Positions 1 through 64,000 of a stretch of 64,000 nucleotides of DNA are shown here, piece after piece (the first letter of the stretch is position 1; each line of letters opens with the position of its first letter). The DNA is taken from the NCBI GenBank assembly GCA_016906335.1, contig JADEYG010000007.1:1054001-1118000 (forward strand), in the 5' to 3' direction. The position numbers and the translations under genes are program-made. The DNA is from Novakomyces olei. Lineage: Eukaryota. Under the pieces are notes generated by a model. It saw nothing but the letters and a program-made list of their open reading frames with translations. It made no database searches and was not told where the DNA came from.

Positions 1-2
1 AG

Positions 3-239
3 AAGGAGGGCGAATACGTAGCACAGTTCTTCTCTACCATTGCCTTGACGAAGAATGGTACTGTTCGTTTGACCGGTCCGACTGATTTCGACGTTGCCAT
101 CCTTGAAAACGAATCGAAATTGCCGGAAGAACTGCGGCAGGTCGTCGATACGCCGCTCAAACTGGCAAAGAAGAAGAAGAATAAGTCGAAAAAGGCTGCT
201 CCTAGCGTCGATTCTGCTCCTGCTACGGCAGAAGAGTAA
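3..239 (+). CDS. cdb4: 3' end of curved DNA-binding protein Cdb4 / PA2G4 (Ebp1), M24 fold; partial
   Basis: Frame 3 from the window edge reads KEGEYVAQFFSTIALTKNGTVRLTGP...KKKKNKSKK, matching the Ebp1/Cdb4 C-terminal motif (EKEGEFVAQF.FT..L..NG..R.T) and its Lys-rich tail. Confidence 0.8.
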   Translation, partial: KEGEYVAQFFSTIALTKNGTVRLTGPTDFDVAILENESKLPEELRQVVDTPLKLAKKKKNKSKKAAPSVDSAPATAEE

Positions 240-1091
240 ACGGTTAAAACAAGAAGGAGAAAAGGGGAATATATTCATGATTTTTCAAAAACTTTTATGG
301 ATATTCTCTAACGCGATCAGCGCATTTACCGCGCTACAATCCAGACAGGCTCTACATGTAGGAAGGTATTGCACTCTTCGCGCTCTCTGTCCCCTCGATA
401 AGATGAATTTTCCTTGAAATTCTTTGGCACAAAACAAGATTAAAAAGAAAAATAATATTATTATTATTTTTGGCATTAGAGTTGCGTCCATTCAAAATGG
501 CCGAGTATCCCGGGCTAGACTGCAGTAGAAAAAATGTAAACCAAACCGCGTCAGATTCGTATTCTGACGCCCCCGTCTCGTTTGCGCCTCGTTAAACACT
601 ATATTCTTCTAATTTTATTTTCAGTTTTCTTCAAGTATATATAATTTTGCGTGTATCTCCAAACATACTAGTTTATTCCCGGCCGGTCAGAAGAGATGCA
701 GCAAAAGTAAAACAAAATATATTATTGGAGCAGTTAAAAACAAGACTGCGCAATCAGCAAAAATTGGCACTGCTCTTTTTGTTGATTTCTACGTGAACGG
801 TTTCTCAGCCGAACGGTTCAGTGTGAAGAACGCGTATACCGAGTGTGGGTGTTTTTAATTTTTGATATTTTCATTCTCTTTGCCTCTTCGGAGCTGCTGA
901 GATCAAAATCGCGTTGAATCGTTGGGAAAACGGACGAATATTGGTTGCAAATATTATCTTTTTGGGGCCTATTGTAAAAGCTCTGATCTGGTACAAATCA
1001 CCGTCCTCGATTCCGAGCACAAGCCCGTTGTGTCTCGGATTATTTCCCCCTGTCTTTTAATCGTTATATCCGTGGCCCGCTTGTTCCATGT

Positions 1092-2947
1092 ATGATGTCT
1101 ACAACGAATGGTGAAGGAGACCAGAAGAACGGGTTTGTGGAAACAGATATGGAGTTGGAACAATTAGGTTCTATTGAAGACGACTTGAGTGCTATTCGTG
1201 GTCTGGAACAGCCGAGCGCCGCCTTGCAGCCGAGCGCCTCCTTGCACGTATCCGATCCTCATACTGAAACCTCTTCCTCGTCAAGTCTCAGCAGTGCTGA
1301 TAATGATCTTTTCAATGGATCAACGGAGGCCTTTTTAATGGGTACGGCAACAGATCGGGATCGGTTACTCGCAAAAAGGCCAAAGCGGGAAGTTACAAGC
1401 CGTCCGCGTTCCACAGATCTGGAACGTGTAGCATGGTCCCGTGTTTCGGCTTCCGGTCAATTACGAGAGGATAAGGGTGTCGTGGCTGGAAAGCGCGGGC
1501 GCAGAGACTCGGGAGCTTTGGATCAAAATGCTCTTACTCCCGCATCTTCACCTATTCGGCCCGGAGGAGAAGTCGAGAATGGAGGAAAAAGGAGGAAAAT
1601 ATCTATAAAAATTGCAAAGCAGCCTGACGCTGTTGAGGCTGTTACTACGTCTTTAGTATTAGCACCCTCTCCACCATTAGAGCACGTGAATGACCAAAGT
1701 ACATCGCATTCACCAGATACGGATTCGAAAATACGTAGGGTCAAGAAGAGTCCGATCAAAGGCCGGCGGAAACCAGAAGCTGGATCGCTGCCTAAGCTTC
1801 CCAAGCTGGTAGATCTCGCTTCTGAGTCTCAGGTTAATGGCACAGTTCAATCGGCGCCATCTGCACCTCCGGCAACTTCTGGATTCGCTCATGATGCTAT
1901 GCCCTGGGAAGGCAAGCCTTCTGAGGATGATCCAGCAAAGGTAAGGAAAGAATATACATTTAAATTTATGTCAAAGAGGGGACAAAGCAAAGGAATTAAA
2001 CAAATTTATCAATTTATTTATACCAAAATATGCAAATCAAAAGAAAAGGCAATATCAAAAGAGGCAGATGGAAAGAACCTCCAACCCCTCGAAATATCTG
2101 TGGCCGTTCGTACAGTGATTTATCATCAACGATCATAGCATTGTTCTAATACTAACGTCCTAGTACAACGAAGACTTTTGTGCAGTTTGCAGGGGCCCCG
2201 GCAGATTCTTGTGCTGTGAATCGTGTCCACGGTCCTTCCACTTCTTCTGTCTTGATCCACCGTTGGACGATGAAATTCTTCCAGACGAGGCATGGCACTG
2301 CAGAGTATGTATTGCTAAACGCTGGCCCCCACCCAAGCATCCACGTGGGATATTTTCTCAGCTGCTTGATAATGTTGATCGCAGCATCCCCGTCAAATTT
2401 CATCTGCCCGCGGCCATCCGCAGCTATTTCCAAGGCTGTGGTACGAACGAAGAGGGCGAGTATATCGATACTTTTGAAACAAAACCTCCCAAAATTGGCC
2501 GAAAGGGTTACGCAGAGGATCGTGATCCACAACAGTTGAAAGACAAGCACGGAAGATTGCTTTTATGCTTTGTCTGTGGTAAATCGGCACAAGGGTCTAG
2601 TGGAATCGTTGTATGTGATTACTGTCCTTCAGCCTGGCATTTGGACTGTTTAACTCCTCCATTGCCTGGAGTGCCTTCGAATACAAGACGATGGATGTGT
2701 CCGAATCATGCTCATCATTATACACCAAAGATGCGGATCCCGAGACGCGCCAAGGTGCACGATGTGTCCTTGAATCGTGGTTTTGTTAACAAGGGCAACG
2801 TTGAGGTTGATAACAGCGCTGAGGATCAAGCTCACCTTGACTCAATTGCCGCTATTATCGGCGACCGTGACGATTTTGAGCTGCAACATGTGAAGTATCG
2901 GCTGCCAGAGCACGGGCTCAAACTAGATTTTCTTGATCATGTCAAAC

Positions 2948-2979
<32 letters not shown>

Positions 2980-3428
2980 GATACTGTATTCTTTTTCTGC
3001 CTTTTTTTGGCCATGTTTAAACTCTTCGCCTTTGCTATGCTTTAGTTTTGCGCGATGCCGGTTGATATCGTTTGTTTAAATTCTAATGGTACCAAAACAA
3101 ATTTTTGCTAATTAGTCCAAGAAAAACAGAACGTGAAAGGCGAGCCAAGGAGGAGGCGGCAATGCATTCTCTCTTAAGTATGCCGTACAAAGAAAACCTG
3201 TCTCTGCTTCTCTCTATCGCAATGGTATACTTTTTCTCTATTCAACCTTTGCTAACAGAAATTCAGGCTCAAATGCCACTTGTCTCGACGGTGGAGAAAG
3301 GGCCAGTGGACGAGTCTGAAGTGATGGGGCGTGAGATTGGACCGGTAGAGCGCCTGCAGTGTTTGGCGCTGCGGAGACTGTTACGGCAAAAAAGCCATGA
3401 TGAGCTTGTAGCCTTTTTCACAAGCTAG
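1092..3428 (+). CDS. Double PHD-finger protein, Rco1/Cph1-like (Rpd3S/Clr6 HDAC complex); exons approx. 1092-1940, 2164-2948, 3116-3224, 3267-3428
   Basis: PHD1 NEDFCAVCRGPGRFLCCESCPRSFHFFCLDPPL..WHCRVC and PHD2 CFVC..IVVCDYCPSAWHLDCLTPPL..WMCPNH; GT-AG introns with CTAA(C/T) branch points restore one frame. Confidence 0.8.
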
Positions 3429-4100
3429 GCTTGGCTTGGCCTGAAGAGCTTGGCTATTTTTGTGAGAGATAGAGTGTGTACAGTATTGTATTTAGATTGT
3501 TTAGCATAAGAATACGCCGTCTATAGCTCGCTGGTTGAGACTGTTAATTTATGATAGCGTGTAATCAGCACCGTGTCCCCTCTGTTCTCGTTCCAACTGG
3601 CTTTCCCTTATCCTTGTAAGCCCTAATGCTTGATAACCCTAATCCTCAATAACCCTAATCTTCGATAACCCTATAATTATAGTATAGCTGCCTCCTTATT
3701 TGCATAGTTCCATATATCTGTTATAATAACTTTATATAAAAGGTCCATAGTGCCCACCTTTGGCACACTACAAAATTTGTACGTATTACGCGCTGTGTAA
3801 CGTGCAATGTACAAGTAAACGCATAAATCCATCCCCTCACTCTTGTACCTATCCATACGCACAAGCAATCTATGCGCATATTGTTTTTACCGAAATGCTG
3901 ATTGGCCGGCCGGGAATAAGTCATCCATATAAACTGACCGTCGGCCGTTTTAGCCCTTGTCCAAAGCCAACAGAGTCTGATAGTGTTCGATTCCCTTTGA
4001 CCTCACTGCCTGATCTTTGCTAGAGATCGCAAGGTTGCTGAAGCTTTCTCACCTTTATCACGATTGCCACGGCTCTTATCGCAACTCTGCTTTCCGTCTA

Positions 4101-4910
4101 ATGTTGGGCCTTCGCAAAACTTATTTGGGTGCCGCTTCGGCAGCACGGGCTGGCTCCCAGTCTCTTCGAGCCACGATGGCTACGCATGCTGAGCCGCCCA
4201 AGGCTCCTCGTTTGAAGGAGTTTCAGATCTACCGGTGGGATCCGGAGAACCCGAGTGTGAAACCTCATATGCAGTCCTTCCATATTGATCTGAACCAGTG
4301 CGGTCCTATGGTTCTCGACGCCATCATTAAAATCAAAAACGAGCAAGACCCAAGCCTGACCTTCCGGCGGTCTTGTCGAGAAGGTATCTGCGGCTCATGT
4401 GCCATGAATATCGAGGGCGGCAACACTCTGGCCTGCCTGTCCCGCATTACACCGGAAGACAAGCCGACCAAAATTTACCCTCTACCTCACTGCTACGTTA
4501 TGAAGGATTTAGTACCTGACTTGACCCATTTCTATCAGCAGTACAAGAGTATCGAACCCTACCTCCAGCGTGAAAGCAACCCTCCAAACACGGAGAATCT
4601 GCAGTCACGCGAGGACCGTGCAAAGTTAGATGGTCTTTATGAGTGTATTCTTTGTGCTTGCTGCTCTACTGCCTGCCCTTCATACTGGTGGAACAATGAA
4701 GAGTACCTTGGTCCCGCTGTGCTAATGCAGGCTTACCGGTGGATCGCTGATTCACGTGACGAGGCTACGGTCAAACGTCTCACCAAGCTGGAAAACACAT
4801 ATGCTCTCTACCGTTGCCATACTATCATGAACTGTGCTAGGACCTGTCCCAAGGGACTCAACCCTGGCCGTGCCATTGCGTACATGAAGCAAGCAATGGC
4901 CACGTATTAG
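4101..4910 (+). CDS. SDH2: Succinate dehydrogenase iron-sulfur subunit, intronless
   Basis: [36 protein letters not shown] and [17 protein letters not shown] motifs; Arg/Ala-rich mitochondrial presequence from ATG 4101. Confidence 0.97.
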
Positions 4911-5602
4911 AGAATGAGCTGCTTGAGCATGTCATGATTCAGATTGGGCTTTAAAGGTGGAGGCGGTGGTGCCATGTATCCGCGCAAGATTACTGTATGC
5001 ATTCGGTTTGAATACCAGTTAGTGTGAATACATTTTAAAGATAATTACTTTTAAAACATGGGAGCCAGTAAAGCGTTTTGCGTATTCTGAAGTAGGCAAG
5101 GATTACGGCGATACAATCATACTGATCACTAAACGTCCAGATTTTTGCATTAGAAATTAGCACTACTTCACGGAGTGTATCCCGTCGTGTAAACAATCGT
5201 GTCTTCCCTATATTTGTGCGTCATTTTGTTCATGCAAAGCTCTATCCAAAACTGCTTTACCAAAATTATAGGAAGTAAATGTAATAATGAGTGCGCGTAA
5301 CATATATCTGCGTGTATATATATACTTTTATTGTACGTGATTAGGGTTAGGGTTAATATTAATGTACAACAGCTATAGTCTGTGATCGAACAAGCGCAGT
5401 ATCCCAGAGCAAAGTCAGTAAGAGCAAACGATAACACGGTGCATCGGGTGTATAGGACTCGGGGCGCTATCGTAATTTGCTCAGTAGCAATATTTGCCTG
5501 CTCTAGCACGTCAGCATATGGGACTTTGCTCGTCCCTGGTTACCTGATCCATTGATAGAGAGACGAGTTCCGGCTTGAGATAACGCTTCTCGTGCTTCCA
5601 GA

Positions 5603-6432
5603 ATGTCGGGTTTAGAAAGTATGATTTGGTTGTCGCTGCGTACTGTACTAACTGCATGCAGAGTCTTTGTTTCAGCTCAAGGTACTGCTTCGTGGAGGCA
5701 TCGCCTGCTTACTAACTGCAGTTTACGGCCAAGACTTTAAATCGGCAATCGCAAAAGGCGACAAAGGAGCGCAAATCTGAGGAGGCAAAAGTCAAAAAGG
5801 TACGTCGACAGGACTTGTGGATACTTTCAAGATCAGAATAGAGACTGATAAGTTTAGGCGCTTCAGCAAGGTCACCAGGACATTGCACGTATCTACGCAG
5901 AGAATGCGATCCGCAAGCAGGAAGAGAGTGTAAACCTTTTGCGGTTGGCGAGCCGGATAGACGCTGTTAGTTCGCGTGTGCAAACGGCAGTTGTTATGAG
6001 AAATGTATGATACATTTTTTTTTCTTTTTCTTCGGTCTCTAACAAGTTTGAAGGTTACTGGAAACATGGCGAATGTAGTGCGGGGCATGGATCGAGCCAT
6101 GGAAAGTATGAACTTGGAGAGAATTTCGGTCGTGATGGATAAATTCGAGTCTCAGTTTGAGGATTTGGATGTTCAGTCGGGTTATATGGACACGGTAAGT
6201 CAATTTTACATTATTGTTTTGCAGCGGGTTTTAACTTTTTTAGGCTATGGGCCAGACTACCGCGCAGTCGCAGCCGCAAGAGGAGGTTGATAATCTCATG
6301 TCGCGTATTGCGGATGAGAATGGCATTGAAAGGCAACATGAGCTTGATCGTGAAGTACCGCAGAATATTTCGCAACGGCAGCCGGTCAATGAGGATGGCC
6401 TTAATGAGCGACTCAAGGCTATTCGTGGGTAA
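5603..6432 (+). CDS. DID2: ESCRT-III-associated Did2/Vps46 (CHMP1); six exons, five short introns
   Basis: Spliced product [21 protein letters not shown]...[49 protein letters not shown]...[10 protein letters not shown]. Confidence 0.92.
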
Positions 6433-7501
6433 AATATGATTTAATCTGCGTTGGGAAGTTTGGCAACAGGCTCGTGATTCCATAGTTCGTTTTTCAATTT
6501 AATGAGGATTCATATTATTTAGCTGGCCATATATATAAGCGTCGTCGAAAAAATAAAGATTAAATAATGACAAAAATTGCTGTTGATCTGTCAGTGTTAA
6601 GAAACTTGTAAGGCAAATGAAGTATCGTCGACGCCTCCTTCTATTCAATTTGTTGTTACAATTTGAGATGCGTTATGTCAATTATCAGCCGTAGTTACGG
6701 TTCTTGCGCGTACAAAGTATAGAATCTAAAGCCACAGTATCTACTCTATCGTGGTTGATGCTTATTGCCCTTTGCTCGCTAATGCTCATCAATCCTATTC
6801 ACAAAAAATATTATGAGAGCACGCAGAGTAGACACTTATTCTATGTTGTGGTGGAACCCAAGCTTATATTAGGTTTAGGGTTTGCTAGGGTTAGTTTGGT
6901 AAACCCGGATTAGTTGAACACACATATAGATAGCCTAAATAGCCTTCCTAATAAAATCATCCGTCTTAATATTCTATACGAAATGCTTATACGGAAATAT
7001 AACGATATATCTATTATTTACCGTCGTCGTGCAGAGTAGTGCAATAAAAAGCGCGTAAGCAGCCAGACCAACCACCGGTAAAGCTACTAGTACAAGATAA
7101 ACTGCGCAGCGTAAATTACTGCTTTGCAAGTTAGACGCTGGCGGCTTTATAATTCAGGCTATCTTTCTCGCTATCTGTATTGAATATAGAAAATCAGACG
7201 GAGCAATGGACCTTTGACGCTTTTATTACGTAGAGCGCTTTATACTAACGCGACCGACCGCTCCATTTACATAATCCCCTATATTTGTGACGTGAATCAT
7301 TTCACGGATTAATGATCGCTGACCCCTTCGTGGAAAACCCTAATCGCCGGCCCGGTCTCTGGGCCAATGAGAGAACTCGAAATTTTCGCACCGGCTGCTA
7401 TATTGTTCCCGTAAAGTTCCGCGACGTATAGGGAAAATATATATACACTCACAAATATAATTGTTCCAACCTGTCGAACGTTACTGACACCAATACAAAC
7501 G

Positions 7502-7837
7502 ATGGCTAAATCAGAGGTTGGAAAAGGCGATGCCAAGAAGGGCGCAAACTTGTTTAAGACTCGCTGTGCTATTTGCCACACGATTGAGGAAGGAGGAGGC
7601 AACAAGGTTGGTCCTAACTTGCACGGACTCTTTGGCCGCCAATCTGGCCAGGTCGAAGGATTTGCATACACCGACGCGAACAAGAAGAAGGGCGTTGTAT
7701 GGGAGGCAGAGACCCTGTTCGAATACTTGGAAAACCCCAAGAAGTATATTCCGGGCACTAAGATGGCCTTCGCCGGTCTGAAGAAGGAAAAGGACCGCAA
7801 CGATATCGTTGCTTATCTCCACGACGCTTCGAAATAG
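7502..7837 (+). CDS. CYC1: Cytochrome c
   Basis: [33 protein letters not shown]. Confidence 0.98.
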
Positions 7838-8415
7838 ATGTGCATTTTCGCAAGCACTGGTCGGCAGAGTTGGCCCCTGTGCGCGACCTGCTTAATAAAA
7901 GGCTTTATCGGCCGACTCTTTTTGGCGGCCGTTTTATTAAAAGTTCAAGAAATTGGACACGAAATTGTAATTCAAAAAAATATAGATGCTTTATTTAGGT
8001 CGATTATTATTGGCTGCATACGTTTATTCAATAACGCCAATAATTAAGCAATTTTAAAGAAATAATACTCTACAAAAAACCAAACTTGATGTCAACATGA
8101 TTTCCATTAAGGCTACTCTGTCGAGCTACTGCCGTTGTGATTGCAAACTTTTATGTTTCAGTCATCGGCTGTTGAATGACGTCAGTCAATGACCCTTTAA
8201 ATGCTCATATGTACTTTGCAAGGCTTGTCCTTGCTTTCATAGAATGCTATTACTAGTTAACCCCATCTCTCAATTAAACGTCTATCCCGTACCGCCATTA
8301 ATCACATAGAGCGTGCACAGTAACGAAAAGGCTCAGACGAGTGCCGTTATACCCACCAGATCCCTTGAGCACTCTCATCACCTTGTTCCGCCTTGTTCCA
8401 CCTTGCTCCGCCAGT

Positions 8416-9216
8416 TCACACTATACTCGGGCGGTCTATCCAGCGTGAGCGTTCCCAGTTGACGAAAACAGGCTCTATACTCTTGTCCGGTAATGGCCCA
8501 TACCCCATTTCACGCCAGGTCTCGTTCCAGTCTGCTACTTGTGGAGAAATTTCCTCTTCTCCACTACTTTCTGCCTTCCTACTAGCAGCTGCCGCAATCT
8601 GTACGAATTGTTTTAATGATTTTTCTGCCTGTTTAGCTTCACGCGACGCCTGTTCGCGAACTGCGTGAGGTGTTTGTGGCCGTTGCGGGAAAGTTGCAGT
8701 GAAACGATAAGTATGTGGAGCGGGAAAGTCTGGAACGGAAGAGTTTACACGCGCATAAGCCGGTAACTGACTCGCCGCTGCTGTCGCGGGATCAATCATG
8801 GCCGCTGAAGCATTAGCAGCTGCAATCTGGGTCTCCTGAGAAAACCCTAAAGGCAATTGGCTCTTTTCCGCACTGGACGCCTCCTTCCTGTCCTGTGCAG
8901 ATTCCGGCAAAGCTTCAACAGACTCTTTGCCGCTGTTTGACAGAGGCAGTGCCGCAGCGACGGCAGGCGTAGCCTCAAGAGCAGCCAGCATCTCTCGCCA
9001 GTCGGTCCCTCTTAACCTTAACGCGTCCACCACATCAGGCGTAGATATCATACGGCGACTCTGCAGCTGAGCAAGCCGAGCTGCCTGGCCGACAAGCTGC
9101 TGTACATAGTCTGAGAGCACTGACTGCAACTTGGCCTGAGCACGGCCCTGCACGCCGGAAAACCCTTGGTGCGCCAGAATTGCACTTGTGCCGGGTACGT
9201 CGTAGCCGGCCGCCAT
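8416..9216 (-). CDS. TAF8: TFIID subunit Taf8 (histone-fold/BTP domain plus TAF8_C); start uncertain
   Basis: N-terminal histone-fold-like segment (AILAHQGF..A...L..VLSDY...RR.ISTPDV..AL); C-terminal PDFPAPHTYRFT.TF...VRE.A.RE.K.AEKSL. Confidence 0.8.
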   Translation of the reverse strand: MAAGYDVPGTSAILAHQGFSGVQGRAQAKLQSVLSDYVQQLVGQAARLAQLQSRRMISTPDVVDALRLRGTDWREMLAALEATPAVAAALPLSNSGKESVEALPESAQDRKEASSAEKSQLPLGFSQETQIAAANASAAMIDPATAAASQLPAYARVNSSVPDFPAPHTYRFTATFPQRPQTPHAVREQASREAKQAEKSLKQFVQIAAAASRKAESSGEEEISPQVADWNETWREMGYGPLPDKSIEPVFVNWERSRWIDRPSIV

Positions 9217-9399
9217 TGCGCTAAAGTGCCTGCTTAAATCTCGAATATTAATGACTCCATTTGACCGCTCGAGATTGTGTATTTGGCCTCGGTCTCAGGC
9301 TCGTTTGGCTGTTCCCACGAGCGATCTGGTCCCTTGGCTTGGTGGTGCAAGCATTTTCCTTTATTTTCTCTGCTCTATTATTCGATGTCCTACAATGAA

Positions 9400-9630
9400 A
9401 CGAGACATAATGTATTATTTCATGGTTTTACTATTCTATATGGTTTCTATATTATACGAGTTCTGTGTAACTTCATTTCTATAATATTTCTATTCTATAT
9501 TATTTCCATTTTATATAATTTCTATTTTATATATTTCTATTTTATATTATTTACTTCTTATGAGACAATATTTTATACAATTTCTGTTCTAAATAATTTC
9601 CATTTATAAATCTCTATTTTATATAATTAC
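9400..9630. repeat. AT-rich degenerate repeat between divergent TAF8 and FMP52-like genes
   Basis: Recurrent atttctatt(t)tata-like units. Confidence 0.6.
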
Positions 9631-9743
9631 TGTACACTCTGATTCTGCCATAGTAACGTACTATTAATATACGGACGCTTGCATCGTCATACCCAAATAT
9701 CGTCCGTTGCCAACTAATCGTAAAGAAAAAGTGGATCGTTCCA

Positions 9744-10546
9744 ATGACAGAAGGTAAGAGCGCCATCATATTCGGCGGCACAGGCGCCGTTGGTCGTGCT
9801 CTTGTTCGCGAACTGGCGGAAAAGTCACCAACTTTTACGCAGATTACTCTTGTACAGCGCCGAGCGTTCGATTACAAGCTCGATGCCACTGCAGCGAGCC
9901 GCGTGGAGACAGTAATTGTTCCTGATCTTTTTCGCGCTGCCGAGTCGCACAGTGAAGCTTTCAAGGGCCATGAGTATGCTTTTTTGCGTATCTTTATTTC
10001 GCTATTTGCTTTAATTATTGACGCACTTGAATTTTTATGCTAACAGCCAGTTCTGTTTTCATAACCCTCGGCACTACTCGTGCAGCGGCTGGCTCAGCAA
10101 AAGAGTTTAAGCGTTTAGACCAGGACTTGCCGATCCAGCTGGCTGCCGCTGCCATCGATGCGCAAGTCAAGGGCCAGAGGATAGTGTACTGTAGTGCGAC
10201 CGGAGCAAATGCGAGTTCACACTTTTTATATCCGCAGTCTAAGGGCGAGACGGAGAAAAGGCTGGAGGAGTTGATAAAGGACAAGCAGGAGAAAGGCGAT
10301 ACTGCCGCACGTTTCTGTACTGTGAGACCTGCTTTCATTGAGACGGAGGAAGCACGTGAACATCCAAGGTTTATGGAATCAGCAGCAGGCCATGTTGTGT
10401 CTGGCTTACGCTGGGTTGGGTTCAACTGGTCTTCTTCCGTATCGCAGATTGCCAGAGCCATGCGGTTAGCTGGTGAAGGAAGTGTGGACGACTCTGTCAT
10501 TTCCAACAAGCGGATCCTTGAGCTCTATCAGCAGTATTCTGATTAA
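9744..10546 (+). CDS. FMP52: Fmp52/HTATIP2 (TIP30)-like atypical short-chain NAD(P)-binding protein; intron 9974-10050
   Basis: IFGGTGAVG Rossmann motif; spliced GHDSVFITLGTTRAAAGS; YCSATGANASSHFLYPQSKGETE. Confidence 0.8.
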
Positions 10547-11051
10547 GCGCTCTTACTCCAGGTCACATCGTTGGGCATGGCCTTTGTAGCTGCGCTTTTA
10601 ACGGTACTCTTGTAAAATGTTTGGGGAACGTGGCGCTCTTTCCGTTGGCTTTATGGGGCTTTAGTGTGTACGCGACAACACTTCATTGCAACAGTCATTC
10701 GATGTACACTTTGTCCAAGCCTTGAAGGGATTTCTTGACTTTCTTGACTGCTATTCTGTGTTGCGATTAATTACAAACTTGTGTAACAAAAGTCTAAAAA
10801 AAAAGAGACAAACGTGGATAAAATATAACGAAAATAAAGAGATTTAGCAATGTTGTTATTGAGCGGTTTTTGTCTGTATTGAAAATATGCACATTGCTCG
10901 AGCGCAACAGCGAATTCTGCTTTCTTCGATTTTTGTTCATTTTTTGTATATTCATTATGTTTAATTAATCTTCTATGACCTCTCTTTTCTGTCGTGTTCA
11001 GTTATATTTGACAATATTTATTCTTTCCTGTCTTTGAATATGGATCACAAT

Positions 11052-12039
11052 CTAGAGCTTTGGCTGCCTTTTACGTATAAAAGCGACACGCTCAGCAAAT
11101 TCTTTACTCTGCAATGCAGTTGCGTTCCATTGCGCCGTAAACGCTAGCGCTTCCTCTTCCGTATGATTTTGTGAATAATTTAACAACGTTTTTGTGCTCT
11201 GTACTGCGATCGCGCTCTTACTCGCAATTAGTGCTGCCAGTTCAACTGCTGCTGTAATTGCAGCCTCTTTAGACGCAAAATTTTGCGAAATCAAGCCTTG
11301 AGTCAAAGCTTCATGCTCATCAAATTCACGACAAGTAAAACAGACTTGACGCACCCACGAATCGTTGCCCACACAGCGATTCAGCCGTTGTAACGTTCCC
11401 ATATCAGCTGCCAACCCAGCATCCACTTCCTTGACGGAAAATCTAGCAGGAGCTGCTAGACGAATATCACAAGAAGTCAAAAGATCAATAGCCAATCCGT
11501 ATGAAACGCCGTGGGCTATCATTACCACAGCTGTACACAATTAGATCGGCTGTCGTTAAACAAAAATTCAGACAAAAAATGAGCCTCTGGAAGGAAATGT
11601 GGGGGGGAAGGCATTACGCTTTCTGCATAGTTTTGAACTGCCAATAGCGGACTGCATTCGCGCAATTTGCTGGCGCGTTCTTTCTGCCGTGTGGAAAACG
11701 TCCTTATTCGCATTTGCTTCTAAAAGTTGTACCAAAGCATTCACTGTCGTAAGAATCGTGAATGAAAACTCGATGTTCAAATGTACCATCAACTCCAGAA
11801 CAAAAGTGCTTTCCTGCACCATAGATTACGACACAGCGGATGTTTGGATCGTCGGAAGCCAATGCTAGTGCCGACTGATACGCTTCCCACTGTCTGCTTG
11901 TCAGTATTTATTCGTATTGTTGCGGAACGAACTCTTGATCAAAGGCATTTAGCTTTTCTGCACGGTTGAACTGCAAAACTAGTACGCCTTTGGCAGGCTG
12001 TTCGGCCGTCAATCGCGGGCTGCGGCTGTACTTGTCCAT
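11052..12039 (-). CDS. Crotonase-family delta3,5-delta2,4-dienoyl-CoA isomerase (ECH1-like), about three introns
   Basis: Spliced MDKYSRSPRL..GVLVLQFNRAEKLNAFD..., GAGKHFCSGVD, HGVSYGLAIDLLTSCDIR, FSVKEVDAGLAADMGTLQRL. Confidence 0.85.
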
Positions 12040-12370
12040 TACCGATACCGATCAAGTGTGGGGAAAACTTTACCCCAGAAATTACTGTAAACAGGAGCAA
12101 GTTATTCGGCGATAAAGGTTGAATAAGTCCACGGGCCCCGTGACGATATGGATAATTTACTGGCTGCCATCGGTGCTAGATCGGATACCGACAGACTATA
12201 TCGGAAAGGGTCGCGCTGAACAACATGGGATTTTTAAACAGTAAACTAGAGTAAACTATGAGTTGGAATAAGATCAGAAAATTTTAAAAAAGGATCAACA
12301 AAACCAGTCTATAAGCCCGCCAAATGCATGAGTGGGACTCTTACATGTATCAATTGCTAGTATGGCTCAT

Positions 12371-13069
12371 CTAAAAAACATCCATCTCAACACTTTTGAC
12401 GTCAAAAAATACCGGGTTGGGTGAAAAAAATGTTTCGGTTCCAAACTCGAGTACGCCAAGGTACTCTAGTTGATCATAATCATCGAATATGTCAAGCTTA
12501 AAAGCGCGACTAACAAGTGGCAGTAGATCACCTTGAAAACTGGTAGACTCTGTACGTGAAACCCACGTATATACAGTCTGTTTGCAATCATTGACGCCGA
12601 TATATAGGTCGAATATGAGACCCCCAGCTTCCATAGTAGATCTTTTTCCATCCTCGTAACCGATACAAGAAATGCCGCCCCTCTGTGAAAGCCATACCAT
12701 GATTTCATACTTGCTAAAAACAGTACTAATGCTGTCCTCTTTTCTTTCTGCCAAAAACATGTCAAAGGCTACGTTGCTCCCTGCATTTCCTCGATCGAAT
12801 TGTTCCCAACTAACATTTACAGGGATAGAGTTAATCTTAGAGAGTCTCGCTGGAAGTCCGGATTCAACAAGTCTAACGTTTGGAAACGCGCGTACTATGG
12901 GTTTAGAACTTTTCCAAGCCCATTTCACTTGAAACTGAGGCGGTCGACTTCCATCTTGCCCCGGATATGTTAAAGATAAGGAACCAGTCCCATCATAGCC
13001 CCATTGATTGGCCTGAAGAAGATACTTTCCGACCTTCGCCACGCCGTACTGGCCATCCAATACATTCAT
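12371..13069 (-). CDS. Glycoside hydrolase family 12 (endoglucanase/xyloglucanase-like)
   Basis: NQWG, VRAFPNV, NVAFDMF, YEIMVWL (nucleophile Glu) and FGTETF (acid/base Glu) motifs. Confidence 0.85.
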   Translation of the reverse strand: MNVLDGQYGVAKVGKYLLQANQWGYDGTGSLSLTYPGQDGSRPPQFQVKWAWKSSKPIVRAFPNVRLVESGLPARLSKINSIPVNVSWEQFDRGNAGSNVAFDMFLAERKEDSISTVFSKYEIMVWLSQRGGISCIGYEDGKRSTMEAGGLIFDLYIGVNDCKQTVYTWVSRTESTSFQGDLLPLVSRAFKLDIFDDYDQLEYLGVLEFGTETFFSPNPVFFDVKSVEMDVF

Positions 13070-13511
13070 GGCGCATGCTGCCGTTAAAATAAACTATTAC
13101 ATTAAATAATGTGAGAGATAATACGTAAAAAAGCGGTGAAGTAAAAAATATAGAGTGGCGGGCGGACGAGGGTTGCCAGCAAATCAGCACCGTGGGACCT
13201 ACAAAAACCAAAAAGTTATACATGTTTTCGACAAAGGCGCTTATGCTACAGAGCAACTTGGGCGACGTACAGGTGGAAAAGAAACTTGGCTATTTATACA
13301 TTGACGACCGGTGCTTTTCTAAGGTTAAGGTTTGACGTTTGAAAGCCTAAAAAGTACTCTCTGCATAGAAGTGTCGTAGTTTTCCAAACAATAGTATTAC
13401 CTGAGCGATAGAGTAATGTATGATAGATATGATGATTGACACTTTGGCTCTCCATACATTATTTCTTCACCAATCTGGGGCAAAAGTGGGAGGGAAGCTT
13501 GTCGCGCAAAC

Positions 13512-14842
13512 ATGTGTGTACGGTACGCAATGTCGCTGTCGGAAGAACAGGTGACGGCGGACTTGGGCGGGCAAGGTGCGCAAGTACAGTCGGTACGAGA
13601 CTTTACTTCTTTTCGGCCGAGGTAAGATTGGGAAATGGCAAAAGCGAGCAGGTCTTAATGTGTGTCTCTAGTTACAATGTTCCTCCGGGAGCAGTAGAGC
13701 CTGTATTATACCAGGATCACAGTACCGGGGCGCTTGTTCTTCGCGGAATGAAATGGGGACTTGTTCCCTTTTGGAGCAAACGGGCGCCCGATTATGCGAC
13801 ACTGCTAAAGACAGTGAATACACGGGACGATTCTTTATGGGAGACCAATCGGAGCAGTATGTGGGTGACCATGAAGAACAAGAAGCGGTGTATCGTCCTA
13901 TGCCAGGGCTATTATGAATGGCGGAAAAGTGTGGGCTCTCGGGTAAAGACTCCATACTTCACACGGCACACGGATAGCCGCCTAATGCTCCTGGCGGGGC
14001 TCTATGACGTAGTGCGCTTTGATGAAGGGGAGCCGCTTTACACGTACAGCGTTATAACAACAACGCCTTCCAAGCAAATGCAGTTTCTCCACGATCGAAT
14101 GCCGGCGATCTTAAGGCCCCAAGATGTGGAGACCTGGCTCGATCCTAAACTTGAATGGTGTGGGAAACTGCAGAGCCTTATCCAGCCCTGCCCCGTCGAG
14201 TTGGAGACGTACCCGGTACCACGTGAAGTGGGTAAAGTAGGGAATAACAGTGCAGAGTTTATATTGCCAATAGACTCGCCAGCGCGCAAGTCTAACATTG
14301 CCAACTGGTTCACTGCTGGAAAGGCAGACAAGGGAGGGAAAGCAGAGAGACAGGAAACTGGGAATAAAGAGGATTTGAAGAAAGACCAAGAGGTCGGGAA
14401 AGGGGACGAAAGGGAGAACGAGAAGACAGGCGATCATACTAAGGGCAATGCGACTAAAACTGAACAAACTGTGCATAAAGAGGAGAGCAAGCCTATCAAG
14501 AAAGAGCCGGTGCAGGAAAAACTAGATCCAGCCGATTGGGAAGCAGAGAAGACGGAGAAAGAGAACACAGAAAAAGCAAACACAGAAAAAGAAAGCGCTG
14601 ATAATGATGGCAAGGCAAACATAAAGGACAAACAAAGCAAAACTTGGGCGACGGCGGAAGATAAAGATTTGGCTTTTGCCATTCAACTCTCAAAAGACGA
14701 AGCTTATGCTGCTAGTCAAAAACGGAAGCATGCTGATCAGTCTAGTGCTCGTAAATCTCAGCAAACTAGCGTAGTACAGTCCACGAGTCCCCAAAAGTCG
14801 CGCAAGACTGGCACACCGAAAATAACACAATATTTCAGTTGA
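13512..14842 (+). CDS. HMCES: SRAP-domain abasic-site processing protein (HMCES/YedK family); exon 1 13512-13621, intron 13622-13671
   Basis: Spliced start MCVRY...RPSYNVPP; MKWGLVPFW, KRCIVLCQGYYEW, LAGLYD and FLHDRMPAIL motifs; catalytic Cys2, Glu and His are present. Confidence 0.92.
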
Positions 14843-14892
14843 TGATTGGGATTAGATGTTTAATAATTTCTATTAAATGCTATACATACACG

Positions 14893-15566
14893 TTATGAGG
14901 AAGAGGATGCTGCTGCTGCCTCACGTGCCTCGCGCCGTTCGCGCAATTTTTGTTCTAGACGAATAAACTGCTGCAGACTTGGACTCAGGTCCTGAATAAT
15001 ATCACGTTTAACCTGCCTTTCATCCTGTAGATCGGGTGGCAGTGCAGCCCCGGTTGAAAGAGCACTATCCCGTGCAAGTATACGCTTATTCCGCCAGTCC
15101 TCAACATCGTCCCGGTACAGGTCCCACACGCAAATACCGCACCCAGACATACAGCAATTATCCGGCTCTTCTGGCTTGGCAGGTATTTTGACACCGGCCA
15201 CTATGCGCTCAAAAGCTTCCGGGTCCCTCCTTTCCCGGGTTGGACCGGCAAGTGGAGAGTTGAATGTGATACTGGGACCGCCTTCTTCTTCTTCACGCTC
15301 TTCAGCTTGTTCGAGAGCGTGCCGGCGGGAGTCCCATTCCTGAGCCTGCCGTAGTGGCTGCGCTTGAATGACTATAAAGTTTGATTAAAATGAATTTTAA
15401 ATAAAGGAGGAAAAGAGTGGTAGTTTTGCGTACGATCATAGAAAGAATTTAAGCTTTTGGCACTGTTGAAAAAGTGAAACTGCCGTTTCCGGCAGCCCGT
15501 GTGGGTCCGCGTGGTAATGTGCCATTGTGGCAGTGTGCGCAAGGCACACTGCCGCAATGGTCTCAT
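14893..15566 (-). CDS. Oxidoreductase-like domain protein (OXLD1/UPF0651 type), probably mitochondrial; intron approx. 15372-15433
   Basis: IPAKPEEPDNCCMSGCGICVWDLYRDD motif; Arg-rich presequence in the upstream exon. Confidence 0.8.
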
Positions 15567-16117
15567 CCTGATTATGTAGTTTGCTGCAAAGTGACTAGAT
15601 TATGTCATTTGTGCGTCTCTGCCGACCGTTTGATCGTACGGATTAAAATACGAGAATATTTAATATTGAATAGTACAATGGAGGGAGGTACTTAGCTCTG
15701 TTAAAAGTATGGTTTGGCAGGACTGCAAAAGTAGTGTATTTATTACAGTGCTCGAGTATACATGAAAGCTGCCAAAGTACTAAAAGCCAAGGAAGGTTAT
15801 GGCCATGAGAAATAAATCAGAGAGTATACTGTGGAACATTAAAGTACCAGTTTCGTCCGTCCTTATAACTTTAGCAAGTATATTATGGCACACAGACTCA
15901 GATTTTTCATTCCACATCTCTCTATACACAGTGAGATACATTTTATCTAGTTTATATCCAAATAGTTTCGCAAGTGATACATGTATACATAGTACATGCA
16001 GAGCGGGACCGTACGCAACTCGAGACCTTGCAACTCCGTTAGAGGCTCTGCGCCCAGCGTCGTACATTATTTTGCTGCAATTTCGGTGGTGTCAAGTGCT
16101 TCAAGACAAAGGGCACG

Positions 16118-19100
16118 ATGAATGCGGCTGGGGACGACGAGATTTGCCGTGTTTGCCGGAGCGAAGGCACAGCACAATCCCCTCTGTTCCATCCCTGGTA
16201 GGGAGCTTTTTTGGCATGAGCCGGGTAGAGGCTAACTTTGTGCAGCAAATGTAGTGGAAGCATTAGATACATTCACCAAGACTGGTACGATTCTCAATCC
16301 TTGAAATCCCGCGTCTAACTCTTAGTCTGATGGAATGGCTGCGGCACAGTCAGAAACGGCACTGCGAGCTGTGCAAGACACCGTTCAAATTCACAAAATG
16401 TATGATTGCAGTTCCTTCATTGTGTTGGCTTTTAACCGTTTAATTTTGCATAACCGTTTAATCTTTTAAAATATTGTTTCGAGATTGTTGTATTGTTTTA
16501 ATGTCTTTGCTTATTTTCATGTCCTAATTGCCAGTATACTCTGATGATATGCCATCTAAACTTCCGTTTCCCGTATTCCTTGTCAAAATAGCGAGCAAAA
16601 TTCGACGCAACGTATCCTTTGGTTTACGCTGTTTACTCGTATGTACATTATGGCTAGTTTATCTACCCTGGTCGACTCAACAGGCGTGGCGCTACAGTAT
16701 AGCTCTGGGCGATGCGCCGAGCACGGCTGTTTCGAACCACGCGGCAAACGAATCAGCCGAGTTCTCCTCACCGGCAAACTCTCAAGCGCCTCTTTCTTCG
16801 ACAGAAGGATTTTTGCCCTATGCAAATATTACTCAGTACGCGGGCATAAACTCGTTTATTAAACATGTGCTGGAGGGTTACATCATCACAGCAGTCATGG
16901 CCGTTATGTTTATCGTAATATTTCTGGTCCGCGAATGGGTCATGCAAAATGCGCTGGGTATTCTGGACGAGAATATGCCTGTTATGGTGGCCAATGAAGA
17001 AGGCCAGATTGCCCGACCTTTAGACAATGCAGCAGCTGCTGCTGCCGCGGCTGCTGCTCTACAGCCCGCAGCAGATAATCCTGATCGTAATGCAGGAGGA
17101 GACGAAAGAGCTCCGGCTGCTTACACGGATGAGGAACGAGAGTTTCATGTAGCAGAACGCGGAGTGCTGGGGAATGGAAATGTACCCGATCGTCCGCCTA
17201 TACCAATGTCTCTCCAGGATGAAAACCTGGCTGCTCAATTTAATGCTCAAGAAGCAGTCGAGAATCGTATGCGATTAGAGCAGATACGGAGAGCTCATCG
17301 CTTGAGCAATAATAATTTTAATAATAATGATTTAAGTAATGATTTAAATAACAACACTGGTTCTGGTGAAGAAGAAGAGCAAGGTGAAGAGGAATCGGAA
17401 GATGATGATAGCGACTACGAAGACCGTCCAGCAATTAATACTGAGCAAGGAGAGGACTTGGGTACTCGACTCAACCGTTTGAGGCAGGATCAAGGCGAAG
17501 ATATAATAAACCACCCTGAGAGAATTCAAGCCATTTTGGATCAGGCGCTCGATGAAAGGCTTGGGCAGATAGAACGTGATCGGGCTCAAGTAGCGGCTGT
17601 TCAGAGGCAAATTCAGAATTTAGCAGAAGGCAGACAAAGAATAATCGAGATTGAGCGTCAGGGCAATAACAACAACAATAACAACAATTTCGGCGATTTT
17701 GACGAAGTTGGAGACGAGTTGGACGGGCTATTTGAGCTAGTTGGGTTGCGTGGGCCCATGATAGCTCTGTACCAAAACATATTGCTGATAAACATACTTA
17801 CCTGGGCGGTGCTCTTTTTCTTTTTAACAGTGCCCGGCTTAATTGGCAAATTTTCATTAGCGTTTCTGCTGAAATCTCCTGTAGGATTTTTTACGGCTCC
17901 TGTGCGTATTTTCACATGGGCCTTGAAATCGGCTTTCCGCAGAATTGTCATGAAGCCCGTGGTTGAATGTATCAGTTTGCCGATTAGAATTCTGGAAAAA
18001 GTTTCGCTTGCTCCTACAGCGCTCCGTGTTAGCTATGGACGAGAATTGTTGGCGGGTAAATTACACTGGCAAGGATTTAAAGATAATATCTGTGCTGTTG
18101 TGTCTTATAGCGGCATTTCTCATACATTTATCGGCCAAGCCTGGGCTCAGTCGCTTACCGGTTGGAGCATGGTCGCAAATACGCTTGGCGCTATTGAGAA
18201 ACGGGGTACTGGGTTCAATAAGACAGTTTACGATCGGCTGATTGCTCTCGGGGCTGGGTACACTTCTTGTGGTATACTACTGGCTATCTATATGAGAAGC
18301 AGTCCAATCATCTCTCAGGAGAGCAGTCATACCCGACTACGAGAAGCGGAAAGTCTTTTCCGCGACACGACAAGGCAGTTTGGCACGATTGCAAAGTTTG
18401 TTTTTATCCTTTCCATTGAACTGGTTCTTTTCCCATTCTTTTGTGGTGTCCTTTTACTGGGCTCGCTTGTGGATATATTCGGCGATGGATCTACTCACAG
18501 GGCCTGGGAGTTTGTATCTGCCTACCCAATAACCTGCTTCTTCCTTCACTGGTTTGTCGGGACGGTTTATATGTTCCATTTTGCTATGTTTGTATCCATG
18601 TGCAGGGAAATTGTTCGGCCCGGTGTATTGTTCTTCATTCGTGATCCCAATGACCCCCAAAATCATCCTGTCAAGGAGATCTTGGACCGGCCAATATCCA
18701 CACAGATCCGCAAAATTGGTATAAGCGCAGTCTTTTACGCGGTCCTTATTGTCGGGTGCATCGGCTTTGCCGTCAAATTTGTCAAATTTGCAATGCCGGG
18801 TATCCTGCCACTTCAGTTTTATACGTCCTTCCCTATATTCGAAATACCCATCGATATGATTTGCTTCCAGCTCATCGTTCCCTTTTTAAAACGCGTTTTC
18901 CGGCCCTCGGCCATGCTTAAACGGTTATCGGCCGCTATCTTGTCTCGGCTGAGTGAGTCTTTGCGTTTATCTTCCTTTATCTTTGGTGGCCGGTATCGTA
19001 TGGAAGAAGGCAGGCACGTCGCACGCACTTGGAGGGCCTTTTTATTGCGAGAGAAAGGCGATGTATTGCACCCAGTGAATGGCAGTACACTGCTGAACAA

Positions 19101-20241
19101 CGAAGACGATGGAGGAGGACAGGACCAAGTCTATTTCGTCAAGGACGGATCATTCTTAAAGGCTCCCTCGTACGACAGTGTCCCCACACGTCGGCGTATG
19201 TTGCACCCTGTAACAGAAATCGGAGAGCCCCTGGATGACTATGGTCGGCAGCACGTGGCCAATGATCCCAACTATGCAGTTGTATACGTCCCTCCGCACT
19301 TTAGGCTGCGGATAGTACTGTACCTGTTCCTCGTGTGGGTTGCTGCTTCTCTTACCGGGTACGCTATCCTGATTGGCCCCCTGTTCGTTGGGAGATTACT
19401 CTTCCGGTTTTTCATGCCCAATGTTCCCATGCACGATTTGTACTCTCTTGCCCTGGGCTACTCGGCCATTGCTCTTGTTGTGCAGGCACACAGGTCGGCG
19501 AAGGAGGCCTTTTTGGCTCTGCATAATAAAAGCGTTAGCCTTGGGACAGTGCTCAAAGTCGGCAGTGTTTGCACCGTTAAATGGACCATTTTAGCCGCTG
19601 TGTTTTTTATAACTATTCCCCTCACGATTGGACTTGTATGGGAATCTTATGTGCTGGTACCTTGCTTGCTTTTCCTTCAGGCAAAGCCACAGGTTGTCCA
19701 CGTTCCACACGACTGGGCATTCGGGTTTTTTGTCTTGAAAATCGCCGTGCAATTGATTCTGGCCGGACCGGATAATGCGATCTCGCGTATGATCCAAAAT
19801 GTTGTAGCGGACGGTTGGACACGGCCGCGAATCAAGCAAGTAGTTTTAAAAGCCGGACTTCCACTCGTGCTTGTCCTGCTCAGTTTGCTCGTAATTCCAT
19901 CGGCCTCTATTATCTTTATAAAGCAGGCAATGCCACGATCGTCGGAGGCATTTTTCAGAAATGTTTTAACCTTCTTTGTGTACTACAAGGCAAAGACAAA
20001 AGTACAAAATATGGGCGGCGAGGAGCTACTGCACGTCGTAAACATCCTGGCCTACCCGACGTTTGCACTATTCCTGCTACAAGTGGCAAACGTTGTTGCC
20101 GTAAAATGGGTTTTGGACAAGTGCCGCCAGGTAATCCAGGACGAAGTCTACCTCGTGGGCGAGCAGTTACACAATTACGACGAGGACGGACCGGACCGGG
20201 CCTTTGTACATTTAGAAGATACGCACAACCGCGTTCTGTGA
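16118..20241 (+). CDS. DOA10: ERAD E3 ubiquitin ligase Doa10/Ssm4 (MARCH6); three short 5' exons encode the RING-CH domain
   Basis: Spliced [53 protein letters not shown]4-Doa10 motif [19 protein letters not shown]-terminal [12 protein letters not shown]. Confidence 0.93.
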
Positions 20242-20419
20242 TACTTGAAATAATGATGATTCGAGGTTGAACGTAGTCCGTTTTGTATGGGAAATGTAGG
20301 CTGCATAGCGATTGTATCGTCTCCCGTCTTTATGCATGTTTAGACCTAGTCCATTTTCACAGTTGCCGTTTCAATTTCAATTATCTCGGCAATACCTTTG
20401 TATAGGTGCGATATTGTAA

Positions 20420-20505
20420 TTATTTTTTTTAATATTTTTTTTTTATTTATTTTTAATATTTATTTTTAATATTTATTTTTAATATTTATTTTTAATATTT
20501 ATTTT
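20420..20505. repeat. Tandem repeat, approx. 13-nt unit tttttaatattta
   Basis: Directly visible copies. Confidence 0.8.
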
Positions 20506-20590
20506 AGATATTCCTTTTATATATTGTGGTCAATTCCGTGTCTGATCAACTTTTCCTATTTCACAATACCATCTATCCTCTATCAATACA

Positions 20591-21499
20591 CTACTTCATT
20601 GCCAGGACCATACCGTCAAAAGCAGGCGCTGCTCTACACCGCAACCCTCCCTCGGCATGCATCCGTCCAAGTCTCGTCTCCAACTCGTAATGGTCCACCA
20701 GGTGAGAAAACCCTGTGAAATAAACTGCCCGCGGTTGTACTTGCAGACTGTTTGCGTAGTCGACAGCCTGACGGATAGACAGGTGCGAAGGATGGGTCGC
20801 GTCTTTTAACGCGTCCAGTACAACCACATCAGACCCCTCTACGCGATCAAGCACTGCCTGTGAAATAAAAGAGGCGTCTGAAATATAGGAAAAGTCGCCG
20901 ACACGGAATCCCCAACAGTAGAATGGCCGCCGATCATTATCGTGAGTAAAATACTGCCCATGTTCCACAGGCAACACTTGCACCCGTGTGCCCCACACGG
21001 GTGCAAGGCTGAAAAAAGGCTCAGTCTCTTCGATTATATGAAATACAAAGGAAGGCAGGTCTCCACCTCCAGTTGCCGCCTTGGCTGAGCGCATGTACTC
21101 GGGCACACTGGCAAAAGTGGTGCGGGATAAGTATACATCAATACTCGTCTGTGTACGGCCGCCGAGCGTCCACGCCCGGCAATCGTCTAATCCGCCCATT
21201 GCGTCCATGTGCGCGTGCGTAAGCAGCAGAGCATCAATGCGCCGGATTCCGTTAGGAGGGAAATGAGCCAGTGCAGATTCATAAAAGTTCTTCCCGCAGT
21301 CAATCACGATCCAACGTGTTTCCTGCCCTTTCCTTACCTGCAGCACACAGCCCGTATTACGCCGCCGATTCTTGCGGCCCGCCTCTGTCACACTCGACGC
21401 ACATACACGACAAACCTGCGGTTCCGCTGTGAGACACGTTACATTGGGTACGGAGGAAGACGTGCCTGTGCCGAGAAACACTACCTTTTCCAGGCTCAT
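20591..21499 (-). CDS. Metallo-beta-lactamase-fold hydrolase (PhnP-like)
   Basis: FLGTGTSSSVP, IVIDCGK, LLTHAHMDAMGGLDD, YISD and HPSH motifs. Confidence 0.88.
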   Translation of the reverse strand: MSLEKVVFLGTGTSSSVPNVTCLTAEPQVCRVCASSVTEAGRKNRRRNTGCVLQVRKGQETRWIVIDCGKNFYESALAHFPPNGIRRIDALLLTHAHMDAMGGLDDCRAWTLGGRTQTSIDVYLSRTTFASVPEYMRSAKAATGGGDLPSFVFHIIEETEPFFSLAPVWGTRVQVLPVEHGQYFTHDNDRRPFYCWGFRVGDFSYISDASFISQAVLDRVEGSDVVVLDALKDATHPSHLSIRQAVDYANSLQVQPRAVYFTGFSHLVDHYELETRLGRMHAEGGLRCRAAPAFDGMVLAMK

Positions 21500-21554
21500 G
21501 TCAATCGCGACTCGTACAGTTTGAACCAGAAATGTAAGGTTTAGAATAAATATA

Positions 21555-21850
21555 TATTACTCGTACTTTGTACTACTTTTTACTAATTTAACTACTTTGT
21601 ACCGTATTTTGTTTTACTTTGTCCACTTTTAACTCCCTGTACTGTGTTTACTTTGTCCTACTTTTCGCTACTTTGTACCGTATTTTGTTTTACTTTGTCC
21701 ACTTTTAACTCCCTGTACTGTGTTTTGTCCTACTTTGTCCTACTTTTCACTACTTTGTACCGTATTTTGTCTTACTTTGTCCCACCTTTTACTTTTTACT
21801 GTATTTTGTCCCACTTTTTACCACTTTCTACTACTTTTACTACTTGTATC
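21555..21850. repeat. Pyrimidine-rich degenerate minisatellite (tactttgt(a)cc.. / gtattttgt..) with higher-order duplication
   Basis: Directly visible; the approx. 55-nt block ctactttgtaccgtattttgttttactttgtccacttttaactccctgtactgtg occurs twice. Confidence 0.8.
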
Positions 21851-22220
21851 CAATAAGCGTTTACCACATTAACCATTTGAACGTTATATCCCATCTGACG
21901 CTATAGGCGTGCACCATTGACACTTTGACTCCACACATTCACTCCGTCATACTTTGCACTATACTCGTACTTTACAAACTTTTGTTTGTGCGCCAGTACA
22001 TTGCGAGAAATTATCTACACTTTCTAATCCACCATTTTGTACTGATATTCGACGCTGGTATTAATTTATTTAATCCATATACATTAATTTGGCAATCCAG
22101 TCCGCCTAATAAAAGTTCAAAAGGCTCCATATTTACGTGATGGACGATGCACAAGGCGCGAACAATGTAAGACGAGGGGCCGTGTGATGTTCATTTTGCG
22201 CAACTGCAAAGCCGGCGCGT

Positions 22221-22606
22221 ATGGAGAGCTATTCCGACACTTCAAGCTATGGCACTTCGCCGAGCTCTGCAACCTCATCCGTCCTCGCAGCACACGGCCG
22301 CAATGAGCCGACCTTAAAGCTCGGCAAAGTTTCCTCCGCGACTGCTCTTGATGCCGGCGATGCGAGACTGAGCCACAGCTATACTCGGCCCGTTGAGAGC
22401 CTGCCCGTCTCTTACTTGGCCACGGAAGATGTATCTTGACTCTGTGAACTTTGTGCAAGAACTAATGTTTAGCTGGACGATATACTCAACAAACTGGAGA
22501 TTGAAAGCAAAATCAAGGAAGGAGCGGAGAATTTGTTGCAGGCAAGTCTAACCAGTGCTTATTGAAATCTTTTTGTCGGACTTTTATTTTATTATTTTAT
22601 TATTTT

Positions 22607-22637
<31 letters not shown>

Positions 22638-25600
22638 TTTGTTTTTTATTTTTTATTTTTTGTTTGGACAGCTCTTTTCAACTGCACACTTGTTGGAATT
22701 AGTTACGCACTCTACTCCTTCAGACAGATTCTTGAATCGTCTTGTTCCGTCAAATGCAATTAACACCCGACACGTTTATCGCATATTCTAACGTACAGGT
22801 ATTCGATGCTAAAATCAAAAAAGCCGACAAGGAGAGAAAATCACAGATGAAACGTCAGGTGGAGGATGAATTACAGTCGGCAAACACGAAAATTGCTGAT
22901 CTTACGAGCAAACTGCACGCATTACAGCACCGCGGCCGTACAACTCCAATCCCTCCTGCAGCCATCAGACCGCAAGGATCTCGTAATGGCTCGTATAGTG
23001 CCAGTGCGGAGGGCGATGATTCGGACTGGGACAAGTTGCGCAGTCTTCGTCGTGTACAAAGTCATTTAGAAATGACCCCAAACGTAGAAGAGTCTGCTGC
23101 TGCTGCCTCAGCGTCAGCAGCTGCAATGGATGAAGAGTTCTCGTTAAATTTGTCAAGAGCAGGTGAGGAATCATCCCTTTCCGCACGTTCTCCATCGCTG
23201 GCCCTGGAAGAGTACCTCGGCGAACTAGACGGGGCCCGGGACAAATTTGCCCGACTCAATGCGTGCAATGCCATAGTCAAACTATTGAAACGCTATCCGC
23301 TGCTAAGAAACGAAATTGGGATGCCGAAATTCTTATCCAAATTGCTAGACTTGCTAAACAGCAGGCATGGGTCTGACCGTACAGCTGCCTACCATCTGAT
23401 GAAGTATACTTTGGCCTCTGGGGACACTGTTCTCTCGGCAATTGACCCGGCAGTATGGAAGGCCCTAATGTACCATATCGTTATCGTCCTGGCCAAGGAT
23501 ACTGAGACTGCTTCCTCGGAGAAAGGCTACGCTATAAAGTTTGTTCGAGACTCGTTAGGCATTGCCCCGGTACCAAGATCAAATTCTTCTGACGGATCTC
23601 TTCCTGCCTCTCCGCAATTCTCTCCGCAGTTGCTGTCCCTTGTTCACAACAGGCATGTTGTCAAGGCTCTAATGTCGGTGGCAGATTCACCAGAGGACCC
23701 ATTCCATATAATTGCTCTTGAAACACTCTGCGAGTTCACTGTACTCGATCCTTCACTGCTTCTTTCTGCCGGGTCGGTAAGGCTGCTGCTTTCCTGTGCC
23801 TCTGATGGATCAAACGACCCTGCACTATCGGAATCGCTCACAATACCCTTTCTCTTCCTTTTTGATTCGCCAGTCTACAGAAAGTTTTTGCTTCCAGAAA
23901 CCGACGTCGGTGTGCTTGTTGCTGCGCTCGTAGAGCCAGCGACAAGCACGGCCAACAATGACGAAGCACGAGTGAAGAATTGTTCTGTGATTCTTACACA
24001 GCTGGCTAAATCTTGGCCGGGTCTCTGTGCGCTTTGTGTGAATGGTATGAGGCCGCTCAGGTCTATAATCGATGCCCTGCGGGTGCCTCACCTTCGAGTA
24101 GGCCCGAGTGTCCTTGATTTCCTCTATGCTATATTAAATATCAAGCAGTCAAGCATCCCGGAAAGCGTACTGTTTCGTCAAAACCAGAATTATGTCAAGT
24201 ATTATAAGCAGGCTGATATAGAATCGTCAGAGGAGCCTTCTTCCTCTTGCGTCGGCGTCGGCAGCGGCGGTGGCGCCAAGGACCCCCCCTTGCAACTTGA
24301 AAGATCAAATTTCCTGGAGCAGTACAGCGCACTCGTGCTTTATACCCTGTTTAAGCTCGATGTAACAGACGCGCTGGCTGTAGTAATCGAGTCGGATGGC
24401 AATACGGAGATGGTTAAAAGAGCTACAGTATTGCTGGCAGAGATTCTTGTTTTGGCCAACAGACTGCTGCCTCGAAGCTATGGGCTCGAGTTCCAGAGCC
24501 TTCCGAGGCTGTTTGCTACTGCTTCGAGATTTGGTGATCAGCACCGGTTTATTGCGACAACCGTCTTTGCTCATATAGACTGGCTGAACCGGGCTCGAAC
24601 ACGATCAAGGCCGCCAAATGCTGCCTTTCTAGCTCATACAAATCGGTCTTCTGCGGCTGTTCCCTTTACATCGGCCTCTGATGCTGATGAACGAAGTCAG
24701 AGGCAGGTAGTTCAGGTCAAGATAAAGATGGGCATGCAGATTGACGGTGTGCATTTCCGTAATATGATAATGGAGACGCAGGTACTGGCCACCAAGAAAT
24801 TTAATACGTGGCGATGGGATATTCTGGCAGAGTTATTACAGGGCCCTCTACTTAATCCGCGAAGGCTGGAAGAGGCGATAAAGGCAACCAAGTTTATGAA
24901 GAGGCTTCTCTCCTTCTACCGTCCCTTCAAGTACCGGTTCTGTCAGGTTAAAAACACACGGCCTAACCAAAAATACGTTAGAGTGGGCTGCCTGCTGATG
25001 CGGACGCTGATGTCCTGTCCCGAGGGGGTCAAGTACCTTTTACAAAACAAACTGCTCCGGCAGATTGCCGAGTGCCTGGCCCAGTTGGATCCAGTCAGCG
25101 GGATAACTGCTCAAGACCCGTTGCTGTCTCGGGCACGGGTCCAGGAGACGCTGTCGGGGGGCTATATGGCCATGCTTGGAGTTCTCTCTGGCCATGCTCA
25201 GGGCAGAAGTATGCTCCAAAACTGGCGTATTTTCACGATACTGCATCATATAATAGAGCTCGCCAGTCGGGAGGACATGTCTATCAGTATCATCCACAGC
25301 CTGGACTATGGGAAACGGGGCCATTGCCGGATTATTATGGCAAAGGCAATTACGACGGGAAGAAAAGCGGTAAAGATTTGTGGAATAAAGCACCTGGGCA
25401 GTTTGGTGTTTGCCAATCTCGGGAAAAGAGCCGTGCAAAAGAGTGATGAGAGTGAAAGTGAGAGCAATATTAATATTGACAGCAATTGTTATGATAATAA
25501 TTATAATAATAATAATTATAATAATAATAATTATAATAATAATTGTTATAATAATTATAATTATAATAATAATAATAACAATAATAATAACAACAACAAC

Positions 25601-26890
25601 AACAATAACAACGACAACTACAACAATTACAACTACAACTACACCGCCGACGGCGACGACGCTAGCAATGAAAAAAACCCTACAAGCAGCACGGCCAAGT
25701 GGGCGCTGCAGCTGCTGGTAATGATGCTGTACGATCCCGACATGGACGTGTGTGAGCTGGCGGCCAGTGTCCTTGAGAGCACGTGCAGTCGGGACAGAAA
25801 CGCATTAGAATTCGTAGTCAGTCTGCGGCCGTCGGTTGAGCATCTCGGGGACATTGGAGCCCCACTTCTCCTTCGGTTCCTGTCGACCAGTGTGGGCTAC
25901 GCTTACCTCCGAACGCTAAACTATGTGGAAAAAGAGATGGAGGACTGGTTCCGTACCCGCAACGAGGACTATGTTGCCTTTGTCGAGGCGAGTATTACAA
26001 GGGCACTCTGCTCAGACTTTGCAAACACGGACAAACAGCAGCAGAGCAAGCTGCTGAAGAACAGGACGAGGCGTGAAGACTTTGACGGATGGGCTCCTCC
26101 TCATTTCTACGGTGAGCTGACAAAGACAAAGGAAGGGTGCCTTTTGCTCCGTGACAAGGGCCATTTTGCCACGTTTGTGGACACGATCGCTGAGCACGGC
26201 AGTGAGCGGACAGACAAGCGGATCATTGCCAGAGTCAAGTCTTGTCTATGGGCCATCGGCCATATCGGCGCTTCAGTTGGCGGAGCTCCGTTCTTGGAGC
26301 ACTATGCTGCCGTTCCCCGGGTCGTCAGTATCGCTGAACATAGTGGAGTTCTTACTCTGCGTGGGACAGCTTTTTTCGTGCTCGGCCTTATCGCTCTCAC
26401 GGACGTTGGCGCTGCTCTCCTGGAGCGGCTCGGATGGGTCTGTACTCGCACTGTAATGGGCAATTCTACGGGTATTGTTATCCCGCGAGACGTGGACAAG
26501 CTGCTCACTGTCCCGCTGTGGACGGCAGAGCTGCCTAATGTCGAGTCTACAACTGATTATTCTACAACTGGCGATTCTGCTTACAGTAGAAATGACGGCA
26601 AAGGGAACAGCAACAGGTTCTCGCCCGTACAGCAACAGGTCCTGAGCCTCGTCGCTGACTTGTCGAGCCATATCTCTGCCAACAAGGCCGCTACTGCTCT
26701 GAGCCGCTTAAAACTACGTGAAAAACAAGTGTTTAGGTCTCAGCCTCTCTTTGATGCCGTCATGGATATGCTCGCTGCGTTCCACTACCGCCAAACTGTA
26801 CGCAGATTCGTTTACAAGCTGTTTGATCAGGTTCCCCATGTAAACTCGCCTTCAACGGGGAACGGGTCGAGCAGCGAGCCAGAGTTTTGA
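22221..26890 (+). CDS. RICTOR: TORC2 subunit Rictor (Avo3/Tsc11/Ste20); exons 22221-22430, 22473-22541, 22799-26890
   Basis: N-terminal HR1 (LEIESKIKEGAENLL); WRWDIL.ELLQGPLLNPRRLEEAIKATKFMKRLLSFYRPFKYRF, PPHFYGEL and LWAIGHIG..LRGTAFFVLGLI motifs. Confidence 0.93.
25485..25642 (+). repeat. Coding Asn/Tyr trinucleotide tract inside Rictor
   Basis: AAT/TAT codons followed by AAC/TAC codons, in frame. Confidence 0.9.
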
Positions 26891-26894
26891 GTCG

Positions 26895-27045
26895 GGTTTG
26901 AGTTTTGTTTCTTGGTTTTTGCTTTTTATTTTTGTTTTTGTGTTTTATTTATTTTTGTGTTTTATTTATTTTTGTGTTTTATTTATTTTTGTGTTTTTTG
27001 TTTATTTATTATTATTATTATTACTATTTTTGTTTTGGTTTTTGG
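26895..27045. repeat. T-rich tandem repeat (tttgtgttttatttatt) after the Rictor stop codon
   Basis: Directly visible. Confidence 0.75.
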
Positions 27046-27326
27046 CAGTGCCCAGGGTGTTTGTTGGGCTAGTACCCTAGTGATATTCATCATATTAAAA
27101 GTTGTCAAGAGACGAGTTCTCGGGCCGAGGCTTTGAATGAAATGTTATACAAGTACTGCACGAGTTGACGTAAATGTAGAAATCAATAAAATATAGTATT
27201 AGGGTTAGGGTTGGGGGTAGTATTGGAGTTGGAGTTGATGTTAGGGTTAGGGTTATTATGGATTATTTGGTTTACATGACTCTTCCTCCAACTGTTACTA
27301 CCAATCTATCCATTAAAATTCCAGGA

Positions 27327-27899
27327 CTATTTCCTTGTTTCCTTCCAGGAATCACCGCCTTCTTCCGGAGTCGTGCCACTCTTATTTGTGCCACTTTCAC
27401 TCGACGCGTCTTGCTGTTGCGGCTCATCCGCCGTTAAAGACTGAAGATCTGCCGACGCAGAGCTATCGGAAAACTTTGGACTCGGCGTATCGCGGCCAAG
27501 ACTACTTAAAGAGCTCTCGACCCTTTTATCTGTTTCAGGGCTGTTTGACCTAATACTGTCGGGTTCCACTGCCGATAGAAGAGCCGGTGAAAACTCTGAG
27601 CTTTTATCCTCCATTGAATAATCTTCGCCCGGCCGTGAAGCCGTCTCTGCTTGCGGCAACTTGACTGGCGCCATTAAAGCCCCAAGCTGAGCAAACTGGT
27701 CGCCCTTCTCTACAATTTTTTCCAGATTAGGCCCGCCCAATGGTGAGTCTGATCTCCGACGGTAAAATAAAAGATACGCAGCTTTAGTGACCATATTTTC
27801 TTGATCTGTAGGAGATACTCGCGAGTCTGGTAGAGTTAGTATTGCAGCCAGATAGTTGTCAGGGTTGTTTGTGTTTATCTATGTTTATCTATTTAAATA

Positions 27900-27930
<31 letters not shown>

Positions 27931-29520
27931 TTGCTATTTTATTTTATTTTTTTTGTTTTTTATTTTTTTTTCCCTTTCCTTATTTCCCTTTTACATCTTC
28001 TTATTAACTCTTACCATCAAAATTGTAAACTTTCTCATCGACAAAGTTCCTGGCGTATGCGGTATAATGCCCCCCACCGAGCCCACCGTAATGGTTGTCG
28101 ACAGCAAACAGGTCAAAAGTGTACGACTTTTCCGGCACATCGAGGCCGGCAGCCTGGCACGCCTTGAGCTGCCCTACTCGGCACGCCATGTCGAGGTCGT
28201 GGGTAGGAAAATCGATAAAATCGTCAATTTTGTCTCTATAGTGGCGCACATTGCTGAACCGTTTGAGGCAGAGCACGAGTATATCCGGCACTGTCCAGAT
28301 CTCTAGAGTCTTCTCTGCCTGCCGAAACTCACGGCACTTTGGGCAGTACCAAGGATCATCCTGGCCCAACCTTTCTGGCCGGGAAAACTCGTCGAGGCAC
28401 CTGTTGAGCGTAAGCAGCGACTGCCCAACCGTATCGCTATCGCCAGAGTCCGGATCGTTTAGACTTACAGACTCGTCCCACAGCGATTGGCCCACAGAGT
28501 CACTCGACTCTGAGTCTTCAGAGAACGTGTGTGCCCAATGGCTCCACGTGCAAGCAATGCCTTCGCCACTCTGGACGATTGCCGTCGGAGGCTCTTGCGC
28601 CCTCGACGGCAGTGGGAATATAGACGATACATTGTAATCCTCACTGTCAGACGCATCTCGCATCGGCAAATCTTCCACACTGTGTGGCGAAGAGCCTTCG
28701 CCTCCGTCTCCTGTGCTTTTGGCTTTTTCTTTGTCACTCGTTTGCTCTCTTTCTGCAACAGCTTTCTGCTCAAGTTTCTGCCCAGTGCCTTTGGCTTTTT
28801 CGTTGGGATTTTCTGCTGAGCCCTCTTTGTTGGCCTCCTCCATTCCTTCGTGGGCCTCTTTGATCTCTTCAGGGCCCTCCTCCATCTCTTCGTCCCGTCC
28901 CTCTCCGTCTATACTGCCGCCACGAGGAGATTGTGCTGCTGTCAGAGCGTCCAGCCGGTCCTGCACTGTCGTCTCACTGAAATAGCTCCAGCCTGTCGCC
29001 ATTTTACTGCCAACCTTGTCCATTATCGAAATCTGGAACGAGGCTTTTGGCTGTAAGTTTGGAGACGCCTCGTCCGACTGGCGCAGAGGCTCGGCAGACG
29101 GCACAGCGTCTGCCGACTCTTGTATCAGATCCTTTCGCGTCGTAAACTGCTCGCTCTTGTGCGCGATTCTAGAATAAATGGCAGACAAATCTTTACTCTC
29201 CGCCTCCGACAGCGTAATGAAGAAGGGCATCCCACAGTTTTTAGCCTGCTGCCTATTCTCCTCACTCGTCTTGTGAATAACGGGGACAGGGAATACTCCG
29301 CCTTCCGGATCAGCCTCCCTGTCGAGCTCGAAAAAGTACGCATCGTCTGAAGACGTTATACACGAAGCCACATTCTCGTACGGATCGTCGTAGTGCCGAA
29401 ATATCCGGCTCATGCATACTTCGCTGCCGATAATCTGTAAATTAGACAAATCCTGTTTTGGACACTTGTGATTATTCGATCGTTTATAGGTTTTTTTTAA
29501 TAATACATGTAGATTGTAAT

Positions 29521-29593
<73 letters not shown>

Positions 29594-31393
29594 AATTTTT
29601 TTTTAATTCTTTTTATTTATTTATTTATTTTTTAAAATTTATGGTTTTCCAATCTTAATTTTTCTTCTGATTCTCACCTTTTTTCGAGATTCGACGGAAA
29701 AAACACTACAAATCCGATCTACCAAATCCTCTATTGTGCAATTCTTGTCCAGCGTTATAGTCACCTTGGCCGGAAGCCGATTAATGTCGGCCGGAACGAA
29801 TACAATTTCATGAGTCCATTTCCGTTGCACGGGGAGGGGCAATGTTATATCTGTATATGGGTCAAAAGTAATAGATACCTTGGAACAAACGGGGCACACC
29901 AGCGTAGATTTGAACAGCCCTGTAAAAAGGTCAGTAATAACTGAATCGTTTCTCCTCAAATGATTGCCCCATGATTTCTCTGCCGTCTTTATCACCGTTG
30001 CTGGATCGTCAGACTCCAGCTCGGGCCGCTCTGTGTACGGTTTCTCGTACACTCGATTTAAATCTTCATGCAGGGAATCCAACAAGAACACGAGAAACTC
30101 TTGGGAATCTTGTTGAGTGTACCCGGCAAAGGAAGAATTGTAATGGCCAATGAGCCCTTTAAACTCGCGTGGAGAAAAGGACGCATGGTCTCGAGCATAA
30201 AGGTGGTGGCAAACTCGAGCATAAGACTCGGCTACCTTTCCATGCATTCCCAGAGGGTTGACTCGATTTATTTCCAATTTGAATGCATTCGACTGGAAAT
30301 AAGTCGCCAATTCGGGAGTATGAGACAGGCATTGTAAAGCGGAATTCATATAGCAGCTATTTCCCAAATTGCCCAAACCAATGGACCCGGGAGTGAAGCT
30401 CCTTTTCTGGTCATGGTGCGTGTGGGCAGGTGGCTTGTTGTGAGAACCTGCGGCAGCCGAGGCAGTCTGCCATTCGCCCAGTTTCTTTTGCTCGACGGCA
30501 AAAACCGTATCCTCCACAATCGGAACACAGAGCAGCGGCTCATCGAGAGACGCATAGTGCACAATATTGTCCTTATCACTCCCGTAATCCTTTGCAACAA
30601 AGTCCTTGGCCGAAACCTTTGGCGCAGTCATCCTGCTATTATTGCTCGGTATCCGCCACAAGCGAATCTCGACAGTCCCATAAATGCCGAGTGATTCTCT
30701 CGCACTGGCCAGCAGGTCTCGCACACAAGATGCCTTGGACATGTGTGCCTTTGGTGCACCTGCATCGCGGTGGGGAGCAGATGACGAGCTTAATGAAGAG
30801 GAATTTGCGTGCAAACCTGCGCCTGACGTAATCTCGCAAAAGGTGAAGCAAGGATAGTAAAGTTCCACTACGAGATTTGGTCGGGAACTGGGACTCGCCG
30901 TGTTTATAGCAGTGCGTGTAATTGCCACCGTATTGTCGGCCGGGAACCATTTCGTAATAAGGCTCCATAACTGTGGAGTCACAATTTCAAAGTCTGTGCC
31001 CTCTAATAAATCGGGCTTTAAATCGTTCGTGTCCGGATCGGCAATGGCCGACTGATCAACGGGCCCAGGAGGGATATCTACCGTCCGATCCAAATACCGC
31101 TCTAAACTATCCAGCCAAGTCTTACTCACCAGATTGTATGATTCGCCTTCACAGAGCTCGAATGAGCTGAGGTCGAGAAACGTCTGCTTCCATTGCTCCA
31201 GCGTATTATTGGCTCCCGGACGAGTCATCTTTGTAACGACCTGATCATTGCCGTTATCGCTGTTGCTGAAATGTTCTTGCATTAATGGCCGTTCTTGCTC
31301 GGCTGCCGTTTCGGCCGACTGCGACCGCAGCCTTTTCGACCCGAGAGTCTGGGTATCAAATGCCGCCTGCCCGTTGGCAAATGGATTCGCCAT
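27327..31393 (-). CDS. UBP12: Ubiquitin-specific protease Ubp12 (USP4/11/15 type, DUSP plus split UCH domain); introns approx. 29435-29677 and 27827-28014
   Basis: DUSP-like N-terminus; Cys box GLGNLGNSCYMNSALQCL, QQDSQEFL, WYCPKC, His box NHYGGLGGGHYTAY, AAYLLFYRRR. Confidence 0.92.
29522..29581. repeat. Approx. 60-nt poly(T) run in a UBP12 intron
   Basis: Directly visible homopolymer. Confidence 0.9.
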
Positions 31394-32393
31394 ATACTGG
31401 ACAAACAAAATGTCGAAATAATATAGAATTATCAGCCAGTCCGGGGCAGAATTCCGTCAAGAGCGGGATCGATTGGACGGTTGAGTAGATGAATATTCAA
31501 TAGCAAAATCGCCTTTGTCAGCTTTTGGCCTTGATGCTTCTGCGTCAATCTATATACATGCAAGAAGCAGACCATCGGCAATAGGCAAAGACTCTGACTA
31601 GGTTTATAGCGGCAGAAAATGCAAAGAATAGAACTATTGAATAATTAATAAATGAATTATTGATTAATTGATTAATTAATAACCGAGTTATTCATGAATT
31701 ATGGAAAAATTAATAAAACGAATTATCGATGAATTGAATAATTATTGAAAAATTATAAAATGGCAATGAAGCTGTATGGAAAAAGCATTTAATATTGAAG
31801 GCATTGTATTTCCGTATTAATATTATTTCAAAGACTGGAATTCCTAATATAAATAAAAAGCTGAATGAAACGCATAATGTTTGCCCATTACCACCGATAC
31901 CTTCATGTCGTGTCTTTAAAGTTACTGACTGCGCATCCGCGCTGTAAATCATTGGGGTTTTATTCAGAAAAGCGCACTGGCAAACATCAAACTAATGCAA
32001 AAATTGAATATGCATTTGTATATGTAAAATGCCACATACATACGTGTCAAAAAATACTAAATTATTTTCAGTATTTTCAGTATTTCCAGTATTTCCAGTA
32101 TTTCAGTATTTCAGTATTTTCAATATTTTCAATATTTTTAAACAGCAGACAAAATTGGCGTTTGTTGGCTTTGCAGTCTTTCATCACGCGGTGCTGATTG
32201 CTGTGGAAACACAGTGTACACTTATGCGCAAACTCTGAATCGCGAAATCGATAAAGCCCGATTGAGGGAAAAGTATAAAGAGCTGTAGCGTTGATCGTCA
32301 GACAAATTGTTGCGATCTGTTTTTAAAGCGGCTTTGCCGCTGGCGAAACGGCACCCGCATAGCCTACATGATTATAGTGTTTTGTCTGCCGAA

Positions 32394-34232
32394 ATGCCGC
32401 GATTAGACATGCGCGGCAAAGTCGTGCTTGCTCCAATGGTATCGTCAGCTCGTTAAAATGAGAGTGAAAAAATATATATTTATATACATCAAACATCTTT
32501 TGATTAAACGCACTGCCCATTCATTTCTATTGGCCAATTTTGGCAGAAACGTCTGCGTTCATATTCTAACTATACGCAGGTACGCACGGGCGAATTGCCG
32601 CTGCGATTGGAAGCGTTAAAGTACGGAGCCGATTATGTTTGGGGACCGGAAATAATAGACAAGGCGCTATTATTGCCGGAGCGCGTTGTACGCAGTGTGC
32701 AAGACGGCATTGTCCGATTTGAGCGTAAAAATGTCGCTATAGCACGCATCCATGTGGCAGAAAAGCCAAAGCATGTATTTCAGATCGGAAGCAGTTCTCC
32801 CGACTTGGCTGTTGAGGCAGCAAGTATAGTGGCAAGCGATGTAGCGGCTATTGAACTCAACTGTGGATGCCCTAAGCACTTTTCTGTCCATGCTGGTATG
32901 GGCGCAGCCTTGCTCCAACAGCCAGAGGCTCTTGTGTCTATTCTGCGAGCGCTAGTAGACCGGGTTGGTCAGGTCTATGGAATCCCCATCTTTTGCAAGA
33001 TCCGTATTCTCGATACACACGAGGCAACTGTTGCTCTTTTACATCAAATTTGCTCCACCGGAATCGTAAATGTTACAGTACATTGCCGTACTGCGGTAAT
33101 GCGGCCGCACGAGGCAGCTTTGAGGCAGCGTCTCCACGGACTCGCGGAAATCTGTCACTCGTATGGCATCACCTGTGTTGCCAATGGTGACGTCAGTGAT
33201 AGAGCAGAAGCGTTGCAGTTAGTGGAGGCCACAGGGTTTGATGGAGCGATGCTAGCGAGTGCAGCAGAAACGAACCCTTCCGTCTTTCGGCCAGAGGGGC
33301 CTTTGCCCCACTTGCAAGTGGCTCAGTCGCTACTTGAACGCTGTATTTCCGTGGGCAATCATCGGTCTAATACAAAGTTTATGGTCGTCAATGTCTGGCA
33401 GGGAATGCCAAAGCGACAGCGCCATGGCAATGCTCTGCACAGTGCCAAGACAGAGGCGGATATGTGTGCTGCCTTGGGATTAGCTAGTGAGCCACTGGAG
33501 GAGACCACTAAACCTAGTGAATCTAATAGTCAATCAACTAATGGTGGACTGGGTTGCGATAAACTGGGTTGCGATAAACTGGGTTGCGATAAACTGGTTT
33601 GCGATAAACTGGTTTCCGGGATAAATACGACAAGCGCAAAGTCAAAACTGGTCACGTGCAGGGACAAGCTTGCGTTTGTGACTGTTGGATCTACTTCGTT
33701 TGATGCTCTTGTTGCACGCGTACTCGCCACAGATTTCTGTGAGCTGTTAGTAAGGCACGGGTTCAGCGAGCTGCGCGTCCAATATGGAGGAGGCGCGTCG
33801 ACTTTCCGTGATCTGCACCATGATGTTCCGGGGCTCGTTGTTTCGGGGTTTCCTTACGCGCCCTCGCTGGATGACGTGGTCGACTCGGCAGATCTGATTA
33901 TCAGCCACGCTGGCGCGGGTTCGATTCTGGGGGCCAAACGGGCGGGGAAGCCGGTTATCGTTGTGGCGAACGAGGGGCTGATGGATAACCATCAGCTTGA
34001 ATTGGCGTCTGAACTGGCAAAGGAGGGGATTGTGTCAACAGCCACCGTTTCACAGTTGCCTACAGTTTTGGACAGCCTTTTATCGTCAAGTACGGCACAA
34101 AAGCCGCTACCGGCGCCGAACGGTGAAGGGTTTGCTGCTCTAGTCGAGGAACAAATGGGGCTGACCCGGTGTGAGGCGGATGGGGATGGGAAGGGTTCAC
34201 GGCCGAGTAAAAGGGCGCGTCTCGCGGGATAG
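32394..34232 (+). CDS. Single ORF fusing tRNA-dihydrouridine(20) synthase Dus2/Smm1 (N-terminal) to Alg13 UDP-GlcNAc transferase catalytic subunit (C-terminal); intron 32439-32579
   Basis: MPRLDMRGKVVLAPM|VRTGELPLRL..LKYGA..V.GPEIIDK, FQIG, NCGCPK.FS..GMGAALL, ANGD (Dus2); then FVTVGST.FD.L, VQYG, IISHAGAGSI, N..LMDNHQ.ELA..L (Alg13); no stop between them. Confidence 0.85.
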
Positions 34233-35109
34233 ATTTATAGAGAATAACATGTGATTTAATGGATTTGAAGCTTAAAGTTTATAAAGTCTGAACTGTCGGT
34301 TGTTTTCACACTACTTTTTCGTAATTCATATTTTGGTAAAAGGCAAAAACTTGAGAATACTGGCTTTGCAGTGAAGACTTGAGCTCTCAGTGACACTAAC
34401 ATTATGAACAATATGTGCACTAGTCGCCAAGTATACTAACGATTATTCTTGATACAGAAGCATTGTCTAGTCGCTCATTGCTATCTTGTATAGGGAATGT
34501 AAGGATCTAACGGCGGTCCAAAGCGGCTCATACGCACTTGGTCTCCTTCATTTCAAAATTAATCGCTAATTATTGTTGGTGCGTTTGGCTGTCAGTAAGG
34601 AAAATTCCCCATAATTCCCCAATCGGCTCGTTAAGTCACATGTGTACCTTGATCAAATCACAATGACATCATAATTACGGTGACCCAGTAATCGGTAGAT
34701 CTTTTCAAGTAATGGTAATTGCTATTATTAGGATATGAAGATTTTGTTCGAGTCGCTCAACTACGTTTACGCGCCAACGGCTTTGACAGGTTTACTCTGG
34801 CAAAATACTCGGGGAATATAACGAAAGCAATTGCAAGGTTTGAGGTATTACACAATATCGTGCTCATGATTTGTATTCGGCATAAAATTATCTATAATCC
34901 ACTACGAAAACACACACTACTCGCCTATTTTCAATCGTTTATACTGATGTAACTTCATTGCTCATTATTTTCTAGATTAATCAATCGTCTGTCTTTAGTT
35001 TTTTTCGTAAAGGTATTAAAAGGTGAAAGAACAAGTGTGATATGAACAGGATAAAAGTATTATTTGTCGTCGTAATAATTAAAAAAGGTTTAGAAAAGAA
35101 ACTAATGCA

Positions 35110-37033
35110 TTATGCTTCAGGCTTGGCTGCAGGCGCGGATTCCTCGACGTTGCCCGAGGTGCCAAAGTATCTGCGTAAAGCCGGACCGTAAAAGTAAAAA
35201 ACAAATGGAATCACCACCATTCCCAGACTGATAAAAGCAAATACAAAGCTTGCCCACAAGTATCCCATATTCCTGTACATGGGAGTGATAAAAACAAGAA
35301 CGACAGCGGCACCACCCGAACGCATAAACGTCTTGGCAGCCAGTGCACTAGCAGCAAATTGAGCACTATCGATAATGAAATTGTTGACACTATAGTAGAT
35401 GACCACCATTCCTACTCCAAAAGGCAGCCCAGACAAGCAGGGAGCAATCCAAGGCACACCGTGGTGTGACGTAGATCCCAAGATGAAAAGCGAAATGGGA
35501 ATTAAAGGTGCGGTCCACATGGCCCCCACCAACCGATCCTCCGGCATGGGGTAGCCCCGCCTGCGGATATCGCGAATGTACTTGCGCTCGAAAATAGGCG
35601 TAATTACAACGGCAATAATGGCACCAACAATGATAGAAATAAACATGAGTGAAATGTAACCGTTTCGCCAGTTGTAGAGGTCGCCAAAGATGACAGGGAA
35701 GGCAAAGAAGAGGGCATACAACAGTGCATAAATAAGCAAAATGTAGAGGTTCATTAAATCCAAAACTGGATCAGTCATGATCAGCTTGAAAGGTCGGATA
35801 AGCGCAGTGTTGATAATCTGTCCCAGTGAGGCCTTGAAGATTTCTTGCTCCGTCATAATATTGGGATTGCCAGTTTCCTTGCGAAGCCGCTGAGCGCGTC
35901 TTTTCAACAGAGTCGGTGCATAAGTTTCTGGGCAGATAAAAGAGCCGCCCCACATGAGACCAGCAAATATCATGTTTGCCCAGTATACCCACTGCCAATT
36001 GGTGGCAACATCAATCCATCCGGAAACAACCGGTCCCAGTACAGGGCCGGAATAAGGCCCAGCGGAAAAGAACGCAATAGCCATACCTCGCTCATCACCG
36101 TCCCAAACGTCAGCGATAATACCACCGGCAAGAACAAGGCCAGAGGAGGCAAAAATTCCAGAGAGGACGCGGCACACCAACATGCCCGCAATGGTGGGGG
36201 AAAGAGCACAGGGAATTTGCAGGATAACGTAGATACCGAGGGAAATAATGTAAGTGTACTTGCGGCCGATAGTCTCGCTCAAACCTGCCCAAATCAAATT
36301 GCCAAACATGAAACCGGCCACCATGAAAGAGCAGGTAAGTGTGGCCACGTACTCGCTGCAATGAAACCGTTCTTGAAATTTGTCAAAGACCATAGTAACG
36401 ACGGCGGAACCAAAAGCGACACAGATAACGATAGTAGCCTGAAACAGCGTGATCACCCATTTTGTAGATTTTTTCCAGTTCTACACATCAATGATGACGG
36501 GTAAGCAATTTGTGCAAAGAAAAATGTGACATGGCTTCGCGACACCGCTGCCACCACGTCACGTAAAATGGAATATAATTATTGTCTTTTTCATGGTGGT
36601 GCCTTACCCTTGGGTTCTCTGGATCGTTGATTTTCCAAGTAACGAGTTCAATCTTGTCAGGCTCCACTTCTGCGGGCAGACGCGTGGCAGCGCGTGTTGC
36701 GACACGTGATAATGCGGTTTGTGTACGCGAAAGGCTTCCGCCTTCAGCAGTATTATTGGCGCCACTGGCATTAGACATAACGGCAGAAAGGGCATTGCTC
36801 TGTGCCTCAGATAAAGGCATCATGCCCTCCCGTGTCTCTTCCGTGTACTCCTGAGTGAACCCGGCTTCTGGCTCTGTTGTGTAAAACGGATAATTGATGT
36901 CCGGACGGTTAGTCGTGACATCGCGGATCGACTCGCCACGCGAGTTGTGGGATAGAACAGTGCGCAGCTGACTTTGCTGCTCCGCTGTCCGCTCCTCCTG
37001 CCGCTGTGACTCGAGATCCGCTTCTTCAGGCAT
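35110..37033 (-). CDS. MFS drug:H+ antiporter, DHA1 family (Tpo-like); intron 36481-36607
   Basis: W..NDPENPR|NW...KW, LSETIGRK, GPVLGPVVSGW, PETYAPTLL, PEDRL; about 12 hydrophobic segments. Confidence 0.92.
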
Positions 37034-38456
37034 TTTTATGTAGTGAGAATACTATGCAAACGGCACACAACACGGGGAACACGAGTGAGGATCGATGAAT
37101 AAAGATTGGTAAAAGGCGGTAAAAGGCAGTTTTTAATTCAACAAAACAATTGATTAAAAACGTCAGGCCTTCAATGCATATATCCTCAACGGAAAAAGGA
37201 ACAAATAACAGAATCAATTTGCAATTTGGCAGCATTGGCTCCTTTTATGCCTATCGCCACCAACAATGGCGGCCCCAAACGGGTAAGCCGGCGCCCTATT
37301 GAATCCGGTCTGGCCGTCCCGAACGGGAAAAGGGCCTGTTGGGCGTCAATCACCAAGGAAACCCTGACAGAATTATACTGCGTGTTTTATTCACAAGTAG
37401 TATATGACTATATACTTTATTGCCAAATGTCGTATATACAACGGGTTTTTCTCGCAATTTTATACATTGTAATCGGCACATGGTTACTGTTGCTAGGCAG
37501 AATTATTGCTTGCTCACTGCGATAACTCTACAGTCACACTTTTATGTTTGTTTACACTGTGTAAGAGTGGGCACTCTGCGCGAATTATACTGCACACAGT
37601 CTCGACACTGTCCATATGTCTAATCCATCGTTGCTCTAGAAGCATTCAAAACTAATATAATTCGTTATTCGCTTATGATTTATCAAGTCGTGGCTGATGC
37701 CGGCGAGTCGGGTTTGTCGTGTGCCCGACTCGTGGCCGCCGACTGTATAGCTGTCGCCGACTATACAGCTATGTCGCCGACTGTAATACATACAGCTGTC
37801 TGTCCGGCCAGATTGTCCTATTATGAAAAGATGATTTATTTTCTCCATTATCGTTGTTGTGCTGTCGATACCGGATTTTTATTTTTTACTTTGTTTTATT
37901 GTATTTTTTTTCATCACACTTCGATCCTGTCCGTTGCTCCCTCATCCAAGTATCGTTGCACGCTTATTCTTTATGTGGCGTTTTTTATTAATTCACACTA
38001 CTTGTTACTTGTTACTGAGGATAGATTGCAAATCATCTCGATTAAAGTCGTTATACACGCTTTTTAAGTAACCATCTCATTATACTTCCCAAACCATAGA
38101 ACCATAGAGCTCGTCCTACGCACAAAAATTCTTTTATATTCTTAATAAGTCATCGCCACATATTTTCGCCACATAAAATAAAGTAAAATATAATAAAATA
38201 TAATAATAATAATAATAATAATAATGTTGCGCGTTCGCTGTACCGGACAACAAGTCCGTTCTTGTGCTTTCAATTTTAAGGTATTTTCGTTGCTTTAGCA
38301 GCCTGTGCAAAATCTTATTGCAAGGTACAGCCGCCACGTGAAAGCCTGAAATCAGTTAGAGATTCAAGTAAAGTCATAGATTTTAAATAAACATGAGGAA
38401 ACACAAAACACGAAATATAAATATATATATATATATATTTTTTTTGTCCAAATCAA

Positions 38457-40175
38457 TTACCATTGTTGCCGTTGCAATTCATCCATCCAACATAGAATAA
38501 GACGCATACGAGCCTTTACTCCTCCAATGCTCAATAAAATGTATCGCTCGTATTCATCTAGTGGTAGTACATTTGCCAACCAAAAGCTGTAAACCTCCAA
38601 ATCCGCGCTGGCTCCAATCGAAGGCAAAGGCGGCGGAGCTCCGTACAGAGCGTCCATTCGACCTAGCCGACGACCGCACATACAGGCACGTGAGCGCTCT
38701 ATAAAAGCTCGCGCCCTGTTTATCATCTCAGCTAGAGATTCTCCTCCATCTTCGGCATCGGCCAGTAAAGACTCCGGTTTTTCTTGGCACGGTTTTCCAC
38801 CATTGCCTTCGCTCTCGCCTTCGCCTACAGCGGTTCCGCTAGCCTCAACCAAATCGGCACCGTACCCACGTGGCCGAATTGTACTACTGCCAAACAGAAA
38901 AGATGCATCATCGAGGTACCTGACGTTGCTGACACAGTACCCATCGTGCATTTTCCATTGAAGAATCTCAAAGCGTCTTACTCCCCTTGTTTGAAGCATC
39001 ATGCGGCCGTCTGGAAGAGTTTCCGTATTTTCGATACGTAACAAGGTACCGTACCGCATACCCGGACAGGATTCAGCACTGTTTGTCCCTGGAGAGGAGG
39101 CAGATGAAGCGATCCCCAAGTTTTCAAACGAGACAGTAGCCGGTTGTTCAAAGGGCTGTCTCTTTGGCAGTACCATACCAAAGCAGCGATCAGTGGCCAG
39201 CACTCGACGGATCATTAGACGATACCTAGGCTCGAATATATGTAAATACAGGGGCGCGCCGGGGAAAGCCAGGCTACAGACAAATGTAGCTATCCAGCTC
39301 GTCGTCTGCCCCGGTCCAGTCGGGGCCGGTTCTCCCAGCAACTCGGACCATGCGGTTTGCTCTTCCCGCAGCATAGTGGCATAACGCTCCTCCCAAACTT
39401 GCCTCCAAAACGTCAAAAACAGTCGAGCTATTGCGACATTAGCCCCGATAAGCTTGCGTGGGTCGGGAGAGTACAATGCGCCAGCAGGAGGGCACGTTCG
39501 TTTCCGGCAAAAAGAGCAAGAATCAGAGTGCTCGATGGACCGGAGCAGGCACGAACGGCAAAACGTATGACCGCATCGGATAGTAATGGGATCAAACATT
39601 GGCAGAAAGCAGATACGGCATTCTAGTTCGCTGTAAATACTAGCCTGCAGCCTCTGCATTGACAGTGCTGGAGAAGGCGGTGCCATTTCATGCTGCCAGT
39701 GTTGTAATGCCTCTTCTGCCAGCTCAATATTGCAGGGACTAAAGATCTTTGGGATGCTATAGGCCGCCGCTGGCGCTGGAGCAGCCCCGGATATAATTGC
39801 AGCATCGTACGCTGCCACGTTCTTCACGTCCTGTGGCTCACGAGACTTGCGAGCCCGTTGCACCTCCAACTGAACAGCGGCCAAGACCTTGGAAAGGGTA
39901 ACATCGACGAGACGACGGCAGTCACACACGCAATGGCATACAGCGCACTCTACCAGCATTTCATCGTTAGCAGACGAAGCAACGGACGTTGCCTCGGCAG
40001 TATGACTGCTGCTTTTCCGTTCTAATAGACAGTCACGGCAGAACGAGTGCCCACAGAAAAGGGTGATTGGGACCCGCAAAAGGCGATGGCAAATTCCGCA
40101 CTTGAGAATATCCAGCGCAGGCGCTATTTCAACGGCAGATTGCCGACCGAGCGAGGCGAAAGAATCAATGTCCAT
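38457..40175 (-). CDS. LON peptidase N-terminal (substrate-binding) domain and RING finger protein (LONRF)
   Basis: Two C3HC4 RINGs (C.IC...P.T..CGH.FC..C) followed by LAFPG.P..LHIFEPRYRLMIRR....FGM. Confidence 0.9.
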   Translation of the reverse strand: MDIDSFASLGRQSAVEIAPALDILKCGICHRLLRVPITLFCGHSFCRDCLLERKSSSHTAEATSVASSANDEMLVECAVCHCVCDCRRLVDVTLSKVLAAVQLEVQRARKSREPQDVKNVAAYDAAIISGAAPAPAAAYSIPKIFSPCNIELAEEALQHWQHEMAPPSPALSMQRLQASIYSELECRICFLPMFDPITIRCGHTFCRSCLLRSIEHSDSCSFCRKRTCPPAGALYSPDPRKLIGANVAIARLFLTFWRQVWEERYATMLREEQTAWSELLGEPAPTGPGQTTSWIATFVCSLAFPGAPLYLHIFEPRYRLMIRRVLATDRCFGMVLPKRQPFEQPATVSFENLGIASSASSPGTNSAESCPGMRYGTLLRIENTETLPDGRMMLQTRGVRRFEILQWKMHDGYCVSNVRYLDDASFLFGSSTIRPRGYGADLVEASGTAVGEGESEGNGGKPCQEKPESLLADAEDGGESLAEMINRARAFIERSRACMCGRRLGRMDALYGAPPPLPSIGASADLEVYSFWLANVLPLDEYERYILLSIGGVKARMRLILCWMDELQRQQW

Positions 40176-41982
40176 GTCTGCCTATAATCTTTTTGCTTCA
40201 AGCAGAGCTCGGGACAGAGATTCTCGGGGTAAATTAATTGTGATAATCCACACAAAGAGCAGCGATACTTGCTCAGTGTGACAGTAAGGAGCACTGCTGT
40301 GAACAATCGATCACTGTGCAGGTTTCCGCAATGTACAATAAGCCATAGTCGGCGCCTTTGTATTCGATGAATTGAAATGCACCGTTGATCGCAGTATATA
40401 CTCCGTCGCGGCAATTAGGGCGTAATTTCTCAAATCGTACAGTGAAATATTATGAAAATAATGTACCATGTTTACGTAATATAACATATATAAGAAATAC
40501 GGTTACCTGTATGGCGGATTGTTCGCTTTCGATTAAACACGGTGTATTATGCGTCGCGAATTTAGTATGGCTGCTATATATTAAATTATATACTATTTAT
40601 TATGAATAAATGTCGTGGCCTGAAGGGCCGCGGAAGCGGGAAAACCTTGTGGGGAATTGGAGCACTGCTATCGAAATCTATTTAGACTGCCGAGATAGGT
40701 ATAATGCTCTAGTCATATGATGTCTCTAGTCATGTATGGCTCTAGTCATATTGCAATGCCCATGCAATTTGAAATGTCAAAGCACCTGCATGCTAAACTG
40801 TACCGTAAGCTCTATTATAAATGCCCTGTTCGGGCCGACTATGAGGTTTATTATGCCGGCAGGCTTTGATTAAATTGTTGCAAACTTTAAATGGCTGGCT
40901 GTCAGGTTACATTGGTGGTTCTAAATTATAATGCAAATATGTGAGTGCTGGCTGGAGTATATGACTGGCGGGCCAAAGTGCAGGCAGGTTTGACACCCTC
41001 CTGATAATTTACACAAGTGCTGTAACGCGTAAATTAGGCCGACAAAGTTTCCGTACCCAGACAGTGCAAGGACATGAAATTTGACAGTTTGTCGTGCGCA
41101 GAGTCTCGGGAAACTTGCCACCATATAAAGGCGTAAAGTCTCCTTGTCAAAGTTTCCTTGGAAAACTGGTCTTGGCAGATTACGCATAGAGCATTGTTGA
41201 AATGGTAATTAGACATGGCGTACATATATATTGCATGTCTTACGGATGCTATTGGCTGTAATGGCTGAGCTTTAAAAGGGAGCACCTTTGAACTAAAAGC
41301 CAGGTTTAGTACTGGCATTGACTAAAAACTATAGAAACTCTCTCAGAGTCAAAGTCGCCAAAGTTCGCCACATATGTGGCTCGTCGAATCCAAACTTATC
41401 GGTCCGTGTCCCACACTATTACAAAGTGTGCTATTATCAAGTGGAGATCAATAGTTTCAGCAGCGATTTATTGTATGAATCATAGATTATTGCTTTGCAA
41501 GACATTTCCTTTAGGCTTATCGGTCCGGCTACTCAGGGTTTTCTCTGCCTATCCTGGTCAATCAACCGAAGCCTTTGCCGGTATTATTTGTAAGGCTCAA
41601 TTTGTTTTGTACTAGCAAGTATCATCGGCCAAAGGGGAAACATTTTATTAAATAGAAGACTAATAAACACGACTTAATAATATAAGGCCCTCCGTCCGTA
41701 CATATAATAGCTGTTGTGCTGATACTTTGATTATTTAGATTCCAAGTAAAACGACCACATACTACAATCGAGCAGAGTATTAATTTATTTCACTATTAAT
41801 GTTTAATTTTTGTGCTTGGTGAAATTTCGCTGTTCCGACAGAACTTTTTACTTGGTGAAGGCGAATTTATTCATATGATAGGCACATACGAATATGATAG
41901 TATCAAATTCAGGATTGAGGATTAAAAAAATTATTGATAAAAAAGAAGGAAATTAAAATAAAAAAATTCAAAAGCGAAGCAA

Positions 41983-44900
41983 ATGGCTTCATCGCTGCAG
42001 ACGCAGCTGCAGCAGTTACAAAGAAACCGCATTGCCGTTGATCGTGAGAACAGATCACGTCGTCAAGCGTCTCTTTTATTTGAACCTGGAGAGGCGGCAG
42101 CTGTTGACAATCATGATGTTCTTGCCATCGCACTTAATGGGTTGGACGTGCTTGCTCGCACGGTCCCAGGTTTGGGCCGGTTCCGCGACTCTTTGTTTTC
42201 CCCTCAGTCAGTGGCATACAACCGTGAGCTCAAGGTAATTTGCGAATAGGTTTAATGCGTCGAATTTAGCTAACATTTTGCAAATTAGTCAAGCGAAGAA
42301 AATTCCCAGTTAAATGATGAAATAAAACAAGTATTGATATTACTGGCGCCGTACTTTCGGGAAAGTTCGTCGCTCAAAATGCTGGAATGGCTTATTCGGA
42401 GATACGGGTATGATATCGAGATCTTTTATAAAGTCCACTTTTGCGTTCTTTTTCGTCCGTTTGTTGGCTTTGTATTATACGTAATCAATGGAAGCCCATT
42501 TTAGGAGTAGATCACTGTCACCTCGTTCTTGCTCCATATCAATCTAGTCAAAGGCTTCTATCGATTTGTTGTTTTCTACTCTTATTATGTCTGTCTACAA
42601 TGCCGCTGTTTAATGCATTATTTGGCAATATTTCATTTTGAGGTGTATTTCATTTTGAAGTGTATTTCATTTTGAAGTGTATTTCATTTTGAAGTTGCTA
42701 ACACACTTGCCAGAGTGAACGAGTTCAATGCGGAAATCCTTCTCCTTACCTTTCTCCCCTACCACGAGCACGCATTCTACGCACGGCTTTTAGGAATAAC
42801 TACTGTCCCGCAAACGCTATCTTTTTTACTGAACGATGCAAAACGTAAAACAAGTCCAGCGCGGGCAACATTACTGCATGCACTTCGCAATGATCGCGCT
42901 TTCCTGACTCTCTTTCTGGACCATGTACAGGAGGTAGCGCAAGTCGGGCTGGGCTACCACCTACTTTACCAGTTTTTCAGCATTGTAGTGCCCATCACGA
43001 TTGCCTCTATGCTACAATATGCGCCTCGGTGGTCGGCCGAGGACGTGTCCATTACCTTTCTCCCCATTGTAGTCGAAGGCGTGCGCATGTCTGGGCAGCC
43101 AGACTACCAAATTGCAAATTATTTAATCCTCTCTCTCCTGACAAAATCCCGTGTCTTGGCAACACAAGTGCTGGTGGATATTGAAGTGGATATTTCACGC
43201 AACATCTCTGAACCCGCTGCGATTGCGGCCCTAGTCTGCCTCGCTCAGATTGAGCAGTCTAGTCCTGGAGTAGAAAGGCATTCTCGAGTGTATCGCCATA
43301 TTGCCGCCCTTGAAAATGTGAAAGAATTGCTTTTGCGTGTCGTGCAACTTGTGCCGGCAAATGTCCTGGTTTCGCAGCTAGTTCTCTACTTGATTGGAGC
43401 AGCAAAGTCCGGGCAGGAGCACGGACAAGGATCCACTGAGCTTTGTGCTGATATCGTCCGCCATGTCCTGTCCAAAGCCAGTCTGACGGAATCGCAGCGG
43501 CAATTGATCTATGGCAAAGCCTATCGCAAACGGCAAAAGAAACGGGTCTCTCAAAATTTTACAGCCATAAGCGATGCCCTGGCTCAAGTGGCATTGGCTC
43601 CATCCAACTCGGGGCCCCTACTGCCGGAGCCAGTCTCTGTCATGCTGGAAGACGTGCCCGGGGCCATCGGCAGTGGAGCCGAAGCGGCCGCTCAAAGTCT
43701 CGTTCTGAATGGCTCCAGTATAGAGACTCTACGCTCCGCTAATGCATCATTTGGCCGTGAACTGACTGAACCTGTTCGGGTGGCCCTTCGTCAAATAGAC
43801 TCGAGCGCTCTGCAACAGCTTGTAAGCGAATACGAATCGTCTGCTGCCGCCTTGAATCTGTGCTTGGCTATAGTGGGTGTTGCTAATGTCCACGATGCTT
43901 CTGTGCATTTAGCCCTGAGCAAGATTCTGAGTGAAATGCATCACAATCCCTTGACCGATTACCAGATAATTATCCCCTATTTGCTGGCGGCTATTCAGCA
44001 CATGAACCAAGGTATTCGTCGACTGTCTTTGGACTGTTTGTCCCATATCCTGAAATCCGACACGCTCAAGTCAGAGGCGTTGAAGTATGAAGACGTTTAT
44101 GAGAGCAGTGGCCAAAACAAAAATGGCCAAAACAAAAATGGCCAAAATAAAAATGGCCAAAACAAAAATGGCCAAAATAAAAATGGCCATGGTCAAAACA
44201 AAATTAGCGAAAATAAAAATGGCGAAACTGGCAAACTCAGAGCCAATGACGATGCGCATATCGCCTACCTCTCAGTCAAAAACTTGCACGCATTAGCCGG
44301 CCGAGACTCTGTACAGTCTGCAGGCAGACGGGACGACCGGCCGGAGCTTTCGCTGTGGACAGTACTGGAAAACACGGTGGTGGACAACGAGTTTCTGCAG
44401 TCCAAATTGCCGAGTCTTTTCACGTCAAAAAAGTCTCGGCACTCGCTCTCATCGCTGGGAACCATTTTCACACTCTTTCTGACCTCTACTCTCTCCCTAG
44501 CGCCCTATGCTAATCTCGTCCACACCCTGGCGAGACTGCTCTCGCTTTTGCCCGGCCCGGCTATTGATCCCCTGACAGCTGTCTGCACAACCAAGCTCTC
44601 CCACTCCCTCACTCATCGGCAATCTTGTCGCACTGTTCTGGCGCATGAATCAGTGGACGTGGAGCAGTACCTGACAGCTCTGCTGCTGTGCACAAAGTCG
44701 CCCGCTCAAGCAGGGCCAATGCTCACCCAATTCCTTCTGCTGTCAGACATCTCTGAGGACTCGCTGTGTATGGTGATTAGAGCAATATTCAGGCCAGAGA
44801 TGGACCTGGCTCCAGCAGCCAAATCTGACTTTTTCATGAGCGCATTAGCGCCCTATATTGGCCACGAACTGCCCTCGCAGACGGTAGCAAGTGCCCTGGA

Positions 44901-47900
44901 TGCATTGCAATTAGACTCTGCCACTATTGCACACACACTTGCTCGCCTGGCTGGCAGCAATAACGAGGGCACTGTTCTCAGCAAACGCAAGCGGCAGGAA
45001 GAGCCTACTGCCGCAGAGACGAGTGCCACTCTGGATCAGGTAACGGCTCTGCTCGAGTACATTGAACGCCACGGGCCCCGTGGCTTTATTGCACTAATCC
45101 CGTCGCTCTTTTCCGTGCTGAACGGAGTGCTTTCTCTGCAGCAGCAGCAGCAGCAGCAGCAATCTCAGTCTACGAGTCAGTCAGTGAGCCAATCCTCGAG
45201 CCAGTCTACGCTCTCTGTCAATTATCTTGTGCAGTTATTGCTGCTCAGTCTGAATACAATGGTTGTAGAGTGTAAACAGTCGTCCACTCCCTCACAGATA
45301 GACGCGTTAAGGAGAGTCGTACGCGTCGACGCGCTTATCCAGTGTGTACGCAACTCTGACAATGCTCAGATCCAGAACCGAGCAATCTTGCTGATAGCCT
45401 TACTTGCTGACTGTGTTCCCGACATTGTGCACCACAGTCTAATGCCGCTCGTGGCACTTATGGGCTCTACAGTCTTCCGCCGTGACGACGCGGTCAGCAG
45501 CAGTACGATTGAGAGGGCTCTGCAGCTTATTGTCCCTTCGCTAGTACGCGGCGGCCACGACGAGGCCAGTCCGAGAGCCATTCTGCACAGTTTCCTTGTC
45601 GATGCCTTTAGAAACATACCGGCTCATCGAAGGCTGCGTATTTTTACTATGCTCCTGCAGGTCCTTGGGCCACAGGACTATTTGGCTACTTTTCTGGGCC
45701 TTTTAGCGGACCGGCGCATAGTGGATAAAAAGCCGGCCAAAGATGTGGACTATACTGCGTTTGCGGGGGACGTTATTCGCGAGTTTCCGCCCATTGTGGC
45801 CTATACTGCTTTTATTCAAATAGCACAGGCTATTGGCAATACCAAGGCCGTTGGCAGTAATAGGAATAGTATGGAGAGTGCTAGTCAGAGTACCAAAAGT
45901 ACTAGTCAAAGTACTAGTCAAAGTACTAGTCAAAGTACTAGTCAGAGTACTAAAACTCCATACAGACAAGAGGCACTGCAAGTCACACTGGGCACGCGTG
46001 AGCTGCAGACACTGCTCGAGGCTCAGCAGCCTCGTCGACGTCGGCAGCTCTGTGCGGCTCTGTTGAGCAGAGTGCAACAGACTCTGCGCTCGGCAGAGTT
46101 TATCGAGTCCTTCCAGCACAGTGTGGAGTACTCGAGCGACTATGTGGTCGGCCTTATTGCCCCACTGACGCGTCTGGTGGGTGGCCAATCAGCTGCCGCT
46201 GCTGAGGCCGCTATTGACGCGTCGCTGAGCAGTCTAATTGCCTCTGATTTCGTACGCGTTTCCACTCAGCTGCTGTGTAATGTTACTTCTACACACAGCC
46301 AAGTAGTGCTGCTGGCAGCATTACTTGGCCGTGTCAGGTCGGCGAAGCTGGATCCCGTGTACCTATCGCTGCTGCCGCCAGTCGTGGCCGTTTGGCGGAG
46401 CAGCGAGGGCGCTGGAGCGGCAGAGCTGCAATCGCTCTGCTGCCAAACGGCCGCGAGTCTTGGGCAACGGTTCCATCAGCAGTCGGCACAGTTTATTCCC
46501 TGCCTTGAGCTTGTCTGCTCTGAGCGCGGGATCGACAGTGCCAGTGCAGTGGTCCATACTGAAGCAGTTCGTACACTGTCCGTACTCGTACGCACTCTTG
46601 GCGCCCGAGTGCTCAAGCACCTGAGCCATGTGATGGCGAGGTCTGTTGAACTGGCACAGGGAGTTAGTGTGGACGGTATTGGCAAAGATATTGACAATTC
46701 TATTGACAAAATTAATATTGACAATTCTATTGACAAAACTAATATTGACAAAGATAATGGCAAAGACATTGGCAAAGATAATATTGACAAATTTAATATT
46801 CACAAAATTAATATTGACAAAGACAATATTGACAAAATTAATATTGACAATTCTATTGACAAAGACATTGACAATTCTATTGACAAAGACAATATTGACA
46901 AAATTAATATTGACAATTCTATTGACAATTCTATTGACAAAGACACTGACAATTCTATTGACAAAGACAATGACTCTGGCCAGAGCATGGTCCTGGTCGA
47001 GGCAATCTTCTCTCTGTGGCAGACGCTGGTAGAGACGCTTGCCTCGTTTATGCAGCCATATATCGCCAGTGTCCTGGGCACGATTGTCCTCATCTCGTCT
47101 GCCCTTGGGCAGACGGGCGACGATGCCTTTGCTCAAGATGCCCTGTCAGAGCTGTGCCAGACGCTTGTCCGCCGTATCTCTGGCCGCGTATTCCTCAAGG
47201 GCCTTTTCGCCAACTGGCCAGCCTGTCTCGAACGGAGCAAAGACGACCGTCCTTGCCGCGACCTGCTCGCTCTTGCCGCCCTCTATATCGACAACGGCTC
47301 TCGCTCTGCCATTACGGGGAACGCTGAACTGATTTTGCAGTGCTTTTTAAGCGTTCTGGACGAGAGCGTATCTCTTGTCCGCGGACGAGAACTGGAGCCG
47401 ATCGTTTTTGCTGCACTTGTCAGTGTCGTCCTGAAGCTGAACGATTCTACTTTTCGGCCTTTGTTTCTCTCTATGCGCGAGTGGAGCAGAGTTTCTAATA
47501 GCAGAGACATAGAAAAGGATATAGAAATAGACACAGACAAAGAAAAAGAAAAAGAAAAAGAAAAAGTCACAGACACAGACAAAGAAAAAGACACAGACAA
47601 AGAATGGGAAACAGACAAAGAATGGGAAACAGCACTGTACAGGCCGCGTGTATTTTTCCAGTTTCTAAACGTCCTTCAGGCGCGGCTGCAGTCTGTCGTG
47701 ACAGACTACTATCGCTACGTTTACGCTTACGCATGTGAAATGCTGCAATACTCTGTCGGCCGCAGTCATTCGGCCTCAGTAAAAACCCGAATGGCCGCTG
47801 AGCTGAGAGCAGAGGTGCTCGAGAGCCTCGTGGGCTCTTTTGCTCACGACACTGAGGATTTCTGGCGAGATTCTCGCTACTCGGAACCCGTACAGGAGAC

Positions 47901-48264
47901 GCTACTTGCGCTTATAACGCCTCTCAGTGGCAATGGGGATACACGATCAGCAGATTTGCTCGTTCACGCAATCGCTGGCTTTGCCGCTGCCACAGCAACA
48001 GACACGGGGACCCGTGACTTGCAGACGGAGATTCTGGGCCATACTCGGTCAGCGAGTGCGGCAGAGAGACGATTGGCAGTCAGAATTGAAAGGGCAATCG
48101 TGGCAAAGCTGCAGGACGAATGGCTTGTTCTCCTGCCTTCTACTATCCCTTTTATCGCAGAGCTGATGGACGACGAGGAGGAGGCAGTGGAGCTCGAAAC
48201 TCTCGAGTGGATTCGTGATATAGAAGGGTTCCTCGGCGAAAGCCTGCAAAAGTTTTTGACTTGA
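41983..48264 (+). CDS. UTP10: U3 snoRNP/t-UTP HEAT-repeat protein Utp10 (HEATR1); introns 42235-42288 and 42408-42713
   Basis: MASSLQTQL..., SLLFEP.EAA, LEWLIRRY, FLPYHE, IPAHRRLRIF, KLNDSTFRPLF, LLP.TIPFIAELMDDEEE.VE...IEGFLGESLQKFL. Confidence 0.93.
46680..46975 (+). repeat. Degenerate attgacaa-based repeat within the UTP10 ORF (IDNSIDKDN..)
   Basis: Many attgacaa cores, no stop in the UTP10 frame. Confidence 0.9.
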
Positions 48265-48349
48265 CCTGCACCGCCGGGTCGACAAGAATAGAGCGTTTAC
48301 ATTGAAACTTTAATGAAATAGAGTAATAAAAAGTATCAAGAAAGAGTAT

Positions 48350-48725
48350 CAAGAAATAGAGCAATTAAATGAGAGCAATAACAAATAGAGCAATAACAAA
48401 TAGAGCAATAACAAATAGAGCAATAACAAATAGAGCAATAACAAATAGAGCAATAACAAATAGAGCATTTACATTGAACAATTAAATGAAAATAGAGCAA
48501 TAACAAATAGAGCAATAACAAATAGAGCAATAACAAATAGAGCATTTACATTGAACAATTAAATGAAAATAGAGCAATAACAAATAGAGCAATAACAAAT
48601 AGAGCAATAACAAATAGAGCAATTAAATAGAAATAGAGCAATTAAATAGAAATAGAGCAATTAAATAGAAATAGAGCAATTAAATAGAAATAGAGCAATT
48701 AAATGAAAGCAATAAGAAAATAGAG
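48350..48725. repeat. Minisatellite, 15-nt unit aaatagagcaataac switching to a 19-nt unit aaatagagcaattaaatag
   Basis: Directly visible between convergent UTP10 and NIK1. Confidence 0.9.
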
Positions 48726-49305
48726 CATAAGTATAACATCAATGCCTATTCAGTCTTTCACTCGTCTATGACCTCTTTACGCAATCAATCCAGTACAATC
48801 TTCCGCGCGACCAATACTCAACTAATTCACATTCATCTATATAGCGAGCCGCAAACAATCGGCTCGCTTCCTGCGACTCATCAACATGTTAAACCCTAAG
48901 GCCTAACAACCAGAAAGAAAGTATCATCAATAAACAACTTGAACGGCAACTACAAACACAGAAACAAAAGCGGAAAAACAAGAGAAAGCGGTGTACAGTA
49001 TATCAGACACAATGCTGAATGTATAAATGTATTACAGCATTGACCGTAGCTTATATTCGCTGTAGTCGCAAGGGCTTCACGGCAATCATGAAATAATTAA
49101 AATCGTCCACAGCTTTTACGCCTTCATTAACCATCATAAACAGACATAATCCTGCAGCGGGACTGCAAAGGAACCAATGTATTGTAACAATATATTGTAA
49201 ATATTGTAAATATATTGTAAAATATATCTTAAATATGTTTTAAATATATTAAACATATTTTCAATCGTGCGATATTTTACGAAAAAAACCGAGTGCAAGG
49301 CAGCG

Positions 49306-52300
49306 CTAAGCAGAGTAGTACCGCAGCAAAACAGGCGGCTCGCCCTCTCTCTGCCGGCCATCGTCCTGAGCAGAACTAGTTTGCTCAGGGCGAGCCGTCT
49401 CGGACTCGTCCGGGGCGGTAAACATCTTTGTACATTCACGGATTGCCTGCATTAGAGCGTCGGGCCGAACGGGTTTCGTAACGTACCCGTTCATGGAAGC
49501 CTGGAAGCATTTCTCCTTCCATCCCTTCATGGCGTGGGCAGTGAGCCCAATGATAGGAATCGGAGGCCGATTAATGCTTTCCTCCCAACGCCTAATAGCG
49601 GCAGTAGCCTCTATCCCGCCCATTACAGGCATCTGCACGTCCATCAGGATCAGATCAAAGTGCTTCAGCTTCACTAGATCCAAAGCCTCGAGCCCGTTCT
49701 CTACACACTCTACTCGGTGGTTGAACTTTTCCAGTATTTTAACAGCCAGCTTTTGGTTTATCGTATTGTCCTCTGCCAGCAGGACGTCGTAAGACACTTC
49801 CCGGTCCGAGACAGGCGGAGCCGCCCGGCTTTCCAGTGCCGGGAGAAGGGCATTGCCGAGGGCAATCATGTCTGTAGGCGTATTGCCGTAGGAGGTGACG
49901 CCAAGCTCCAGGCACGATCTCAGGCTCAAGTGAGGAATAGAAGGAGCCAGCAAAACGATAGGAATATAGCGCAGATGGTTGACTGCCCTCAGCTGCATTG
50001 CCGTTGTGAGAGAGTCGACGATAATAGTGGCGATTGAGGAGGTCTCCTCACCTTCCTTAATCTGCTCTGCCTCAGAGATTGAGTGTACTACGAGCGGCAC
50101 TAGGCCGAGCTCACGGACGACACTGGCAGCGCCGGTGCTGTCCACGAGCGTGTCAATGTACAGTACTGAATGGCCCTTGAAAGGAGCAAACTTTTTCAGT
50201 ATAATCTCGGGCGAAGTGCCTCCGAGCTTTGTCACTATTGTGAAATGGAACTCGCTGCCTCGTCCGGGAATACTGCGGACCCACACGTCTCCACGCATAA
50301 GGTTAATCAGCCTCTTTGAAATGGAAAGGCCGAGACCTGTGCCCCCATACTTTCGTGTCGTAGAGCCGTCTGCCTGGCAAAACGTATCAAAGATAACGTC
50401 CAGCTTGTCCTGCGGGATCCCGATCCCAGAGTCAGAGACGCAAATCTCGAGCGCAATCTCGTCCTCGCCTATAATGTTTTCCCTGCTAATACTGTGATTA
50501 ATACTGTGATTAATACTGTGATTAATACTGTGATTAATACTGTGACCTGTGCCGTGCAGGCTCATCATACTGCTGACCATGGGCTTTTCTGTGATTGCAA
50601 GAGCAGACGAAGGAGGCTGCGAGGTGGCAGCGTTCGATTCTGCCACAGAGAGAACGTGTTCCAGGCTGGCACGTTTAACAGAGACGGCAATTCTGCCCTC
50701 TGCTGTAAACTTTATAGCGTTGCCTACAAGGTTCGTAATGACCTGCCGCAGGCGTAAAGAGTCGCCTGTCAGCTGATCAGGCACGTTCCCATCCACGTCA
50801 AACTTGAGATCGAGGCTCTTTTGCGTAGCCTTTATCGCCAGAGTCTTGAGGACGCCAAAGATGGCAGAGCGGAGGGAGAAAGGGATATCCTCCACTGTCA
50901 TCCTGTTGGCCTCAATCTTGGAAATGTCCAATATATCGTCGATAATGCTGAGCAGCGAGTTGGCCAGGTTATGCACAATCATCAGGTTTTCCCGCTGTGT
51001 ACGGTTCAGCTCCGTTTCCAGCGTAAGTGCCGTCATTCCTATAATCCCGTTCATTGGTGTACGGATCTCGTGGGACATGTTTGCCAGGAACTCTGACTTT
51101 GCCCTGTTTGCCAGCTCTGCTGCCTCCCGAGCTGCCGTGTTCTTTTGGATAGAGTCGTGCAGGTTGTACACCATCTGGTTGATCTTGGTCTTGAGCCTGT
51201 CCATCTCGCCAGACGCCTCAACGGTAATAAAGCGGGTAAAGTCTCCGTCTGTGGCAGAGGCTGTAATCTGGGCAAAGGCCCTCACTTGGCTCGTAAGGTT
51301 CGCTGCCATAGTGTTCACGTTGAAGGTTATCTCCTTCCACAGCCCATGTACGTCATTTACCTGAGCTTGAACGCCCAATTTGCCGTCAATACCCACATCT
51401 CGAGCGACTTTGGTCACCTCAAAGGCAAAGACCTGCAGCCTGTCCACCATCGTGTTTATCGTAGACTTTAAGTCTAGAATCTCGCCCTGAGCATGAACCG
51501 TAATTTTACGTGACAGGTCGCCCATTGCCACTGCAGTAGTTACATTGGCAATCTCTCGTACTTGCTGCGTAAGGTTGTCGGCCATATTGTTCACGGCTAT
51601 CCGCAGATCCTTCCAGATGCCTTCCACGTTCTCCACGTGAGCCTGGCCGCCCAAACGGCCTTCTGTTCCCACTTCTCTTGCTACTCTGGTAACCTCGTAC
51701 GCAAAGGCACGCAGCTGATCCACCATGTTGTTGATCGTCTCCTTGAGCGCTTTTATCTCTCCTTTTGCATGAACCTCGATCTTTTGGCTCAAATTGCCTT
51801 TTGCCACTGCTGTTGTCACTGTGGCAATCTCTCGCACTTGAGACGTAAGTCGGGAGGCCATCAGGTTCACATTGTCTGTCAGCTCCCGCCACGTGCCCTG
51901 CACGTCCCGTGGATCAGCCTGTCCGCCTAAAATGCCTTCTGTTCCCACTTCACGAGCTACTCTTGTCACCTCGGTCGAAAACTCTTGCAAACGGCCCACC
52001 ATAGAGTTTATCGTAAGCTTCAAATCCAAAATCTCGCCCTGAGCATGAACCTCGATCTTGCGGGACAGGTCTCCATTAGCAACTGCCGTCGTCACCTCTG
52101 CTATCTGCCGTACCTGCGACGTCAAGTTGAGCGCCATTACATTCACATTGTCAGTTAAATCGCGCCATGTTCCCTCAACCCCCTGAATATTCGCCTGGCC
52201 GCCCAAGATGCCCTCTGTCCCGACTTCACGCGCTACTCTTGTCACCTCAAAGGAAAACTCCTGCAAAATATCCACCATGTAATTAATTGTCACTGCAAGG

Positions 52301-53789
52301 TCATTGATTTCGCCTTTGGCTTTGACATTTACTTTCTTGGAAAGGTCTCCTTTGGCCACCGCCGTGGTTACTTTGGCAATAGACCTTACTTGGTCCGTCA
52401 AATTTCGTGCCATCAAGTTCACATTGTCGGTAAGCTCTTTCCAGCAGCCACTGACCCCACCAATCTCGGCCTGGCCGCCAAGTCGGCCTTCCGTGCCCAC
52501 CTCTCGAGCCACACGTGTGACCTCGCCGGAGAAGAGTCGCAGACGGTCCACCATGTCGTTGATTGTCCTAGCATTAGTATGGCTGTAGACGTTTGATTAT
52601 AATTAAACAATGTATATTGCCATTGTCATAATTATTCGTAGCTATTTACTGTTGCAACTCACGATTTCAACTCCAATATCTCTACCCCATTGGCCTCAAT
52701 GGTAACTTTTTTCGATAAATCGCCATCCGCGACGGCTTTAGTGACTTCTCCAATACGACGCAGTGCCTCCAAGAAAGAGGCAGATGAGTGCCGTGATTTC
52801 TCAAGGTCCAATTCCAGCGCACGGACCCGAGCTCCGTTTTCTCTTGCGTACCTCACGTGCGCATCCTCCGACGACTGAAGCTGTTGGCGCAGCAATGCCA
52901 CTTGGCCGGCAAGTGCCTGCGTGTTAGCACCCATTAAGGTTTGAATAGGAAAACACTATATTTCATGATACACGTTCCAGTTTATTGGATCAATTCACTG
53001 AAAATGGCTTGAAAATATGCAGTTGAAAAGGCTGAAAATATGCAATTGAAAAGGCTGAAAAATATGCAGTTGAAAAGGCTGAAAATATGCAATTGAAAAG
53101 AACAAAAAATATGCAATTGAAAAGAACAAAAATATGCAATTGAAAAGAACAAAAATATGCAATTGAAAAGAACAAAAATATACAATTGAAAAAAAAAACA
53201 AAAACATGCAATTGAAAAGAACAAAAATATGCAATTGAAAAGAACAAAAATATACAATTGAAAAAAAAAACAAAAACATGCAATTGACAGAAACAAAGTT
53301 TTATCGTACAATATTGTCAGGTGTTGCGGCCACAGAGGGCAAAGAAATGACGGTATTCGAGTTTTCGACACTGTGCCGTTCACGAACGACCTTTTCGTCT
53401 GCAGAAAAACAAGCAGCAGAGGCAAGTTTGGCAGAAGAGGCCACAGGGGAAGGTGACCCGACTGCCCTTGTGCTCGGGTCCAACTCGAACGGCGAATCGT
53501 TGCTCCCGCTAACGTTATCGCTGCCGTTACTGCCACGAGTGGTGGCGGTGGCAGAGCGGGCCGTGCTGCCAGCCGAGCCTAGGATCGGTTTCTGCCTTGA
53601 TTCAAGGTACTGGAGCCGCTGGACGACGGCTCTGATTGCACTTTCGAGAGACTCGTGGACGTGGTCAAGTTCTTCAGGGTTCCCACTTGCAGCGAGAGGG
53701 AGGAGTGAGTGAGAGAGGTCAGGGTACACTCCATTGGCTGCGTGCTGAAGGATCGCTGTTGTCCGTGAAAGTGTGTCTGTTGCCGCCAT
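49306..53789 (-). CDS. NIK1: Group III hybrid histidine kinase (Nik1/Os-1) with poly-HAMP repeats, HisKA, HATPase and receiver domain; exons 53789-53310, 52916-52663, 52567-49306
   Basis: Six approx. 92-aa repeat starts (VT.AVA.GDLS.K / [15 protein letters not shown]); H box [19 protein letters not shown] box [11 protein letters not shown]1 and G2 boxes, receiver [10 protein letters not shown]. Confidence 0.96.
52995..53290. repeat. Approx. 22-24-nt minisatellite (aaatatgcaattgaaaagaaca) filling NIK1 intron 1
   Basis: About a dozen variant copies visible. Confidence 0.9.
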
Positions 53790-54373
53790 TCTTGTGAGCG
53801 ACTAGTACTTTTCGCGGCTCAAACCTTGCACGTAAGAATTGGGCACAGACAACACACGCTGAGCTAAAGTATGGCCTCCTCAGTTCAGGGCGATTACGGC
53901 GGCAACCGTATACAGTGCGGCGGCACGCCAATACTCTCTACCGGCCTTTGCTGCCGTTAATCTTAACCCAAATAATGTGATTGTGCCCGTCTCCTACCGC
54001 GACAACAGAGTCTTTTTAGCAGACGAAATAAAGTGCATAGTGTACTCGCACCGTCTGTATTGGGAAGGGTGGACGACAGGTCGATTTAATTATAGTTTAA
54101 TTATAGAAAGTGTGACGAGTAACGGTACTAATAACCACTTTTGAATAACTCTGTGCTCGCAAATGTTATGTAATGTTTGGCGTAATAGAGTGACGGAAAG
54201 TTAGTCGTGTGTTATTATTAGAAGGCGGGACTACATAGCGCCAAGCGGACGGTACACACTTAGTTTGAGACAGCGGAAAAGTCGCGTCGTTGGTACTGTA
54301 CAGTTTCGCCCTCGACAAGAAATATCATTCACTCTCAAGTAGAGAAGAGTCAGGAGTGATCAAGTAGAGTAGA

Positions 54374-54452
54374 ATCAATACAAATTAATCAATACAGATA
54401 GATTAATCAATACAGATTAATCAATACAGATTAATCAATACAGATTAATCAA
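54374..54452. repeat. 14-nt tandem repeat gattaatcaataca
   Basis: Directly visible. Confidence 0.85.
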
Positions 54453-55421
54453 GTCGAGTATTGACTTGTGATCTACATTGTTTGTGTAATTATCCGACTG
54501 ATGAGCATCTGTTATGCGATAGTGTGCCATGCACGCGTCGGAGAATGCTTGACGGTTGCACAATCCATGAAAATTTCAGTATATGCTCTCCATGATTTTG
54601 ATGGTGCGCTATATTTGTTGGATGAATAAATAAATACATACATACAAGCAAGCCCAAGGCAATGCTCGCTTTCCATTTGAGACTAGCTGGCCTGAAACTG
54701 CAAGCTGCAATTGTTTATTTATTTATTTATTCATCATTTATTCATTTGCAATTAATTGCTCGCATATTCCTGTCCTTTCAGTCGCAATGTATATTACTAT
54801 AATGTACTTGACTCTACGGCAAAAAGTATTACGCAGTCAAGATGGGCATTGGCCACTGCTTACAGACGACGTAAGAGTTTGGTAGACGGCTGTGTTTATT
54901 CAATGTAAGGACTGCTCTAAAGTGGGGTGAGAGGCTTTTACTCTATATTGCGGGGAAATGGCTGTAGCTTTTTGCTGTCAGTTTTGTCAGTTGACGTAGC
55001 GCGATAGAGTCGACCCGACATTATGTCGCAGCCGAATAAAATGTCAAGCCAGTAGACCTGTCATGCAAGTAGACCCAAAACCTAGATTTTAAGACGAGCA
55101 AAAAAATAGAAACCCCCAAACAACTCGCAGTGAATGGCAAGAAGGATCCTGCACTGGCAGCCTGCACTGGCAACCTGCACTGGCAGTTTTATATTGCCTT
55201 GACATCACGCATTTGCCCATCTTATTGTGAATCAGATTCATTTCCACTTGAACCTCCCTGCAGGCCTGGGTACACAACAGCATCGGCCAGACTTTTTCGT
55301 TTTGCATCACTCTATCATTCTACAGCACTAAAGTACCGCTACAAAGACACTGGGCACAAGAACGTTGAATTAATTAATGCTAAACTTGACTAGTCCGGGT
55401 GCGAAACGTTATTCTCGCAGT

Positions 55422-55872
55422 CTATTGCTTGTTCTTCAAGTTGGCCTCAAACTCGTCAGCCTCCTTCTTGGCAGCGGCCGCCTTCTTGCGCAAAGCAGCG
55501 AGTTTCTCGTTCTCGTGCTGTCTCACGTAATAATCCTCGTTGGCCTTTTCACGCTTGGAGAAGGCATCACTTTATATCATTAGCATCTCTGCATCTCAGG
55601 CGGCCAACCACAGGTTGGCCGATCTTACCCTCCCTCGCGGTGTACCGGGATAGGTCCGTCTATATCGCCATGTTAGATTTGTCATTGTGCGAGGTAAGGC
55701 TTGTCTCCCCATCGCTCAGTGTGGGGGGAAAAAGCCGGCTGGTCAACATACCATTTCCATCGCTTTTTGTGGCGTTGGAAGCCAAACGCAGACCGCGCGG
55801 GACGGCGGCGGCGGACGTGCGGGACGCACAAAGACCAGAGAAAATCGTGGCTTGTGAGTTACGGGCGATCAT
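55422..55872 (-). CDS. INH1: Mitochondrial F1Fo-ATPase inhibitor (Inh1/IF1); exons 55872-55752, 55659-55629, 55569-55422 (99 aa); not called correctly in the ORF track
   Basis: Two GT-AG introns with CTAAC/CTAAT branch points join to 300 nt: presequence MIARNSQATIFSGLCASRT..., then GGDAFSKREKANEDYYVRQHENEKLAALRKK. Confidence 0.9.
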
Positions 55873-56224
55873 CGTGCTTGCTCTTGTTCCGGAAAAGATT
55901 CCTCCAGAAATTACGAAAGTGCGGAAGTATTGGGCGAGTGAGGTTATTGCGAGTCCTCTATTGTACGCACAATATAATTGTGTAATGCACGAAAAACAGT
56001 GCACTACTTTTTGCTGTTAATTGTCCATAAAACGTGCGTACCGCCGCACAAAGTTTTACAATAAAAACCTATACAATAAAAACCATTAAAATAACTACAC
56101 TATTATAAGCTGCCTCTGCCATACCCGCGCGTTTATCGTACTGTATCCTGCCTGCCGGGTCCAAGGAGTGTATAATGTATATGATAATTACTCGGCAAAG
56201 ATGACGGTAAGCGTGCACATAAAG

Positions 56225-56385
56225 CCTACAAAGTGCCAAGGTCCTTTAAAGTCCTACAAGGTCCTACAAGGTTCTACAACTACAAGGTTCTACAACTACA
56301 AGGTTCTACAACTACAAGGTTCTACAACTACAAGGTCCTACAAGTCCTATGAAACCTATAAAGTCCTACAAGTCTTAGAAGTCTT
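56225..56385. repeat. Tandem repeat tacaaggttctacaac and variants
   Basis: Directly visible. Confidence 0.85.
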
Positions 56386-56763
56386 ATAACACCTGACTAA
56401 CCCAGTCGCCAAAGAAAGTGTCAAGCAGGTTTTAAACTCAATACCCTAAACTAAACAATCCTTGAGAATGACTCTGTACTCTCCTTTGCTATCAACTTTT
56501 AATGTTAACCCGTCTCGCTCGCCGTCTCATACTCCACAATGTACATCCTACATTGAACTTTTGACCACAGTAAAAAAAACATTACGCACCCATTATCCAA
56601 CCCAACCAACCCCACTGTATTTATTCCAATCCCTATCACTGTTCCCATACATTACTTGTGGAGTACGCCAAAATCCCGCTCTCCACTATTCACTCGTCCT
56701 CAATAGAGAGCCCAATCCGCGCGTCCTTGCGTGTAATTTCCCACTCTTGGCGTCAGTACTTTG

Positions 56764-59392
56764 ATGGCGTCGTCATACATCCCCGTCGACGGCCACCAGT
56801 TGCCGACGGGTCCGCTCGCACCCGGAGACCTTGCCAGCTCTGCGCATGACGCGTCCTCGTTCCAGCCTACGCGCTGGCACCGCGTTAACCGTGCTACTGC
56901 CTCTGTCTTGAACGCGTTCGGCCGCATCGGAGACAAACCCGAAGTCACAACGCGCTACATCACCGCCCACCATGCCGTCTCAATCTTGTGCGCTGCTGCA
57001 ATGGCTCTTTTCGGATATGATCAGGGAGTGTTTGGAGGTATTGCCCACGAGCCAATTGGTTGGCGTCACTTTATTCTACTGTCTTTTATCGTTGTCTTTT
57101 ATGGCCGTCTTTCAATATTTTTACCTTTTTATATTTTTCCCTTTTTTATCGTTGCCTTTTTATATCGTTGTCTTTTTATATCGTTGCCTTTATATATCGT
57201 TTCCTTTTTATATCTTTGCATTTTTATATCGTTGCCTTTTAAATTCGCGCCTTTTTATATCGCTGTCCATTCTGCCTACTGACATACAGGTGTGATTGTC
57301 GGCAACAAATTCAACGAAGTCTTCCACGACCCTTCTCCGTCTGTTGTCGGCTTTGTAACTAGCATCTTTGATATTGGGTGCTTTATCGGATCTATTCTTA
57401 CAATGTTTGTGGGCGATGCCCTCGGCCGCAAACGCTGTATGACCCTCGGCGCTCTTATCATGGGCAGTGGAGCTATTTTTCAAGTAATTGCTTGGGCAAT
57501 TACTGTAATGTCGTGGAGCAGGGCTATCACGGGCGTTGGCATCGGAATTATGACTTCCACCGCGCCTTTATAGTAAGTTTTCAACGTTTGGAGTTGAAGG
57601 ACAATGCTAAACAATGTACACAGCCACTCGGAGATGGTCAGGGCACATATGCGGGGCAAAGCGGTAGTGACTGAACTACTTATAAATATTGTTGGCTTTG
57701 TCATTTCCAATTGGACTACTTTGGCTTTCAGCCACTGGCGAACCAGTACGCTCCAGTGGCGTATCCCTCTGGCAATTCAGCTGGGTAAGGGTTTAAAAAT
57801 GTCTATAGTCATCTCTTTGTGTCTCTAATCATGCAGTTTTTATTATTGTGATGCTCTGTATTATGCGCTACTGTCCAGAGTCGCCACGCTGGCTTGTCAT
57901 GTGTGGGCGCGATGAAGAAGCCGCTCGTATTCTCGAGAGGCTCTTCCCTGGCGAGCCATCTCACATCAAAGAGCTAACTCAGAGTGTGCAAAATGATCGG
58001 GCGCTTGATACAGTTGGCTGGCTCGACCTGGTTAAATGGAAGACCGATCTTGCTGCTAGTCGCCGAATGCTCCTTGGTATTGGCCTGCAGGTAAGAAGCA
58101 TAAAAAAGGTTTATATTTTACTAACACGGAAAGGCAATGCAGCAATTATCAGGAGTAAATATTATCTCTTACTATCTTCCTTTGGTATTGCAAAAGTCAG
58201 TGGGCATGACAGAAGAGCTTTCACGCATTGTTGCCGCTCTTAATTCTATCCTCTACATGATTGCAGCTGCTCTTCCGCTGTTCTTTATTGAAAGATTTGG
58301 AAGGCGACCGCTTTTGCTCTCGGCCGCTCTGCTGCTCTGTTTGTGCTTTCTTGTCGTCACGGTAGCCCTCGGTTCAAGCTCGAGCAAGAGTGCTGGAATT
58401 GCTGCTACTGTAGCTTTTTGTGCTTACTTTTTCTTTTTCGGTGGCCTTGGACTGTTGGCTATCCCGTGGCTTTATCCAGCAGAGATCAACACTGCGGCCT
58501 TGCGAACCAAGGGCTCTGCTCTGGCGACTGCTTCAGACTGGATTTGCAATTATCTTGTTGTACAGGTGACACCATTGGGCATTCACCATTTGAAATGGCG
58601 ATTTTACATGATATTCATGTTTATCAATTTAATATTCGCCTTTTTGGTGTACTTCTTCTTCCCAGAGACGGGTATGGTTTCTCTTGTTGGATTTATGAAT
58701 TTTTATTAGTCTAGAAATAAGTCTATTTTTCTACCTCTTCCACTGTTTGGTTTCTTTGTCGATTTATTTATTGCTATTCGGCAAATGTTGAGTTTAAACT
58801 ATTCGATCTCTACAATCACGCCAGAGATCCCGGTTCATTTCAAACATTGGCTTTGTGAATTACCTCTTTTTCTCTCATTCGTTCTTCTTTTTCTTGAATT
58901 TAAAAAAGCTTCCTTTCACACTAACGCTAACTTGTTCCAGCTGGCCGAACTTTGGAGGAAATTAATGACATGTTTCGTAAAAATGATACCATATTTGTTC
59001 ATAAAATGGGTCAAATGCGCCGTGGAGCGAGTCAGCGTCCACGCGCGCCGGACGGCGGTGCGTCAGCTGGTCTGGCGCGACTGAAAGAGCGAGCATTACA
59101 TCAGCGTAAACGTGGTAATGATGATGAAGATTTGGAGGTTATGTTGGACAGAATGGATAGCGAGGGGCATGTGGAGGAGGATAAGCAGAATGGGCATAAC
59201 GAAGACTCGTACGCAGACCGTAGGTACTCTAGTGAATACCTTGGAAGCAACTCGAACAATGTTTATGGTGTGGGAGACGATACAGATGATGAGGATAAGG
59301 CCGATGAGGCCAATGGACGCGATAATTATCACTACAGTTATGATGATCGTCCTTCACTAGATGAACGGAGCTTGACGAATGAGAAGCGATAG
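56764..59392 (+). CDS. MFS sugar porter (Stl1-like), five introns
   Basis: LFGYDQGVFGG, GDALGRKR, QWRIPLAIQ, PESPRWL, QQLSGVNIISYY, IERFGRR, IPWLYPAEI, FFPET|AGRTLEEI. Confidence 0.9.
57075..57265. repeat. Degenerate tttatatcgttg(c/t)c repeat filling intron 1 of the sugar porter
   Basis: Directly visible. Confidence 0.75.
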
Positions 59393-60269
59393 GCTTGGAC
59401 ATGACGATCGTCTGGTTGTGATGGCAAATATAGGCTGTTGTTATAAATATGTATACATATTGACTATCTCTTTTTTTTTTTTTTTTTACCCTGATGATTA
59501 AATTGACTAGTGACTTTAAGCCTTTTCGATTTTCCATGAATGAATTATGAGGTCGTTGTAGCAGTAAAAATATTTTGGACTTTATGAGGCTTTGCACGGT
59601 GGTGGCAACGGATGTCTGTCTGATTTAGTGACAAGCATAGAGCAAGTCGTACTGTAAGTGAACCGTGTCGTAATCAGCATTGTAGCATTTTATCAGTCAC
59701 TCGTACACAGCTTAGCTGCCTTGAGACTTAATACACAGCAAAGGAAACTACCTACTCAAGTCTGAACTCGTCAGAAATTGACCTTTTTATTGTATTTCTG
59801 TATCTTTCAATCAGTAGATCTAATTGGTTATTTGATTATCTAATTAATCATTTCACTAATTAATTTAACTAATTAATTTAACTAATTAATTTAACTAATT
59901 AACTGATTATCTAATCAATTAATTCTTGAAGTCCGATGCATATAGATTACTTCAATTACTAATTATGTCAGACCATATAATGCCGAGTCGGGATTAATAT
60001 CTTTTTGTCAGCATCGCACACCTCGGGCTTGTCAAGCATTCGGCTCTTAAAGTAACGAACAATCGTTCGACTTGGCGTTGATCTTAAGAGATAAATTTGG
60101 GATCAATTTTTGATATCCGGATAAGTATCTAAAACAGATACATGCGCGTCCACGTTGGCAGATAGGTACGTCTACTCCACGAGGGCGTATAATTATATAT
60201 ACAATATAAAATATATACGCCGTGTCACGATTCATTGCCGAGCATGACGAAATGCTCGCAAATTAAAAT

Positions 60270-60714
60270 TTGAAAATTTTAATGTAAAATAAAATAAAAT
60301 ATTATAAAATATTATAAAATAAAATATTATAAAAAATACAATATAATATAATACAATATAATACAATATAATACAATATAATACAATATAATACAATAAT
60401 ATGATGTAATGCAAAGCAATGATACAGGTGGACGAACCGTTCAAAACCCGTTCGGCAAATAGAAAGCGTAAATGTTCCTCTTCTACACTGCTACCCTGTC
60501 ATCTCGATTTGCCGAAAATTTTCATTTCTGAAAATTTAAAACAAAATAGAATAAAATAATAAAAATAATAAATACAAAAATATAATGGAAGGGTGAAACA
60601 GGGACGAGCGCGTTCAAACCCGTTCGGCACACGGAAAGCGTAATGTTCCTCTTCCACACTGCTACGTAATCGACCCTTCCCTGCCATCTCGATTTGCCGA
60701 AAATTTTTCATTTC
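60270..60714. repeat. Diverged tandem duplication upstream of the ADH gene (conserved cores 60430-60528 and 60602-60714)
   Basis: Both copies share ggacga..cgttcaaa(a)cccgttcggca...gaaagcgtaa(a)tgttcctctt.acactgctac...ccctg.catctcgatttgccgaaaattttcatttc. Confidence 0.85.
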
Positions 60715-60948
60715 GCTGACTAATTTTCCCGGAATCTGTCATAATCTTTGCCGTTCATTCGTACACGCCTGCCGTCATCGCCGAACCCCTGAATGGCTGC
60801 GCAAATCTTGTCGGAATAAAGAGACGATAAGACCGAAACGCAATGACGTGAGCTGTCGCACATGTAAATAAAAACTGGCCAACCCCGGAAAGAATAGAGT
60901 GTATAAAGTGTAAGTGTAAAGAGAAGCATAGAGCCACAGCCTGTAATC

Positions 60949-62004
60949 ATGTCAGACTACGAATTCAAAGGTTGGGTGGGCAAGGACACCAACTCCATTG
61001 GCCACCTCGAGTTGGGCAAATTCGAGCCCAAAAGCTGGGAGGAGACGGATGTAGACATCCGTGTCGTCAGCTGCGGAATATGCTCTTCCGACCTGCACAC
61101 GCTGAGCGGCGGCTGGGGCAATACCGCTTACCCGCAGGTCGTGGGCCACGAGATTACGGGTGAGATTGTACGTGTCGGGAGCAAAGTAAAGGGCTTCCGG
61201 CCCGGCGACCGTGTCGGGGTGGGAGCACAGTCCAGCTCGTGCCTGCAGTGCAAGTACTGCACGAGTGACCGAGAGCCGTACTGTGCCAATGGCATTGTTG
61301 GAACGTACAACGGCAAGTACGCTGACGGCAGCAAATCCTCTGGCGGCTATGCCAACTATGCCCGAGTGCCGGCCCACTTTGTCTTTCATCTGCCGGACAA
61401 CGTTCCCTACGAGGTCGCTGCCACTATGTTTTGTGCGGGTATAACCGTGTTCAAACCGCTCAAGGACGCCGGCATTAAGCCGGGAATGCGAGTCGGCATT
61501 ATCGGCATCGGCGGTCTCGGGCACTATGCACTCCTGTTTGCACGTGCTATGGGCGCTCACGTGACTGCTATTTCACGGTCGCGTGCCAAAGAGGCGGACG
61601 CGAGGGCAATGGGCGCTCACGACTTTATTGCTACACGGGAGACGCCTGATTTTGGCGTTTCGCACCGTCGCACGTTTGATTACTTGCTGTGCACGGTAAA
61701 CAACAAGGATATGCCGCTCACACAGTACCTCTCCACGCTGGAAGTCTCTGGCACTTTCTGCATGGTCGGACTGCCCGAGGGACAGATCCAGTTTTCTCCA
61801 GCGCCTCTGATCATGGCCAACTCGGCCATGACTGGGTCCATGATCGGGTCGCCGCAGGAGATCCGGGATATGCTCGAGTTTATCGGCAAGCACAACATTC
61901 GGCCCTGGATCGAACTGCGACCGCTCAGTGACGTCAACAAGGCACTCGTCGATATGCACGAGGGCAAACCCCGGTACCGCTACGTGCTGATGACCGATAA
62001 ATAG
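60949..62004 (+). CDS. NADP-dependent zinc alcohol dehydrogenase (Adh6/Adh7, cinnamyl alcohol dehydrogenase family), intronless
   Basis: CGICSSDLH, VGHEI, structural Zn motif C..C..C.......C, GIGGLGH, RYRYVL. Confidence 0.93.
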   Translation: MSDYEFKGWVGKDTNSIGHLELGKFEPKSWEETDVDIRVVSCGICSSDLHTLSGGWGNTAYPQVVGHEITGEIVRVGSKVKGFRPGDRVGVGAQSSSCLQCKYCTSDREPYCANGIVGTYNGKYADGSKSSGGYANYARVPAHFVFHLPDNVPYEVAATMFCAGITVFKPLKDAGIKPGMRVGIIGIGGLGHYALLFARAMGAHVTAISRSRAKEADARAMGAHDFIATRETPDFGVSHRRTFDYLLCTVNNKDMPLTQYLSTLEVSGTFCMVGLPEGQIQFSPAPLIMANSAMTGSMIGSPQEIRDMLEFIGKHNIRPWIELRPLSDVNKALVDMHEGKPRYRYVLMTDK

Positions 62005-62860
62005 ATTGGCTGTCGCGCATTATATATGGATCGTGGACGTCTACACTCCTGAACGCTCAGGTCTACTGGCCGCCTATATACAAGATTTGCCTGCACCTTG
62101 GTAGTCAGGCGTTTGAGATTATAAATTTTTATTGCCATAATCATTATACAACATGTATATTTTATACGCACAAATTTCACGCGTAATGTGATAAGCAGTG
62201 CTTTATACGAATCGTATCTCGTATATTCCACTCTAATCGTACACCCATACTCTAATCGTACATGTGAAGATTGGAAATGTTGCCAAAGCTACCGTCATAG
62301 ATTGCTTTTCATTTGTACTTGAAAATATATTTTTGATATTATTGCTATTATTGATATTATTGATATTATTGATTGAGAAGTGGACTCTATAACTTTTTAT
62401 TTAACTCTGTTCATTTGAAATAATTACTGTCTTTACATGGATAATTGTATCTCTACTTTACTTACTGAAATCTCCTCTAAATTCTACATTCTGTCTTTAC
62501 CAGATCTATTATTGAATAATATATATATATCTCTGACAGCGCCTATGAGCCTTGGGGGACCTTTGTCATTCTTTTCTACAGTCAGATAGTTAATATCAAC
62601 CGTCCGAACATCAAAATAACTTTAATAATTCAACATTATTGTTATAAATAGCATTTAATTGTAATAGTCTAGTATCAAGTTTTAAGAGATATACCCTTTC
62701 TATTAGGCACAATCAAATTGACAAGCAATACTGGTGCTGCAGTATCGCCAGCTTCCTGTCTAACGTAACGTGCTGATTACACAAAGTAACATTACGAGCA
62801 CGTCGAATAATTTTGAAAGCAAGAGGCACGGTCAGATAACGAGCAAGTTGTACCCGCACA

Positions 62861-63454
62861 ATGGTACTTTACGAGCTGCTGTGTATTGCTCGGGCGGACC
62901 TGCCAAACGTACGTGCTTTTATACAATGCCAATAGAGTCTAACCCTTTTTTTCCTTTTTTTTTTTTAGACAAGCGTGAAAGAAATTGCACGATCATCAGG
63001 CAGGCTGGTTTTAAGAGGCGGAGGTGTCGTTCGCCGCGTCGAGGACTGGGGGACACTGATCTTGCCGAAGCGGATGCGCAAGCACCAGAACACGAATGTA
63101 CACGGACGGTACTGGCTCATGCATTTCGATTCGAATCCCTTAGTATTAGCGGAAATGCGTCGCACTCTCGGGCTTGATCCTCGGGTTGTGCGAACGAGTT
63201 TTTTCAGACTTGGAGAGCGGTAAGAGTGTTTTTAAAGTGGAAGATTATGGGAAACAAAACTCGTACTGCGCAGAAAGTATTCTGGTTGTCTGCGCAAAGA
63301 AAATCCATATAAAAAAGGAAGTGGAACAATCAGAGACTAGTCAACGTAAAGATAGGGCGTACTAATTTTGTTCAGGCTCGACCAAATTGTGGACTTGCCG
63401 ACGGACCCGCGATGGCATACAAAGAAAATCATGCAGGCTACGAAGCCATCGTGA
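62861..63454 (+). CDS. MRP17: Mitochondrial ribosomal protein bS6m (Mrp17/MRPS6); introns approx. 62909-62968 and 63220-63375
   Basis: Spliced MVLYELLCIAR...GGVVRRVEDWG..LPKRM.KH...H..GRYWLMHFDSNP....LGLDPRVVR. Confidence 0.88.
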
Positions 63455-63795
63455 TTGTGTTTAGTATACCCGGATAACATGTATCATCTCCTAGTCTTGA
63501 CTTGTCTATTACATTCTAGCATATCGTTCAACAACTGCAAAGTTTGTATCGTTCCCAAACCATAGACATTCATATTTTAATGATTCGAGTACATACGCGT
63601 CCTCTACATCCCCAAAGTTTGCCAGCGTCGTCTAGACGCTAGAGAATAAATATTTTACATTAATTAATTAATTTATTTATTAATATCATACTCTGAGATG
63701 GTCGATGTTTTAATGTATTTTTATTATTATCGCATGCAATTTAACGTTACTGTGAGACCGCTTTGGTCTTTGAGCCAAACTCCCTACAAATGTGC

Positions 63796-64000
63796 TTATA
63801 TCGCGTTCTTGCGTGTCAAGTAATCATAACGTTTGAAAGTGTACCCGACAAAAGGAGCCTCAAAATGCCGTCCCGATGCCCATGGCTTATCGCCCGCAGT
63901 TTGCCTCTGGTCAGGACCGCCAGCCTGCCGCTGCCCTGATTGGTCCGGTAGTTCAGGCACTTGTTCCAAATCATCAGTGGGAAAATAGCTCGTGTCCGTT
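63796..64000 (-). CDS. CBK1: 3' end of an NDR-family kinase (Cbk1/Orb6/Cot1); partial, missed by the ORF track
   Basis: Minus frame reads TDTSYFPTDDLEQVPE...APFVGYTFKRYDYLTRKNAI*, the AGC C-terminal hydrophobic motif typical of Cbk1. Confidence 0.88.
   Translation of the reverse strand, partial: TDTSYFPTDDLEQVPELPDQSGQRQAGGPDQRQTAGDKPWASGRHFEAPFVGYTFKRYDYLTRKNAI

What the first reader, a model, noticed from the sequence alone, without database searches (positions are those of the whole stretch)
32394..34232. In-frame fusion of tRNA dihydrouridine synthase DUS2 with N-glycosylation subunit ALG13
Seen: after one 5' intron, a single stop-free frame carries a Dus2 TIM barrel with the catalytic NCGCP motif. 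A linker containing a 15-nt tandem repeat (GCDKL-like, four copies, approx. 33549-33612) follows, then a full Alg13 domain (approx. 33668-34170) and a basic NLS-like end, RPSKRARL. The Alg13 part has no Met of its own; the nearest in-frame Met lies about 70 codons upstream, inside the Dus2 tail (ADMCAALG). Known: Dus2/Smm1 modifies tRNA U20, while Alg13 is normally a small stand-alone protein recruited to the ER by Alg14 for dolichol-PP-GlcNAc2 synthesis. I know of no described Dus2-Alg13 fusion. Inference: two adjacent genes merged by loss of the intervening stop and start codons. The result could be a bifunctional protein linking tRNA modification to the ER glycosylation complex, or two products made from alternative transcription or translation starts.
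Basis: partly seen in the sequence, partly recalled or inferred. Interest (0 to 1): 0.78.

Follow-up and report, generated by a model that had tools for sequence, protein, structure and literature searches.

The report
Fungal Dus2–Alg13 fusion gene
One fungal gene joins an intact tRNA-modifying enzyme (Dus2) to an intact subunit of the N-glycosylation machinery (Alg13); the join is rare and not described in the papers searched, and it appears to explain an orphan domain at the end of fission-yeast Dus2.

Summary
CDS join(32394..32438, 32580..34232) on the + strand encodes 565 aa. It has a Dus2 TIM barrel plus helical domain, a roughly 60-aa low-confidence linker with a 15-nt x4.3 in-frame repeat, a complete Alg13 domain and a basic tail.

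Both halves look catalytically intact. Dus2 keeps 78 of 86 near-invariant columns and Alg13 keeps 41 of 44. The Alg13 part has no start codon of its own. The linker is open only in the joining frame (shuffles P=0.015).

The architecture is rare but not unique. Of 265 Dus-family relatives examined, one unnamed protein (P0002, 40% identical, 98% coverage) has it. A published survey of 390 Dus2 sequences lists six fusion partners, and Alg13 is not one (PMC9775027).

New link: the unexplained "Rossman fold domain" that follows Dus2 in all Schizosaccharomyces species is homologous to Alg13 (hhalign E=8e-9, controls E of 0.047 or worse). It has lost the catalytic motifs, and those yeasts carry a separate Alg13.

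Best reading: an old, real gene fusion, still bifunctional here and decayed in fission yeast. Transcript structure, a second ALG13 copy and Alg14 binding remain untested.

The parts
32394..32438 (+). Exon 1 of the fusion gene. It runs from the start codon through 15 codons ending in the Met that belongs to the conserved APM-VR motif of Dus2.
   Evidence: Searches show the first ATG of the frame and an in-frame stop shortly after 32438, so splicing is needed. The junction matches relatives. This Met is a column at least 95% conserved in 119 Dus2 proteins.
32439..32579 (+). Intron of 141 nt, GT..AG, with a CTAAC branch-site-like motif 9-13 nt before its AG.
   Evidence: Read. The position is inferred from protein alignment with P0002 and other Dus2 proteins. 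There is no transcript evidence.
32580..34232 (+). Exon 2: 550 codons plus the stop (protein P0001). It carries both enzymes in one frame.
32580..33515 (+). Dus2 part: FMN TIM-barrel catalytic domain plus helical domain (P0001 aa 1-312).
   Evidence: Pfam PF01207 at 1e-41. Human DUS2 structures at 4.9e-48 over aa 1-312. 78 of 86 columns that are at least 95% conserved in 119 Dus2 proteins are kept.
32859..32873 (+). NCGCP motif of the Dus active-site loop (N94-P98).
   Evidence: N94, G96, C97 and P98 are among the conserved columns kept.
33477..33662 (+). Linker (P0001 aa 300-361), predicted with low confidence and probably disordered.
   Evidence: AlphaFold2 pLDDT is 47-64 for the residues modelled here, aa 300-359. 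The linker is open only in the joining frame, P=0.015 in shuffles. The linker of P0002 has a similar length but an unrelated sequence.
33548..33612 (+). 15-nt tandem repeat, 4.3 copies, encoding GCDKL-like units inside the linker.
   Evidence: (98% matches, score 123).
33663..34172 (+). Complete Alg13 domain (P0001 aa 362-531): the UDP-GlcNAc-binding C-terminal half of a GT-B glycosyltransferase, including the C-terminal helix.
   Evidence: PF04101 at 1.4e-24. Yeast Alg13 at 2e-21. Local Alg13 profile match over aa 362-531. 41 of 44 conserved columns kept. Model pLDDT 83-98 over aa 360-519. Best PDB fold match is yeast Alg13 2jzc at E=1.1e-8.
34173..34229 (+). C-terminal tail modelled with low confidence, ending in the basic stretch SRPSKRARLAG (34197..34229). 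The stop codon is at 34230..34232.
   Evidence: pLDDT is 61 or lower from aa 530. Function as a nuclear localisation signal is not tested.

Best explanation
This is a real, evolutionarily retained gene fusion. One mRNA with one 5' intron encodes a 565-aa polypeptide.

Domain order:
- An N-terminal, catalytically competent Dus2. This is an FMN-dependent enzyme that reduces U20 of tRNA.
- A flexible linker of about 60 aa.
- A complete, catalytically competent Alg13. This is the soluble UDP-GlcNAc-binding half of the Alg13/Alg14 transferase, which makes GlcNAc2-PP-dolichol at the cytosolic face of the ER.

Inferred mechanism. The two enzymes act independently. The Alg13 half still docks onto membrane-bound Alg14 through its retained C-terminal helix, so part of the Dus2 pool would be held at the ER surface.

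Inferred history. The fusion is old. It is shared with a distant relative (P0002), and it is the ancestor of the Rossmann-fold domain that follows Dus2 in Schizosaccharomyces. In that genus a separate Alg13 gene does the glycosylation work, and the fused copy has decayed into a non-catalytic domain.

Shown: one open frame, both domains intact, conservation of the architecture, and homology of the fission-yeast tail to Alg13. Inferred: a single protein product, both activities, Alg14 docking, and the order of evolutionary events.
For: Anatomy: establish the frame, the intron and both domain hits.

Intact halves:
- Dus2 keeps 78 of 86 near-invariant columns. One of the 8 misses is only the Met encoded in exon 1, and most of the rest are conservative changes.
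- Alg13 keeps 41 of 44 columns that are at least 80% conserved in 60 stand-alone Alg13 proteins, including all 17 fully invariant ones.
- Stand-alone Alg13 proteins align over nearly their full length, residues 6-162 of 165 and 2-163 of 163.
- The Alg13 model is confident, and its best PDB match is yeast Alg13.

No separate start: there is no in-frame Met between aa 295 and aa 468. M295 is a conserved residue of the Dus2 helical domain even in unfused species.

Open linker is not chance: P=0.015, and the other frames are closed. No GTRNGY..CTRAY..YAG intron candidate was found in 33380..33720.

Independent conservation: P0002 (585 aa) aligns over 98% of the query at 40% identity with both Pfam domains. 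Its linker differs in sequence, is open, and has no Met. In the Dus2 tree the window and P0002 are sisters (99/96).

Relic in fission yeast:
- Five Schizosaccharomyces-type Dus2 tails against 60 stand-alone Alg13 proteins give hhalign probability 95.8, E=8.1e-9, score 59.4.
- The reversed template scores 14.0, and 30 column shuffles score at most 17.7.
- The Alg13 profile ranks four of these tails, in one register, directly after true Alg13 proteins among 391 sequences.
- Predicted secondary structure agrees at 72 of 93 aligned positions, against 18-54 of 93 in 14 shifted registers.
- PMC9775027, section 3.4.4, describes that tail as a domain of about 145 aa with a Rossmann-type fold and unknown role.
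- Stand-alone Alg13 proteins of Schizosaccharomyces are the closest relatives of the window's Alg13 part, at 44-48% identity.
Against: - I have no transcript, read or protein data, so a single product is inferred from the ORF alone.
- Only 64 kb of the genome is visible. A second, stand-alone ALG13 elsewhere cannot be excluded, and no ALG14 is in the window.
- Window plus P0002 is a join of two long branches, which the tree tool flags as possibly false.
- The Alg13 tree is unresolved and does not show that the two fused domains are sisters.
- Several checks of the tail-Alg13 link found nothing. A profile of full-length Schizosaccharomyces Dus2 found no Alg13 chain in the PDB by HMM-to-sequence search. 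Pfam gave only a weak GT-B-type hit for one species (Epimerase_2, E=0.054).
- I could not scan the tail profile against other Rossmann families. The homology could therefore be to GT-B C-terminal halves in general rather than to Alg13 specifically.
- Pneumocystis, sister to Schizosaccharomyces in the tree, has no tail (326 aa). The 'old fusion' scenario therefore needs at least one loss.
- Human long ALG13 isoform 1 does not bind ALG14 (PMC9527342), so extensions on Alg13 are not always compatible with function. That isoform lacks the C-terminal region that is present here.
Confidence: 0.75

Rival explanations
1. One locus, two products. The continuous frame is real, but cells mainly make separate Dus2 and Alg13 proteins. 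Possible routes are an internal transcription start with initiation at M295 or a non-AUG codon, alternative splicing or polyadenylation in the linker, or proteolytic cleavage of the linker.
For: - The linker is long and is modelled with low confidence (pLDDT 47-64), so it would be accessible to proteases.
- Its GC3 (0.39) is lower than in the Dus2 part (0.50) and the Alg13 part (0.57).
- M295 is conserved between the window and P0002.
- Alg13 normally works as a small free subunit, and a paper states that fungi have only the short form (PMC9527342).
Against: - M295 is also conserved in unfused Dus2 proteins, where it cannot be an Alg13 start.
- No Met lies within 70 codons of the domain here, nor in the linker of P0002.
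- No intron-like signal was found in the linker.
- If the halves were expressed separately, nothing would keep the linker open and in frame in two lineages only 40% identical.
Confidence: 0.15
2. The fused Alg13 domain is a spare paralogue. The genome also has a normal stand-alone ALG13 that does the glycosylation work. The fused copy serves Dus2 in another way, for example regulation, localisation or sensing UDP-sugar, as must be the case for the decayed domain in Schizosaccharomyces.
For: - Schizosaccharomyces has exactly this layout: a stand-alone Alg13 plus an Alg13-derived tail on Dus2.
- Only 64 kb of the genome could be searched.
Against: - The window's domain keeps 41 of 44 conserved Alg13 columns, including every invariant one. 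The fission-yeast tails, which do coexist with a free Alg13, have lost almost all of them. This pattern is expected if the fused copy here is still the working enzyme.
- The window's domain is as similar to stand-alone Alg13 proteins (44-48% identity) as orthologues usually are.
Confidence: 0.15
3. Artefact. A sequencing or assembly error removed a stop codon or a frameshift between two neighbouring genes.
For: - The linker holds a near-perfect tandem repeat, a kind of sequence that assemblers can mis-size.
- Reads were not available to me.
Against: - The repeat unit is 15 nt, so a copy-number error cannot change the frame.
- The Alg13 part lacks its own start codon and the Dus2 part lacks a stop anywhere in the frame.
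- An unrelated record (P0002) has the same fused ORF.
- Fission-yeast genomes carry a relic of it.
Confidence: 0.03

Closest known systems
Schizosaccharomyces Dus2 with its C-terminal 'newly identified Rossman fold domain' (PMC9775027, section 3.4.4; S. pombe O74731, 479 aa per that paper's table)
   Same: - Same order: Dus2 TIM barrel, helical domain, then an alpha/beta domain of about 145-170 aa.
- The tail is homologous to Alg13 by profile-profile comparison (E=8e-9).
- The tail has the same predicted order of strands and helices.
- The Dus2 parts are 48-54% identical.
   Different: - The fission-yeast tail has lost the Alg13 signature motifs (TVG(S/T)T, SHAGAGS, LMDNHQ), while the window keeps them.
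- Its linker is about 20 aa rather than about 60 aa.
- Those species also have a stand-alone Alg13.
- The paper did not identify the origin of the domain.
Stand-alone Alg13 (yeast Alg13, PDB 2jzc/2ks6; Schizosaccharomyces Alg13, 163-165 aa)
   Same: - Full-length domain match at 44-48% identity to Schizosaccharomyces Alg13.
- Conserved motifs kept.
- Best fold match is 2jzc.
- The region corresponding to the C-terminal helix is present. Its role in Alg14 binding is recalled from the literature, not tested here.
   Different: - It has no start codon of its own.
- About 360 aa of Dus2 plus linker lie in front of it.
- About 20 extra basic residues follow it.
Other Alg13 fusions: human ALG13 isoform 1 (GT28 part plus OTU and further domains) and Alg13/Alg14 fusions in either order (P0123, P0132)
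   Same: They show that Alg13 can be part of a larger polypeptide (PMC9527342; Pfam architectures; domain positions).
   Different: - The partners differ. Alg14 fusion recreates a MurG-like whole enzyme. Human isoform 1 lacks the C-terminal region of the short form, does not bind ALG14 and has no transferase activity.
- In the window the partner is an unrelated RNA-modifying enzyme attached at the N-terminus, and the Alg13 domain is complete.
Other Dus2 C-terminal fusions (dsRBD in animals, ZnF_U1, Pyridox_oxase_2, NUDIX zinc ribbon, ICL_KPHMT, PQ-loop/CTNS; PMC9775027, section 3.1)
   Same: The extra domain is always C-terminal to the helical domain, as it is here.
   Different: Glyco_tran_28_C/Alg13 is not among the six partners found in that survey of 390 sequences. 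The terms 'glyco' and 'alg13' do not occur in the one supplementary file held.

Membership tests
Dus2 (eukaryotic tRNA-dihydrouridine(20) synthase) | Dus family domain above Pfam's curated cut-off | tested here: met
   PF01207 scores 143.5 bits against a cut-off of 20.4.
Dus2 (eukaryotic tRNA-dihydrouridine(20) synthase) | Closest to the Dus2 subfamily rather than Dus1/3/4 or bacterial Dus, across the TIM barrel plus helical domain | tested here: met
   Human DUS2 chains score 4.9e-48 over aa 1-312, while DusB, DusC and T. thermophilus Dus score 1.9e-14 or weaker. All named top hits are annotated Dus2 or uncharacterised ascomycete proteins.
Dus2 (eukaryotic tRNA-dihydrouridine(20) synthase) | Conserved catalytic and FMN-binding residues (Met before VR, Gln, Asn and Cys of the NCGCP loop, Lys of KIR, HCR) | tested here: met
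   78 of 86 columns that are at least 95% conserved in 119 Dus2 proteins are identical. These include Q68, N94, C97, K140, H168 and R170. The Met is encoded in exon 1. The roles of these residues are taken from PMC9775027 passages.
Dus2 (eukaryotic tRNA-dihydrouridine(20) synthase) | Forms D20 in tRNA | not testable with these tools
   Needs an enzyme assay or D-mapping in a knockout.
Alg13 (UDP-GlcNAc transferase subunit) | Glyco_tran_28_C domain above the curated cut-off, with full-length similarity to known Alg13 | tested here: met
   PF04101 scores 87.5 bits against a cut-off of 22. Yeast Alg13 chains score 2e-21. tblastn covers residues 6-162 of 165 and 2-163 of 163 of stand-alone Alg13 proteins.
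Alg13 (UDP-GlcNAc transferase subunit) | Conserved nucleotide-sugar-binding motifs | tested here: met
   41 of 44 columns that are at least 80% conserved in 60 stand-alone Alg13 proteins are kept, including all fully invariant columns.
Alg13 (UDP-GlcNAc transferase subunit) | Fold of the C-terminal half of a GT-B glycosyltransferase | tested here: met
   The AlphaFold2 model has pLDDT 83-98 in the domain. The Foldseek top hit is 2jzc (yeast Alg13) at E=1.1e-8, followed by GT-B transferases including MurG.
Alg13 (UDP-GlcNAc transferase subunit) | Small free-standing soluble protein with its own start codon (the usual form; fungi are said to have only the short form, PMC9527342) | tested here: not met
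   There is no in-frame Met from aa 296 to aa 467, and the frame is continuous with Dus2. This is the point of the finding. It is an Alg13 domain, not a canonical Alg13 gene.
Alg13 (UDP-GlcNAc transferase subunit) | Binds Alg14 and makes GlcNAc2-PP-dolichol | not testable with these tools
   No Alg14 gene lies in the window. This needs co-immunoprecipitation, complementation or an enzyme assay.
Schizosaccharomyces-type Dus2 with a Rossmann-fold tail | An alpha/beta domain directly after the Dus2 helical domain that is homologous between the two | tested here: met
   hhalign gives E=8.1e-9 with clean controls. Secondary-structure agreement is 72 of 93 positions. I could not check specificity against other Rossmann families.
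Schizosaccharomyces-type Dus2 with a Rossmann-fold tail | Tail sequence belongs to the same close family as the fission-yeast tails | tested here: not met
   A profile of the tails finds the four named Schizosaccharomyces proteins and P0021 (E of 6.8e-27 or better) but finds P0001 only at E=1.3. The window's domain is a true Alg13, not the decayed form.

The most novel reading that the evidence does not exclude
The fusion reflects a functional coupling and is not only an accident of gene order.

In this reading, the lineage including fission yeasts anchors Dus2 at the cytosolic face of the ER through an Alg13 or Alg13-like domain that docks on Alg14. That would link dihydrouridine formation on tRNA (and, in fission yeast, possibly mRNA) to ER-bound translation or to the flux of N-glycan precursor.

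The decayed but retained domain in Schizosaccharomyces would then be a pseudoenzyme kept for this docking or for sensing. That is directly testable in S. pombe.
Probability: 0.15. Interest if true: 0.8.

Novelty: new variant of a known kind. Interest (0 to 1): 0.55.

Why it matters
Both enzymes are textbook proteins. Their union is not in the Dus2 fusion survey I read, and it contradicts a published statement that fungi have only the short Alg13.

It matters for three reasons:
1. It gives an origin for a domain of unknown function in Dus2 of a major model organism. The domain would be an Alg13-derived pseudoenzyme. This can be tested in S. pombe by asking whether the tail binds Alg14 and whether it changes where Dus2 sits in the cell.
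2. It is a natural experiment on whether Alg13 tolerates a large N-terminal cargo while still pairing with Alg14.
3. Taken together, the intact fusion, the decayed fusion alongside a free gene, and the tail-less Pneumocystis Dus2 would form a compact series for studying how fused enzymes split and decay, if the old-fusion history holds.

If the halves simply work side by side, it remains a curiosity of gene architecture.

Tried and rejected
- ESM Atlas look-ups gave no usable hit, both for the S. octosporus Dus2 tail and for the whole fusion.
- HMM search of PDB sequences with the full-length Schizosaccharomyces Dus2 profile found Dus chains only. No Alg13 appeared, even at E up to 10.
- Foldseek with the full-length S. 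octosporus Dus2 model returned only Dus, TIM-barrel and other multi-domain hits, so it says nothing about the tail.
- The Alg13 tree of 25 rows is unresolved around the fused domains.
- Alignment A3 (the fusion plus Dus2-only plus Alg13-only rows) placed the Alg13 rows on the Dus region. I discarded it.
- The exhaustive search of 1.84 billion representatives listed no fused protein among its best 150. It also failed to list P0002, which was part of the query profile, so fused forms can hide behind Dus2-only cluster representatives.
- The word-based search with the Alg13 part (302-963 aa) also missed P0002.
- No Rfam family and no tRNA gene is in the window, so these gave no taxonomic marker. 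The organism is placed only as a deep-branching ascomycete-like fungus, from protein hits and one tree.
- A pattern scan for an intron in or around the linker found none.
- I did not run complex prediction, because the report claims no specific contact between the halves and no Alg14 of this organism is available.
Genomic context of relatives therefore stayed unchecked.
Full report
**What is in the sequence**

The + strand frame 32508..34232 has no stop for 574 codons. A start codon at 32394 opens 15 codons that end in APM. An in-frame stop follows, so the frame can only continue by splicing.

A GT..AG intron at 32439..32579, with CTAAC shortly before its AG, joins APM to VRTGELP (read). That reproduces the APMVR(S/T)G(D/E)LP junction of Dus2 proteins from other fungi. 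The gene model is therefore join(32394..32438, 32580..34232), 565 aa. I worked with the exon-2 protein, P0001 (550 aa).

P0001 matches two families:
- Pfam Dus (PF01207, 1e-41, aa 50-269) and Glyco_tran_28_C (PF04101, 1.4e-24, aa 365-513).
- Among solved structures, human tRNA-dihydrouridine(20) synthase over aa 1-312 (4.9e-48) and yeast Alg13 (about 2e-21).

The 15-nt repeat is at 33548..33612, with 4.3 copies and 98% matches. The protein ends SRPSKRARLAG.

**Is the continuous frame more than chance, and could it hide two genes?**

The 186-nt linker (aa 300-361) stays open in 1.5% of 20,000 shuffles. The other two frames carry 2 and 12 stops in the linker, and 22 and 34 over the exon.

In-frame Met codons are at aa 107, 174, 224, 268, 276, 295, 468 and 526. 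The Alg13 domain, which starts near aa 362, therefore has no usable start of its own. M295 is also conserved in unfused Dus2 proteins, so its conservation says nothing about internal initiation.

A pattern scan found no intron-like signal in 33380..33720. The repeat unit is a multiple of three, so a copy-number error cannot alter the frame.

**Are both halves intact?**

- Dus2: against 119 Dus2-only relatives, 78 of 86 columns that are at least 95% conserved are identical in the window. One miss is the Met encoded by exon 1, and most others are conservative.
- Alg13: against 60 stand-alone Alg13 proteins, 41 of 44 columns that are at least 80% conserved are kept, including every invariant one.
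- Coverage: stand-alone Alg13 proteins align over almost their whole length.
- Structure: an AlphaFold2 model of aa 300-550, built with 49 Alg13 relatives, has pLDDT 47-64 in the linker, 83-98 in the domain and 61 or lower in the last 20 residues. Its best PDB match is yeast Alg13 2jzc (E=1.1e-8), followed by GT-B transferases including MurG.

**How common is the architecture?**

- The word-indexed search of 5.8 billion proteins returned 632 significant hits among 8,000 scored candidates. Of the 120 listed, one (P0002, 585 aa, unnamed source) carries both Pfam domains. The rest are Dus2-only ascomycete proteins at 43-54% identity.
- P0002 aligns over 98% of P0001 at 40% identity. Its linker is of similar length but unrelated sequence, is open, and has no Met.
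- A search with the Alg13 part among proteins of 302-963 aa gave 12 hits. These include Alg13 joined to Alg14, to a DHHC domain or to Myb domains, but none to Dus. That search missed P0002, so its reach is limited.
- The exhaustive profile search of 1.84 billion cluster representatives gave 12,201 hits. None of the best 150 has an Alg13 part, but P0002 itself was not listed either.
- Overall, 1 of 265 Dus-family relatives that I held has the fusion.

The window's own protein was not in the collection.

**Literature**

- Two full-text searches pairing Alg13 with Dus2 or with 'dihydrouridine synthase' gave 4 irrelevant papers and 0 papers.
- 'dihydrouridine' with 'glycosyltransferase family 28' gave 0 papers.
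- Lombard et al. 2022 (PMC9775027) surveyed 390 Dus2 sequences. I read passages and sections 3.4.4 and 3.5, and searched the one supplement held as text. They list six C-terminal fusion partners, and none is Alg13.
- PMC9527342 (passages only) states that fungi and plants have only a short Alg13. It also shows that the long human isoform 1 neither binds ALG14 nor has transferase activity.

**The link to fission yeast**

Schizosaccharomyces Dus2 proteins are 462-486 aa and extend about 150 aa beyond the helical domain. [quoted passage not shown]

Evidence that it derives from Alg13:
- A profile of five such tails (four named species plus the Schizosaccharomyces-like P0021) against 60 stand-alone Alg13 proteins gives hhalign probability 95.8, E=8.1e-9 and score 59.4 over 92 columns. 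The reversed template scores 14.0 (E=0.26). Thirty column shuffles score at most 17.7 (E of 0.047 or worse) (a first run is).
- An Alg13 HMM ranks four of the tails, all in the same register, immediately after genuine Alg13 proteins among 391 sequences (E from 0.0018 to 0.053).
- An AlphaFold2 model of S. octosporus Dus2 gives the tail pLDDT 68-83 and the element order strand-helix-helix-strand-helix-strand-helix-strand-helix-strand-helix. The window's Alg13 model has the same order.
- At the hhalign-aligned positions the two secondary-structure strings agree at 72 of 93 sites, against 18-54 of 93 in 14 shifted registers.

The tails have lost nearly all Alg13 signature residues. The same species have stand-alone Alg13 proteins of 163-165 aa, and these are the closest relatives of the window's Alg13 part, at 44-48% identity.

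Results that do not support this link:
- HMM-to-sequence search of the PDB found no Alg13.
- Pfam gave only a weak GT-B-type hit in one species (Epimerase_2, E=0.054).
- Foldseek on the whole model was swamped by TIM-barrel matches.
- The Atlas gave nothing.
- I could not compare the tail with other Rossmann families.

A search for Dus2, Schizosaccharomyces and Rossmann together found no paper that names the domain's origin.

**Phylogeny and organism**

In a 26-row Dus2 tree the window and P0002 are sisters (99/96), but both are long branches and the tool warns about such joins. The split separating them, together with Pneumocystis and Schizosaccharomyces, from 18 Saccharomycotina and Pezizomycotina rows has support 90/93, and the root is unknown.

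Pneumocystis Dus2 (326 aa) has no tail. The Alg13 tree is unresolved.

The window otherwise holds ordinary fungal housekeeping genes. It has no Alg14 and no second Alg13-like sequence.

**Interpretation**

The best-supported reading is a genuine, old gene fusion. In this organism and in that of P0002 it still encodes two working enzymes on one chain.

In fission yeasts a free Alg13 gene took over, or was retained, and the fused copy decayed into a non-catalytic domain. In Pneumocystis the tail is absent.

That the protein is made as one chain, that the Alg13 half docks on Alg14 and so brings Dus2 to the ER surface, and that the fusion began with neighbouring genes are all inferences. The rivals are separate products from one locus, a spare paralogue beside a normal ALG13, and an assembly error. 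The evidence so far disfavours each of them, but only transcript data, read data and whole-genome data can exclude them.

**Verdict**

This is a new variant of known kinds: two known enzymes in an architecture not described in the papers I searched. It has an added explanatory link to a model organism. Interest is moderate (0.55). It would be higher if the coupling proves functional.

Noticed in passing
window 32063..32138: A 9-nt tandem repeat (TATTTTCAG, 8.7 copies, 92% matches) lies about 260-330 nt upstream of the fusion gene's start codon, in the presumed promoter region.
   Followed up: no
P0005, P0008, P0011, P0015, P0021 (Schizosaccharomyces-type Dus2, residues about 335-450): The C-terminal 'Rossman fold domain' of fission-yeast Dus2, described in PMC9775027 with unknown origin, is homologous to Alg13 but has lost its catalytic motifs. 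These species also have a free Alg13.
   Followed up: yes
P0123, P0132, P0122, P0133: Other Alg13 fusions exist in unnamed or protist/animal records. Alg13 is joined to Alg14 in both orders (domain positions), to a DHHC palmitoyltransferase domain (Lagenidium), and to Myb/CDC5-like domains (a bee record, possibly a gene-model artefact).
   Followed up: partly
window 28004..31456 (-): Two adjacent long frames together look like one DUSP-UCH ubiquitin hydrolase gene, split by a short intron near 29584..29639. It is transcribed divergently from the fusion gene.
   Followed up: no
window 49306..52596 (-): A hybrid histidine kinase with repeated HAMP domains, HisKA, HATPase and a receiver domain. 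The label group III (Nik1/Os-1 type) is from recall. S. pombe and S. cerevisiae lack this kinase, also by recall, which would be a small clue that the organism is not a close relative of either.
   Followed up: no
window 987..2138 (+), 55394..56020 (+), 52982..53578 (-), 36488..37051 (-): Frames of 187-383 codons with no Pfam match at E of 1e-5 or better. I did not establish whether they are genes.
   Followed up: no
Supplementary table of PMC9775027: The row for Taphrina deformans reads 1, 0, 1, 1 where most fungi read 1, 1, 1, 1. If the columns are Dus1-4, no Dus2 orthologue was detected there. I did not check the column order or the genome.
   Followed up: no
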